Of a stretch of 64,000 bases of DNA, positions 1 to 64,000 are shown one piece after another. A program made the position numbers and the translations under genes. The stretch's first letter is position 1; each line of letters starts with the position of its first letter. The stretch is taken from the NCBI GenBank assembly GCA_002269645.1, contig NIVC01000427.1:17590-81589 (forward strand). The letters are read 5' to 3'. The notes below the pieces were generated by a model. It made no database searches, was not told where the DNA came from, and saw nothing but the letters and a program-made list of their open reading frames with translations. The stretch comes from Macrostomum lignano (taxonomy: Eukaryota).

Positions 1-818
1 TCAGCCCCCAGCTTCTCGGCTGTGGGCTGTCTCTGTTTCGCTTCCATCCTGTTTTCCTCTGTCATGTGAGCAAGTCACATGACAGCTCTTGCGTTCTTTG
101 AGTCTTAAAGTGCAGTAAACATGTTTACTGCACTCGTTGGCCCTGTTTACCGGGTGAGTCACATGCTTTCGGACCCCTCCCTTTTCTAAGGAGAGGAGTG
201 ACTCAATTGCTAAAAATAGCAACTGAGTCACAGCCATGTGTACTCTGCCGGGGACCCTCAAGTGACGTCAGTTCTAAAAATAGAACAAGTCACGAGGTCT
301 TCCGCGCGCTTGTACCCTGCCTGAGACTCTCGAGTGACGTCAGTTCTAAAATAGAACAAGTCACGAGGTCTGGAGCGTGGGAATTTCCCGGCTATAAATA
401 GGAGCCCTCTCCCCCTTGTTTCCGTCAAGGAGTCTTCCTTCTGTTCAACCTCGAGTTCTACGTCAGCGTCTAACTGAGTGCCCGACTGCATACATTGAGT
501 CTGTTCGTATTGGTCTGACTGAGACCCGACCAAAGCGCCCCAAGCCTACGAGAGACTAACTCAGCCCTCCCTCTGCCATCCAAGCCCGGCAGGTACTGCT
601 GACGAGACGCCTTATACGTTGAGCTGCAAATCTGCACGTCGTGCTGTGTTCGTTGACTTCATTATTTCGTTCCGACGGGAAGCTCACCTCACCGAAGGCC
701 GAGACCTGAAAGAACTGGTGGCAGCACTACCTACGCTACTAAAGTTAAGAAGGCTTCTAAGTGAGAGGACGGAGCCCAAGTCACTGCGCTGTACAGCAGG
801 ACAACCACAGGTACAACA
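1..818 (+). mobile_element. Long terminal repeat (5' end outside window) of an LTR retrotransposon, probably Ty3/Gypsy-like; internal region truncated
   Basis: Ends ...TACAACA at 818, followed after 1 nt by an 18-20 nt tRNA-Leu PBS. TATAAATA at 393-400 is preceded by a dense enhancer-motif region. No gag/pol or second LTR follows. Confidence 0.8.
59..400 (+). promoter_or_regulatory. LTR U3 enhancer/promoter motif cluster
   Basis: M-box inverted pair (59-85); perfect 24-bp palindrome with two GTAAACA Fox sites (110-133); AP-1 at 155-161, 199-205 and 224-230; MEF2 CTAAAAATAG at 210-219 and 274-283; CRE TGACGTCA at 263-270 and 335-342; kB GGGAATTTCC at 379-388; TATA at 393-400. Confidence 0.7.
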
Positions 819-819
819 T

Positions 820-839
820 TGGTGGCAGCGGTGGGATTC
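820..839 (+). promoter_or_regulatory. Primer-binding site complementary to the tRNA-Leu 3' end
   Basis: TGGTGGCAGCGGTGGGATTC is the reverse complement of GAAUCCCACCGCUGCCACCA, the conserved 3' end of eukaryotic tRNA-Leu(AAG/UAG) including CCA. Confidence 0.85.
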
Positions 840-882
840 AAAGACCTACCAGGCCACCCCGAGAAAACCCCAAACTATTTCA

Positions 883-1139
883 GAAGGTTTGAGCTAATGA
901 AGGTTTGAGCTAATGGAGTTTTGAGCTAATGAAGTTTTGAGCTAATGGAGTTTTGAGCTAATGGAGTTTTGAGCTGATGAAGGTTTGAGCTAATGGAGTT
1001 TTGAGCTAATGAAGGTTTGAGCTAATGGAGTTTTGAGCTAATGGAGTTTTGAGCTAATGGAGTTTTGAGCTAATGGAGTTTTGAGCTGATGAAGGTTTGA
1101 GCTAATGAAGGTTTGAGCTAATGAAGATTCGAGCTAATT
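883..1139. repeat. 16-bp minisatellite (GAGCTAATGGAGTTTT / GAGCTAATGAAGGTTT)
   Basis: About 16 tandem copies. Confidence 0.95.
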
Positions 1140-1283
1140 AAGTTTCATAATGAAACGTTTGTAAAGTAACGGTATTCCCATTGTGAAGTTTCAAGCTTAC
1201 GAGCTGTAAATTTTACTCGTTTTTGAATGCGTGCAATTTCGAGCTAGCAGTTTATCTGCCGAGTAGAAGATAAAGCTGCTCAC

Positions 1284-1676
1284 CTGAGCCAACGGGGCGG
1301 CGCCCGCCGGATCAATATGCCGATACCAGCAGTTCTGGCCGCGCTTGCAACTGCCGCGCTGGTAGAACACGCACGCTTGGAGCGTCTGCGCCTTGGCAGA
1401 ACTCTTCGAGCTGTCCTGCCTGACGGCGCTGCTCAGGTCGTGGCTGAACCGGCACCGGTCGCCATGGGGACAGACTCCGTCGCGTTTCAAATACCAGCAG
1501 ACTGTGCTGATGGTTACCCGGGCAACGGCGGGACCTCCTTCCACTGATGATTCTGCTGCTGCTGCAAGCGGTGCCGGGGGACGAGCGTGCAAGAATCGGC
1601 ACTGGTTGCCATGGCGACAGTTGCCACGCTGATAAAAATAGCACAGCTGCTGTTGCTGAGCGTCTTTGCTAGCCAT
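1284..1676 (-). CDS. Exon 1 of a triple CCCH (C3H1) zinc-finger protein (makorin-like or CCCH-RING/RBR-like N-terminus); rest of gene lies left of the window
   Basis: Three C-x7/8-C-x5-C-x3-H motifs (CYFYQRGNCRHGNQCRFLH, CWYLKRDGVCPHGDRCRFSH, CVFYQRGSCKRGQNCWYRH); donor CAG|GTGAG at 1284/1283. Confidence 0.85.
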
Positions 1677-1851
1677 GCAATAGTTGAATAGTTAAAAGAA
1701 ACAAAATAAACGCGCGCAAATATTACTACTGCGGTTTTGAGTAGTATCGGAACACAAGTTGAAAGATTTTTATATTTAAAAATTAAAAAATAAGCAATAT
1801 TTTTAGCAGCTGGAAGACACTACTATTAAAAATTTAAATTTATAGCTATAT

Positions 1852-2180
1852 GGGTTAGAGCTGGAGTGAGTACATTTGGGGTTGGGTTAGAGCTGGAGTG
1901 AGTACATTTGGGGTTGAGTTAGAGCTGGAGTGAGTACATTGGGGGTTGGGTTAGAGCTGAAGTGAGTACATTGGGGGTTGGGTTAGAGCTGGAGTGAGTA
2001 CATTGGGGTTGGGTTAGAGCTGGAGTGAGTACATTGGGGTTGGCTTAGAGCTGGAGTGAGTACATTGGGGTTGGGTTAGAGCTGGAGTGAGTACATTGGG
2101 GTTGGGTTACAGCTGGAGTGAGTGCATTGGGGTTGAGTTGGAGCTGGAGTGAGTGCATTGGGGTTGGCTTAGAGCTAAGT
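1852..2180. repeat. ~30-bp minisatellite (GGGTTGGGTTAGAGCTGGAGTGAGTACATT)
   Basis: About 11 tandem copies. Confidence 0.95.
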
Positions 2181-2849
2181 ACATTGAGGTGAGGGTGAAA
2201 ATAATCTGTAACAATTAAATTCTTGCCTTGCCAAAGAAACATCTTGCAGTGGTTTACCGACAATCTAATTGATAAACATTCCACAGTACTCAAAAATGTA
2301 CAATTTAATAAAATAATTCATTTTTCAAAGACCAATCACACAATCGATTGCATTATTGCTACATGCCATCATAATGCATCAGCAGTAATGTGAAAATAAA
2401 TGTTTTTTATTATAAATTGAATGATATATATTTGTATTCTTTAAAGTAAACAGTTTGTTGGTTGCTGCAGCACAGAGCCACAGAAGTTTCATTTTTCTGT
2501 AGTACAGTACTTGAAGAATAGCATATATCACAGTTAAAAATACTTATGAACTATATTTCTTAAGAAAGTTTTGTATTTACAGGGCTCCCTCTCTTTCAGT
2601 AACAGATGACCGTTACCCGTTTATCAAGAAGGAAAATAGTTATTAAAACCACAAATAAACATAGGCTATTAAGAGCAATTAAAGAGGCTTGTCAACAAAT
2701 TAAGATAATGAACAGTAAATGAAGAGCTTGATTCTAACGTCAACGAATTGAAAAATTAAACACAATGTACAGAAGAGCGGATTTTTTTAATGGTCAAACT
2801 GATTGTAAAAACTGCACATTACAATGTTATATTGTTACCACAGATACTA

Positions 2850-3290
2850 GAATAACTAGATGGGCCACTTAGCACATTTGCGTGTAAGCTACTTTCAGTT
2901 CAGTAGTAAGCTAAACAGAAGCATTTAAATGTATTTTTAAAGCCAAGGCTCATTTATTGGCTCTTACCCCCCCCCCCCCTAGCTAAAACCCCCAACCGCG
3001 CCTTTCCAATCTACCCCCAGCCCCGCCCCAATTTTTATTGCCTTTCTCGGAATTCCAGCCTAAAGCTGCCATGTACATTTCAGCGGACTGGCTAATGTAC
3101 ATTACTGCTGAACCAATTAGCAAGCTGTTTTCGCCTGCAAGCTTTTGTTTGAGATTCTAAACTTATCAAAGTCATTTTAGCTGCCTCGATTTTTTATAAA
3201 AAAGCTTATGTATTCTTCTTTGCTACTGAACTGAAAGTAGAAAGCTGTTTTACTAAGTATATATGCCTGAGTGGCCCATTTAGTCATTTC
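2850..3290. mobile_element. Degenerate MITE-like element
   Basis: Inverted terminal segments TAGATGGGCCACT / AGTGGCCCATTTAG and CTACTTTCAGTTCAGTAG / CTACTGAACTGAAAGTAG; no coding capacity; TSD not resolved. Confidence 0.55.
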
Positions 3291-3711
3291 AATTTAGAAT
3301 CTGTGATTGCTACTTGCAGTAGCAAATAGTGTTTGTTATAATTGATGGAATAAACGTACAGAAAACTTTCAATTAGTGTGGCAGAGGCTATACGGCTGTT
3401 GATGAAACACGGAGTAGTCATTCAGGTATAAAATATACATAGCAATATTTCTCAACACCTGCACATCTCTAAGCAGGACTGAAGCTCAAAAATGTAACTG
3501 AATAAAAAACTGAGGGAGAACGACTCCGACCCGTATTAGCTCTTCATTATAGAACATAGGCTGGAATCTGCAGTGAGGGGCATTGCTAGAATGGGAGTTA
3601 CATCTGTTTCCGGTACTTTCTCTGCGTTTTCGACTCTTCCGGGGAAAGCTCCATCTACTTCCGGTTCTTCTAGTGGGAGTTCCGTCTCTAGTTTAGTTAC
3701 TTCTAACTAGG

Positions 3712-4050
3712 GTTATTCGGTATTTTCCGGTGAGAGTTTTATCTACTTCCGGAATTTCCGGTGAGAGTTTTATCTACATCCGGTATTTTCCGGTGAGAGT
3801 TTTATCTACTTCCGGAATTTCCGGTGAGAGTTTTGTCTACTCCGGGTATTTTCCGGTGAGAGTTTTATCTACTTCGGGTATTTCCAGTGAGAGTTATCTA
3901 CTTCGGGTATTTCCGGTGAGAGTTTTATCTACTTCCGGTGAGAGTTCTATCCAAGTCTGGTATTTCCGGTGGAAGTTTTATCTACTTCCTGTATTTCCGG
4001 TGAGAGTCCCATCGATTTCAGTTATTTCTGGTGAAAGTTTCATTTACATC
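3712..4050. repeat. Degenerate ~31-bp minisatellite (TTTCCGGTGAGAGTTTTATCTACTTCCGGAA)
   Basis: About 10 diverging tandem copies. Confidence 0.85.
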
Positions 4051-4190
4051 CAGTCCGTTCAGGAAAAAAAGTTTTGATAAATAAAAAATCCAGCTATATA
4101 AACCAGCAATAAGCAAATATCTACTCCTCTATAAGCCTCTGAGCAGTCAATACCCAAACAAAGCAGGGAGTAGATTCGTTCAGCAACTGA

Positions 4191-4541
4191 TTAGGATCGA
4201 AGCGCGGCTAGCCGATCCCGCATAGCGTCCATGTCCTCCTCCTCTTCTGGCTCGGCGCCTCCGGTGGCTCCGGCCGCGGCCGCATCGGCGGCGGCGTCTG
4301 GCAGACGATCCTGGACAGCGTCTGGCGCGGTGCCCATCACGCCGTTAGTCAAGTCAAATAGGACCTTATCAACCTCCTTGTCGGCGTCAGCTTCCAATTG
4401 ATCGTCGTCGCCAAGCACGTCGCTCATAGCGTCCTCCATCATTTCGTCCATGATGCCCATTTTGGTCATCTCGCGGCTCATCTCCATCATAGTCTGCTGG
4501 ATCTCCGGCACCTTGACCAGCTTCTGCATGGCATGCATCAC
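4191..4541 (-). CDS. CHMP3: CHMP3/VPS24 (ESCRT-III), exon 2
   Basis: VMHAMQKLVKVPEIQQTMMEMSREMTKMGIMDEMMED...MRDRLAALRS matches the CHMP3 C-terminal half, including the terminal MIM-like helix; acceptor AACAG| at 4542; phase 0. Confidence 0.93.
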   Translation of the reverse strand: MMHAMQKLVKVPEIQQTMMEMSREMTKMGIMDEMMEDAMSDVLGDDDQLEADADKEVDKVLFDLTNGVMGTAPDAVQDRLPDAAADAAAAGATGGAEPEEEEDMDAMRDRLAALRS

Positions 4542-5133
4542 CTGTTGATTGGCGATAGTAAAAGCGATTTATAACTAAATGACATAAAAAAGAGCACTAG
4601 AGTTGGCGATTGATCTGCGTGTAGATGGAGCCCAGGCATCTGGAACCAGAGATTAGAGTGCCTGCTGCTCTTTGCCAAACTGCCTATTTTTATACCACTG
4701 TAAGGCTTTCTAGCGAGACCCTTCAAATATGTGCATCTGTTTATCAGGTTAAAAAATGTACACAAAAATTGGCCAATATGTAATAAAACGTGTAAAAAAT
4801 GTACTCGATTAGCCACAGAATCGAAGATACATTTTAACTTCCAGTTGGTGAGTCCATGGCTTGTGTTGCTTGCTCCTTCACTCTGTGCATGGTTAGTCTA
4901 TGGCCAAAACTCCCAACCTTGGGATACACGACATGATTGATGTAAGATTGTTGTCTTACATGATGAAAGGACTGTCACATGAACACTGTGTGGTTAAGGC
5001 TCAAATCTCTACAGGTGACAAAATTGTTTAGTCATTAGTTAATCAAGTCAATGATTTATACGTTTTGTTTCATTGAGCCGCTCGTACATATTAGCCCATT
5101 AGCTTCAATGACTCGCCCCATCTACTGTATGTA

Positions 5134-6383
5134 TTGGGCTGTTAGGAAAGTTCTGTCCGTTTTGACTAAAATATGTTGGAGCGAGTTTTTATAGGAATGC
5201 AGCAGTGTTACTCAGTAAAATAATTGCCATCGCAATCGATGACCCTCTGCCAACGAGAGGGCAGACTTTGGATGCCAGCTCTGTAGAAATCCTTGGGCTG
5301 TGATTCAAAAAAGTTAGTAATGCAGTCCTTGACCCCTTTGTCATCTTCAAACGTTTTCTCTTTCAGATGATGGTGCAGCGCTCGAAAAAGATGGTAGTCT
5401 GTAGGGGCCAGATCGGGGCTGTACGGCGGGTGGGGCAGCACTTCCCAGCCCAGATCCAGCAGCTTTTGTCGGGTCAAATTGGCGGTGTGCGGCCGAGCGT
5501 TGTCATGAAGGAAGCGAACATGCTGACGCCCTGGACGCTGTGTGCGGAGGCAGTCGGCCACATTCTGCAGCTGGTTACAGTAGAGCTCGGCGGTGATGCT
5601 GGTGTTGGGCGGCAGCAGCTCGAAGTATACAACTCCTTCACTGTCCACCAACAGCAGAGCATCACCTTCTTAGGGTGCAGTGGGGCCTTTGGCTCTGGCT
5701 GTGGCGGCTTGCCGGCATCGACCCACTGGCGCTTGCGGTGTATATTAACGTACATCACCCACTTCTCATCGCCAGTGAGTATTGAGGCCAGCCAGTCTGT
5801 TGTTCTCTTGTAGGAGAGCAGTGAGGTGCAAATGTCTGCTCGGCTTTGACGGTCCCTGTCAGTCAGGTCATGGGGGGTCCACTGTCCAAGCTTGCTTTTC
5901 TTGCCCATGGCAGCCAGGTGTTCAGCGACTTGCACATGGGAGCACCCGAGAGTGGCTGCCAGCTCTCGTGTAGTCTGGTGCGGATTGGCCTCCACAAGTG
6001 TCCGCAGCAGCTCAGTGTCTATCTCAGATGGGCGTCCAGGGCGAGGTTCGTCAGCAAGGCTGTAGTCGCCGCTGCAAAAGCGATCAAACCAACGACGGGC
6101 TGTGCGGTCAGAGACAGCATCCTGGCCAAATGCACTGCACAGTCGTCGAGTCGATTCGGCTGCTGTAATACCTGCTAGAAAATCATATAGCATGCACTGC
6201 CTTAGAGCGATGCTGTTTAATTCGAAATTTCTGGCCATAATTGGGCGCTGAAAAGCAAATGACTTGGTTAGAATGACCACAACTCTGGCTGTATATGCAT
6301 ACACAAGTATTGGATCCAACACAGCTTCATGATCCTCTGCATAGAAAAATAAAAAAACGGACAGAACTTTCCTAACAACCCAA
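5134..6383 (-). mobile_element. Full-length mariner (D,D34D) transposon, 1250 bp, in the CHMP3 intron
   Basis: ~30-bp TIRs TTGGG(C/T)TGTTAGGAAAGTTCTGTCCGTTTT with 1 mismatch; TA flanks at 5132-5133 and 6384-6385. Confidence 0.95.
5208..6238 (-). pseudogene. Mariner transposase, ~343 aa, with a single 1-bp frameshift near 5646
   Basis: HTH region, WTPHDL, GDEKW, HDNARPH-x34-D and YSPDLAPTD motifs. TGGTGGACAG needs one more G to read WWDSEGVV. Confidence 0.9.
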
Positions 6384-6491
6384 TAAATCAAAAAACTGCA
6401 CTCAGCCTACTCATGTCTAAAAACATAAGGTGCGATGAAGACAGTCAGGCACTCAAATGTTCATCGATAGTGCTTATCACGCATCACACAC

Positions 6492-6815
6492 CTCGGTACT
6501 CTTTTGCATAGCTCCGGCCATCCGGGTGACAGCCAGCTGGTGGTCCATCTCCATCATCACGGAGTTCATCTGGGCCTTGGCGGCGTACAATCGGCCAACA
6601 GCTTTGCGCGTCTGCAGCACCTCCTTGGCAACCACCATGGCGGCTGATTTATTGCCAGATTTGCAATACTTTTTAATTTCCGCCTCGGCAGTTTTCTGCT
6701 TGCGTTGTATAGCATTAATGTCTCGGTCGAGTCTGTAGCCCTCTTTACGCAGCTTAGACTTCATCTCGCGAACCTGCTCCTTCGGGTCTTTGGGTTTCTC
6801 GCCGAAGAGGCCCAT
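6492..6815 (-). CDS. CHMP3: CHMP3/VPS24 (ESCRT-III), exon 1
   Basis: MGLFGEKPKDPKEQV...LYAAKAQMNSVMMEMDHQLAVTRMAGAMQKSTE; donor GAG|GT at 6492/6491. Confidence 0.93.
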
Positions 6816-7009
6816 GCTTTGCTTCGCTTTGTAGGGGAATGTGGTTTACAGAACTTGGCTAATAGCTTTCGCGGTTAAGCACTGGGACGAGTTTGACATG
6901 AATTTAGCATTAAAAAGTGCAGGAATTTAGATCTAGACTAGAATGCACATGCAGTGTTTAGCACCTATTTAGCTTCAGAATTGCGGAAGAATTAAGGACT
7001 GGGGAAAAC

Positions 7010-7945
7010 GGCAACTGAAGGACAGGAGGAACTGAAGGATGAGGAACTGAAGGACGAGGAACTGAAGGACAGGAGGAACTGAAAGACAGGAGGAACTGAA
7101 GGACAGGAGGAACTGAAGGATGAGGAACTGAAGGACGAGGAACTGAAGGACAGGAGGAACTGAAGGACAGGAGGAACTGAAGGACAGGAGGAACTGAAAG
7201 ACAGGAGGAACTGAAGGACAGGAGGAACTGAAGGACAGGAGGAACTGAAGGACAGGAGGAACTGAAGGACAGGAGGAACTGAAGGACAGGAGGAACTGAA
7301 GGACAGGAGGAACTGAAGGATGAGGAACTGAAGGACGAGGAACTGAAGGACAGGAGGAACTGAAAGACAGGAGGAACTGAAGGACAGGAGGAACTGAAGG
7401 ATGAGGAACTGAAGGACGAGGAACTGAAGGACAGGAGGAACTGAAAGACAGGAGGAACTGAAGGACAGGAGGAACTGAAAGACAGGAGGAACTGAAGGAC
7501 AGGAGGAACTGAAGGACAGGAGGAACTGAAGGACAGGAGGAACTGAAGGACAGGAGGAACTGAAGGACAGGAGGAACTGAAGGACAGGAGGAACTGAAGG
7601 ATATGGGAACTGTAGGACAGGAGGAACTGAAGGATATGGGAACTGTAGGACAGGAGGAACTGAAGGATATGGGAACTGTAGGACAGGAGGAACTGAAGGA
7701 TATGGGAACTGTAGGACAGGAGGAACTGAAGGATATGGGAACTGTAGGACAGGAGGAACTGAAGGATATGGGAACTGTAGGACAGGAGGAACTGAAGGAT
7801 ATGGGAACTGTAGGACAGGAGGAACTGAAGGATATGGGAACTGTAGGACAGGAGGAACTGAAGGATATGGGAACTGAATCACAGGAGGATATGGGAACAA
7901 AAGAACAGAAGAATAATGAAGGACAGGGAAAGTGAAGACAGGAGG
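7010..7945. repeat. 17-bp minisatellite (GAACTGAAGGACAGGAG) grading into a 33-bp higher-order unit
   Basis: About 55 sub-units; from ~7590 a 17+16-bp dimer is repeated about 9 times. Confidence 0.95.
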
Positions 7946-8359
7946 AACTAAAGGAACAAATTGGTATCACAAAACTGCATGACCATTTCTTAATACTAAG
8001 AAAATAACTGAGAAAAAGACATCAACTTACGCAGGACAAAGTTGACAGCGCTTTAGCCAGTGTATTTGTTTCTATTTTAATCTCATTGGCGACGTTTATG
8101 TTAATTATTCGCTTTTGTTGAACAAGTTCTTAAGAAAACAATAACGATGGTAGAAAATATGCTGGATAAATGTTCATTACACTACTGTTAGTAGAATAGT
8201 GCATATAGTTTAGTAAGCTTAAATATTGACCAGGACTCTGGATAAACACAAATTCAAGGTGTCACAGCTACTACTACTACTATTACTACTACGGCTAACT
8301 GCTTCTCTTTTTTATCTAACTGAACAGACAAGTTCCATTTTGGTGGCTAATTGAATCGC

Positions 8360-8797
8360 TCACTGCCACTGAGCCCCGGTGCCGAAGCGCTGTCGGCATT
8401 GTTTAAGAATCTCGCTATAGCCGGCGCACAGGCTAATATCCTGCTGGTTAACGCTGCAGTTCATTAGCTGCTCCATCTCGTATTGGCAGGGCTGCTGCTG
8501 CTGCTGCTGCTGGGCAGCACCCGGGTCAGCGGCAGATTCGACAGCTCCGCCGCTGCCGCCGAAGCTGCCAGTGATGGCGTGTCCGATGGTGTGCCCGATG
8601 GCCACTCCGCCGGCTGTGGATGCCATGTTCGACAGGAAGCCGCCGCCGCCCGAGGGGGCCGATGCAGCCGGGGCGGGCTGTGCCGGCGGCCTAGCGGCTG
8701 GCACATTGTTGCTGGGCCGCGGAGCGGCCGGTGGCGGGGCGGCCGGCCTGCGCATGAAGCCGCCGCCACCGCCTCCTCCTCCAGATCTGCGACCCAT
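8360..8797 (-). CDS. CHCHD2: CHCHD2/CHCHD10-family mitochondrial intermembrane-space protein, single coding exon
   Basis: Gly/Arg/Pro-rich N-terminus, hallmark MASTAGGVAIGHTIGHAITG segment, twin CX9C motif (CQYEMEQLMNC, CAGYSEILKQC). Confidence 0.92.
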   Translation of the reverse strand: MGRRSGGGGGGGGFMRRPAAPPPAAPRPSNNVPAARPPAQPAPAASAPSGGGGFLSNMASTAGGVAIGHTIGHAITGSFGGSGGAVESAADPGAAQQQQQQQPCQYEMEQLMNCSVNQQDISLCAGYSEILKQCRQRFGTGAQWQ

Positions 8798-8974
8798 TGT
8801 TAATAATTAATAGGTGAGAGACTTGCGAGCATGCAGCGAATGAGATTGCGCAATGACTCGGTCTCGGATTAAAATGGCTATTTAATTATTCTAGGACCCT
8901 GGAACCTTAAAATCTTCTATGGAACTTGAAGGCATGACAAAAGTAAGGGACTATTCAGAGTCTATTCTTTATAT

Positions 8975-9490
8975 ATTGATTCAGGGGCGATTCTCTATAA
9001 ACATGATTCAGAGACGATTCTCTATAGATTTGATTCAGGGGCGATTCTTTATAGACTTGATTCAGGGGCGATTCTCTATAGACTTGATTCAGGGGTGATT
9101 CTCTATAGACTTGATTCAGGGGCGATTCTCTATAGATTTGATTCAGGGGCGATTCTTTATAGACTTGATTCAGGGGCGATTCTCTATAGACTTGATTCAG
9201 GGGCGATTCTCTATAGATTTGATTCAGGGGCGATTCTTTATAGACTTGATTCAGGGGCGATTCTCTATAGATTTGATTCAGGGGCGATTCTCTATAGACT
9301 TGATTCAGGGGCGATTCTTTATAGACTTGATTCAGGGGCGATTCTCTATAGATTTGATTCAGGGGCGATTCTCTATAGACTTGATTCAGGGGCGATTCTC
9401 TATAGACTTGATTCAGGGGCGATTCTCCATAGACATGAAATTCTTCCGAAGTAATTCAAAGACGATTTATTAGATATGATTCAGTGGTGA
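8975..9490. repeat. 27-bp minisatellite (GATTCAGGGGCGATTCTCTATAGACTT)
   Basis: About 18 tandem copies. Confidence 0.95.
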
Positions 9491-10611
9491 TTTTCAGAAC
9501 AGGCCTGAGTGATACAATGCTAATTATTATGCCTAACTAGCGAAAACTTCAAGACTGGCATGACAAATAATAAACAAGTAAAGTACCTCCCAACAGTTTT
9601 TTGAAATTGTGCGATTTTTATTGAGTTGACTGTTAAACAAAAGCGTTGCAAACACCGTTTCTATGAGGAGATTCTACTGATAAATCAAACTTGAAAAATG
9701 TAGAGAAAATGAGAAAATCAATGGCAGAAAACAACCGTCTGACAAAAAATAAAAATAAACCACAAAATTCGAAGTGCTACTATACTACTTATACTAGTGT
9801 TTTACTGGCACCAATTTGAATTTAAAATGAAGAAAAAACCCTTCCATGAACCGAAAAAAGCAGAAATTAAACGAATGAAGGAAGTTCATTAATAAGATTT
9901 AGTGCTCAACAAGATTGGGACATTGCGATCTTTATGAGTTCTTGCTCTATTCTAAATCTGTAAAAAGACTGGTCTAGTGCTTAGTTTGGGCACTTCGTTG
10001 AATAAACATACAGTACATACCTAGCATATCAGAAGTTGAGATAGCAGAACAATGCTGGGCTCGAAGCAGGCCAAAAAATTTATTTAAGTATATTTTATCC
10101 ATAAGCGCAAAGAAGTCAGCTGTTTAATGTTTAATACAAAAACGAGTTACTGAGTGCCCACCAAGAGATCAATACAACGAGAACAGAAAAGCGACTGCCA
10201 TATACTGTGCAGTTTCTTTAATCTAACAATAAATCTTTTGTTCGTTTTTGTCGTAGGAAAAAACTAATTAGATGACAAGCTATTCAACCATTCAAATATA
10301 GTCATAGTTACTCTCGCTGTTTACCTAAAAAATTGCAAGATTTTTTTAGCAACGCTCAAGGCAAACAAATAAATTAAATAGAGAAAACACAAATAAACTA
10401 CTCATAATAAAAAGCTGCATTTTGATTAGAGTCAGATTAAATCTAGCAGCAGAGCGTTTAGAAATGTTCTGTTTGGCACACGTGAACTACTTAAAGTATT
10501 ATATATCTAAATAATGTCAGTTTTGGGTCAATTGAAGTACACAAATCAAAAAACATCAAAGGCTAGCAGTTATGCTTTATGCTCATAGGTAGATTGTTAA
10601 GACTAGCTCAA

Positions 10612-10719
10612 TTAAGTAAGCTTTCCCAGTTCAACTTTCTTGACAATCTCCGAGGCGGTGAATATCATTGAGTCGATTATGCCAGCCACCGTGAAGGTGC
10701 CTCCGACAATGGCGCAGAT
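10612..10719 (-). CDS. ERGIC1: ERGIC1 exon 5 (last)
   Basis: ICAIVGGTFTVAGIIDSMIFTASEIVKKVELGKLT*; acceptor CCCAG| at 10720. Confidence 0.92.
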   Translation of the reverse strand: MCAIVGGTFTVAGIIDSMIFTASEIVKKVELGKLT

Positions 10720-10749
10720 CTGGGCAAGTAATTAATAATAATAATTAAT

Positions 10750-11322
10750 AGTCTGTTTATCTAGTGCCGATTCTAGAAGTCTGTTTATCTAGTGCCGATT
10801 CTAGAAGTCTGTTTATCTAGTGCCGATTCTAGAAGTCTGCTTATCTAGTGCCGATTCTGAAAGTCTGTTTATCTAGTGCCGATTCTGGAAGTCTGTTTAT
10901 CTAGTGCCGATTCTAGAAGTCTGTTTATCTAGTGCCGATTCTGGAAGTCTGTTTATCTAGTGCCGATTCTAGAAGTCTGTTTATCTAGTGCCGATTCTAG
11001 AAGTCTGTTTATCTAAGGCCGATTCTGGAAGTCTGTTTATCTAGTGCCGATTCTGGAAGTCTGTTTATCTAGTGCCGATTCTGGAAGTCTGTTTATCTAG
11101 TGCCGATTCTAGAAGTCTGTTTATCTAGTGCCGATTCTAGAAGTCTGTTTATCTAGTGCCGATTCTAGAAGTCTGTTTATCTAGTGCCGATTCTGGAAGT
11201 CTGTTTATCTAGTGCTGATTCTAGAAGTCTGTTTATCTAGTGCCGATTCTAGAAGTCTGTTTATCTAGTGCCGATTCTGGAAGTCTGTTTATCTAGTGCC
11301 GATTCTGGAAGTCTGTTTATCT
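10750..11322. repeat. 28-bp minisatellite filling ERGIC1 intron 4
   Basis: (GTCTGTTTATCTAGTGCCGATTCTAGAA) about 20 copies. Confidence 0.95.
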
Positions 11323-11361
11323 GCTCAATTCCAAAGCAATGCTTATTGGATAAGGCCTCAC

Positions 11362-11481
11362 CTGGGTCAGAAAGTGATAGAAAGGTACGCTCCGCTCTTT
11401 GTACTTGACAACAATAGGCGCCAGTTCGTAGCGAAACCAGATTGCCGGCATTGCACCGCCTCCGTGGAAACTGGGCAGCGA
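11362..11481 (-). CDS. ERGIC1: ERGIC1 exon 4
   Basis: SLPSFHGGGAMPAIWFRYELAPIVVKYKERSVPFYHFLTQ; AG/GT flanks; 120 nt. Confidence 0.92.
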
Positions 11482-11649
11482 CTGCGAGATTGTAAATTAA
11501 TTATTAAGTTTGGTTGATCACGTGACTTCTAATACAGGACACCTGAGAGTCTGCGACTGGTTTAGAGCCGGTTCTCAGTGGGATTCGAGACAGATTAAGG
11601 CGAGGTTTATAGGTCAGGCTCGTAGGCGGGGAGAGGGGGTTGCTCAAAT

Positions 11650-12035
11650 GCTGTGGCTCATGAGGGGAATCATTGAGACGTCAAGGCTCATGGGGGAATA
11701 GCTGAGATGTCAAGGCTCATGGGGGAATAGCTGAGATGTCAAGGCTCATGGGGGAATTGCTGAGATGTTAAGGCTCAATGGGGAATTGCTGAGATGTTAA
11801 GGCTCAATGGGGGAATTGCTGAGATGTCAAGGCTCAATGGGGGAATTGCTGAGATGTCAAGGCTCAATGGGGAATTGCTGAGATGTCAAGGCTCAATGGG
11901 GAATAGCTGAGATGTCAAGGCTCATGGGGGAATAGCTGAGATGTCAAGGCTCAATGGGGGAATTGCTGAGATGTCAAGGCTCATAGGGGAATTGCTGAGA
12001 TGTCAAGGCTCATAGGGGAGTAGCTCAGATGCTTT
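11650..12035. repeat. ~29-bp minisatellite in ERGIC1 intron 3
   Basis: (GCTGAGATGTCAAGGCTCA[A]TGGGGGAAT) about 13 copies. Confidence 0.9.
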
Positions 12036-12199
12036 GCTCTAAACTCATAGGGGATGCTGATATCTTAGGCTAGATAACTGACTTTTAGGGGAATGCTTTT
12101 AAAGATAATTTTTCTCAAGAAATGGGGCGAATATTGCTAATCATCAAAATACTAAAAATCAATAAGACACACAGAAACAAAGGAAATCATATAAATTAC

Positions 12200-12695
12200 C
12201 CTATACAGAGCGGTGAACTGAAACGGCAGCGACCTTTGACCTTTGTACTCAACAATAGACGGCACAATTTTCAAGTAATAATCGTGCATCTCAAAATCGT
12301 TAGTAGACGTGGCATTCTTGCCATTCAACGGCGCAAACGAGGTCACCTGACCGTAGGCCTGCAGCAGGGCCGGCGCCGCTTTGCTGCCGAAGCGCAGCTC
12401 GTGCAGAATGTGCTCAAAATTTGGCGCGTCCGGTTGGGCCTCGCTGGCGTGCGTTGAGACGTGGAAATTGCCTGACACTTTGTTAATTTGAAATCGGGTC
12501 TCAAAGTTGCAGCCATGCCCGTCTAAAATGTCCCGCTTGTTGCTGTTCTCAATAAACCCGACCTCGTGCCGGCCCATGTTGTCCTGGATATCCAGGCCAA
12601 CAAATCTGCACGGCATCTTGGTTAGGCTGATGTTCAAGTACACAGGGATACTGTCGTACGATTTCACCGGGTCATCCACGTAAACCTCGCTTACC
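12200..12695 (-). CDS. ERGIC1: ERGIC1 exon 3
   Basis: VSEVYVDDP...[14 protein letters not shown]...[12 protein letters not shown]...HDYYLKIVP...FTALYR; splice phases are consistent with both neighbours. Confidence 0.93.
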
Positions 12696-12707
12696 CTGCA
12701 GGTTGGA

Positions 12708-13281
<574 letters not shown>

Positions 13282-13431
13282 CATGGCGCGAGAGCTGTTC
13301 ACCGCTGAGCTGTTCTGCTCCTTTAAGCAAGGGTAGATAATAGACCTTAGCTTGTATTCGCTGAACCCATTGGACACATTACACAGGCGCAAACATCTTA
13401 AGTCATACATAATAAGCAATTACAAACTTAC

Positions 13432-13566
13432 AATTCAGGACTGAGAAATGTGAAAAACTCCGCTAAAAACAGGTAGAGAATGAAAGCAACGCTGACAATG
13501 GAGACCACGGCGCCAGCTTTTGTTGGCTGCGTCAGGTCCTTGGGAACTTTGCGGTAGATGTCGAAC
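13432..13566 (-). CDS. ERGIC1: ERGIC1 exon 2
   Basis: FDIYRKVPKDLTQPTKAGAVVSIVSVAFILYLFLAEFFTFLSPE (TM1); AACAG| acceptor, |GTAAGT donor. Confidence 0.93.
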
Positions 13567-14273
13567 CTGTTTCGAGAGAAAACATCATAAATAAAATATG
13601 AATTTGAAAATAAGCTTTGGTTGTCGGAGTTAAAGCCAATGATAAGTATTAGTGGTAAAAGGTATGTTTTTACATTTTTGATAATAACTTTTTGTACATA
13701 ATTTGAGAAATAACATGCCTAATATCAAAAAAACATTTATGGCTACTAGGTTGACTGGATGAATAATTACAAAAGCTACTAATTTCTGTCTGTCTAGACC
13801 ATACATATAAATCTTCAACTGAATGAAATGAAACTGGCACTGAAATGAAACCAGCATAGTCTTAACATTTTTGCCATTTTGATTAACACAATCTTGTTTA
13901 ATGTTAAGCAACAATCTTTGATTGCTAAATAATGCAAAATTACCACAAAAAACTTATTAAACAGGTAAACTACACAAATAGAGCCTTGCTCTAATAATAA
14001 ATTAGAAAGAAAAGAAATATATAGTTGAAAGTCTTGAAATAAATTGTTTGGTTTAATATAATGGAGTTTAAAGATTTGCCATGACCTTCTAATAGTAATT
14101 ATAATGGACAAAGACAAACTATTTGAACTCAACTTGACTTTTAAACATTTACTATTCAATTTGAGCTTTGCTTGAAAAAACAAGGTTTGTTAGGATTTTA
14201 AAAAATGTGGTATAAATGGTATATAAAATAAACTTTTAAAAACCTTTTCTATCATATAAACAATGATTGCTTA

Positions 14274-14534
14274 CATACATGTGCAACCTCCAAAATTCGG
14301 TCGGCCATGCGACTTAGTTTTAACAAAAATGCAACTTACATGTAAAAAACTCTGACGCAAAATTAACGCAACTTTGGGTAAACGCCAGGAGTAACTATGA
14401 CTGTCTTTTAAAGTCAAAATGCCTCATCAGCTACTTAGTAGTACTACTTTGGTGGGCATTTTTGCAACTTCCATGGTTGGCCGCCAAATCGGTCAGCCGG
14501 ATCGGCCGACTCAGCCGACTGTTGCGCATGTATG
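14274..14534. mobile_element. MITE with 8-bp TSD (hAT-like)
   Basis: TIR CATACATGTGCAAC / GTTGCGCATGTATG; TSD ATTGCTTA on both sides. Confidence 0.85.
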
Positions 14535-15189
14535 ATTGCTTATTTAATTGTTAAAAAAATTGTACTCTTCTAAGCTGGGAATGTGTTGTCTTTTGGTAAC
14601 TTAATTAGGCCTATAGGCCATTAATACTTTCATCGCTAACATTTAAATTTAATTTAGAAATAGGACTATTACATCATTGTACTTGTTAAATAATAAGATT
14701 GTCCATAAGTGTAGACTAGTGATAGATCCCAATATTTAGAATGTCTCACTTTTAGAACAATAAATTTTGTAGATTTGAAAAAAATATGTTGACACTTGTG
14801 TAGCTACCTAGAGTTTTTTTTAATTTTGTGCAATGAGAAAACTGGAAGTTAGCATGGATTTTTTGAAGTTTTGTATACTACTTGTAAATTATAATATACA
14901 AAAAAGTTTTTGCATGTAAGAGGCAATTGACTTCCCAAAAAGGTCATTTATTGTTGAAATTGCAAAAAGGGTTTTTTATTGTTGAAACTGCAAAAAAAAT
15001 CATTTATTATCAGGATATAGAAAAAACTTGTGCATTTTAGAAATTGTGCAAAAATTTCTATGCAAGTTTTTTTCCCCAAAATTTCCAAGCAAGGATTCCA
15101 TCCTAGTATAACATAAGTAGTACAAATCAGCAAAAAAATTCCTACTAGTATAACTACAAGCTTGGTATGATCTAGATTAAAACTATATA

Positions 15190-15435
15190 GTAGGGTCTTC
15201 CACAATAGGGTCCCATCTTGTTTTTGAACTTGAACACTTGTAACTTTGAATTATAATAGATTGAACAAAGCTACAAAAAGCAATATATGTTAAACTTCTA
15301 GTTTTATTTTTTTCATATAGCTGCTTTTAAATTCTAAAACTGTTTTTGCAGCTTTGTTCTTTCTATCTATTATGGTTCAAAAGTTACAAGTGTTCAAATT
15401 CAAAGACATAATGGGTCTATTATGGAATGAACTAG
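15190..15435. mobile_element. Degenerate hairpin MITE
   Basis: Inverted segments TTCCACAATAGGGTCCCAT / ATGGGTCTATTATGGAA and GAACTTGAACACTTGTAACTTTGAA / TTCAAAAGTTACAAGTGTTCAAATTC. Confidence 0.55.
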
Positions 15436-16471
15436 TAGTAGATTTAGGGGATGCATAGGGTGTATACTTTGGGTGTAGCCCATTTTGGCAAAGGAAATTT
15501 CAGCAAAAGATGCTTCAACAAAAATGAATTTTTAGTTTATATAAATATACATTTTGGCAAAAGAAAGTGACCAGTTTGGCAAAAAGATAGGCTACTTATT
15601 TATAACCTATAATTGCAAATATATACATGTATAACTTTGGTGATTATAGTTATTAAAAAGTATTCATTGACCCCCTTGCATATATTTGCCATATTTTGGA
15701 AGGTTTAGTAGTATATACCAAATGTTTCTAGTGTACAAATGCTTTAGCTAATGTATATCTAGCATACAAATGTTTTAGCTAATATACATATGGTATACAA
15801 GGAGGAAAAACAACTTTTTGGCATAATCATTGGCTTACAACTTTTAACTCAACAACGCTCAAATTATATGTAAATTATGCTCAACAATCTTTTGCTATAG
15901 TAAAGTTAATTTTATATTTTGACAATAAATTATTTTTAAAAATAATATCTTGAAAGTTTCTATAGTTACTAGTAAAAAATATACATAAAATAATAATATA
16001 CATAACTATTTTGTTTTACTAATTATTTCTATTTTTTAAAATAATAGAGGTTTCATTTTTTAATAGCAATTATTTGCCATGTGTTGATTGCTTATTGCAT
16101 TGGTTGTATGCTTTTTAATCATGAAATTTTTTGTGACATGCAATTTACCAGAACACTTGATTGGTATAATTTATTGGCATACACTTGACTAAATAGCCAA
16201 ATAATTTTTGGGGTACATGTAACACAATCTGCAATATGGTATATTTGCAGTTTGTAAATTAAAACACTCATGACTGGACCTAGCTGATAGCTATGTTATA
16301 TATATGCAAAGTACAATCAATAGATTAAGGATAATGGTGTGGTTTTTCAGTTTCTAAACTATACACATACTTTGAAATCTTGCTTTAATGGAACAGCACC
16401 TAATAAAACAACCAGTAGCAGATCTAAAGTTTTATTTTGGGGAGGGGGTAGTCCAAGTTTGGGACACTAAC

Positions 16472-16643
16472 TATGCTTGGGCGCAACCTTGGGATTCACC
16501 CGGCTGTTTCTATTGGCAACACACGCATGTAAGTCGCTATTGGCTGAGAGCAGTCACGTGACTACTGTTCTGTCCAATAGCGACTTACATGCGTGTGTTG
16601 CCAATAGAAACAGCCGAGTGAATCCCAAAGTTGCGTATGTATG
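16472..16643. mobile_element. Near-perfect palindromic MITE with 8-bp TSD
   Basis: ~60-bp arms (16482-16635) around GTCACGTGAC; right TIR GTTGCGTATGTATG resembles the 14274 element; TSD ACACTAAC. Confidence 0.8.
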
Positions 16644-17291
16644 ACACTAACACAAGTATAAAAGGCACTAATTTTTTAGCTAAAGGGCAAAAAATGTGTG
16701 TAGAGGGCAAAAAATCAAGTTTAGGGATGCAAAAAATATATATAAGGGCGAAAAATCAAGCTTAAAGCACAAAAAGGCATTTAGAGATGAAAAATCAAGT
16801 TTAGGGATTGCAAATTTAGGTTTTTAAGAGATGCAATATGTTTTGTCAAGCTATTTTAGTGGGGGCAGGGCAGGGCAAGGGGGGGGGGCAAGACAGGGCA
16901 AGGGGCAGGGCAGGCCTGGCAGGGCAAGGTGAGGCTGTTCCCCCTTAAATCTACCCTTAAAAACAATATTTTACTAATCAAATAATGAAATTGCCTTAGA
17001 ATAAAAAACATATAATAATAAAATAGTCTTTTTAAAGCTTGTATTTTTTATTTTGATTTTAAAACAACAAAAAGAAAATTTTTTTGCTTTTCTTTGAAGC
17101 TTAGATTAATCTCAACAAATCTTAACCAAAATGGCCAGCTTTAGTCTAGATGAAATCACGGTGAATATAGTTTTGCTATTATCAACTTTTGCTGAAAATT
17201 CCTTTTCCAAAATGGGTTAAAACCCATGCTTCCCCTGTTAAGTTTTCAAAAAAACTCTGTGGCAGCAGGTAATACACATTATCATGTAGGC

Positions 17292-18207
17292 CATATAGTC
17301 AGGATGATGTACATTACGCCAGAAATTTCCAGCGTACAATTGAAAATTTTACTTTTTTTGGCATACAATTGGTGTAAAAATGAGACAAAATATATTTGGC
17401 GTACCTTTTGGCTTGACGCTGTGGGGTAAATACGCCAAGCAGCGTATGCCAACTCCAACCTTCATGCCAAAGTTAATATTAACAATTGTTGGCATAATGC
17501 CATAACCTCAGAATCTTATTATAAAATCACAAAAACCATAAAACTCGTAAGATACTGGTAAAAGTTCATAACTATTCGTGATTAATATAGTACACCTTAA
17601 TTTTGTAATTTAAATTGGTGCCAACTCGAGGCGTGTGTTAAGTAAAGCAAAGTAATCGCATCGCAATGTAAGAATACTCGTATATTTTCATTTCATTCAA
17701 TACTTTATATTGGTAACTTTATATCAGCTGAATTTCATCGCCTTAGCTCGATGATGAGTCTAATAAATGCTGAATCATAGCTCAAACTGTTACTGGCTAT
17801 GCTTTAGTGTGTGCCTAGTAAGCAGGCAGCTGTGCAAGCTTGTGATTGGGTGGTAAAGGCTCAAAGTCAAATTTAGTGTCCTGCCTCTATTCTTGCTATA
17901 TTTATATATATAAAAATTTAAAATTCCATGCAAACTAATTGTGTTAATTTTCTAAAAAACTTAAACAAAAAATTGATTTTTGTTGGCATTATCTGTAAGC
18001 CAATTTACTTTAAATGAAAACCACACATTTGTTAAATTTTTATTGTTAAAAATGTATAACACGCAAAAAAGGTCATTTATTGTCGCAAAGCCTAGAAAAC
18101 CTGGCGTAAGTTCCTAGGACCTTGGCGTATGTTTCAGTATGAAGTGGCGTAGATTTTTTTAGGGGACTTTTTATTCCAGCGTATACCATGACATGATCCT
18201 GACTATG
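17292..18207. mobile_element. Non-autonomous hAT-like element (~916 bp)
   Basis: TIR CAT(AT)AGTCAGGATGATGT / ACATGATCCTGACTATG; TSD (A/G)TGTAGGC; many subterminal TACGCCA/TGGCGTA motifs. Confidence 0.7.
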
Positions 18208-18457
18208 GTGTAGGCCTATATACATAATGTACTTGATGGAATGTAGGCCTACATATAGTCTATAGATACATACACCTTAATAATCTGCACCCCCATTCAA
18301 TTTTTTGAATCCACACCTGATATAAGCTTTATACCAATTAAACTAATTAAAGCAATAAATATATGCTCACGACATAAGTCATTTATTTGCATGATCTGAT
18401 AGTGATGTGCATAAGTCATAATACTAGGCCTAAAAGACAATGAAAAAAGATACTTAC

Positions 18458-18477
18458 TTTCTAATGTCAAACTGCAT
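18458..18477 (-). CDS. ERGIC1: ERGIC1 exon 1 (20-nt coding micro-exon)
   Basis: ATG CAG TTT GAC ATT AGA AA|GTAAGT joins exon 2 to give MQFDIRKFDIYRK (human MPFDFRRFDIYRK). The five exons total 879 nt, i.e. 292 aa. Confidence 0.85.
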
Positions 18478-18801
18478 TTTGGAGCAGCTGATATTCTTAT
18501 TGCTTAATTGCGTTCTGAAAATTTATGCTCAAAAAATTTAGCCTTATTAGGCTTGTCTAAAATTCTGCCAACTTTTAAACTAGTCTCACTCAGTGACTCA
18601 GTGACTTATTTATTTGAAACTTCGTATTGATCTTATCAAAGAAAAAAATATTTTTAAGTTATTGCTAAAAAATAGACAAAATTTTAAAGTTAATAGATAA
18701 TCATAATCATAATTCACAAACTAAAATGTACAGACTAGTTAGTAACGTAACGAGAGAGAGAGTCACCGCGGGAAGTCCCTATAAGTCCTTATAGCTGTTT
18801 T

Positions 18802-19499
18802 CAAGGACGACTTAAGTAGAAGGACGGGAAACCTCGTTTCTTAGAAAATTTTTGAAGGCACTCTTTCCCGAAAAAATACACTGCGGAGATAGGAAATTTT
18901 CATTTTTTCAGCACAAAAATTGCTATAACTTTTGATAGGAGGCAGATCCAGTGTTGATCTTTTGATATGTTGTGCCTTTTTTATTGCTCTATCGATATTT
19001 ATAAAGCTTTTCGTTCAGAAAATTAGGATTCCATGTTAATTTTTTATTCTACGTATATTTCCTGTATCTAAAAATCACAAAAATGCATGACACAGCTCTA
19101 ATATTTGCTTTTATGAATCTATTTTATCATCTATGTTACGACTATTTGCTATACAGTCAGGTAAGAAGGATAAAATAGACTCATAAAATCAAAGAGCCAA
19201 GCCGTGGCATTCTAATGTATTTCAAGCACAAGACACATGAAAATATACGTAGAATAAAAAATTAACATAGAATCCTAATTTTCTGAACGGAAAGCTTTAT
19301 AAATATCGATAGAGCAATAAAAAAGGCACAACATATCAAAAGATCAACACTGGATCTGCCTCCTATCAAAAGTTATAGCAATTTTTGTGCTGAAAAAATG
19401 AAAATTTCCTATCTCCGCAGTGTATTTTTTCGGGAAAGAGTGCCTTCAAAAATTTTCTAAGAAACGAGGTTTCCCGTCCTTCTACTTAAGTCGTCCTTG
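18802..19499. mobile_element. Foldback-type non-autonomous DNA transposon (698 bp, ~260-bp TIRs, 8-bp TSD)
   Basis: CAAGGACGACTTAAG...CTTAAGTCGTCCTTG with near-identical arms; TSD GCTGTTTT at 18794-18801 and 19500-19507. Confidence 0.92.
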
Positions 19500-20074
19500 G
19501 CTGTTTTATGATCATTTTGAAAATACGGTATTTTACCCATTCAGATTTTAAAACAAAATAAAGCGTTCCAGGAAACAGCTGCTATGCATATACTATAGAT
19601 AGTACTTAAAAGCTCAAGGATTCTTTCATAGAAAAATATTTAACCTTCAGCTCTTCAACTCAACGATTCAAGGCCTAAATGGTCATGAATACTTTACGAA
19701 ATCAATTGCAATTATGCATAGGGCGATTATTATTGTAGTTAGCCGATCAAATTTATCAGTGGCTAAGCGATCTGAATTTTAGCAAAAGAAACCCTTGTTT
19801 CAAAATCATGACAGTAATATGTCCTATCACTACAAAGGCCTCTGCTGTGTAGTGGTATAAATTCAATTGCACTAAAGTTGTATTTACAACTTTGGCTTAG
19901 GCTTATGAAGTAAAAAGAAAAATTACGAAAATGAAACATTCACTAAACAACTACACAAAATGCAACCGAGCAACATTTTGTGCTTGTTAAATTAAAAGCT
20001 AATGGTAATCTTCACGTCCCCAGATCAATTAATGCAATCTGCATGCATTGATTTTGTGACAAAAAGTATTTTTT

Positions 20075-20290
20075 CATAGGCGTAGGAATTGCGGGGGTAG
20101 GAATGGCCCCCCCCCCCCCACTTTATAAAATGTGTGCTGACAAGACGGATTCTGAAAATAATCGGTACATGGTAATGTGCATTTTCCATACAAAAAATCT
20201 AACTCGACGGAGGCGTGCGCCGCCCCCCCCCCCTAAATCCGCAACTGAACCTGCCCCCAACTCACTTTTTGAAACATTCCTACGCTTATG
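20075..20290. mobile_element. MITE with 8-bp TSD (hAT-like)
   Basis: TIR CATAGGCGTAGGAAT / ATTCCTACGCTTATG; TSD TATTTTTT; internal poly-C tracts. Confidence 0.85.
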
Positions 20291-21374
20291 TATTTTTTCC
20301 TATCTCCGCAGTTGTATTTTTTTTTAAGAATTATCCCTTAAAAATTACACGATATTTGAGTTTTACATTCTGTTTTACAATAGTGGTCCTGGCATGCATA
20401 GTGCAAATTTAAAACCATTGTCAAAAAGCGAAGCTAGCTAAATAGAAATTTAATTGTTGTCGGAGACGAGCGGTGTAGCGGCATGGTCGACTTACTTGGC
20501 AGAAAAAGGTAATTGATATATCGGGGCTCTTTTCCGCTTCTTGAAGAATTTTGTGTGCATGCATGTACACTGTACATAAGCGGCCGGTCCTTGATATTAT
20601 AAGCATCTAATAAAACAAGAGTCTATCGACACTGTAAATTAATATGCCCGAGAGGTGCAGTGCATCTGGAAACGCTAACCGTCTGTGCCCTGCTGCCCTT
20701 GATGGGTTGGATCCCCTGCAGGACCGCAGAAACAGTTGGACAGCTGCAATTTTTGAAGACAGCCCCGCTGAATAACACCAATATTTGGGCGGAAGGCATG
20801 CTCAAGCTTAAACGCTGCTATAAATAAATAGTGCTATAGAAAATTATAGAATGCTTTCTTTGCCACGAATCAAACAAAGTGAGGGTTAGCTCGTACTAAA
20901 ATCAGACTATAGAGGTAAACAGTTATCTCTATTAAACCTGGCAGTTTTCATTGCTTAAAAATCATTTTTTGTTCCACAATTTAACAATCAATTTTGTAAA
21001 CTCCACACGAGTTTCAAGTGACTTTGTGCAAAAATTATTCAGCTTAAAAAAGAGACCTATAGCTAACTTGTCAAAATAAAACTATCTGCATAAAATTTAC
21101 CCAATAATTCTTATAATAAAAATTGTAAAATCTCAAATATGATTACAACACTAATAATTGATCTAAAAATAGAATACAACGACGTGTCGTGACTTGCTGT
21201 AGAGTTTCACATCTCGGCAGGTAAGGACCAATTAGCAAACTGGTAATGCCTAAAAATAGCTCATGTGACCGCGTGTCGCCGCACGCTGAACGGCAGCCCC
21301 CCCCAGTTGATTATAAAAGCCTATTCAGAGCTGACCGAATCGATTACAGACAGGCGGTCAATTCCAATAAGCAA

Positions 21375-22646
21375 ATGGCAGCAGCCAAGCCAGTAGACCT
21401 TGTGTTTGCATTCAATACAATCCAGCTATTCGACTCCTACGGATGCGCCCTTGACAACCGAATTCTTGTCGAGGTTGCAAAAATTTTTCCTCGCCTATCA
21501 GGCGACATTCCCAACAGTCAACTAGCAGTCATCGTCACCACTAGATACCAGAATCTCGGAGCAGCCTCCGATGTCCTGGCTCAGTTTTTGACCAGCCAAT
21601 TGCCCGGTGCAGGCGACTGCACTCTGCCACGGGGCCGCACCGAGCACCTGCTGAAGTTGGCGGTCGAAAAGATCTCCTGGCGCCAAGGCAGCTCGCGCGC
21701 TCTCGTCCTCGTTGACCAGCCCGTCAGCCACGACTCCTCTGCGGTTCCTCAGCTGAAGCAGCTCGGCGTCGCCGTCTATTCTGTGCACTGCGGCCCGCCT
21801 GCGCAGTCAGCTGACAGCTGCTGCAGCTTGACCTTCATGCGACACCTGGCGAATGAAACCGGCGGACTCTGCCTGCAGCTGGCTGAGCTGCGCGACCTGC
21901 CAGACTTCTTGACCGCCGCGGCCTACCGAGCCAGCGGCAGCAGTCGCCTTCAATACGCCTACGAGTGCGAGGTCCGGTCCCGGCGCTCGCCCCACTGCGA
22001 AGCCGTCGGGATGTTGTCGCTGGTGAGGCGCGCCTCGGCCGAGACCGTCATCCTTGACGACGAGGAATTCGGAGATGCATCGGAGACGCCAGTTGACAGG
22101 AAAACTCGGACAGCTGTCCGGGTTGCCAGAGAGTCCTGCACAGGGCTCAGTCTCCCAGCGCCGCTAGATGAGCTCGTCTGGTCGCCTTGGCGCTTGATTG
22201 GCCGGCCGAGCCGCAGCCGCCCCGCCCTCAGAGCAGACCGGTTGTCATGGCAACCGTACAAGGGCACGAAAAGCGTCATACGCCGGTCGCTGCTGCCTGG
22301 ATCGGTGGCGGGGGTCGATTCGCCGCTCACCGACGCTCCGTTGGCCGTCGAGCTGGCCGTTCAACCGCGAAGCGACAGCGCCTGCCGTTGTCCCTTGTTT
22401 GGCCGGGTGCTGGCAGCCGGTCGACCAGCCACTCTCGGCCACCTACTGGCTGGCCGGCCAACTGTCCGGGCTCAATTTCGGCGGGTGCTCAACTGCGGCA
22501 TGCTTATCTTTGTCCGACTAGCCGATGCCAGTCGAATCGCATTGGCCGAGCGGCGGCTGGAGCGCGCGGTCAGCTACGCCTGGATCAGCGGCCGTCCGGT
22601 CCGACTGGCAGGCAGCTTCGTCTCTGTTGATAAATCGCGTCTGTAA
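21375..22646 (+). CDS. Intronless ~423-aa protein with an N-terminal vWA-like domain (degenerate MIDAS) and an unassigned C-terminal domain; ORF is open from 21246
   Basis: vWA-like beta/alpha pattern: VDLVFAF...QLAVIV...ISWRQGSSRALVLV...LKQLGVAVYSV...FMRHLANETGGLCLQL. GC-rich, codon-like island in AT-rich flanks. A GCAG|GTAAGG donor at 21220 suggests a 5'UTR intron and a start at MAAAKPVD (21375). Confidence 0.65.
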   Translation: MAAAKPVDLVFAFNTIQLFDSYGCALDNRILVEVAKIFPRLSGDIPNSQLAVIVTTRYQNLGAASDVLAQFLTSQLPGAGDCTLPRGRTEHLLKLAVEKISWRQGSSRALVLVDQPVSHDSSAVPQLKQLGVAVYSVHCGPPAQSADSCCSLTFMRHLANETGGLCLQLAELRDLPDFLTAAAYRASGSSRLQYAYECEVRSRRSPHCEAVGMLSLVRRASAETVILDDEEFGDASETPVDRKTRTAVRVARESCTGLSLPAPLDELVWSPWRLIGRPSRSRPALRADRLSWQPYKGTKSVIRRSLLPGSVAGVDSPLTDAPLAVELAVQPRSDSACRCPLFGRVLAAGRPATLGHLLAGRPTVRAQFRRVLNCGMLIFVRLADASRIALAERRLERAVSYAWISGRPVRLAGSFVSVDKSRL

Positions 22647-22737
22647 TGGTAAAATCTGGCATTGAAGTTTGCTCTGTGCCTGGCTTTGACAACGCAATCT
22701 GAATTAGCAAATTAGCTGGCCTCCGCTCCTTCAGGGG

Positions 22738-23240
22738 CAGCTGCTGTCCCTGTCCCCGCTGCTTCAGTGACTGCTGCTGTCCCTGTCCCCGCTGCTTCAG
22801 TGACTGCTGCTGTCCCTGTCCCCGCTGCTTCAGTGACTGCTGCTGTCCCTGTCCCCGCTGCTTCAGTGACTGCTGCTGTCCCTGTCCCCGCTGCTTCAGT
22901 GACTGCTGCTGTCCCTGTCCCCGCTGCTTCAGTGACTGCTGCTGTCCCTGTCCCCGCTGCTTCAGTGACTCCTGCTGTCCCTGTCCCCGCTGCTTCAGTG
23001 ACTCCTGCTGTCCCTGTCCCCGCTGCTTCAGTGACTCCTGCTGTCCCTGTCCCCGCTGCTTCAGTGACTCCTGCTGTCCCTGTCCCCGCTGCTTTAGTGA
23101 CTCCTGCTGTCCCTGTCCCCGCTGCTTCAGTGACTCCTGCTGTCCCTGTCCCCGCTGCTTCAGTGACTCCTGCTGTCCCTGTCCCCGCTGCTTCAGTGAC
23201 TCCTGCTGTCCCTGTCCCCGCTGCTTCAGTGACTGCTGCT
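22738..23240. repeat. 33-bp minisatellite (GCTGCTGTCCCTGTCCCCGCTGCTTCAGTGACT)
   Basis: About 15 near-identical copies just 3' of the vWA ORF. Confidence 0.95.
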
Positions 23241-23704
23241 ACCCTTTTGGTGGTGAATTTTAGAAAACAACTTGTTTTAAGCTTCAGCTGATGGTGCCAG
23301 TCTTGTAAAATGATGTCTTTGTATCAAATTTTATACTGTGTTTAAAAGTCTTCAGGAACTGCGTATTTGTAGTATGGGTTGTCATTCGTGTAGTTAATTT
23401 GCTGAATTTCATTTCTTTGCAACGCGAGCTCCATATTCAGTAAAACTGTTTGAGATCTACAACTCGACAACAGGCTTAGTTTTTGTGATGATTTTTTTGT
23501 CTGAAGTACCATTGCATTAAATGCTGCCAAAGTTGAATTGTGAATGAAGCAAGTGCACTGAAATTATTACATTGCTGAAAATTATAATCTTTGCTATGAC
23601 GTGCAAAATGGAGCAGGAATGTGTTTCTTCATTTTTTCGCAATACTTAATTATAGGCCCTCCTCATGCTCAAATTCGCTTGCAGCCTCATAAGTTTGGTT
23701 TCCA

Positions 23705-23915
23705 GTCTCCCAGATCCGCAGTTGCTGGGCCAGCCTCCCAGATCATCAGTTGCTGGGCCAACCTTCCAGATCCTCAGTTGCTGGTCCAGCCTCCCAGATC
23801 CTCAGTTGCTGGTCCAGCCTCCCAGATTCTCAGTTGCTGGGCCAGCCTCCCAGATCCCTAGTTGCTGGGCCAGCCTCCCAGATCCTCAGTTGCTGAGCCA
23901 ACCTCCCATGCAGAT
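23705..23915. repeat. Degenerate ~29-bp minisatellite (CCCAGATCCTCAGTTGCTGGGCCAGCCT)
   Basis: About 7 copies. Confidence 0.85.
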
Positions 23916-24845
23916 CCCCAGTTTCAGCTTGAAATCGGATCGCTATTCCAAACGAAAATAAACCAAAACTGAACATTTGAATGTCAGTGCAGTGTCCGTG
24001 CGACTGTATTGAGATTCGTTCAAATAAACCAATAAATTGTTCAGGTGCAAGGTTAACACAAAAATTGTAGTCATGTACACGTAGAACTGCAGTGAACTGT
24101 CAGACAGAAAAGTGCTGCACGGTTTGCAAGTTCGCATGGGTTTGGAAATTAATAATCTAAGACAAAAGTTGCGACTCACAACTGTAATGCAAGTACAGTA
24201 TTTTGTACACATAAACAAAACATAGGGGTTTAGCTCAATCGGCAAAATTAGTTCGCATAGGGTGACGAGTGTGGAGGCAAGTTACTGGTTCTTGGAAATA
24301 ATGAATTGAAAACAAAGGAAAACGCAAAAAATTGCTTTTTTAAGCTCGAACATTTGTATGGACCACATAGAGATAGAATATAGAAACAATTATAATTACA
24401 AAATACGCAACAAAAGCTATGGATATTGCTGAAAGTAGTGCAAACATCGTGTATAAAAAAGTTTAAATTTGCACTCTCTCGCACACGGGTGTTGAAAGAG
24501 TGAGGTGGCAAGTGTTGCTTCGATATAAGCGATATTGTTAATTCATCAAGATTGAACAGTTATGTTAAACGTAGGTTTGAATATTCGACAGATAGCTAGA
24601 TTGTCACTGCAATGGTTAATTCGTTTAACTAGAACCGCTTGACAACAGTGAGGTTAAAAATTCGGTAGCTTTACTGAGAATTCATTTTCTTTAGACGCAA
24701 CAGCGTTTTGTAGAAAAAAATCTTGGTACTGCATGATAATATGTGAAGTTCTCAGATATTAATTTGTTCAGTCATGGTGCATATTAACGCTAAGTTATGT
24801 CCGTTCTCATCTTGGTTATTAGCCTAGAGTCACTTGATCTGCCTT

Positions 24846-25323
24846 ACCGCTCCCTCAGTGTCCTTGAATCTGCCTCTCCGCTCCCTCAGTGTCCTTGAAT
24901 CTGCCTCTCCGCTCCCTCAGTGTCCTTGAATCTGCCTCTCCGCTCCCTCAGTGTCCTTGAATCTGCCTCTCCGCTCCCTCAGTGTCCTTGAATCTGCCTC
25001 TCCGCTCCCTCAGTGTCCTTGAATCTGCCTCTCCGCTCCCTCAGTGTCCTTGAATCTGCCTCTCCGCTCCCTCAGTGTCCTTGAATCTGCCTCTCCGCTC
25101 CCTCAGTGTCCTTGAATCTGCCTCTCCCTTCCCTCAGTGTCCTTGAATCTGCCTCTCCCTTCCCTCAGTGTCCTTGAATCTGCCTCTCCGCTCCCTCAGT
25201 GTCCTTGAATCTGCCTCTCCCTTCCCTCAGTGTCCTTGAATCTGCCTCTCCGCTCCCTCAGTGTCCTTGAATCTGCCTCTCCGCTCCCTCAGTGTCCTTG
25301 AATCTGCCTCTCCGCTCCCTCAG
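24846..25323. repeat. 31-bp minisatellite 3' of the frizzled stop codon
   Basis: (TGAATCTGCCTCTCCGCTCCCTCAGTGTCCT) about 15 copies. Confidence 0.95.
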
Positions 25324-25463
25324 TTGTTGCAAACACACCGTGAGAACGCTAGCAAAAGTACAAATCACTGATAAGACGGCTTCAGCCGAACTTATTGGCA
25401 GAACTCCAGTCAGTTTCTGTGTCGGGTACACAAAAAGCAGCAAAAATGCCAACACCATCGCAT

Positions 25464-26135
25464 TCACACCTGCGACATGTGACCCGGCATTGGTGGCAGC
25501 GGCGGCAGCGGCGGCAGAGGCGGGTGTCCCGGAGCCACATTGAATTTATAATACGGCCTCGGATCTGCCGAGTGCATCGCGCGCGGCTGACAGCAAAACA
25601 GGCGGTAGAAAAACGAGCGCCAAGTCTGCAGAGTCTTGCCAGACCAGACCCACACACCGCTGGTGATGCCAACGGCCAGCTGCATGAACTGGCGCAGCAT
25701 GAACACGCCGTACTCTGGCTCCGGAGCCGGCGCCTGGTTCTGGCCGAGGCAGCGGCAGGTTTTGCCTCTCAGCCAGGCCTCGCGCAGCTGGGCTTCGTAG
25801 AAATGGCAGGCGATCACCACGCAGGCTGGCAGGGTGTACAGGATGGAGAAGATCCCGATGCGGATCATCAGCTTCTCCAGCTTGTAGGTCTTGGCGCAGG
25901 CCTGCTGCTTGATCACAGAACGGATGCGGAATAGCGCCACAAAGCCAGTGAGCAGGAAGGCGCTGCCCAGTAACAGGTAGGTCACCATGGGAGCCAGCAC
26001 GAACACCTGCAGAGCTGTGAGGCTGGTGTTCCCGACGGAGCAGATACCGGATATTGGATCGCCGTCAACCAATGAGAAGGTGAGAGCCAGGATGAACTGC
26101 ACGATGGGCAGGAGCCAGGCAATGCCGTGGAACAC
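25464..26135 (-). CDS. fzd5/8: Frizzled-5/8, coding exon 4 (TM4-7, KTxxxW, PDZ-binding tail)
   Basis: GDPISGICSVG, KLEKLMIRIGIFSILY, GITSGVWVWSGKTLQTW; C-terminal -MSQV (cf. FZD8 LSQV, FZD5 LSHV). Confidence 0.93.
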   Translation of the reverse strand: MFHGIAWLLPIVQFILALTFSLVDGDPISGICSVGNTSLTALQVFVLAPMVTYLLLGSAFLLTGFVALFRIRSVIKQQACAKTYKLEKLMIRIGIFSILYTLPACVVIACHFYEAQLREAWLRGKTCRCLGQNQAPAPEPEYGVFMLRQFMQLAVGITSGVWVWSGKTLQTWRSFFYRLFCCQPRAMHSADPRPYYKFNVAPGHPPLPPLPPLPPMPGHMSQV

Positions 26136-26204
26136 CTGTTTGAAGGAGTTTTGTTTTTGTTTTCTTTATTGTAATTACCATTAGTTACATGGACCTAGTG
26201 AGCC

Positions 26205-26502
26205 CAGCAACACACTCAAATACACAAAAACACCCTCAGATACACAACAACACACTCAGATACACAGCAGCACACTCAGATACACAGCAGCACACTCAGA
26301 TACACAGCAACAGACTCAGATACACAGCAACACACTCAGATGCACCGCAGCACACTCAGATACACAGCAACACACTCAGATACACAACAGCACACTAATA
26401 TACACAGAAGCAGACTCAGATACACCGCAGCACACTCAGATACACAGCAACAGACTCAGATACACAGCAGCACACTCAGATACACAGAAGCACACTCAGA
26501 TA
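26205..26502. repeat. 20-bp minisatellite filling frizzled intron 3
   Basis: (CACACTCAGATACACAGCAG) about 15 copies. Confidence 0.95.
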
Positions 26503-26515
26503 AGATGCGACAAAC

Positions 26516-27159
26516 CTCGCTGTATTTGGCGATGGCCTCGCTGCCCCACTTGAGCCCGGCCGCCAGGAACCAGGCCACGCACAGCATGACCCACCACACG
26601 CAGCTGGCCATGCCGAACAAGTAGGTCAGCAGGAACACCACGGTGCACAGCCAGGGCCCGGTGGAGCCGTAGCGCAACAGTCGACCATCGCAAGCGATGG
26701 CATCCCGCCCGACAGCCAGTCGCAGGATGTAGCCGGCTGACACCATCATGTAGCAGGCGGACATCATCACGATGGGCCGCTCTGGATAGCTGAACCGTCT
26801 GGTGTCCAGCAGGAAGGTGAGCACAGTCAGGGTTGAACTGGCCGCGCACAGAATCGACCAGATGCCCATCCAGACGGTGGCCAGCTGCGACCTGTCGGCG
26901 AAGAAGGCGCCCTCGCAGGGCAGAGCGCAGTTGTCAACTCCACCAGTGTGCACCCGATTATAGTAGCCCTGATCCGCCTCGGTGAGCGTCACCAACGGCT
27001 TGCGGCACTTGCAGTCGCATTCAATGCCGAACGTTGACGACGGCGAATCCGGATCAGCCGGCGGCAGAGTCGGATCGGAGGACAGCGGCTCCGGAGTCTT
27101 GCTGCTGCTCTGCTGCGTGTTGTTGACGTCCATGCACAGGATGTCCGGATCGCCGAATA
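26516..27159 (-). CDS. fzd5/8: Frizzled-5/8, coding exon 3 (linker, TM1-3)
   Basis: (V)FGDPDILCMD...FSYPERPIVMMSACY...WWVMLCVAWFLAAGLKWGSEAIAKYSE; CGCAG| acceptor at 27160; phase 1 start, phase 0 end. Confidence 0.93.
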
Positions 27160-30100
27160 CTGCGGGTTTCATAGATTCATTTATTGATTTCTCGTCCAAG
27201 AATAGTTTTAGAATCTTTTACTAGCTGGAAAGCTCGTATCTTCAAAAAGTGTATAGATAAGACAATTCGTAGACAGAAACACTCTATTTTCTTAGAAATG
27301 AGCTGGAAACCCGATAGGAATATCGATTTGTGGCATCGCTGGTGCATTTAGTTTGCTCTACTAGAGAACTTATGGCGTTGAATGGGATTTAGCCATAGAC
27401 AAATTCGACGGAGAGAGATCCGCGCTAGAAAAATCCAATTCCTACACGAAACCTGGGACTCTGTAACTTTTTGACACGAATTTGAATTTGAACCCTCTGT
27501 ACTACTAACAACGGGTTAGTAGACTAGTACGGTACTTGAGTCTTATAGAAAAATAAGTTACATGGCTAAAAAATTTTACACTTAAATTAATTTTATCCAT
27601 CAAGATTGACAGATACGCCAGCACGTGACCTGCATTTAGCGGCAGTAACAGCAGCAACTCGACCCCCGATTTCCAGATCCGAAACCATTAGGGGCCGCTC
27701 GCGAACTGAATTTGAGACGACTAAAAAAGAGCGGGACGAGCAGCAGAAGCCCCGATTGATGGAGAGACAGGTCCAGACTCCATGAAACAAAATTGGAGAA
27801 TCAGAGAAAAGATTGCCGAACGAGATATGAATCCAGTTATATGATGAAGCTAAGCAAGATTTGAGATAGAATTACCCAGCTTTTTGAGATCTCTTTGTGC
27901 TCTAGCTGGGAGCCGTCGGCAGGTAGCTGGGTCCCTCAAGCCTGCGCAGGATTCAATCGATAGACTTGCAAAAAAAACCAGAAGAAAGGTATAGAAAAAG
28001 CGCCGAAGAGGCAGACAAGCAAGAGGAAGAGACCCCGAGCCGCGGGGGGAGGGGGGTTGCACAAGGTAAGCCGATCTCATTCCGTGTTCACCCTGCAGGG
28101 GCAGTTTGGGATTTCAAGGGAAGCTGGAGGAGCAGCAGGGGGATGAGGGAAGGATTCGCGCTAATGAGCCGGGCAGCCGTGAGTCCGCTGAGATAGGGAT
28201 CGGGCACGGAGCATTTCTAGAAACAAGAAAGAGAAGGTGGATGGAACAGAGAGAGAGGGTGGAGAGAGGAAGGTCGATAAGCAGTAAGAAGAAGAAGAAG
28301 AGGTTCGACAAAATTGCTGCAAAAAATCGATCGAAAAAATCGTCACATCACCGTCTCTCTCACCTGAGCTCGCCCCGGACCAGCCTCCGCCCGCCTCATC
28401 ATCTTCAGTCTCCCCACATTCCCGAAGCCATAGCCCCTAGAGCCGTCGCCCTGGCAACCCCGCGACAAGGCCAAGGGATGAGTGATTCTACTCAATTGAG
28501 AAAGGTGGGAAATTCTTTCCCCAAATTTTGCCCACTCAAGCTCTACGGGAGAAAATTGCGTGCGTAGAGAAACTTCTTTCTCTCTTCATCTCCCCCTCTC
28601 TTACTTCCTCTCAAGTCTAAAATTCTTCCCGCCCCTTCCTTCGGCTCAGCTTCTTAGTCATCATCGGGCATCATCTTCGGCTTCTCATATTTTTAAACCG
28701 CCCCTTCCCCTCCCCGCTTCAACCTGGAAACATTTTGAGTGCAGAGCTTTTAATGCAGCGCCAGGGCAGAAGAGGTTCAGCAGCAGGAGCAGCAGAAGCA
28801 GCAGACGAAGAAGCGGAAAGACGCCGTGGGCTACCGCTTTTTTCTCCTCAGTCTCAAGCATACTCCACGCCGGATGGTCGGCATGGCTACCCTACCCTGC
28901 CTTCCTGCTATGCCCCTTTCCTAATTCTAGTTTCTCTTCAATCTAGTTAGTGCCAATTTCTAATAGTAGAATGTAGATAACGATTTTAGTATAATGGACT
29001 AGCAATCACCGCCCCCCCCCGTTGGGGGAGGCAACAAAGAAAGGAATGAAAATGTTTGAATAAACTATACAAGTAGCATTTGACCTTGTACAGTCACTAT
29101 TGTTAGTATCCTAAAGAAAATCATGCTTTAAGCAAAAAATCATCACCATTGAAGTCCAGCTATCTAGCCTAAGATATCAGCATCCCCTGTGAGCATTGGC
29201 ATCAAAGCTTCCCTTTAAGCCGTGGCTTAACCCTAACTCTCCCTTCGATCTACCTTTGCTCGGTCTACCAACAACTTTCAATTGATCCTTTGGCATTTCA
29301 ACCCCCCATGAGCCACAGAATTTCAACGACCCCCTCCCCGTGAGCCCGGACATCTCGTGCTGTTTAAATATTATTATTTACCACTAAAATTTTATGCCAG
29401 GTGCAAATATAGAATCCTCAAGGTGTTCAGCTGATCCACTTTGACCCAGTCTGGGTCCGCCACTGCTTAATACTCACTGCCTTCATACTCGAAACTGCCT
29501 CGTCACTTTTACCAAGCTTCGATGATTTATGAAAGTGTGATTTATCAGCTCCAACAGACTGACCTGTCGGTCAGTTCCGGCTTGTCCTGACAGTCGCTGA
29601 CATTCAATTCGTCAAAACTAATTTCCTACCTGCCTACCGAAAGTCGGGCTTGAAAGCGGACGAGAGGATGACGGGGATTAGACAGGCTCGATGGGATGTT
29701 TCCCTCCCCAAAGCTGCCCCGCCTGCCCGTCAGCCACCTCATCAAAGCTGGCAGAGTGACAAACTCATTTTTGTCACTTTCCCCTCCGCCCTCGCTTCCC
29801 CTTCTCATCCCTCCTGGCGCCCGCGCTGCTCCCACCTTCCCCGAGATCCCACGCGTCCTCGCCCTCCCTCATCCCGGCCTGCCTGTCTCGCGTGTTTAGG
29901 GATGATGAGGAACAAACAGAGAGGCTGCTCTGAGGCTAGGCTTAGAGGGAATTTGGGATATTTGCGAATTGAAAAAATACACAGAGAGAGAGCGCACAAC
30001 AATTCCTCTCTCCGCCCTCTGTTAAAAAGCCAAAGCTTTTCTCGCCTTCATCTAAGCTCGCCCCTTCGCCATGCGACTCGCTTCCTCCCACCCTCTCCTT

Positions 30101-30527
30101 TCCTCCCCGTGCCCTCGGAGGCGGAGGCCGCCATCTTTTAGCGTGTCTCTTTAATCCCGACTTCCCCGCGAGGCCACGCCCAAGCAGAGCATTTTGCCAT
30201 GAGCTTGCACTCGATTCTCTCCCCCTCTGAACTGCTGCATTAGCAGGTGAGTGCGGCCTGAGACCTGCAGTAAAGTCTGCCCCCAGCTGCATGGCTGAGA
30301 GATGATTGAAAGGAGGCAAGCGAGAGTAGAATATGATGAAGAACGGAGGCGGGGAGAGGAGAGGCTTCAGGCTCTTCACTGGGATTTTCGTGCGTGCTGG
30401 CGGATTCTCGCGTCCTTCCTTTCTGAGTTCTTCGAATTCCGACTTCCTTCTTAGATTTTTGTACCTGTCCGCTGTGCTCTTCTACTAGGAGATCGAGTGC
30501 TTTCCATCTGTACAAGATACTAATACT

Positions 30528-30866
30528 TTCTACTCTGTACCAGATGCGAGGGTACCCTGTACCAGCTGCGAGTACCCTGTACCAGATGCGAGTACCCTGT
30601 ACCAGATGTGAGTACCCTGTACCAGATGCGAGTACCCTGTACCAGATGCGAGTACCCTGTACCAGCTGCGAGTACCCTGTACCAGATGCGAGTACCCTGT
30701 ACCAGCTGCGAGTCACCCTGTACCAGATGCGAGTACCCTGTATCAGATGCGAGTACCCTGTACCAGATGCGAGTACCCTGTACCAGCTGCGAGTACCCTG
30801 TACCAGATGCGAGTACCCTGTACCAAATGCGAGTACCCTGTACCAGCTGCGAGTACCCTGTACCAG
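30528..30866. repeat. 20-bp minisatellite at the 5' end of frizzled intron 2
   Basis: (GCGAGTACCCTGTACCAGAT) about 17 copies, starting ~10 nt from the donor. Confidence 0.95.
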
Positions 30867-30876
30867 CGCCGCTTAC

Positions 30877-31090
30877 CAGGCAGTCTGGAGCAGTCCATGT
30901 GCTCAGGCCAGCTGAACCCGTATTGCCGCATGAGGGGCGCGCAGCCGCTCCTGGCCCTCTCGCAGACTGACCGACAGACGGGCAGGTGTTTGTCGTAGTT
31001 TTGAATGCAAATCGGTGCATAGATGCTGCATAGGAAGAAGCGCAGATCTTGGCTGCAGCCAATTTCAATTAGTGGCCAGAATTGATGCAC
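30877..31090 (-). CDS. fzd5/8: Frizzled-5/8, coding exon 2 (CRD, second part)
   Basis: VHQFWPLIEIGCSQDLRFFLCSIYAPIC...CRSVCERARSGCAPLMRQYGFSWPEHMDCSRLP; HQFWPL is typical of Fz5/8. Confidence 0.94.
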
Positions 31091-31141
31091 CTGTACAGAA
31101 AGCAGGGGGGCTTTGCTTTGAAATTTAAATAGGTTAACAAT

Positions 31142-32118
31142 CAGAACAGAACAGCAGATACAGAAACGGACAGAACAAAGATACAGAGAACCGGACAGAA
31201 CAGAAGACACAGAACCGGACAGAACAGCAGACACAGAACCGGACAGAACAGAGGATGCAGAACCGGACAGAACAAAGATACAGAGAACCGGACAGAACAG
31301 AAGATACAGAGAAACGGACAGAACAGAAGATGCAGAACCGGACAGAACAGAAAATACAGAGAACCGGACAGAACAGAAGATACAGAGAACCGGACGGAAA
31401 AGAAGATACAGAGAACCGGACAGAACAGAAGATACACAGAACCGGACGGAAAAGAAGATACAGAGAACCGGACAGAACAGAAGATACAGAGAACCGGACA
31501 GAACAGAAGATACAGAGAACCGGACGGAAAAGAAGATACAGAGAACCGGACAGAACAGAAGATACAGAGAACCGGACAGAACAGAAGATACAGAGAACCG
31601 GACAGAACAGAAGATGCAGAACCAGACAGAACAGAAGATACAGAGAACCGGACAGAACAGAAGATACAGAGAACCAGACAGAACAGAAGATACACAGAAC
31701 CGGACAGAACAGAAGATACAGAGAACCGGACAGAACAGAAGATACAGAGAACCGGACAGAACAGAAGATACAGAGAACCGGACAGAACAGAAGATACAGA
31801 GAACCGGACAGAACAGAAGATACAGAGAACCGGACAGAACAGAAGATACAGAGAACCGGACGGAAAAGAAGATACAGAGAACCGGACAGAACAGAAGATA
31901 CAGAGAACCGGACAGAACAGAAGATACAGAGAACCGGACAGAACAGAAGATACAGAGAACCGGACGGAAAAGAAGATACAGAGAACCGGACAGAACAGAA
32001 GATACAGAGAACCGGACGGAAAAGAAGATACAGAGAACCGGACAGAACAGAAGATACAGAGAACCGGACGGAAAAGAAGATACAGAGAACCGGACAGAAC
32101 AGAAGATACAGAGCCGGG
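31142..32118. repeat. 26-bp minisatellite at the 3' end of frizzled intron 1
   Basis: (CAGAACAGAAGATACAGAGAACCGGA) about 37 copies. Confidence 0.97.
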
Positions 32119-33169
32119 CAGTAATTTCCAATTCCAGATTCCAATCAACAAACATTGAATAGATAAATTCTACCCGAAGGAATTCTGCCAGGCGGGGACC
32201 CAGAGAATCGATAAAAATCAATGCCCCCAATACGCTTAAAAAGACCCGCAGCGTAGCGATCAATCGATAATAACAATTTCAATGCCTAATTCGGTTTGGG
32301 AAAATTTCTCAAATGAGTTAGCAGTCAGTCAATCAGTTGGTCCTCAAGCAGGAAGCGGGGCAAATTTTAAGGCGTGACAGAAGCAGGAAGAAGAGCGTGT
32401 TGGAGCTGCGACATTGTGCGTGCTTTATGACTGCGGGGTTGCGGAGGAAGCTAACTGAAGAAGAGTCGGGCAGACAGAGTGAGCGAATATTCGTTCGATA
32501 AGCCAAACGCCTTATTAGCGAGTAGCTATAAGGGATGGGGCGAAGAGAGTTGATTGAGTTCGGCGGGCAGGGTGTGGGGTGGGGGAGTGAGTGTCCCCAG
32601 CAGCATCCTGCGAAAATGCTGCATCTCTACTCTGCATCTTGCTCTAATGCTTCTAAAGCTTTGGCATGTCCCCCCCTCCCGGCCAACCGACCCGACCCGA
32701 GCAGCAGAGGCTAAAGAGAGAGAAAGGAAGAAAGAGATAGAGAAGCTCCGAGGGAAAGCGGATGAAGAACGCCCCGCTGCCCTCCCCCCCCGTCTCTAGG
32801 GGTAAGCTGCGGCAACTTCGGCCAACACGAATCTTATATATACATACTGTATATACTGCTCAGGGCCTGGCCAGAGCTTGTGCTGCATGGCATGTGGGGG
32901 ATGGGAGCGAATCATCGGATTGGCATTAGGGCCCGGCCGTGGCGAGCAGCGCGTGTATATAGTAGTGAAAATAAATCAGTTCCCAAATCCCCTGCTTGAG
33001 CTCCCCTGCGGCTGTCGTTTCCTCTGGCTTCCTCGCAGCTTTGCCACTTCTGCTGCTGACTGTTGGTTAGAGAAATCTGCTGCTTCTGCTTCCGCAAACT
33101 GCTGCTTTTTTGAGATAAAAAATTACACAAAAAATCCGAAAGCTAAAAAGGTCAAAGTCGCCTAAATCG

Positions 33170-33612
33170 CCTCAAATTCAGAGCCTGAATCGCCCCTAAT
33201 TCAGTGCCTAAATCGCCCCTAATTTAGTGTCTAAATCTCCTTTAATTTAGTGTCTAAATCACTCCGAATTCAGTGCCTAAATCTCCTCTAATTCAGTGCC
33301 TGAAACACCCCTAATTCAGTGCCTGAAACACCCCTAATTCAGTGTCTAAATCGCCCCTAATTCAATGACTAAACCCCCCTAATTCAGCGTCTAAATCGCC
33401 CCTAATTCAGTGCCTGAATCACCCCTAATTCAGTGTCTAAATCGCCCCTAATTCAATGACTAAACCCCCCCCCTAATTCAGCGTCTAAATCGCCCCTAAT
33501 TCAGTGCCTGAATCACCCCTAATTCAGTGTCTAAATCGCCCCGAATTCAGTGCCTGAATCGCCCCTAATTCAGTGTCTAAATCGCCCCGATTTCAGTGTC
33601 TGAATCGCCCTC
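33170..33612. repeat. 23-bp minisatellite (CCTAATTCAGTGCCTAAATCGCC)
   Basis: About 19 degenerate copies. Confidence 0.9.
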
Positions 33613-35074
33613 TAGTAGTATCTCTAAATCGCTAAACGGAGCGATAAAAGGAATGTGAGATGAGCAAGTTCTGATAGCTATCAAACCTTTTAAGTTTGCG
33701 GATGTGCGGGTTAAGTCTAAACAATAGAATACAATAATACAATAGCTTTATACAAAAGATAATTGTCCTACTAATGGGTTATATAAGCAACTAAAAGATA
33801 GAGACCGACTGTGTGGATCACGTGACTCAATTATTACGCAGTGGGTCTTTGTCCACTAAGCATATAGAGAAGAATAATAGACAGAGCAGAGACTGAGGGG
33901 TGCGAAGCGAGACTTTCGAGTTAGAGAGAGGCGAGCTGGAGTACTCCGCCAGCTCGATAATGCCAGAGGAATGATGATGTAACCCTAAGCACATGTGGGC
34001 TTGCCAGCGGGGGGTGGGTGGGGTTGGCATTGCCAGAGGGTGATTTCGGGGGGCTCTTCAACCGGCATAGAAGGGCTTTGCTTTTATTCATTCATTCATT
34101 CATTCCCCGAAAATTCTGTCTAACGGAGAACTGGCGACAGAATTTGGGAGACGGAACAGACGTTGCTTTTAATAAAGAGCGAACGAATATTATGCATATG
34201 TATATACAGACAGCAAAGCTATAGCGAAACGGAGGGCACTTGAGACGGTGGGGGGTCCTTGAAAGGCCGCCCTCCCCCCAGATGTTGCCCAGGACTCCGG
34301 TGGGGCAGGGGGGGGGACCCCCCGCTGAGCAGACGTCGGCGGCGAAGGTGCCTCCCGCCCATGGAGCCGCGGAGATGCACATGCAGAGAAGAGGAAAGAA
34401 AATTAATAGGAATTAGGACCGGGAACTGGGGCCCCCGGTTGATGATGAGTCACCAAGCCGTCGATAAAAGGCTTAACAATAATTATTATATTTGGCACTG
34501 GCTGCAAAAGCTCAGGAATCTTGGGGCTGCCTGATTATTTTGCTTATAACCGGACACCAAGAAAGTGTAAAATCTTCTGAAAGAAAGGCTGCATTAACAG
34601 CTAGTAGGCCAGAGTGTCTGGTGAAACATAAAACTTTTCTTTCTTTAATTGTCAGATCGCACAAGCTGCCGGGCTGTGATGATGCTTGATCGGTCTGGAT
34701 GATGTGTCAATCACTGCAGCTGACTGGGATTTCTGTTGCCTAAAAACAACATCAGCTCGTAGCCCAGTTCTATTCTTTTGCTGATGCAAATCTCGGATAA
34801 TGCAGTCTTGTAATGGAATGCAGGATTAGATAATCTCTACCTTATGCAAAATGCCGTAATAGCAATTTAGCCGGCAGTCACAGGCCATTCCGCCAATTCT
34901 GTGTAGCATTGAAGTCAAATGATTCCGAAAGCTTGAACAAGGAGATTAAAATTGCATTTGGAGTAAAAATCCCCCGATGTATATAAAGGGATAATGTTGT
35001 AGATTTCGATCTAGCAATTGCTACAGCGGGTAGTTGCGAAGTCAAATTGACGGCAAACTACTGAGACACGAGGA

Positions 35075-35641
35075 AAGGTAGACACGAGACAGAATAGTAT
35101 ATAGCGTAAAAGGTAGGTGCGAGACAAACTACCATATGAGAGGCAGGCACAAGACAAGCTACCATAGAGTGAGAGGTAGACACAAAACAAGCTACCACAT
35201 AGTAAGAGGTAGACACAAGACAAGCTACCACATAGTAAGAGGTAGACACAAGACAGGTTACCATAGAGTGAGAAGTGGGCACGAGACAAGCTAACATAGA
35301 GTGAGAGGTAGACACAAGACAGGTTACCATAGAGTGAGAAGTGGACACGAGACAAGCTACCATAGAGTGAGAGGTAGACACAAGACAGGTTACCATAGAG
35401 TGAGAAGTGGGCACGAGACAAGCTAACATAGAGTGAGAGGTAGACACGAGATAAGCTACCATAGAGTGAGAGGTAGACACGAGATAAGCTACCACATAGT
35501 GAGAGGTAGACACAAGACAAGCTACCATAGGGTGAGAGGTAGACACAAGACAAGCTACCATAGAGTGAGAGGTAGACACAAGACAGGTTACCATAGAGTG
35601 AGAAGTGGACACGAGACAAGCTAACATAGAGTGAGAGGTAG
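35075..35641. repeat. 33-bp minisatellite, array A (downstream of frizzled coding exon 1)
   Basis: (GTGAGAGGTAGACACAAGACAAGCTACCATAGA) about 17 copies. Confidence 0.93.
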
Positions 35642-35749
35642 GAATTCAATGCATAGAGGAACGATTTTAAAGAGCTACAAACTCTTCAAATGGCAGTTAC
35701 AAAGAGCTACACAGAGCATTCAAAAGGCAGTACATGCATCATTGCTTAC

Positions 35750-36049
35750 GGATATTCCAGCTTCCGCCTGGGTCTCGTGATTGTAGTGATTCGGCATGAA
35801 AGTGTAGTTATACCCGATGCCCTGGCAAACCGGTATAGTGATCGGCTGGCAACGCTTGCCCGAACCCATATCGCTTGGCAGGCTGCCAGCTATGGGGATG
35901 TGACTGGAGCCGAAGTGGCCCGTCCGGCCGTCCGGGTAGTCCGAATAGCCGAGGCCAAGTGGCCGAGTTGGCGGCGAAGAGCGTTCGATGGAGCCGCAGG
36001 CGGACACCAGTGCCAGCAGCAGGCCCAGCAGCAGCAGCTGTCGGCTCAT
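35750..36049 (-). CDS. fzd5/8: Frizzled-5/8, coding exon 1 (signal peptide and CRD start)
   Basis: MSRQLLLLGLLLALVSACG signal peptide; CQPITIPVCQGIGYNYTFMPNHYNHETQAEAGIS|; GTAAGC donor. The four exons total 1830 nt, i.e. 609 aa. Confidence 0.92.
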
Positions 36050-36104
36050 GGGATCTCGACGGACTTGGGATCTGAGTATTGAGGAGGGGAACGGGTTGGG
36101 TGTG

Positions 36105-36520
36105 GATACCATAGAGTGAGAGGTAGACACAAGACAAGATACCACATGGTGAGAGAGGTAGATACGAGACAAGATACCATAGAGTGAGAGGTAGACACAA
36201 GACAAGATACCACATAGTGAGAAAGGTATATACGAGACAAGATACCATATAGTGAGAGGTAGACACAAGACAAGATACCATATAGTGAGAGGTAGACACA
36301 AGACAAGATACCACAGAGTGAGAGGTAGACATGAGATAAGATACCATAGAGTGAGAGGTAGACACGAGACAAGATACCACAGAGTGAGAGGTAGACATGA
36401 GATAAGATACCATAGAGTGAGAGGTAGACACAAGACAAGATACCACAGAGTGAGAGGTAGACATGCGATAAGATACCATAGAGTGAGAGGTAGACACGAG
36501 ATAAGCTACCATAGATCGAG
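36105..36520. repeat. 33-bp minisatellite, array B (same family as A, upstream of frizzled ATG)
   Basis: (GTGAGAGGTAGACACAAGACAAGATACCATAGA) about 12 copies, same orientation as array A. Confidence 0.93.
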
Positions 36521-39500
36521 TGAAAGGTAGCTGGATACGCGATTTAAAAATGGCATCCCAAGCTGAAAATCAATTTAAATGCCAGTTGGCATAAAGCTTT
36601 GAATATTTTTAATGTTGTCGGTAGTCAATGACTTGTGCCTAGGTACTGGAATCTAACATCTAATGCCAGGGTGCCAAAATAAGCAAAGACGCGTGCCTTG
36701 GCACCCGTATGCCACAAAAAGAAACACAGTTTTGTATTGTATTATGATTGTATTCCAATCTCTTTTCATTGCATCCAATTTTTTTCGCAGCCAGCCGCAA
36801 GTGTATCAGCTAACGGAATGTAGAAGCGCCAATACAAAGAGTATACTCATCAAAGGCAGCTGCATCTTACTCTTTTGGAGAAATAGCTTGTAGCTCAGAA
36901 ACTAACATGCAGCGCCGACACTCCATTTCTATTCCTTTGATTCCTTTAGCTGAGCCTTCGCGCCAGGTGTGCCCCCCTTCCCTGTTCCTGTTCCTTGTCC
37001 CAAAGACAAAGGAGCTGCTGCAATATTCATGGTTCCGGGTTGCTCTCTGTTAAGATTTCCAATTGTCGGCTCAACCAACGTCTTCACCGAGAGAAACAAT
37101 ACAATATAAAAAAATTCTGGGTGGCCCCCTCCCTCACCACTGTGTGCGCCAGAGAAGGCATTCAGGTGCCTTCAATGAGGAGAAAAAAATGGTTGCAAAA
37201 CTGCCGATCGATCCCACGCAATACTCAGCTGTGTACCGTGGGATCGCGGAATTTTTGACACACTGGAAGGATTATTGATTCAACTCCATGGGCCTGCCGA
37301 GCTAATGGCTTGCAAACACTGCAATTCGGCCCGTTGAGCGAGAGTCTGATCCCCCCTTGTCTTGGTTCTGTTCTCTTTCATCTGTCGCTCACCCGTTCGC
37401 TAACTAGCTCGCGAAAGCGGATTCTTGAGTCCGTGCTCTCTCAATCTAAGAACGGGTCTCTGTCTCTCCCAGCCACGGCTCGGGCTCCTTGGCTGTTAAA
37501 GACAGCCTCTAATTAACTGGAAAAGTAAAATTTGATACCACCCGAATCCCTCACTTGAACACGGGCTTGCTTGTCTTGTCCTGTCTTGTCAGGACATGCG
37601 CAACCCCTTTGCTCAACCGGGCTTGTCGGGTTTCTCAAAACAGGACAGACGGCGAAAGGCGAGATCTACCCCGCGGGGGGTGGGACTGCTCTCCTCCTAA
37701 AATCAGCCCCTCAGCCAGCCCAGCAACCTCGTCTCTCCGTTCGAGAACCGTGTTACAGCTCAGAGACTGACTGTCTGAACCCCCTAATACCGAAATGAAA
37801 GTTTAATATTGCCAGTTGCAGGCCCGTGACAGTTAATAGCTGTAAGGATAGGATCTGCACAAATCTCCCTCCATTTCTTAGCGAGTATTAAAGGGATTAT
37901 GAGGACTAAGCAGCCCAAGGGAAGTCCGTGTGTCACTCTTTTAGCTATCAGCCAGAATTCCAACTTCCCGGGTGGATAAGGGGGCTACCGATTGGCATCT
38001 TGGAGTATTCAAATACCTTATATCCCAATATACATGTCTCTGCAGCTTAAGCCGAATCGATGAGTCAGACCAGACAGAATCAGACAGATGTAACAGCTGA
38101 TTAACAAACGCACCGGTGTCACTTGTAAGGGGTCACTCCCAAAACAGGCGGTAATCCCAGTCCTGCCTCGTCAGAGCTTGAAATCCTCCTGATTTCTCTT
38201 CTTCCTTTTCTTTCTCTTTTAAAAAGGAACCCCCCGGCCTGCCCGCCTGAATAGTCGGCTTAGAAAAGCAAAAACTCGGGGGGCCAAGCCGCTCCACGGC
38301 GGGACCTGCGCGCGACAGTCAGCTGCGGGCGTCACTTTCCCCCGGTTCCGAGGACTTAGGAAAATATCCGGAGATTGCGCAGGGATTACGGCTTGTCTCC
38401 AACGTCATGTGTCGGCAACTCCTTCGGCATTCCAACTGTTCCTAAATAGGAGAGTTTTAAAGGCTTCTTGAAGCCTGTAAATTTGTCGCTGGAAACTGGA
38501 AACTGTAACCGGGCCGGTCCATTATAGAGGCGTTTTCTCTGCAAGGGCAATTTCCTTATATTTTCCCTCGCGCTGAGTAAACACTGAGTCCCCCCGCTCT
38601 ATTTAGTCACAGGGATAATTTTTTTAAAACACGCCAGACAGACTGAAAACGGTATTGCGACTTTTTCACGTGCACCATAATGCAGAGGCGACTCAACCGC
38701 AAATGCTACACTGCTAGAGGAAAAAGTGAAAACGGGTCCTTTGTCTGTCCTTTCTCTGCCCTCCCCTCCCACCCAGCCCAGTGCCGTCACGGAGAGGTGA
38801 GCTGGTGTGTGTGTGAATCAGCGGACAACAGCTATAAGCCTGGATTGGATAGAGAGTGTTGGTGGAGCTGCAAAAGAAGCAGCGACAGTCGCATTGAACC
38901 GAGATGGCTACCCGAGACCCACTTCAGAAAATCTGCTTACTGCAGCGCCGCAAAAACTCGCTGAGTCGCAAAGCCTGCAGCGCGGCGGACAAGTGGATTT
39001 GAGCACACAATTAACGTTAATCAGCATGCAAGCCGTGACTCACACAGAGAATCCGCTCTCTATGACTTGCGGTAGGGAGGGGGTGGAGAAGGGGAGCCAC
39101 TGGCTGGCTTAATCCGCTCCCTGGGCTCTTTGCTTGATTCGAAGGCGCGCTTCTTCTGCAAGAGAATGACAACAGCAGACAGAGGGGAGACAGAGACTCA
39201 AAGAGAGGGTGGAGCTGCAGGGAGCAGAAAGTTGGCAGCTTTCTATGAAAAACAGCTCACTCCACTTCCTGCCTGTCTGCACTGCATTGAACAGTAGCAG
39301 AGTAGTGGAGTGGCTTCAAGTCTGAAAAGTCTCATATAGTTGGGACAGCTGCTCAGGAAGGGGACTTGATTGGCAGGAGCAGGCACTGCAGTTGTCAGTG
39401 TGGCGGTCGGTTTGCCAGAGATTTATTATTGTAAGAAATTCAATCAAGAAAGCAAAAATCTGGTTAATTTACAGACATATAACTAATCTCACTATGTTTT

Positions 39501-40049
39501 AAAGCAATTTCACTCAATTGTTTTTGAACTTAGGATTGCCAGCATCAGCCTGCTTCATGTTCATATGTTGCACGGTCATTACTAGCAAGATTTGTTAATG
39601 CTAAATAATCTGTGCAAAAATACGTACAAGCGGTAAAGCCTCTAGTGTCTGCCTGAACTTGTCTAGGCAATTCCAGTGTCTATCAATCGACATCAGTCTA
39701 ATACTGTATAGACCTTCTAATTGATATTCTTAGTGCGCTTGACTGACATGCAGTTTGGGGGCGGAGTCGATGGGACTGCTTGGCGGGTGCCTTTGGCTGT
39801 CAGTCAAATTCTCAGTCATTCCATGCGCGAACAACCTTCACCTCAGCAAATCAGTAATTTGTTATTTATTGCAGCGAAGAGAAAGGCGAGGGAAGGTGCT
39901 AGTCAGAAGCTTGTTGCTACCCTTGCATAGGTAATCGGTACTGCTGCTGCACTGTGCGAGCTGGTGCAACCTGACACGGGAAGTTGAGATTTTTTAGTAA
40001 CAATTTGACCCCCATCAGTGTGGGCGTCTGACTGGTTGGATTCAGCCAG

Positions 40050-41236
40050 ATGACACTAGGATAGACTGGCCGCCTGACACTAGGGAAGACTAGCAAGCTG
40101 ACACTAGGGGAGACCGGCCATCTGACACTAGGGGAGACTGGCCGCCTGACACTAGGGAAGACTAGCAAGCTGACACTAGGGGAGACCGGCCATCTGACAC
40201 TAGGGGAGACTGGCAATCTGACACTAGAGAAGACTGGCCGCCTGACACTAGGGAAGACTAGCAATCTGACACTAGGGAAGACCGGCCATCTGACACTAGG
40301 GAAGACCGGCCATCTGACACTAGGGAAGACTGGCCATCTGACACTAGGGGAGACCAGCAATCTGACACTAGGGGAGACCAGCAATCTGACACTAGGGAAG
40401 ACCAGCAATCTGACACTAGGGGAGACCAGCAATCTGACACTAGGGGAGACCAGCAATCTGACACTAGGGGAGACCAGCAATCTGACACTAGGGGAGACCG
40501 GCCATCTGACACTAGGGGAGACCAGCAATCTGACACTAGGGGAGACCAGCAATCTGACACTAGGGAAGACCGGCCATCTGACACTAGGGGAGACCAGCAA
40601 TCTGACACTAGGGGAGACCAGCAATCTGACACTAGGGGAGACCGGCCATCTGACACTAGGGGAGACCAGCAATCTGACACTAGGGGAGACCAGCAATCTG
40701 ACACTAGGGGAGACCGGCCATCTGACACTAGGGGAGACCAGCAATCTGACACTAGGAGAGACCAGCAATCTGACACTAGGGGAGACCGGCCATCTGACAC
40801 TAGGGGAGACCAGCAATCTGACACTAGGGGAGACGGACCATCTGACACTAGGGGAGACCAGCAATCTGACACTAGGGGAGACCGGCCATCTGACACTAGG
40901 GGAGACCGGCCATCTGACACTAGGGGAGACCGGCCATCTGACACTAGGGGAGACCAGCAATCTGACACTAGGGAAGACTGGCCGCCTGACACTAGGGAAG
41001 ACTGGCCGCCTGACACTAGGGAAGACTGGCCGCCTGACACTAGGGGAGACCAGCAATCTGACACTAGGGGAGACCGGCCATCTGACACTAGGGGAGACCG
41101 GCCATCTGACACTAGGGGAGACCGGCCATCTGACACTAGGGAAGACCGGCCATCTGACACTAGGGAAGACCGGCCATCTGACACTAGGGAAGACCGGCCA
41201 TCTGACACTAGGGAAGACTGGCAATCTAACACTAGG
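40050..41236. repeat. 24-bp minisatellite (CTGACACTAGGGGAGACC + GGCCAT/AGCAAT)
   Basis: About 49 copies with two interspersed variants. Confidence 0.97.
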
Positions 41237-41679
41237 AAGAAAAGACTAAGTCTGATGATCAGTTCATTAAGAAGCGTTTAGCTCGCGCATTCACAAATCG
41301 AGGCCCTACAGCGAAAGCATCAGCTACAATCCATACAGCACAGGTAAGGGCTGATGCTGCATAGGGATAACGCTGCTCCTATCCCAGCAAGCTTTTTGGG
41401 AAATAACGATTGCTCGGTTAGATTAGGCTACGCAGCCCTGCAAAGGGGATTTTTTCCTATAACGGTATACATATAGTCTGTCAGTCAGGAAAGAGCGACC
41501 GCTGCAGTTTCACGAGGCTTAGGTGTGCGTTATGTATTCTGCACTGGCGGCATTGGCAGTGGGGTTAACATACACTCTGACATACTTTTTATTTAGTTAA
41601 GTCTCACATACCTCTTAGTCTCTGCATGAGGCGATAGGGTCTCTAGACGAGGGGCTTAGAATCTGACACTCCCGAATCA

Positions 41680-42300
41680 GAATCTCCAGATGAAGAGCAA
41701 TGAGATCTCTAGATGTGGAGCCATGAGATCTCAAGATGAAGAGCCGTGAGATCTCTAGATGAAAAGCCGTGAAATCTCTAGATGAGGAGACATGAGATCT
41801 TAGATGAGAAGCCATGATATCTCTAGATGAGGAGACATGAGATCTCTAGATGAGGAGACATAAAATCGCTAGATGAGCAGCCATGAGATCTCTAGATGAG
41901 GAGACATGAAATCTCTAGATGAGAAGCCATGAGATCTCTAGATGAGGAGACATGAGATCTCTAGATGAGGAGACATAAAATCGCTAGATGAGGAGACATG
42001 AGATCTCTAGATGAGGAGACATGAGATCGCTAGATGAGGAGACGAGATCTCTAGATGAAAAGCCGTGAGATCTCTAGATGAAAAGCTGTGAGGCATAAGG
42101 AGATATGAGATCGCTAGATGAGAAGCCATGAGATCGCTAGATGAGGAGACATTAAATCTCTAGATGAAGAGCCATGATATCTCTAGATGAGGAGCCATGA
42201 GATCTCTAGATGAGGAGACATGAGATCGCTAGATAAGGAGACATGACATCTCTAGATGAGGAGCCATGAGATATCTAGAAAATTGGGCAGTATCTCTAGA
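41680..42300. repeat. ~23-bp degenerate minisatellite (GATGAGGAGACATGAGATCTCTA)
   Basis: About 26 copies. Confidence 0.9.
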
Positions 42301-43635
42301 GAAGGTGCCAGGATCCATAAGCAGGTACGAAGGTGTGTGCAACCGAGTCTCTAGATGGTGCAAACATGCCCGATCCCCGAAAAAGTTAATAATAAAAGTT
42401 TGATTGATCAATGATTGCTCACCCATGCATTTTGGCAGCTCAGAGGTCGCTCTGTTCAACGCGCCAGAATTTGTATTTCTTTTCAATTTCTGCTTTCGTA
42501 AAGCTTTTATGGTACAGTTTTTTAGTTTTAAAATTTTTACGACCTTAAAGCTGTCACCTGGGAACGGGAGGAGACAGCGGCGATTGACAGTAATAAATTA
42601 ATAGGGCGGGGCCGGGACTGCAGTTTATAGGCGGAAAGAATTGTATGAGGGGAGGGGAGAGAAGTAAGAAGAGATGAGGCGTCGAATGGTCTAATATCTC
42701 ATCCCCAATAAGCTGTCCGGCCCAACCTTCCGTGCACTGCTCAACCCTTGCAATGATGGAACACAACCAGGGGACAGGGTGAGGCGAAGGTCCCAACCCC
42801 CAGCTGACAGCCAATCAGAGCCAAGCTGTGTGCCTATTGGGTGATGATTTGGTTATGGGTAGCCTTTAATGCTGATTAACACATTGACGAGGAGGGGAAG
42901 GAGTGGCATGAGGGGATAGGGTTGGGGTCTATATTTTTGCGCGGGTCACGGATGCTGCTCTTGTGCTATAACTCCAGGGGCATCATCATCATTTCCAGCG
43001 GTTTTTGATTGACAGGGCCTTGTTGTATTATGTGGTGGGGGGCTTGGCGGACAATGGCAGAGAAGCTGAATGGGACTCAGTGTGGAGACTGCCTTCCCTC
43101 GCCCCTGCACCCCTGCACCTCAAATTTGTCCAGCAGCATCATTGCAGCTTCCTCTCAGCCTCTCGGCTTCATCTCCTCCCAACAATTCCTGCCTGCCTCA
43201 GCCTCCCCCACTTGTCCATTATTCAAGCTTCCTCTCACGGCATCAATTATGCAAGTTCTGGAGAGTTTGCTCTCCCCTCTCAATCCTTTTCCCTGCTCCC
43301 CCCTCGACAGCACGCGACTTCTGCTGCTGCCAAGCCAGTGGGTTCACCTCAGCCTCTGTCCAAATTCAATTCCATATAGGTAGCGCTGCCACAGATGTAC
43401 GGAGGACGGATTGACACACCTGGACACCCCCAAACAGCTTCCATCATCTGGCCACTCTAACTAACTAAATCCTCATCTTACGCCTGACCCTGGTCCCTCC
43501 GTTCCTCTCTCTCTCTGTACCACCAAAACTCTTGCGCTCACGGTTACTAGGAGTATGCATTGAGCTCCCCATTTGGCAGGGACTTGAATAAAATTCCCGA
43601 AATTTTTTTGAGCGAAACAATTTCACACAAATTGC

Positions 43636-44203
43636 TTTAGCACCAGGGGCTTTAGCACCAGGGGCTTTAGCACCAAGGGGCTTTAGCACCAGGGGCTTTA
43701 GCACCAAGGGGCTTTAGCACCAGGGGCTTTAGCACCAGGGGCTTTAGCACCAGGGGCTTTAGCACCAGGGGCTTTAGCACCAGGGGCTTTAGCACCAGGG
43801 GCTTTAGCACCAGGGGCGCCAGCACCAGGGGCGCCAGCACCAGGGGCTTTAGCACCAGGGGCTTTAGCACCAGGGGCTTTAGCACCAGGGGCTTTAGCAC
43901 CAGGGGCGCCAGCACCAGGGGCGCCAGCACCAGGGGCGCCAGCACCAGGGGCGCCAGCACCAGGGGCGCCAGCACCAGGGGCGCCAGCACCAGGGGCGCC
44001 AGCACCAGGGGCGCCAGCACCAGGGGCGCCAGCACCAGGGGCGCCAGCACCAGGGGCGCCAGCACCAGGGGCGCCAGCACCAGGGGCGCCAGCACCAGGG
44101 GCGCCAGCACCAGGGGCGCCAGCACCAGGGGCGCCAGCACCAGGGGCGCCAGCACCAGGGGCGCCAGCACCAGGGGCGCCAGCACCAGGGGCGCCAGCAC
44201 CAG
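43636..44203. repeat. 15-bp minisatellite (GCACCAGGGGCTTTA / GCACCAGGGGCGCCA)
   Basis: About 38 copies, with the two variants in blocks. Confidence 0.97.
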
Positions 44204-44789
44204 GGTCTGGCTATAGCAAGTGCCACGTGGTCCCACAAAGCAGGGAATAGAGCTTGCACCTGTGTGCCATCCTCTCACAATCCTCTGCAGAAAAGCAAAC
44301 GTTTTCTGCCAACATTCCAATAATAACTAGGTGTACACAATGCCATTTATATTGGGACTGACAGAATGTGGCGGTGTCTCACGCAGAGTAACTTGGGTTC
44401 CGCTATACTGCCAATCTGTATATTATCTATACCCAGTCCCAAATTCCACCGCCTTGCCAAGCTCGCAGTTTGGCACGGAATTTCATAAAGCAAGTGAATA
44501 GAAACATTTCTTTGCTTTTTCGTCCAGAAAATTCTTTGAATTCTTTGTTTTCTTGGTTTTTTTATAAATTCAGCGACTGCCTCCATTTAAGCCATTTAAG
44601 CCAGAGAAGAAAAAACCCGATTGCTTGCTTCTGCTGTTCATGCATTTCCATAACGATTCACAGTGTCTTTTTGTGCGAAAATCAAGACCAACCGCTTCCT
44701 CGGAGCCTTGGGAGCCTTTTTCTTCCTAATATGACGCTACACGACTTCCTTAGTGCCTCAGTGCATCTTCCAGTGACCTGCTATCTCTG

Positions 44790-46190
44790 AAAAAGTGACC
44801 CAGTGCATCGTCCTGGGACCTACTGCCTCTTCCAGTGACCCACTACCTCTTCCAGTGACCTACTACCTCTTCCAGTGACCCACTACCTCTTCCAGTGACC
44901 CACTACCTCTTCCAGTGACCCACTACCTCTTCCAGTGACCCACTACCTCTTCCAGTGACCCACTACCTCTTTCAGTGACCCACTACCTCTTCCAGTGACC
45001 CACTACCTCTTCCAGTGACCTACTACCTCTCCCAGTGACCTACTACCTCTTCCAGTGACCTACTACCTCTTCCTACGTCTTCCAGTGACCTACTACCTCT
45101 TCCAGTGACCTACTACCTCTTCCAGTGACCTACTACCTCTTCCAGTGACCCACTACCTCTTCCAGTGACCCACTACCTCTTCCAGTGACCCACTACCTCT
45201 TCCAGTGACCCACTACCTCTTCCAGTGACCCACTACCTCTTCCAGTGACCCACTACCTCTTTCAGTGACCCACTACCTCTTCCAGTGACCTACTACCTCT
45301 TCCAGTGACCCACTACCTCTTCCAGTGACCTACTACCTCTTCCTACGTCTTCCAGTGACCTACTACCTCTTTCTACGTCTTCCAGTGATTTACTGCGTCT
45401 TCCAGTGACCTGCTATCTCTTCCAGTGACCTACTACCTCTTTCAGTGACCCACTACCTCTTCCAGTGACCTACTACCTCTCCCAGTGACCTACTACCTCT
45501 CCCAGTGACCTACTACCTCTCCCAGTGACCTGCTATCTCTTCCAGTGACCCACTACCTCTCCCAGTGACCCACTACGTCTTCCATTGACCTACTGTGTCT
45601 TCCAGTGACCCACTACGTCTTCCAGTGACCCACTACCTCTTCCAGTGACCCACTACCTCTTCCAGTGACCCACTACCTCTTCCAGTGACCTACTACCTCT
45701 TCCAGTGACCTACTACCTCTTCCAGTGACCTACTACCTCTTCCAGTGACCTACTACCTCTTCCAGTGACCTACTACCTCTTCCAGTGACCTACTACCTCT
45801 TCCTACGTCTTCCAGTGACCTACTACCTCTTCCAGTGACCTACTACCTCTTCCAGTGACCTACTACCTCTTCCAGTGACCTACTACCTCTTCCTACGTCT
45901 TCCAGTGACCTACTACCTCTTCCAGTGACCTACTACCTCTTCCTACGTCTTCCAGTGACCTACTACCTCTTTCTACGTCTTCCAGTGATTTACTGCGTCT
46001 TCCAGTGACCTGCTATCTCTTCCAGTGACCTACTACCTCTTCCAGTGACCTGCTATCTCTTCCAGTGACCTACTACCTCTCCCAGTGACCTGCTATCTCT
46101 TCCAGTGACCTACTACCTCTCCCAGTGACCCACTACGTCTTCCATTGACCTACTGTGTCTTCCAGTGACCCACTACGTCTTTCATTGACG
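44790..46190. repeat. 20-bp minisatellite (CCAGTGACCTACTACCTCTT)
   Basis: About 68 copies. Confidence 0.97.
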
Positions 46191-46969
46191 TACGGTTTCT
46201 GACGGTGCTTCGGCCATGCATGTTTCATAAGATACTAGTAAAACAAAATTGAGTGACTTTATGCTTGTATTATTTATGAAAAAAAACGTTATTAGCCTCA
46301 TTAAGAAGTTATTAGATAATAATTTAACTGTAAGCTACATGCTCACTATTGTCTGTCGCTTAACGGTGATAATTTCACATAATTTCACATACATGAATAG
46401 CAATAGGTAAATTTTACTTTTTATTCGCTTATCTGGACAGATCTGTAAATTAGGGTAGCGAGAGTTAAAGAAAGGCAAAGTCGCAGTTGCGCAACCAGAA
46501 AAGAAAAGGATTAGCCTAGCTCTTGCCTCTTTTAAACAAAAATTTGCTTGAAATTTCCTCTCCCTTGAAGCTACCCCCCCCCCCCTCGAAACTAGCGCCT
46601 TTTGTCTGCGCGCATATTGATTGCGCATTTGCACCCTATAAATAATACTCTGGCCTTTATACTAAATTCCATTATAGGAAGGAAAAAGGTGCCATCCTAA
46701 TCCTATTGTTTTCTATAAATTTTGAACGTACAGTAAATTAATTGGAATTAACACCATTCCTCACACAACCGTTTCCATCGAATTGTGTTAATATGCAACG
46801 TGCAGGTTCCAACTGGTCCCGTGCATGCATGCAGCCTAAAATTCAAACCACGCAGAACTTTGGATCCCCAACGCTCAAACAGGGAAATATTTCACAATTA
46901 ATTTGCATCCGTGCTTTAAGAGATTATGGATCATTAAGTATAGAGAAAGGTAGCCCTAAACATGACATC

Positions 46970-47585
46970 CACTGGTGCCCCACGTGGAGGAAGACCTCCG
47001 GCGGCGCAGAGGACTTGCCTGGGCGGCCTTTCGTTCGATCCGAGCCGTCCTCCAGTCTGAAGCTCTGACCGACCGCCAGAAGGCTTGCGGCTGTGGCAGT
47101 CGGTGGTCGAAACCGTCCTGCTCTACAACGCCGAGACGTGGACGCTGACGGCTACGCTGGAGCGGCAGTTGGACTCGGTGCACTCAGGGCTGCTCCGTGC
47201 GGCCTTTCGAGCTGACGAGCGAGAGCGTCGGGACCGAGGACCTGTACGATTGAGCCAAGTTGCAGCGCCCGTCTACCATCCTGCGCCGGCGGCGACTTCA
47301 ACTGGTGGGCCACGTGATCCGGACCGAGGGCTGCTACTGCTCCCAAACCTGTTCAATTAAGACGTCCTTGCTGCTCACCTTGCAGGCCCCGTTCAGGCGG
47401 GGTCAGGCCCAAACCCGTCGATACGTGGACTGCCTCCTATTATGCGACGCCGAGGCGCCCGACACTGCCAACTGGGTGGACTTCGTCTGTTCTCAGGCTC
47501 TGCGGCGCGCCATCTAACACGCCCTGTTCTCCTGTGGCTGTGACCTTACATGCGGGGCTGCGTACTTTGTTGTTAATCTGTTTTG
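46970..47585 (+). mobile_element. 5'-truncated, frameshifted non-LTR retrotransposon (RTE-like) 3' fragment
   Basis: Joined frames read EEDLRRRRGLAWAAFRSI...VETVLLYNAETWTLT...RRRRLQLVGHVIR..., which matches the post-RT C-terminal region of RTE/CR1/L2-type ORF2 (LLYG.ETW; RRL.W.GHV). Confidence 0.75.
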
Positions 47586-48056
47586 TTATGCAAAACAAGA
47601 ATTAAAAGTAGCTCGTATTTATAATTCAAAGAATATATTAGTAGTCCCAGAATGATAAAATAATATCATAGGCTTTAAGCTCATGTTTATTGCAATTGAG
47701 CTACACTCATTACAAAGGGGTAGGTCGACACTAATTAACTGTCCTGTAGAAAGACAGTGATGTGTACATGTATCTGAATATGACTAATTAATGCGCTAAA
47801 GCATGCAAACACATGTGCAAAGTGCAACAGTGCAAGAATGACATTGCCGAATTTATCATGCCCCGGTGCTTGCTGTCAGAGCAGTTGAACAAATCCACGC
47901 ATTACAATATGAATGAGAGTCAAAATTAGAGTGGCAAATATACATATTTGCGGAACTACGAGTATAATAGCAGAAAATAGCAGAATCCACTGGAAGGGCA
48001 AGGACATTCTCTAAAAAAACAAGTTTATGGACTTTGGCAGACTTAAGCGATTAGTA

Positions 48057-49356
48057 CGAGGGGAAGTAAAAAAGTAATGATAATTTTGCTGTCACGCCTA
48101 AAATATCAGAGTTATTGAACTGCAACTGGTTTCATTTGAAAAAACATCTTTTGATCTTTATTTGACAGAGTTTTAGTTCTTCTAAAGTGATTGATGCCTG
48201 CATGGTGACACTCTAATCACAGTATACCCTTTCAGCAATGGAAAATTCAAAAATTGAAGCTCGTACTAATGTGACATTTCTTGTATAGCTTGGTTGGAAG
48301 CCAGCCGAAATCATTGACGCTTTGAAGAAGGTCTATGGGGACACTGCTCCACCAGATCCAACCATTTATTGCTGGATTCAGGCTTTTAAGGAAGGCCGAG
48401 AGTCCACGGAAGACGCCCAGCGGTCGGGGAGGCCCACAACATCGCGCACAGGGGAAAATGTGGCAGCTGTGCAGCCAGTGATTGAGCTGGATCGGCGCGT
48501 GACCATAGACAATATTGCTGACAAAGTTGGCATTGCTCATGGCAGTGCTCACTTCATTGTGACGGACTGTCTTGGTCTGAGCAAGCTGAGTGCCCGCTGG
48601 GTCCCGAGGCTGTTGCGGCCTGAACACTGGGTTCAGCACACTGAGTGTGCCATCAACCTGCTGAACCGCTTGGACGCTGGTTCAGAAAACAGTTACCAGC
48701 GCTTAGTGACCGAGGATGAAACATGGATATTTCAGTACAATCCCGAGTCCAAGGTCCAATCCAAAGAGTGGCTGCCACGAGGTTCAGCAGGCCCCAAGAA
48801 GTTCCATGCGGAACAGTCTGCAGCGAAGGTCTTGGCGACGATTCTCTGGGATGTTGAGGGAGTGGTGATGGTGGACTTCTTGGAAAGCCAGAAGACCATC
48901 AATGCCACCTATTATACGTCGCTTCTGCGAAAGCTCCGAACCGAACTGGCCAAAAAGCAACCTGGCAAGCTGCACCTTGGGATTCTCTTTCACCACGACA
49001 ATGCACCAGCCCACACTTCTCGGCTCTGCCATGAAGCCCTGCAAGATTTCCGCTGGGAAATCCTCCAACATCCTCCATATTGCCCTGGTTTGGCTCCTTC
49101 GGACTTTTTTTGCTTCCCAAGCTGAAGGAAGCAATCAAAAGGAGACCAAAATGAGGACAAAGAGGCTGCCAAAAAGGCTACTGTACAGTGGCTTGTTGCA
49201 CAGCCTCCTGAGTTCTATGTGAACGGCCTGGAGAGATGGCGACACTGCATGGAGAAGCGTCTGACCCTGGAGGGGGACTATGTAGAAAAGTAGATTTCCA
49301 TTTGAAGTGTGACACTCGTGACAACAAAATTATTATTACTTTTTGACTTCCCCTCG
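48057..49356 (+). mobile_element. Full-length mariner (irritans/Hsmar2-like), 1300 bp
   Basis: 40-bp TIRs CGAGGGGAAGT(A/C)AAAAAGTAAT(G/A)ATAATTTTG(C/T)TGTCACG (37/40 match); TA flanks. Confidence 0.93.
48238..49293 (+). pseudogene. Defective mariner transposase
   Basis: WVPRLL, EDETW and HDNAPAH-x34-D motifs. Premature TAG at 48286-48288, frameshift near 49110, YSPDL decayed to YCPGL; ends EGDYVEK*. Confidence 0.9.
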
Positions 49357-49952
49357 TAGACATTAGCGGACGTGCATCCAACATTTCTACGCGTGTAATA
49401 CACTTCAAATATATTATCAAGTGGTCTACCTCAGGACACAAGCTCTTAAAATACATTAGCAAAAGTTCAAAAGCACATTTAAATTCGTTCATGGATAATA
49501 AAATGTCCAGTGAATTAATTAAATGACAAAATCATACTGTGTATGCACTAAATACTAACACTATAAAAGCTTAATGTGATCGATAGTATATATATCAAAG
49601 ATCAACTAGATTAAACATCCAGTAGCGGTTTAAGATACTCGAACTGTGTTAGAGAAAAATATGTTATATTAGTATTTTAAAACTTATAATTTTCGGTTAG
49701 GAAGTAAATTCTAATAGTAAAATTAACTATAAGCGGTGCGCTTTATCATCATTGTATATTATTTGTTTTAGTAGTATAAAATTAATTCAAATATTAAATT
49801 TTGCTTAGTAAGTTAAAGCTATAGGAAAGAATTCGTTGTACACACATCGTCGAACACCAACCAATCCATATACTAAATTCAATTCTATTGTTGCTTAGCA
49901 CTTAATCGCCATTCTTATTACATTGCGTAATAAAAGAACAGTTATATAAATC

Positions 49953-50015
49953 ATGACACTTACTTCTGCAGCTGGGGTGTTGGCTTTATTGGAGGAGGAC
50001 GATTCAGACCTTAAG
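49953..50015 (+). CDS. PSMD1: PSMD1/Rpn2 (26S proteasome regulatory subunit), first coding exon only
   Basis: MTLTSAAGVLALLEEDDSDLK|GTAAGG resembles the human N-terminus [20 protein letters not shown]. No downstream exon found in the window. Confidence 0.78.
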
Positions 50016-51654
50016 GTAAGGTTACGAATGCAATTAATGAAAATATTTTCTATTTTATTGTTACTGTCAATGTATATATTTATAACATAATTACGTGGCC
50101 ATAAGTCACCTGTCTAAGGAATAATATATATATTTGAAAGATTAAGATATTATTTTAGTGGTAAGTCATTTAATGCTCAAAATAGACCCACCTAGCCTAG
50201 TGTAGTTTTTATGTTCAACTAAATAATATATCATTAAAAAAGAAAATTAAGTGCAATATTGATATTTATAGGGCCTAATTCTTTCTAGTATAGTTATTTA
50301 GATTATAATTATGTATGTGGCAAAATCAAAAAATTGGGGGCAAGTTTTATGAAAATTTGTTTTTGTCAATTTGAAAACAATAAAGCTATAAAATAAATTT
50401 ATTTAGAGTTTAAAAAAGTTAGAAACATCTATAAAAGCACAAATTATTCATATATAGCCTTTTTATAAAATGATTTGTTAAATAGGGTAAGATCTCATCA
50501 ACCGAACATGAAAGTGTCATTTTTCGACATTCTCTCATAGATAGCAAAAAAAGTTTAATGTGTAATAAAATGAAACTACTCCGAAGTTGTTTAAAACATT
50601 TTTTTCTTTCAAATGAATGTTCGCTTTACTTTATTGCACAAGTAGAAAAAAAGTTATTGATGATTTTATCTCAAAACCGAACGATGATTCTAGGGTATCT
50701 TCAAACCGAACAGGGTATCTGACGTTCGGTTTTTGTGTTTGAACACTAATAACTTTTTTATTTCTCGTTCGTTTTTTCTAAAATATATATCATTGTAAAG
50801 ATTAATTCATACTCTTTCTAAAAAGTATAACTTTCGCTTAGATAAATGTAGAAAAATATTGTTTATCTGCATTTGAATAGAGTACCCCCCATTGAATAGA
50901 AAAATCGTGAATTTTTACCTTTTTGCCATTTCTTTAAACTCTTTCATGCTAAATTGATAAAAAGCCATATTTTTCTACTTATTTTAGACAGTCAAATCGG
51001 AAAAGCATTAAAGAATTTTTAAAAAACACAAGTTCTTTAAAGCAGAGCTGATACTTTGCCCATTTCGGAGTTCTTCTGAAGGACCTACTAATGTTTCAGC
51101 TTTCAACATAAGCATTTATTTTGGCATTATTACCTTGTTTTTGAAAGAAAAAAGTACCTCTAGTATACTTTTAACCTTTTTTTATCATATAGTTAATATT
51201 TTTCAAAACTTAAGGAAGAAGAATAAAGTAAAAGTAAAAAATTGTAAAAAAACGATTTTTTTGCAAACAAGTTCTTGTAATTTTATATTTTATTTTTTCT
51301 CATCATACTCGTAAATTTTTACTTCAAGTAGTCGCATGCAAGATGTGAAGAAAAAATGCTGTGGATTCTTAAAATTTTCCAGAAAACCATCACCTCGTTC
51401 TCAGACTGCAATCACTGCAACAAGGTGGACCACCAAAACCATAGGCTCATTGGCTTCATCTGTTTACCCCAGCCTTGTATACATGTAGATTTTTTGCAAA
51501 GACAAGAAAGAAAAAGCTCGCAATAAATATTCAAAATCTACTTATCTACGCTCGTATATATAAAGTAAAAATTATACATGTATACGTACATGCAGATAGC
51601 CATCTGATAATAAACAGCATGAAGTCGACAGACAGGTGGCTGATAGAGAATATA

Positions 51655-53958
51655 TAGGCAGGCCGTTGATAAAGACATAGATGGGCGGCTGATAGAGATA
51701 GAGATAGAGCTGATAGAGATAAGAAAGCTGATAAAGAGGAGAAAGGCAGGCGACTGATAGAGACGAGACAGAAAGGCGGCTGATAGAGAGGAGACAGACA
51801 GGCGACTGATAGAGACGAGACAGAAAGGCGGCTGATAGAGAGGAGACAGACAGGCCGCTGATAGAGAGGAGACAGACAGGCCGCTGATAGAGAGGAGACA
51901 GACAGGCGACTGATAGAGACGAGACAGAAAGGCGGCTGATAGAGAGGAGACAGACAGGCGACTGATAGAGACGAGACAGAAAGGCGGCTGATAGAGAGGA
52001 GACAGACAGGCCGCTGATAGAGAGGAGACAGACAGGCCGCTGATAGAGAGGAGACAGACAGGCCGCTGATAGAGAGGAGACAGACAGGCCGCTGATAGAG
52101 AGGAGACAGACAGGCCGCTGATAGAGAGGAGACAGACAGGCGACTGATAGAGACGAGACAGAAAGGCGGCTGATAGAGAGGAGACAGACAGGCGACTGAT
52201 AGAGACGAGACAGAAAGGCGGCTGATAGAGAGGAGATAGACAGGCCGCTGATAGAGAGGAGACAGACAGGCCGCTGATAGAGAGGAGACAGACAGGCCGC
52301 TGATAGAGAGGAGACAGACAGGCCGCTGATAGAGAGGAGATAGACAGGCCGCTGATAGAGAGGAGACAGACAGGCAGCTGATAGAGAGGAGACAGACAGG
52401 CATGGTTGATGGAGAGGAGACAGACAGGCCGCTGATAGAGAGGAGGCATGGTTGATGGAGAGGAGACAGACAGGCCGCTGATAGAGAGGAGACAGACAGG
52501 CATGGTTGATGGAGAGGAGATAGACAGGCAGCTGATAGAGAGGAGATAGACAGGCAGCTGATAGAGAGGAGATAGACAGGCCGCTGATAGAGAGGAGACA
52601 GACAGGCAGCTGATAGAGAGGAGATAGACAGGCAGCTGATAGAGAGGAGACAGGCAGGCGGCTGATAGAGAGGAGACGGGCGGGTGATAGAGAGGAGACG
52701 GGCGGCTGATAGAGAGGAGACGGGCGGCTGATAGAGAGGAGACGGGTGGCTGATAGAGGGGAGACGGGCGGCTGATAGAGTGGAGATAGACAGAAAGCTG
52801 ATAAAGAGGAGACAGGCAGGCGGCTGATAGAGAGGAGACAAGCCGCTGATAGAGAGGAGATAGACAAGCGGCTGATAGAGAGGAGACGGGCGGCTGATAG
52901 AGAGGAGACAGACAGGCCGCTGATAGAGAGGAGATAGACAGGCCGCTGATAGAGAGGAGATAGACAGGCAGCTGATAGAGAGGAGATAGACAGGCAGCTG
53001 ATAGAGAGGAGATAGACAGGCATGGTTGATGGAGAGGAGACAGACAGGCCGCTGATAGAGAGGAGACAGACAGGCATGGTTGATGGAGAGGAGATAGACA
53101 GGCAGCTGATAGAGAGGAGATAGACAGGCAGCTGATAGAGAGGAGATAGACAGGCAGCTGATAGAGAGGAGATAGACAGGCAGCTGATAGAGAGGAGACA
53201 GACAGGCAGCTGATAGAGAGGAGATAGACAGGCAGCTGATAGAGAGGAGATAGACAGGCAGCTGATAGAGAGGAGATAGACAGGCAGCTGATAGAGAGGA
53301 GACAGGCAGGCGGCTGATAGAGAGGAGACGGGCGGGTGATAGAGAGGAGACGGGCGGCTGATAGAGAGGAGACGGGCGGCTGATAGAGAGGAGACGGGTG
53401 GCTGATAGAGGGGAGACGGGCGGCTGATAGAGTGGAGATAGACAGAAAGCTGATAAAGAGGAGACAGGCAGGCGGCTGATAGAGAGGAGACAAGCCGCTG
53501 ATAGAGAGGAGATAGACAAGCGGCTGATAGAGAGGAGACGGGCGGCTGATAGAGAGGAGACAGAAAGCTGATAGAGAGGAGACAGACAGGCCGCTGATAG
53601 AGAGGAGATAGACAAGCGGCTGATAGAGAGGAGACGGGCGGCTGATAGAGAGGAGACGGGCGGCTGATAGAGAGGAGACAGACAGGCAGCTTATAGAGAG
53701 GAGATAGACAAGCGGCTGATAGAGAGGAGACGGGCGGCTGATAGAGAGGAGACGGGCGGCTGATAGAGAGGAGACAGGCAGCTTATAGAGAGGAGATAGA
53801 CAAGCGGCTGATAGAGAGGAGACGGGCGGCTGATAGAGAGGAGACAGGCAGCTGATAGAGAGGAGACGGGCGGCTGATAGAGAGGAGACGGGCGGCTGAT
53901 AGAGAGGAGACGGGCGGCTGATAGAGAGTAGACGGGCGGCTGATGGAGAGATAGAGAG
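51655..53958. repeat. 22-26-bp minisatellite (GATAGAGAGGAGACAGACAGGCAGCT family)
   Basis: About 90 variant copies; internal ~650-bp block duplication (52650 vs 53300 regions). Explains the 500-800-aa low-complexity ORFs. Confidence 0.97.
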
Positions 53959-54504
53959 GCCGTTAACGTAGACTATGAATACAAAGTCAATAATTAGAAG
54001 CAAAATTTTTAAGCGTTTCGCGAAGGCAGCAGTAATCCGGATGTCCGATCTCGAAACGATGTTGCAGATGTCAGTTGATATTGATGAGCCTTGAAAATCA
54101 AATGTCTAACGTAGCTAGGGCCAATTGGTTTTTAACCTGATTCAAATATTTTAAACGCATGAATGGACGTTGGAAAGTTGATTGGTGCCGCAGGAAAGCA
54201 AACAGAAACAGCCAATCCTCATGACTGCGCAAGGAATTCGGCTAACCAATGACAGCACGAGGAAAACTGGTCATGTCTGCGTAGGCCAAATTTTCTCCTC
54301 GTCGTTCAGTTTTTGAAATCTGGATGCAAGAACTTTAGATGGGAATTATCCATCTCTCACTCTGGCCACATCTATATGTAGCGCTTTTTTATTTACAGTT
54401 GGAATCCCAAATTCTGGATCAGCCAAAGGATTTTTTATGCTTAAATCTGCTGACACTGGGACTAGAATAAGCCAGCGGATCCTTTCTCCCTATCCACTCC
54501 TTTT

Positions 54505-55510
54505 CCATCCGCCCCTTCCTCTGCATCCGCCCTTCCTCTGCATCTGCCCTTCCTCTGCATCCGCCCTTCCTCTGCATCTGCCCTTCCTCTGCATCCGCCC
54601 CTTCCTCTACACCCGCCCTTCCTCTGCATCTGCCCTTCCTCTGATTCCATCCCTTCCTCTGCATCTGCCCTTCCTCTGCATGCATCCCTTCCTCTGCATC
54701 CGCCCTTCCTCTGCATGCATCCCTTCCTCTGCATCTGCCCCTTCCTCTACACCCGCCCTTCCTCTGCATCCGCCCTTCCTCTGCATCCGCCCTTCCTCTG
54801 CATCCGCCCCTTCCTCTGCATCCGCCCTTCCTCTGCATCTGCCCCTTCCTCTACACCCGCCCTTCCTCTGCATCCGCCCTTCCTCTGCATCCGCCCTTCC
54901 TCTGCATCCGCCCCTTCCTCTGCATCCGCCCCTTCCTCTGCATCCGCCCCTTCCTCTGCATCCGCCCTTCCTCTGATTCCATCCCTTCCTCTGATTCCAT
55001 CCCTTCCTCTGCATCCGCCCCTTCCTCTGCATCCGCCCTTCCTCTGATTCCATCCCTTCCTCTGATTCCATCCCTTCCTCTTCATCCATCCCTTCCTCTG
55101 CATCCGCCCCTTCCTCTGCATCCGCCCTTCCTCTGCATCCGCCCCTTCCTCTGCATCCGCCCTTCCTCTGCATCCGCCCTTCCTCTGCATCCGCCCCTTC
55201 CTCTGCATCCGCCCCTTCCTCTGCATCCGCCCTTCCTCTGCATCTGCCCCTTCCTCTACACCCGCCCTTCCTCTGCATCCGCCCTTCCTCTGCATCCGCC
55301 CCTTCCTCTGCATCCGCCCTTCCTCTGCATCTGCCCCTTCCTCTACACCCGCCCTTCCTCTGCATCCGCCCTTCCTCTGCATCCGCCCCTTCCTCTGCAT
55401 CTGCCCTTCCTCTGATTCCATCCCTTCCTCTTCATCCATCCCTTCCTCTGCATCTGCCCCTTCCTCTGCATCCGCCCTTCCTCTGCATCCGCCTCTTCCT
55501 CTCCATCTGC
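54505..55510. repeat. 17/18-bp minisatellite (CCCTTCCTCTGCATCCG)
   Basis: About 57 copies. Confidence 0.97.
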
Positions 55511-56290
55511 TTTTTTCTTTCCATCTGCTCCTTCTAAAAATAAATATCAAAATTGAGCAACAGGAGTATGAACGGGATGCTGCATGCAAAGCATGGATTT
55601 ATCTCTCTCGCTTCATTGCGGTCGCTATTTAGGCCATATCATTTATTTACTTCGTGGAAAGGGCGTGAAGTTATGACATAATGCTTCTGGCGCTTCGTTA
55701 GGCCCATCATGTCTAAAATGTGCGCGAATTGGTTCCAGGCTCACCACGAAGTGCGAAAACAAACCGAATTTTGCAAAACAGTCGATAGTCAGAGATAAGG
55801 ATAGGTGGATCATGCCGCCTATTGCCTCAGAAAAGGCCCAGGGTCTGGGATTCTAGACAATAGACCAATACTTGACTATTGGGTGCGAAAAATCGTGCTT
55901 AGAATTTGAGCCTAATCCTACGGACTTAAAATGTGCGAATTTAAATTCGGTTCCCAGTAAAAATGAATTAATAGACACAGCCCTTATCGCAAACCGTCTG
56001 TCACCCAATTTTTCGCACCTACGAGTAAAAAGTAACTCGAAAATCGGCTCAATTCGCACAAGTTGTCTATGTTTTGGCACGGGTGTGAAGATGGAATTGC
56101 CCAAGGCAGCTTCGGCTGCACTCATCAATTCGTAAAAAGACTGAAAGATTTCATACTTTTTGTTTGCGTAAAAGTTTGCCTACTTTTTGTGGGGCCCTCT
56201 TAGGTAAGATTTTAGATAAGCTAAGGTCAAAGTGATTAGATTGGACCCAAAAGCACCTTTGAGTATATAAAAGCTATAGCTAGCTAGTCT

Positions 56291-59085
56291 CTTCATCAAA
56301 CCGGCTGATTCCTTCTCTAACTGTCTCTGTGTATCCCAGCACCTGAGTCTATCATGAATTCAGAATGAGCTGAGTTTGGCCTAGCTCAGCATTTTCACTC
56401 AAACACACAGAGGACTTGAGAGCCGCTATAATCTTCATCAAACCGGCTGATTCCTTCTCTAACTGTCTCTGTGTATCCCAGCACCTGAGTCTATCATGAA
56501 TTCAGAATGAGCTGAGTTTGGCCTAGCTCAGCATTTTCACTCAAACACAGAGAGGACTTGAGAGCCGCTATAATCTTCATCAAACCGGCTGATTCCTTCT
56601 CTAACTGTCTCTGTGTATCCCAGCACCTGAGTCTATCATGAATTCAGAATGAGCTGAGTTTGGCCTAGCTCAGCATTTTCACTCAAACACAGAGAGGACT
56701 TGAGAGCCGCTATAATCTTCATCAAACCGGCTGATTCCTTCTCTAACTGTCTCTGTGTATCCCAGCACCTGAGTCTATCATGAATTCAGAATGAGCTGAG
56801 TTTGGCCTAGCTCAGCATTTTCACTCAAACACAGAGAGGACTTGAGAGCCGCTATAATCTTCATCAAACCGGCTGATTCCTTCTCTAACTGTCTCTGTGT
56901 ATCCAGCACCTGAGTCTATCATGAATTCAGAATGAGCTGAGTTTGGCCTAGCTCAGCATTTTCACTCAAACACAGAGAGGACTTGAGAGCCGCTATAATC
57001 TTCATCAAACCGGCTGATTCCTTCTCTAACTGTCTCTGTGTATCCCAGCACCTGAGTCTATCATGAATTCAGAATGAGCTGAGTTTGGCCTAGCTCAGCA
57101 TTTTCACTCAAACACAGAGAGGACTTGAGAGCCGCTATAATCTTCATCAAACCGGCTGATTCCTTCTCTAACTGTCTCTGTGTATCCCAGCACCTGAGTC
57201 TATCATGAATTCAGAATGAGCTGAGTTTGGCCTAGCTCAGCATTTTCACTCAAACACAGAGAGGACTTGAGAGCCGCTATAATCTTCATCAAACCGGCTG
57301 ATTCCTTCTCTAACTGTCTCTGTGTATCCCAGCACCTGAGTCTATCATGAATTCAGAATGAGCTGAGTTTGGCCTAGCTCAGCATTTTCACTCAAACACA
57401 GAGAGGACTTGAGAGCCGCTATAATCTTCATCAAACCGGCTGATTCCTTCTCTAACTGTCTCTGTGTATCCCAGCACCTGAGTCTATCATGAATTCAGAA
57501 TGAGCTGAGTTTGGCCTAGCTCAGCATTTTCACTCAAACACAGAGAGGACTTGAGAGCCGCTATAATCTTCATCAAACCGGCTGATTCCTTCTCTAACTG
57601 TCTCTGTGTATCCCAGCACCTGAGTCTATCATGAATTCAGAATGAGCTGAGTTTGGCCTAGCTCAGCATTTTCACTCAAACACAGAGGACTTGAGAGCCG
57701 CTATAATCTTCATCAAACCGGCTGATTCCTTCTCTAACTGTCTCTGTGTATCCCAGCACCTGAGTCTATCATGAATTCAGAATGAGCTGAGTTTGGCCTA
57801 GCTCAGCATTTTCACTCAAACACAGAGAGGACTTGAGAGCCGCTATAATCTTCATCAAACCGGCTGATTCCTTCTCTAACTGTCTCTGTGTATCCCAGCA
57901 CCTGAGTCTATCATGAATTCAGAATGAGCTGAGTTTGGCCTAGCTCAGCATTTTCACTCAAACACAGAGAGGACTTGAGAGCCGCTATAATCTTCATCAA
58001 ACCGGCTGATTCCTTCTCTAACTGTCTCTGTGTATCCCAGCACCTGAGTCTATCATGAATTCAGAATGAGCTGAGTTTGGCCTAGCTCAGCATTTTCACT
58101 CAAACACAGAGAGGACTTGAGAGCCGCTATAATCTTCATCAAACCGGCTGATTCCTTCTCTAACTGTCTCTGTGTATCCCAGCACCTGAGTCTATCATGA
58201 ATTCAGAATGAGCTGAGTTTGGCCTAGCTCAGCATTTTCACTCAAACACAGAGGACTTGAGAGCCGCTATAATCTTCATCAAACCGGCTGATTCCTTCTC
58301 TAACTGTCTCTGTGTATCCCAGCACCTGAGTCTATCATGAATTCAGAATGAGCTGAGTTTGGCCTAGCTCAGCATTTTCACTCAAACACAGAGAGGACTT
58401 GAGAGCCGCTATAATCTTCATCAAACCGGCTGATTCCTTCTCTAACTGTCTCTGTGTATCCCAGCACCTGAGTCTATCATGAATTCAGAATGAGCTGAGT
58501 TTGGCCTAGCTCAGCATTTTCACTCAAACACAGAGAGGACTTGAGAGCCGCTATAATCTTCATCAAACCGGCTGATTCCTTCTCTAACTGTCTCTGTGTA
58601 TCCAGCACCTGAGTCTATCATGAATTCAGAATGAGCTGAGTTTGGCCTAGCTCAGCATTTTCACTCAAACACAGAGAGGACTTGAGAGCCGCTATAATCT
58701 TCATCAAACCGGCTGATTCCTTCTCTAACTGTCTCTGTGTATCCCAGCACCTGAGTCTATCATGAATTCAGAATGAGCTGAGTTTGGCCTAGCTCAGCAT
58801 TTTCACTCAAACACAGAGAGGACTTGAGAGCCGCTATAATCTTCATCAAACCGGCTGATTCCTTCTCTAACTGTCTCTGTGTATCCCAGCACCTGAGTCT
58901 ATCATGAATTCAGAATGAGCTGAGTTTGGCCTAGCTCAGCATTTTCACTCAAACACAGAGGACTTGAGAGCCGCTATAATCTTCATCAAACCGGCTGATT
59001 CCTTCTCTAACTGTCTCTGTGTATCCCAGCACCTGAGTCTATCATGAATTCAGAATGAGCTGAGTTTGGCCTAGCTCAGCATTTT
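56291..59085. repeat. 142-bp tandem array, ~19.7 near-identical copies
   Basis: Unit starts at 56291, 56433, 56575 and so on; the only variation seen is occasional 1-2-nt indels (ACACAGAGAG/ACACAGAG, ATCCCAG/ATCCAG). Confidence 0.98.
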
Positions 59086-59407
59086 AACTTTAAAATACAG
59101 AAACCATTTCGCTCTTTCGCTCTTTCGCGTAATTGACCAGAACAACCAATTAGGGCTAATTACGGTAGTTAGTAATTGATAGCCATAAATCTAGGATGAG
59201 TTCTCGGAGAAAATTAGGAGTTTAGGTACAAATTAGAGTTTATTAAGTTATGTAGATATGTATCTTCAATTACTAATCTTTAAACAAGGTGTTTTAGGCC
59301 TATACGAGTACTATAGGCCTACGTTTTGCTTTAGGCCCTAGTGACTGAAATTTCCGATAGGCCAAATGTATATTTTCTTTCGATATGCCATTAATGTTGG
59401 TTCTATT

Positions 59408-59682
59408 TAGTGGCGGTGCAGCCTTGGCGGTGCGCAGTGGCGGCGATGCTGATTAAGGTAAATTCTGTGGATTAAGGGGGAGGGGCGGTGGTTGGGTTTT
59501 CAAACCCCTCCCTCAGCGAATTTTTAAAATTAGAGTATACGCTATAATCTCACAAAAACGCATACAACGAGCGCTAAAAAACTAATGGTGGGTCACCCCA
59601 CGGAAGGATGGTAGGGTGGTCTTAGGAGGGTGGTCACCCGGGGCAGCAGCCCTCTCTGCCCCCCAACTTGGCGCCGCCACTG
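59408..59682. mobile_element. hAT-like MITE
   Basis: TIR TAGTGGCGG / CCGCCACTG; TSD GTTCTATT / GTTGTATT (7/8 match). Confidence 0.65.
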
Positions 59683-60127
59683 GTTGTATTGATGAGGCCT
59701 AGGCCGACGTACGCGCAATGGTCCTAGTTCTGCGCAAAAATAAGGATATGGAGCCTGGCTGTGGCATGTGAATGTGAGAATTCGCGTTAGTCATCCAAGA
59801 GTAAAAATTCGCGGTCTGGTTCCTATTGGCTGGTTTGAAATCCCACAGCTCAAGTAGGCTGACTCTTACATTGGTAGGCCTAGTATTTCCTCACTACAGG
59901 CCAGCTTTAAAACTAGGCATAGGCTAGCTCTAAGAAGGCTAGGCCCTGAGTATTTATCCAAGTCTTGTTATCATTTAGGCCATTTTGGAAATATATCTAG
60001 CTGTAGTAAAGCTCTTGAGTAACGCCTATCAATTGACAACCAGCTTTTAAGGTAAAGTACATTAAACTTTTACAATAATATCAAACCTATTTTCCATTCA
60101 ATTTTCAAAAAACAGGCTTACAGGGAG

Positions 60128-63100
60128 TCTGTCTATCAATCTACTTGGATCAAGGGTGCCTCTCTAACTGCTTCTGTCTATCAATCTACTTGGATCAAGG
60201 GCGCCTCTCTAACTGCTTCTGTCTATCAATCTACTTGGATCAAGGGTGCCTCTCTAACTGCTTCTGTCTATCAATCTACTTGGATCAAGGGCGCCTCTCT
60301 AACTGCTTCTGTCTATCAATCTACTTGGATCAAGGGCGCTCTCTAACTGCTTCTGTCTATCAATCTACTTGGATCAAGGGTGCCTCTCTAACTGCTTCTG
60401 TCTATCAATCTACTTGGATCAAGGGCGCCTCTCTAACTGCTTCTGTCTATCAATCTACTTGGATCAAGGCGCCTCTCTAACTGCTTCTGTCCATCAATCT
60501 ACATGTATGAAGGGCGCCTCTCTAACTGCATCTGTCCATCAATCTACATGTATGAAGGGCGCCTCTCTAACTGCTTCTGTCTATCAATCTACTTGGATCA
60601 AGGCGCCTCTCTAACTGCTTCTGTCTATCAATCTACTTGGATCAAGGGCGCCTCTCTAACTGCTTCTGTCTATCAATCTACTTGGATCAAGGGCGCCTCT
60701 CTAACTGCTTCTGTCCATCAATCTACATGTATGAAGGGCGCCTCTCTAACTGCGAATTCTGTCCATCAATCTACTTGTATGAAGGGCGCCTCTCTAACTG
60801 CTTCTGTCTATCAATCTACATGTATGAATGGCGCCTCTCTAACTGCTTCTGTCTATCAATCTACTTGGATCAAGGGCGCTCTCTAACTGCTTCTGTCCAT
60901 CAATCTACATGTATGAAGGGCGCCTCTCTAACTGCTTCTGTCTATCAATCTACATGTATGAAGGGCGCCTCTCTAACTGCTTCTGTCTATCAATCTACTT
61001 GGATCAAGGGCGCCTCTCTAACTGCTTCTGTCTATCAATCTACTTGGATCAAGGGCGCCTCTCTAACTGCTTCTGTCTATCAATCTACATGTATGAAGGG
61101 CGCCTCTCTAACTGCTTCTGTCCATCAATCTACATGTATGAAGGGCGCCTCTCTAACTGCTTCTGTCCATCAATCTACATGTATGAAGGGCGCCTCTCTA
61201 ACTGCTTCTGTCCATCAATCTACATGTATGAAGGGCGCCTCTCTAACTGCTTCTGTCCATCAATCTACATGTATGAAGGGCGCCTCTCTAACTGCTTCTG
61301 TCTATCAATCTACTTGGATCAAGGGCGCCTCTCTAACTGCTTCTGTCCATCAATCTACATGTATGAAGGGCGCCTCTCTAACTGCTTCTGTCCATCAATC
61401 TACATGTATGAAGGGCGCCTCTCTAACTGCTTCTGTCTATCAATCTACTTGGATCAAGGGCGCCTCTCTAACTGCTTCTGTCTATCAATCTACTTGGATC
61501 AAGGGCGCCTCTCTAACTGCTTCTGTCCATCAATCTACATGTATGAAGGCGCCTCTCTAACTGCTTCTGTCCATCAATCTACATGTATGAAGGGCGCCTC
61601 TCTAACTGCTTCTGTCCATCAATCTACATGTATGAAGGGCGCCTCTCTAACTGCTTCTGTCCATCAATCTACATGTATGAAGGGCGCCTCTCTAACTGCT
61701 TCTGTCTATCAATCTACTTGGATCAAGGGCGCCTCTCTAACTGCTTCTGTCTATCATCTACTTGGATCAAGGGCGCCTCTCTAACTGCTTCTGTCCATCA
61801 ATCTACATGTATGAAGGGCGCCTCTCTAACTGCGAATTCTGTCCATCAATCTACTTGTATGAAGGGCGCCCTCTCTAACTGCTTCTGTCTATCAATCTAC
61901 TTGGATCAAGGGCGCCTCTCTAACTGCTTCTGTCTATCAATCTACTTGGATCAAGGGCGCCTCTCTAACTGCTTCTGTCTATCAATCTACATGTATGAAG
62001 GGCGCCTCTCTAACTGCTTCTGTCCATCAATCTACATGTATGAAGGGCGCCTCTCTAACTGCTTCTGTCCATCAATCTACATGTATGAAGGGCGCCTCTC
62101 TAGCTGCTTCTGTCCATCAATCTACATGTATGAAAGGCGCCTCTCTAACTGCTTCTGTCCATCAATCTACATGTATGAAGGGCGCCTCTCTAACTGCTTC
62201 TGTCCATCAATCTACATGTATGAAGGGCGCCTCTCTAACTGCTTCTGTCCATCAATCTACATGTATGAAGGGCGCCTCTCTAACTGCTTCTGTCTATCAA
62301 TCTACTTGGATCAAGGGCGCCTCTCTAACTGCTTCTGTCTATCAATCTACTTGGATCAAGGGCGCCTCTCTAACTGCTTCTGTCTATCAATCTACTTGGA
62401 TCAAGGGCGCCTCTCTAACTGCTTCTGTCCATCAATCTACATGTATGAAGGGCGCCTCTCTAACTGCATCTGTCCATCAATCTACATGTATGAAGGGCGC
62501 CTCTCTAACTGCTTCTGTCTATCAATCTACTTGGATCAAGGGCGCCTCTCTAACTGCTTCTGTCTATCAATCTACTTGATCAAGGGCGCCTCTCTAACTG
62601 CTTCTGTCTATCAATCTACTTGGATCAAGGGCGCCTCTCTAACTGCTTCTGTCCATCAATCTACATGTATGAAGGGCGCCTCTCTAACTGCGAATTCTGT
62701 CCATCAATCTACTTGTATGAAGGGCGCCTCTCTAACTGCTTCTGTCTATCAATCTACATGTATGAATGGCGCCTCTCTAACTGCTTCTGTCTATCAATCT
62801 ACTTGGATCAAGGGCGCTCTCTAACTGCTTCTGTCCATCAATCTACATGTATGAAGGGCGCCTCTCTAACTGCTTCTGTCTATCAATCTACTTGGATCAA
62901 GGGCGCCTCTCTAACTGCTTCTGTCTATCAATCTACTTGGATCAAGGGCGCCTCTCTAACTGCTTCTGTCTATCAATCTACATGTATGAAGGGCGCCTCT
63001 CTAACTGCTTCTGTCTATCAATCTACATGTATGAAGGCGCCTCTCTAACTGCGAATTCTGTCCATCAATCTACATGTATGAAGGGCGCCTCTCTAACTGC

Positions 63101-64000
63101 TTCTGTCTATCAATCTACATGTATGAAGGGCGCCTCTCTAACTGCTTCTGTCCATCAATCTACATGTATGAAGGGCCCTCTCTAACTGCTTCTGTCTATC
63201 AATCTACTTGGATCAAGGGCGCCTCTCTAACTGCTTCCGTCCATCATCTACATGTATGAAGGGCGCCTCTCTAACTGCTTCCGTCTCAATCTACATGTAT
63301 GAAGGGCCCTCTCTAACTGCTTCTGTCCATCAATCTACTTGTATGAAGGGCGCCTCTCTAACTGCTTCTGTCCTCATCAATCTACATGTATGAAGGCGCC
63401 TCTCTAACTGCTTCTGTCCATCACATCTACATGTATGAAGGGCGCCTCTCTAACTGCGAATTCTGTCCATCAATCTACATGTATGAATGGGCCTCTCTAA
63501 CTGCTTCTGTCCATCAATCTACTTGTATGAAGGGCGCCTCTCTAACTGCTTCTGTCTATCAATCTACATGTATGAATGGCGCCTCTCTAACTGCTTCTGT
63601 CTATCAATCTACTGTATGAGGGCGCCTCTCTAACTGCTTCTGTCTATCAATCTACATGTATGAAGGCGCCTCTCTAACTGCTTCTGTCCATCAATCTACA
63701 TGTATGAAGGGCGCCTCTCTAACTGCTTCTGTCATCAATCTACATGTATGAATGCGCCTCTCTAACTGCGTTCTGTCCATCAATCTACTTGTATGAAGGG
63801 CGCCTCTCTAACTGCTTCTTCCATCAATCTACATGTATGAAGGCGCCTCTCTAACTGCTTCTGTCTATCAATCTACTTGTATGAAGGGCGCCTCTCTAAC
63901 TGTTCTGTCTATCAATCTACATGTATGAAGGCGCCTCTCTAACTGCTTCTGTCTATCAATCTACATGTATGAAGGGCGCCTCTCTAACTGCTTCTGTCTA
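60128..64000. repeat. 45-bp minisatellite running off the window end
   Basis: (GGGCGCCTCTCTAACTGCTTCTGTC[T/C]ATCAATCTAC[TTGGATC/ATGTATG]AA) about 85 copies. Confidence 0.98.

Follow-up and report, generated by a model that had tools for sequence, protein, structure and literature searches.

The window analysed here, a 64,000-nucleotide stretch of the Macrostomum lignano genome (G000:C427:17590-81589), opens inside an LTR whose U3 region was predicted to hold an ordered stack of palindromic stress- and wound-response motifs. Are these motifs kept by selection, and if so, for which function and for whose benefit? We compared the LTR with the other copies of its family, with more distant relatives, with host upstream regions and with described systems.

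The solo LTR and its family

The region had been read as an LTR, and this was borne out by its length of 1044 bp, its TG...CA ends and a 4-bp target site duplication (TSD). It is a solo LTR of a Ty3/Gypsy retrotransposon on the plus strand, occupying window positions 1-882 and starting 162 bp 5' of the window (G000:C427:17428). The downstream TSD, GAAG, lies at 883-886, and the insertion is embedded in a 17-19-bp satellite that reaches to about 1140. A truncated 5' LTR with a primer-binding site (PBS) after position 818 was rejected, because the TSD follows 882 and because 3' and solo LTRs of the family carry the same PBS unit.

The U5 of the window copy contains a short PBS relic at 716-725 and a 64-bp extension unit at 819-882, both on the plus strand; the latter begins with a full PBS copy (820-839) and ends with CA. 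Extra units consisting of a primer site, a short leader and a CA end were also seen in 3' and solo LTRs, and they numbered 0, 1 and 2 in 18, 11 and 1 of 30 TSD-defined copies. Such units or an older PBS relic were noted in L016/L017, L025, L027 and L113 and in the sister families (L046-L082). The working PBS has a 1-2-nt insertion in several full elements, while the captured PBS copies are perfect. These features, seen in the sister families too, suggest that priming at a downstream PBS lengthens the U5.

A DNA search for family members gave 658 first-look candidates, and the 40 that were scored were 96-100% identical. At least 187 LTR starts are matched by one 16-mer, and 30 of the 62 sampled copies showed a matching 4-bp TSD, as in solo LTRs. 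Full elements measure about 9.4 kb from LTR to LTR. Their LTR pairs are 99.6-100% identical in eight of nine elements, the ninth pair having been aligned over 155 bp only. Pfam domains follow the order zf-CCHC, RVT_1, RT_RNaseH, Integrase_H2C2 and rve; the protease was recognized by eye from its DSG motif and has no Pfam match. The paired LTRs with TG...CA ends and a short TSD, the gag-RT-RNase H-integrase order, a PBS after the 5' LTR (presumably of the tRNA-Leu type) and a polypurine tract before the 3' LTR are those of Ty3/Gypsy elements. In the RT-RNase H region, identity to proteins recorded under Macrostomum lignano is 99%, and the best non-host matches reach about 50% identity or less. 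In conclusion, the LTR belongs to a young Ty3/Gypsy family of M. lignano. No env was detected in the one full element read, and in L031:5224-9306 the integrase frame runs on for about 800 low-complexity residues without a Pfam match. No tRNA gene was found in the 64-kb window. The family was not matched to any Mlig-id, and a gene-name search of Table S2 of the study on M. lignano LTRs gave no match (PMC12801592).

The LTR is antisense to a host CCCH zinc-finger gene. One exon of this gene spans 1284-1682 on the minus strand, a CHY-domain exon lies beyond the LTR and outside the window, and the LTR probably sits antisense in the intron following the CCCH exon. RNA-like contigs cover the exon at 1284-1682 and then continue in sequence outside the compared stretch. 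Their start at 1682 is preceded by 14 letters without a match, possibly from a trans-spliced leader of an operon; a run of minus-strand genes occupies 1284-1682, 4194-6845, 8363-8806 and 13431-13718 (CCCH zinc finger, Snf7, CHCH and ERGIC). Transposase frames of the Mariner/Tc1 type lie at 5211-6406 (minus strand, between two Snf7 exons) and 48289-49122 (plus strand). A very high-copy, MITE-like short repeat with opposite-strand joints in contigs was seen at about 2837-3280, and exons for a Frizzled/Smoothened membrane region at 25467-27217 (minus strand), about 25 kb from the LTR.

Regulatory motifs of the U3 and their conservation

When the U3 of the window copy was re-scanned, every motif named in the original prediction was located, all on the plus strand. 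The factor names, DIV2 excepted, are our assignments from vertebrate and insect consensus patterns. An M-box/E-box pair occupies 59-85, with sites at 61-69 and 75-83 in 11-bp inverted arms (59-69 and 75-85). It is followed by a Fox palindrome with sites at 115-121 and 122-128, whose 14-bp core (115-128) is DIV2; the palindrome stood as described, its length did not (26 bp at 109-134, not 24 bp). A third Fox site (144-150) and a third AP-1 site overlapping an E-box (155-165) fill the segment 144-165 and had not been noticed before. The AP-1/MEF2/AP-1 unit at 198-231 has its AP-1 sites at 199-205 and 224-230 and its MEF2 site at 210-219. Next comes a duplicated unit, with copy 1 at 239-300 (CRE 263-270, MEF2 274-283, N-box-like 289-296) and copy 2 at 311-371 (CRE 335-342, MEF2 346-354, N-box-like 360-367). 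The duplication of a CRE and MEF2 cassette had been correctly recognized, but its length of 44 bp had been underestimated: the unit is about 72 bp long, and 239-300 and 311-371 match over 62 bp at 90% identity. A kappaB-type site (379-389, 10-mer 379-388) directly precedes the TATA box (393-399). The U3 thus holds five bZIP sites (3 AP-1, 2 CRE). An 8-mer of CSL/Su(H) type at 376-383 overlaps the kappaB site in the sub-lineage of the window only.

Some details are peculiar to the window copy. The MEF2 site of the second cassette is 9 bp long, one A short, and private to this copy. Nor does any other of the 52 copies have the 4 nt that link the left AP-1 site to MEF2 in the AP-1/MEF2/AP-1 unit; in the commonest form (36 of 52) this linker measures 5 nt.

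Region 59-391 contains 13 sites of 6 classes, compared with a mean of 0.21 and a maximum of 3 in 2000 dinucleotide shuffles, and the density of the same motifs in window 901-64000 is 0.30 sites per kb. Two inverted repeats with arms of at least 11 bp, as present in the U3, appeared in 0 of 500 shuffles. As the motifs were listed from the window sequence itself, the shuffle test is post hoc; this choice does not bear on the comparisons with the sister family and between copies.

Copies for the between-copy test were gathered by the first 16 bases of the LTR rather than by motifs, and 12 of 74 were removed as duplicate insertions. The resulting set of 62 still includes two copies chosen by U3 likeness. 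For the column-wise tests these two were removed, two others were added and the 10 of 62 copies without a TATA anchor were left out, which gave 52 copies; the TATA-anchor filter removes those copies that are most damaged or recombinant.

Most motifs were widely kept in the set of 62: the AP-1/MEF2/AP-1 unit in 46 copies, the exact 14-mer of the Fox palindrome core in 45, the right M-box in 48 (the perfect M-box pair in 21) and the E-box of 155-165 in 55. The CRE-MEF2 cassette was kept in 54 copies, with one, two and three cassettes in 27, 25 and 2 of them. A canonical heat-shock element (HSE) was found in the U3 of 0 of the 62 copies and nowhere in the whole window LTR, and an SRF CArG box in 1 of 62. 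L106, L145, L156 and L164 share the LTR start and have lost most or all motifs; they are truncated, recombinant or of another U3 type.

We then separated shared polymorphism, with alleles in at least two insertions, from changes private to one copy. Shared polymorphism was found in 13 of 101 motif columns versus 116 of 233 other columns (52 copies; Fisher p 4e-11), and 0 of 333 circular shifts gave a value as low. Singleton columns were no different (32 of 101 motif columns versus 85 of 233 others, p 0.45). Counted on a tree, non-singleton steps per column were 0.40 in motifs versus 1.49 elsewhere (MK-like p 1e-5). By both measures the motifs were better conserved than the spacers among replicating lineages, contrary to the refuting outcome named in the original prediction. 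Non-singleton steps were absent from the right M-box, from the two Fox and the two AP-1 sites and from all three MEF2 sites; the two CREs had 3 and 2 such steps, against 16 in the left M-box and 19 in the kappaB site. The left M-box and the kappaB centre vary as much as the spacers. In the kappaB site, 6 of 10 columns are polymorphic across the 52 copies, with a variable centre and a conserved end frame. A strict kappaB site on either strand was present in 23 of these 52 young copies, and the others are mostly one mismatch off. Recombination between subfamilies and the alignment of a variable cassette number add noise to this test. Because replicated variants avoid the cores and post-insertion mutations do not, the data point to selection on the element's own promoter, with the motif cores kept by purifying selection during element replication.

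Relatives of the family and the origin of the stack

The closest sister family has an RT identity of 76-77%, and its LTR cannot be aligned with that of the window except for the PBS unit. With the motif list fixed beforehand, 6-8 sites were found in its U3, a number that none of 500 shuffles reached. They comprise four AP-1 sites, a single E-box, one or two Fox sites and usually one MEF2 site. Two CArG boxes each were found in the 77% and 74% sister families. A sister U3 at L046:1815-2688 (G000:C19), which combines four AP-1 sites and two CArG boxes with E-boxes and Fox sites, is a candidate for a second immediate-early-type LTR. Across 14 other LTR types the highest count was 3 sites, in a single copy (7 of 500 shuffles), and the remainder had 0-2, a comparison with little power for the ten control LTRs of only about 200-280 bp. 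In the sister set, 8 of 30 elements had no usable LTR pair, and the ends of another were set by analogy with its family; in the control set, 4 of 20 elements had no resolved LTR. The between-copy test in the sister family was weak (3 of 80 versus 46 of 391 columns, p 0.04), and the contrast was not significant in two other families. One MEF2 10-mer is common to all four closest families. On these motif counts across families, the full stack is special to two related lineages, and MEF2 is the clade-wide core.

Older relatives were retrieved through the CRE-MEF2 pattern with a longer spacer (58 matches). Where alignable, their LTRs are about 70% identical to the window LTR. Most of them carry one bZIP-MEF2-(AP-1 or E-box) unit, with an M-box and an E-box upstream and a forkhead block whose left half is imperfect. 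Since the older copies carry a single bZIP-MEF2 unit, the stack appears to have grown by tandem duplication, and the three MEF2-centred modules of the window are likely duplicates of one ancestral unit. A strict kappaB site directly before the TATA box was seen in 5 of the 11 older relatives with a TATA box (chance about 0.001 per copy). We had taken the kappaB site for a recent accident, as it was present on the plus strand in 12 of 62 copies; this was revised after the both-strand and older-copy counts. The kappaB frame would thus be old although its centre turns over, and the perfect symmetry of the motifs would be recent and mostly derived.

The original prediction held that symmetric pairing of several motif classes is hard to explain by chance. 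The non-chance occurrence of the motifs stood; the symmetry itself is largely accounted for by dimer sites (DIV2, MEF2, bZIP) and tandem duplication. MEF2, AP-1, CRE and E-box motifs are likewise nearly palindromic and bound by dimers. Symmetry is imperfect in older copies, and palindrome correction may have helped it to arise. DIV2 is bound by FOXO1 as a cooperative homodimer, with reporter activity 5.4-fold above that of single sites, and also by FOXO3, FOXM1 and FOXI1 (PMC8034652). Window 115-128 is the same 14-mer and has no shared variation among 52 copies. In older copies of the LTR the left half is imperfect, and binding by a flatworm FoxO is a prediction.

Predicted function of the U3

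We consider it somewhat better than an even chance that the U3 is an enhancer-promoter mimicking host immediate-early (jun/fos-type) promoters, and propose it as a candidate for that role. Its core would be the bZIP-MEF2-(AP-1 or E-box) unit, multiplied in the young lineage, with a kappaB-type site adjoining the TATA box and the M-box and forkhead block upstream. MEF2 together with CREB/AP-1 would respond to MAPK and calcium signalling, for instance after wounding; FoxO dimers and MiT/TFE factors would add nutrient-stress input, and Rel would add immune input. Full-length copies would then be transcribed in stimulated cells. A wound or starvation function of the U3 is a plausible prediction, and its beneficiary is likely the element rather than the host.

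The predicted response to MAPK and calcium signals follows from the likeness of the composite to known promoters and injury motifs. The SARE of Arc combines CREB, MEF2 and SRF sites (PMC2803749), the c-jun promoter has a MEF2 site and AP-1 autoregulation (PMC6514070), and CRE and AP-1 are leading injury-opened motifs in Hydra (PMC8049744). Like Arc SARE and the c-jun promoter, the U3 places CRE or AP-1 close to MEF2, and CArG boxes occur in two sister families. Unlike them, it lies in a retrotransposon LTR, holds the composite three times, and adds a forkhead-dimer site, an M-box and a kappaB-type site. Clustered and conserved CRE/AP-1 and MEF2 sites, as in immediate-early promoters, are thus present, but the SRF CArG box is practically lacking from the family (1/62).

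The vocabulary of the LTR matched that of host jun/fos upstream regions. The genome gave 43 bZIP matches. Two host genes are Jun-like and one tested gene is Fos/ATF-like; the remaining jun/fos-type labels were read from the bZIP sequence. MEF2 and AP-1/CRE sites within 300 bp of each other occurred upstream of 3 of 6 jun/fos-type genes, a small sample of upstream regions without mapped start sites. Among the other bZIP genes 1 of 8 had such a cluster, and 126 kb of background sequence held one. The other 3 of the 6 jun/fos-type genes have no such cluster. One fos-like gene has MEF2, AP-1, kappaB-like and TATA motifs in the same order as the LTR, in the second jun gene two exact MEF2 sites lie close to a TATA-like box, and an XBP1-like gene has one exact MEF2 site as well. 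Rel-homology matches numbered 30, 24 of them above the Pfam cut-off. One Rel-homology frame has the motif RFRYxSE, and its nearest Atlas clusters are of Rel homology; its Ser stands where NF-kappaB has the DNA-contacting Cys. Rel-homology tandem arrays were noted at G000:C109:280817-388359, C475:52891-90672 and C1505:189111-215205 (L041-L045), on redundant contigs.

CRE-MEF2 composites were also found in the host genome. The pattern CRE-N2-7-MEF2, searched in the orientation opposite to that of the LTR, gave 64 matches, of which 60 had a full CRE and lay outside the collected LTRs; the reversed control gave 0, and altering the CRE core left 2 matches versus 60. The first 30 loci fell into 15 clusters, none of them LTR-like and often short tandem arrays. 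Composites at L196-L225 and L279-L304 (for example G000:C861:351285-352282, C2111:39421-40803 and C1229:60776-61052) often form 30-90-bp tandem arrays in introns or between genes. Unrelated genes lie near the clusters, encoding a kinase/RGS protein, an HDAC, a phosphatase, a P-type ATPase, Gemin7 and PAF67, and no wound-gene pattern was found near the 15 clusters (Pfam scan of 148 of 159 frames). A splice-acceptor reading, with a branch-like TGAC before a T-rich AG, was disfavoured because altering the CRE core leaves 2 of 60 matches; it is also weakened by about 5 clusters without clear LTR likeness in the other orientation. One cluster in that orientation has a 66-bp match to a sister LTR nearby, and a shared repeat origin is possible for some arrays. 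The loci are either a class of host enhancers or a diverged minisatellite family, and the counts suggest that CRE-MEF2 is a putative host composite element.

Motif-stacked, stress-tuned LTRs as such are already known. HIV-1 kappaB sites, HTLV-1 CRE repeats, the wound elements of tobacco Tnt1/Tto1 and the EBV Zp promoter (MEF2 and CRE) are related cases. Retroviral and ERV LTRs carry signal-responsive AP-1, CREB and NF-kappaB sites (PMC10968565), and like the window U3 they are modular stacks of sites for inducible factors that change by duplication; MEF2 has no match in the main text of that source, and the window family is an invertebrate Gypsy without env in one element. The heat-induced HSE LTRs of the same host, M. 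lignano, are Ty3/Gypsy LTRs that gained host stress-pathway sites upstream of the TATA box, and plant ONSEN is described alongside them (PMC12801592). In M. lignano, LTRs have been shown to acquire working HSEs, and regeneration has been named as a possible germline route (PMC12801592). The window family differs in having no HSE (0/62) and in using bZIP, MEF2, Fox, E-box and kappaB motifs, and its induction is a prediction. LTR retrotransposons are also upregulated in sea cucumber and newt regeneration (PMC8718600), where the Gypsy-regeneration link is one of expression; here a candidate cis-code was derived from sequence. In the literature searched, with subscription journals mostly outside it, neither the window U3 nor any bZIP-MEF2 module of flatworm LTRs was found described.

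The strongest alternative is that the selected motifs form a constitutive cell-type enhancer, acting through MEF2 in muscle or neurons, or by way of E-box factors and forkhead dimers in the germline and in dividing neoblasts. We consider this alternative serious but unlikely. All conservation results fit it equally; MEF2 is the one motif common to the four closest families, and in two of these it is joined by CArG boxes, a muscle-type pairing. Multiple bZIP sites and a TATA-adjacent kappaB site are typical of inducible promoters, and the five bZIP sites and kappaB-type site of the window U3 speak against a constitutive enhancer, as does the MEF2 and AP-1/CRE cluster it shares with host jun/fos upstream regions. 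FOXM1 also dimerises on DIV2 (PMC8034652), which would point to proliferation. RNA-like contigs from four studies contain family sequence, with unrecorded conditions and possible read-through. In the host contig record, no contig holding family sequence is annotated as RNA. Contigs X1 and X3 are RNA-like, covering the exon and not part of the intron, and hold family sequence. They give no start, strand or level, and a neighbouring repeat is covered more deeply, so neither LTR-driven transcription nor a TSS can be concluded from them.

The original prediction also proposed that the LTR could spread ready-made regeneration-responsive enhancers to host genes, and this found no support. In its favour are the at least 187 LTR starts, the solo-type TSDs in 30/62 copies and the short distance, about 0.9-1.6 kb, between the window LTR and the 5' end of the host exon. 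However, the insertion, the only one checked for fixation, is absent from both other copies of the locus, one seen whole as an empty satellite and the other over about 1.2 kb including the matching position; thus the LTR is present in one of three locus copies, in a zinc-finger intron. Private mutations are as frequent in motifs as in spacers, giving no sign of post-insertion selection, LTR pairs are nearly identical, and the host CRE-MEF2 loci have no LTR similarity. Co-option by the host is therefore improbable, and the window solo copy is a recent passenger.

The least probable reading, that the palindromes persist because replication of the element uses them as RNA or DNA hairpins, or arose as template-switching by-products, with the motif look secondary, draws on the stable folding of region 50-240 (z -6.8), the lower variability of the outer arms (0.75 versus 1.49 steps per column) and the rise of symmetry in the young lineage (L117 gained symmetric MEF2 linkers in another way, as fits palindrome correction), but it is opposed by motif cores with 0 shared changes beside outer arms with several, by a commonest M-box pair variant that disrupts the stem, by older copies that retain the cores without symmetry, and by CRE-MEF2 cassettes and sister-family sites that are not hairpins.

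A wider version of the immediate-early reading is more tentative, and we hold it as possible rather than expected. A Gypsy lineage may have evolved a condensed host wound and immediate-early code (bZIP-MEF2, a FoxO dimer site, kappaB at the TATA box) that would fire in injured or starved tissue, so that insertions could reach stem cells and the regenerated germline; CRE-MEF2 would be a genome-wide host module, and the LTR a ready-made flatworm wound reporter. Regeneration-linked retrotransposon activation has been reported in several animals, and the accounts consulted give no cis-mechanism. In the window family, selection marks the important sites base by base, in a regenerating animal that is tractable to transgenesis. 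A reporter system for M. lignano LTRs exists (PMC12801592), and with the U3 one could test directly whether the wound response is exploited by an element. The U3 is also a candidate reporter of injury or activity, 350 bp long, and it hints at a CRE-MEF2 composite in host use. If the U3 proves constitutive, it would still be a compact cell-type enhancer.
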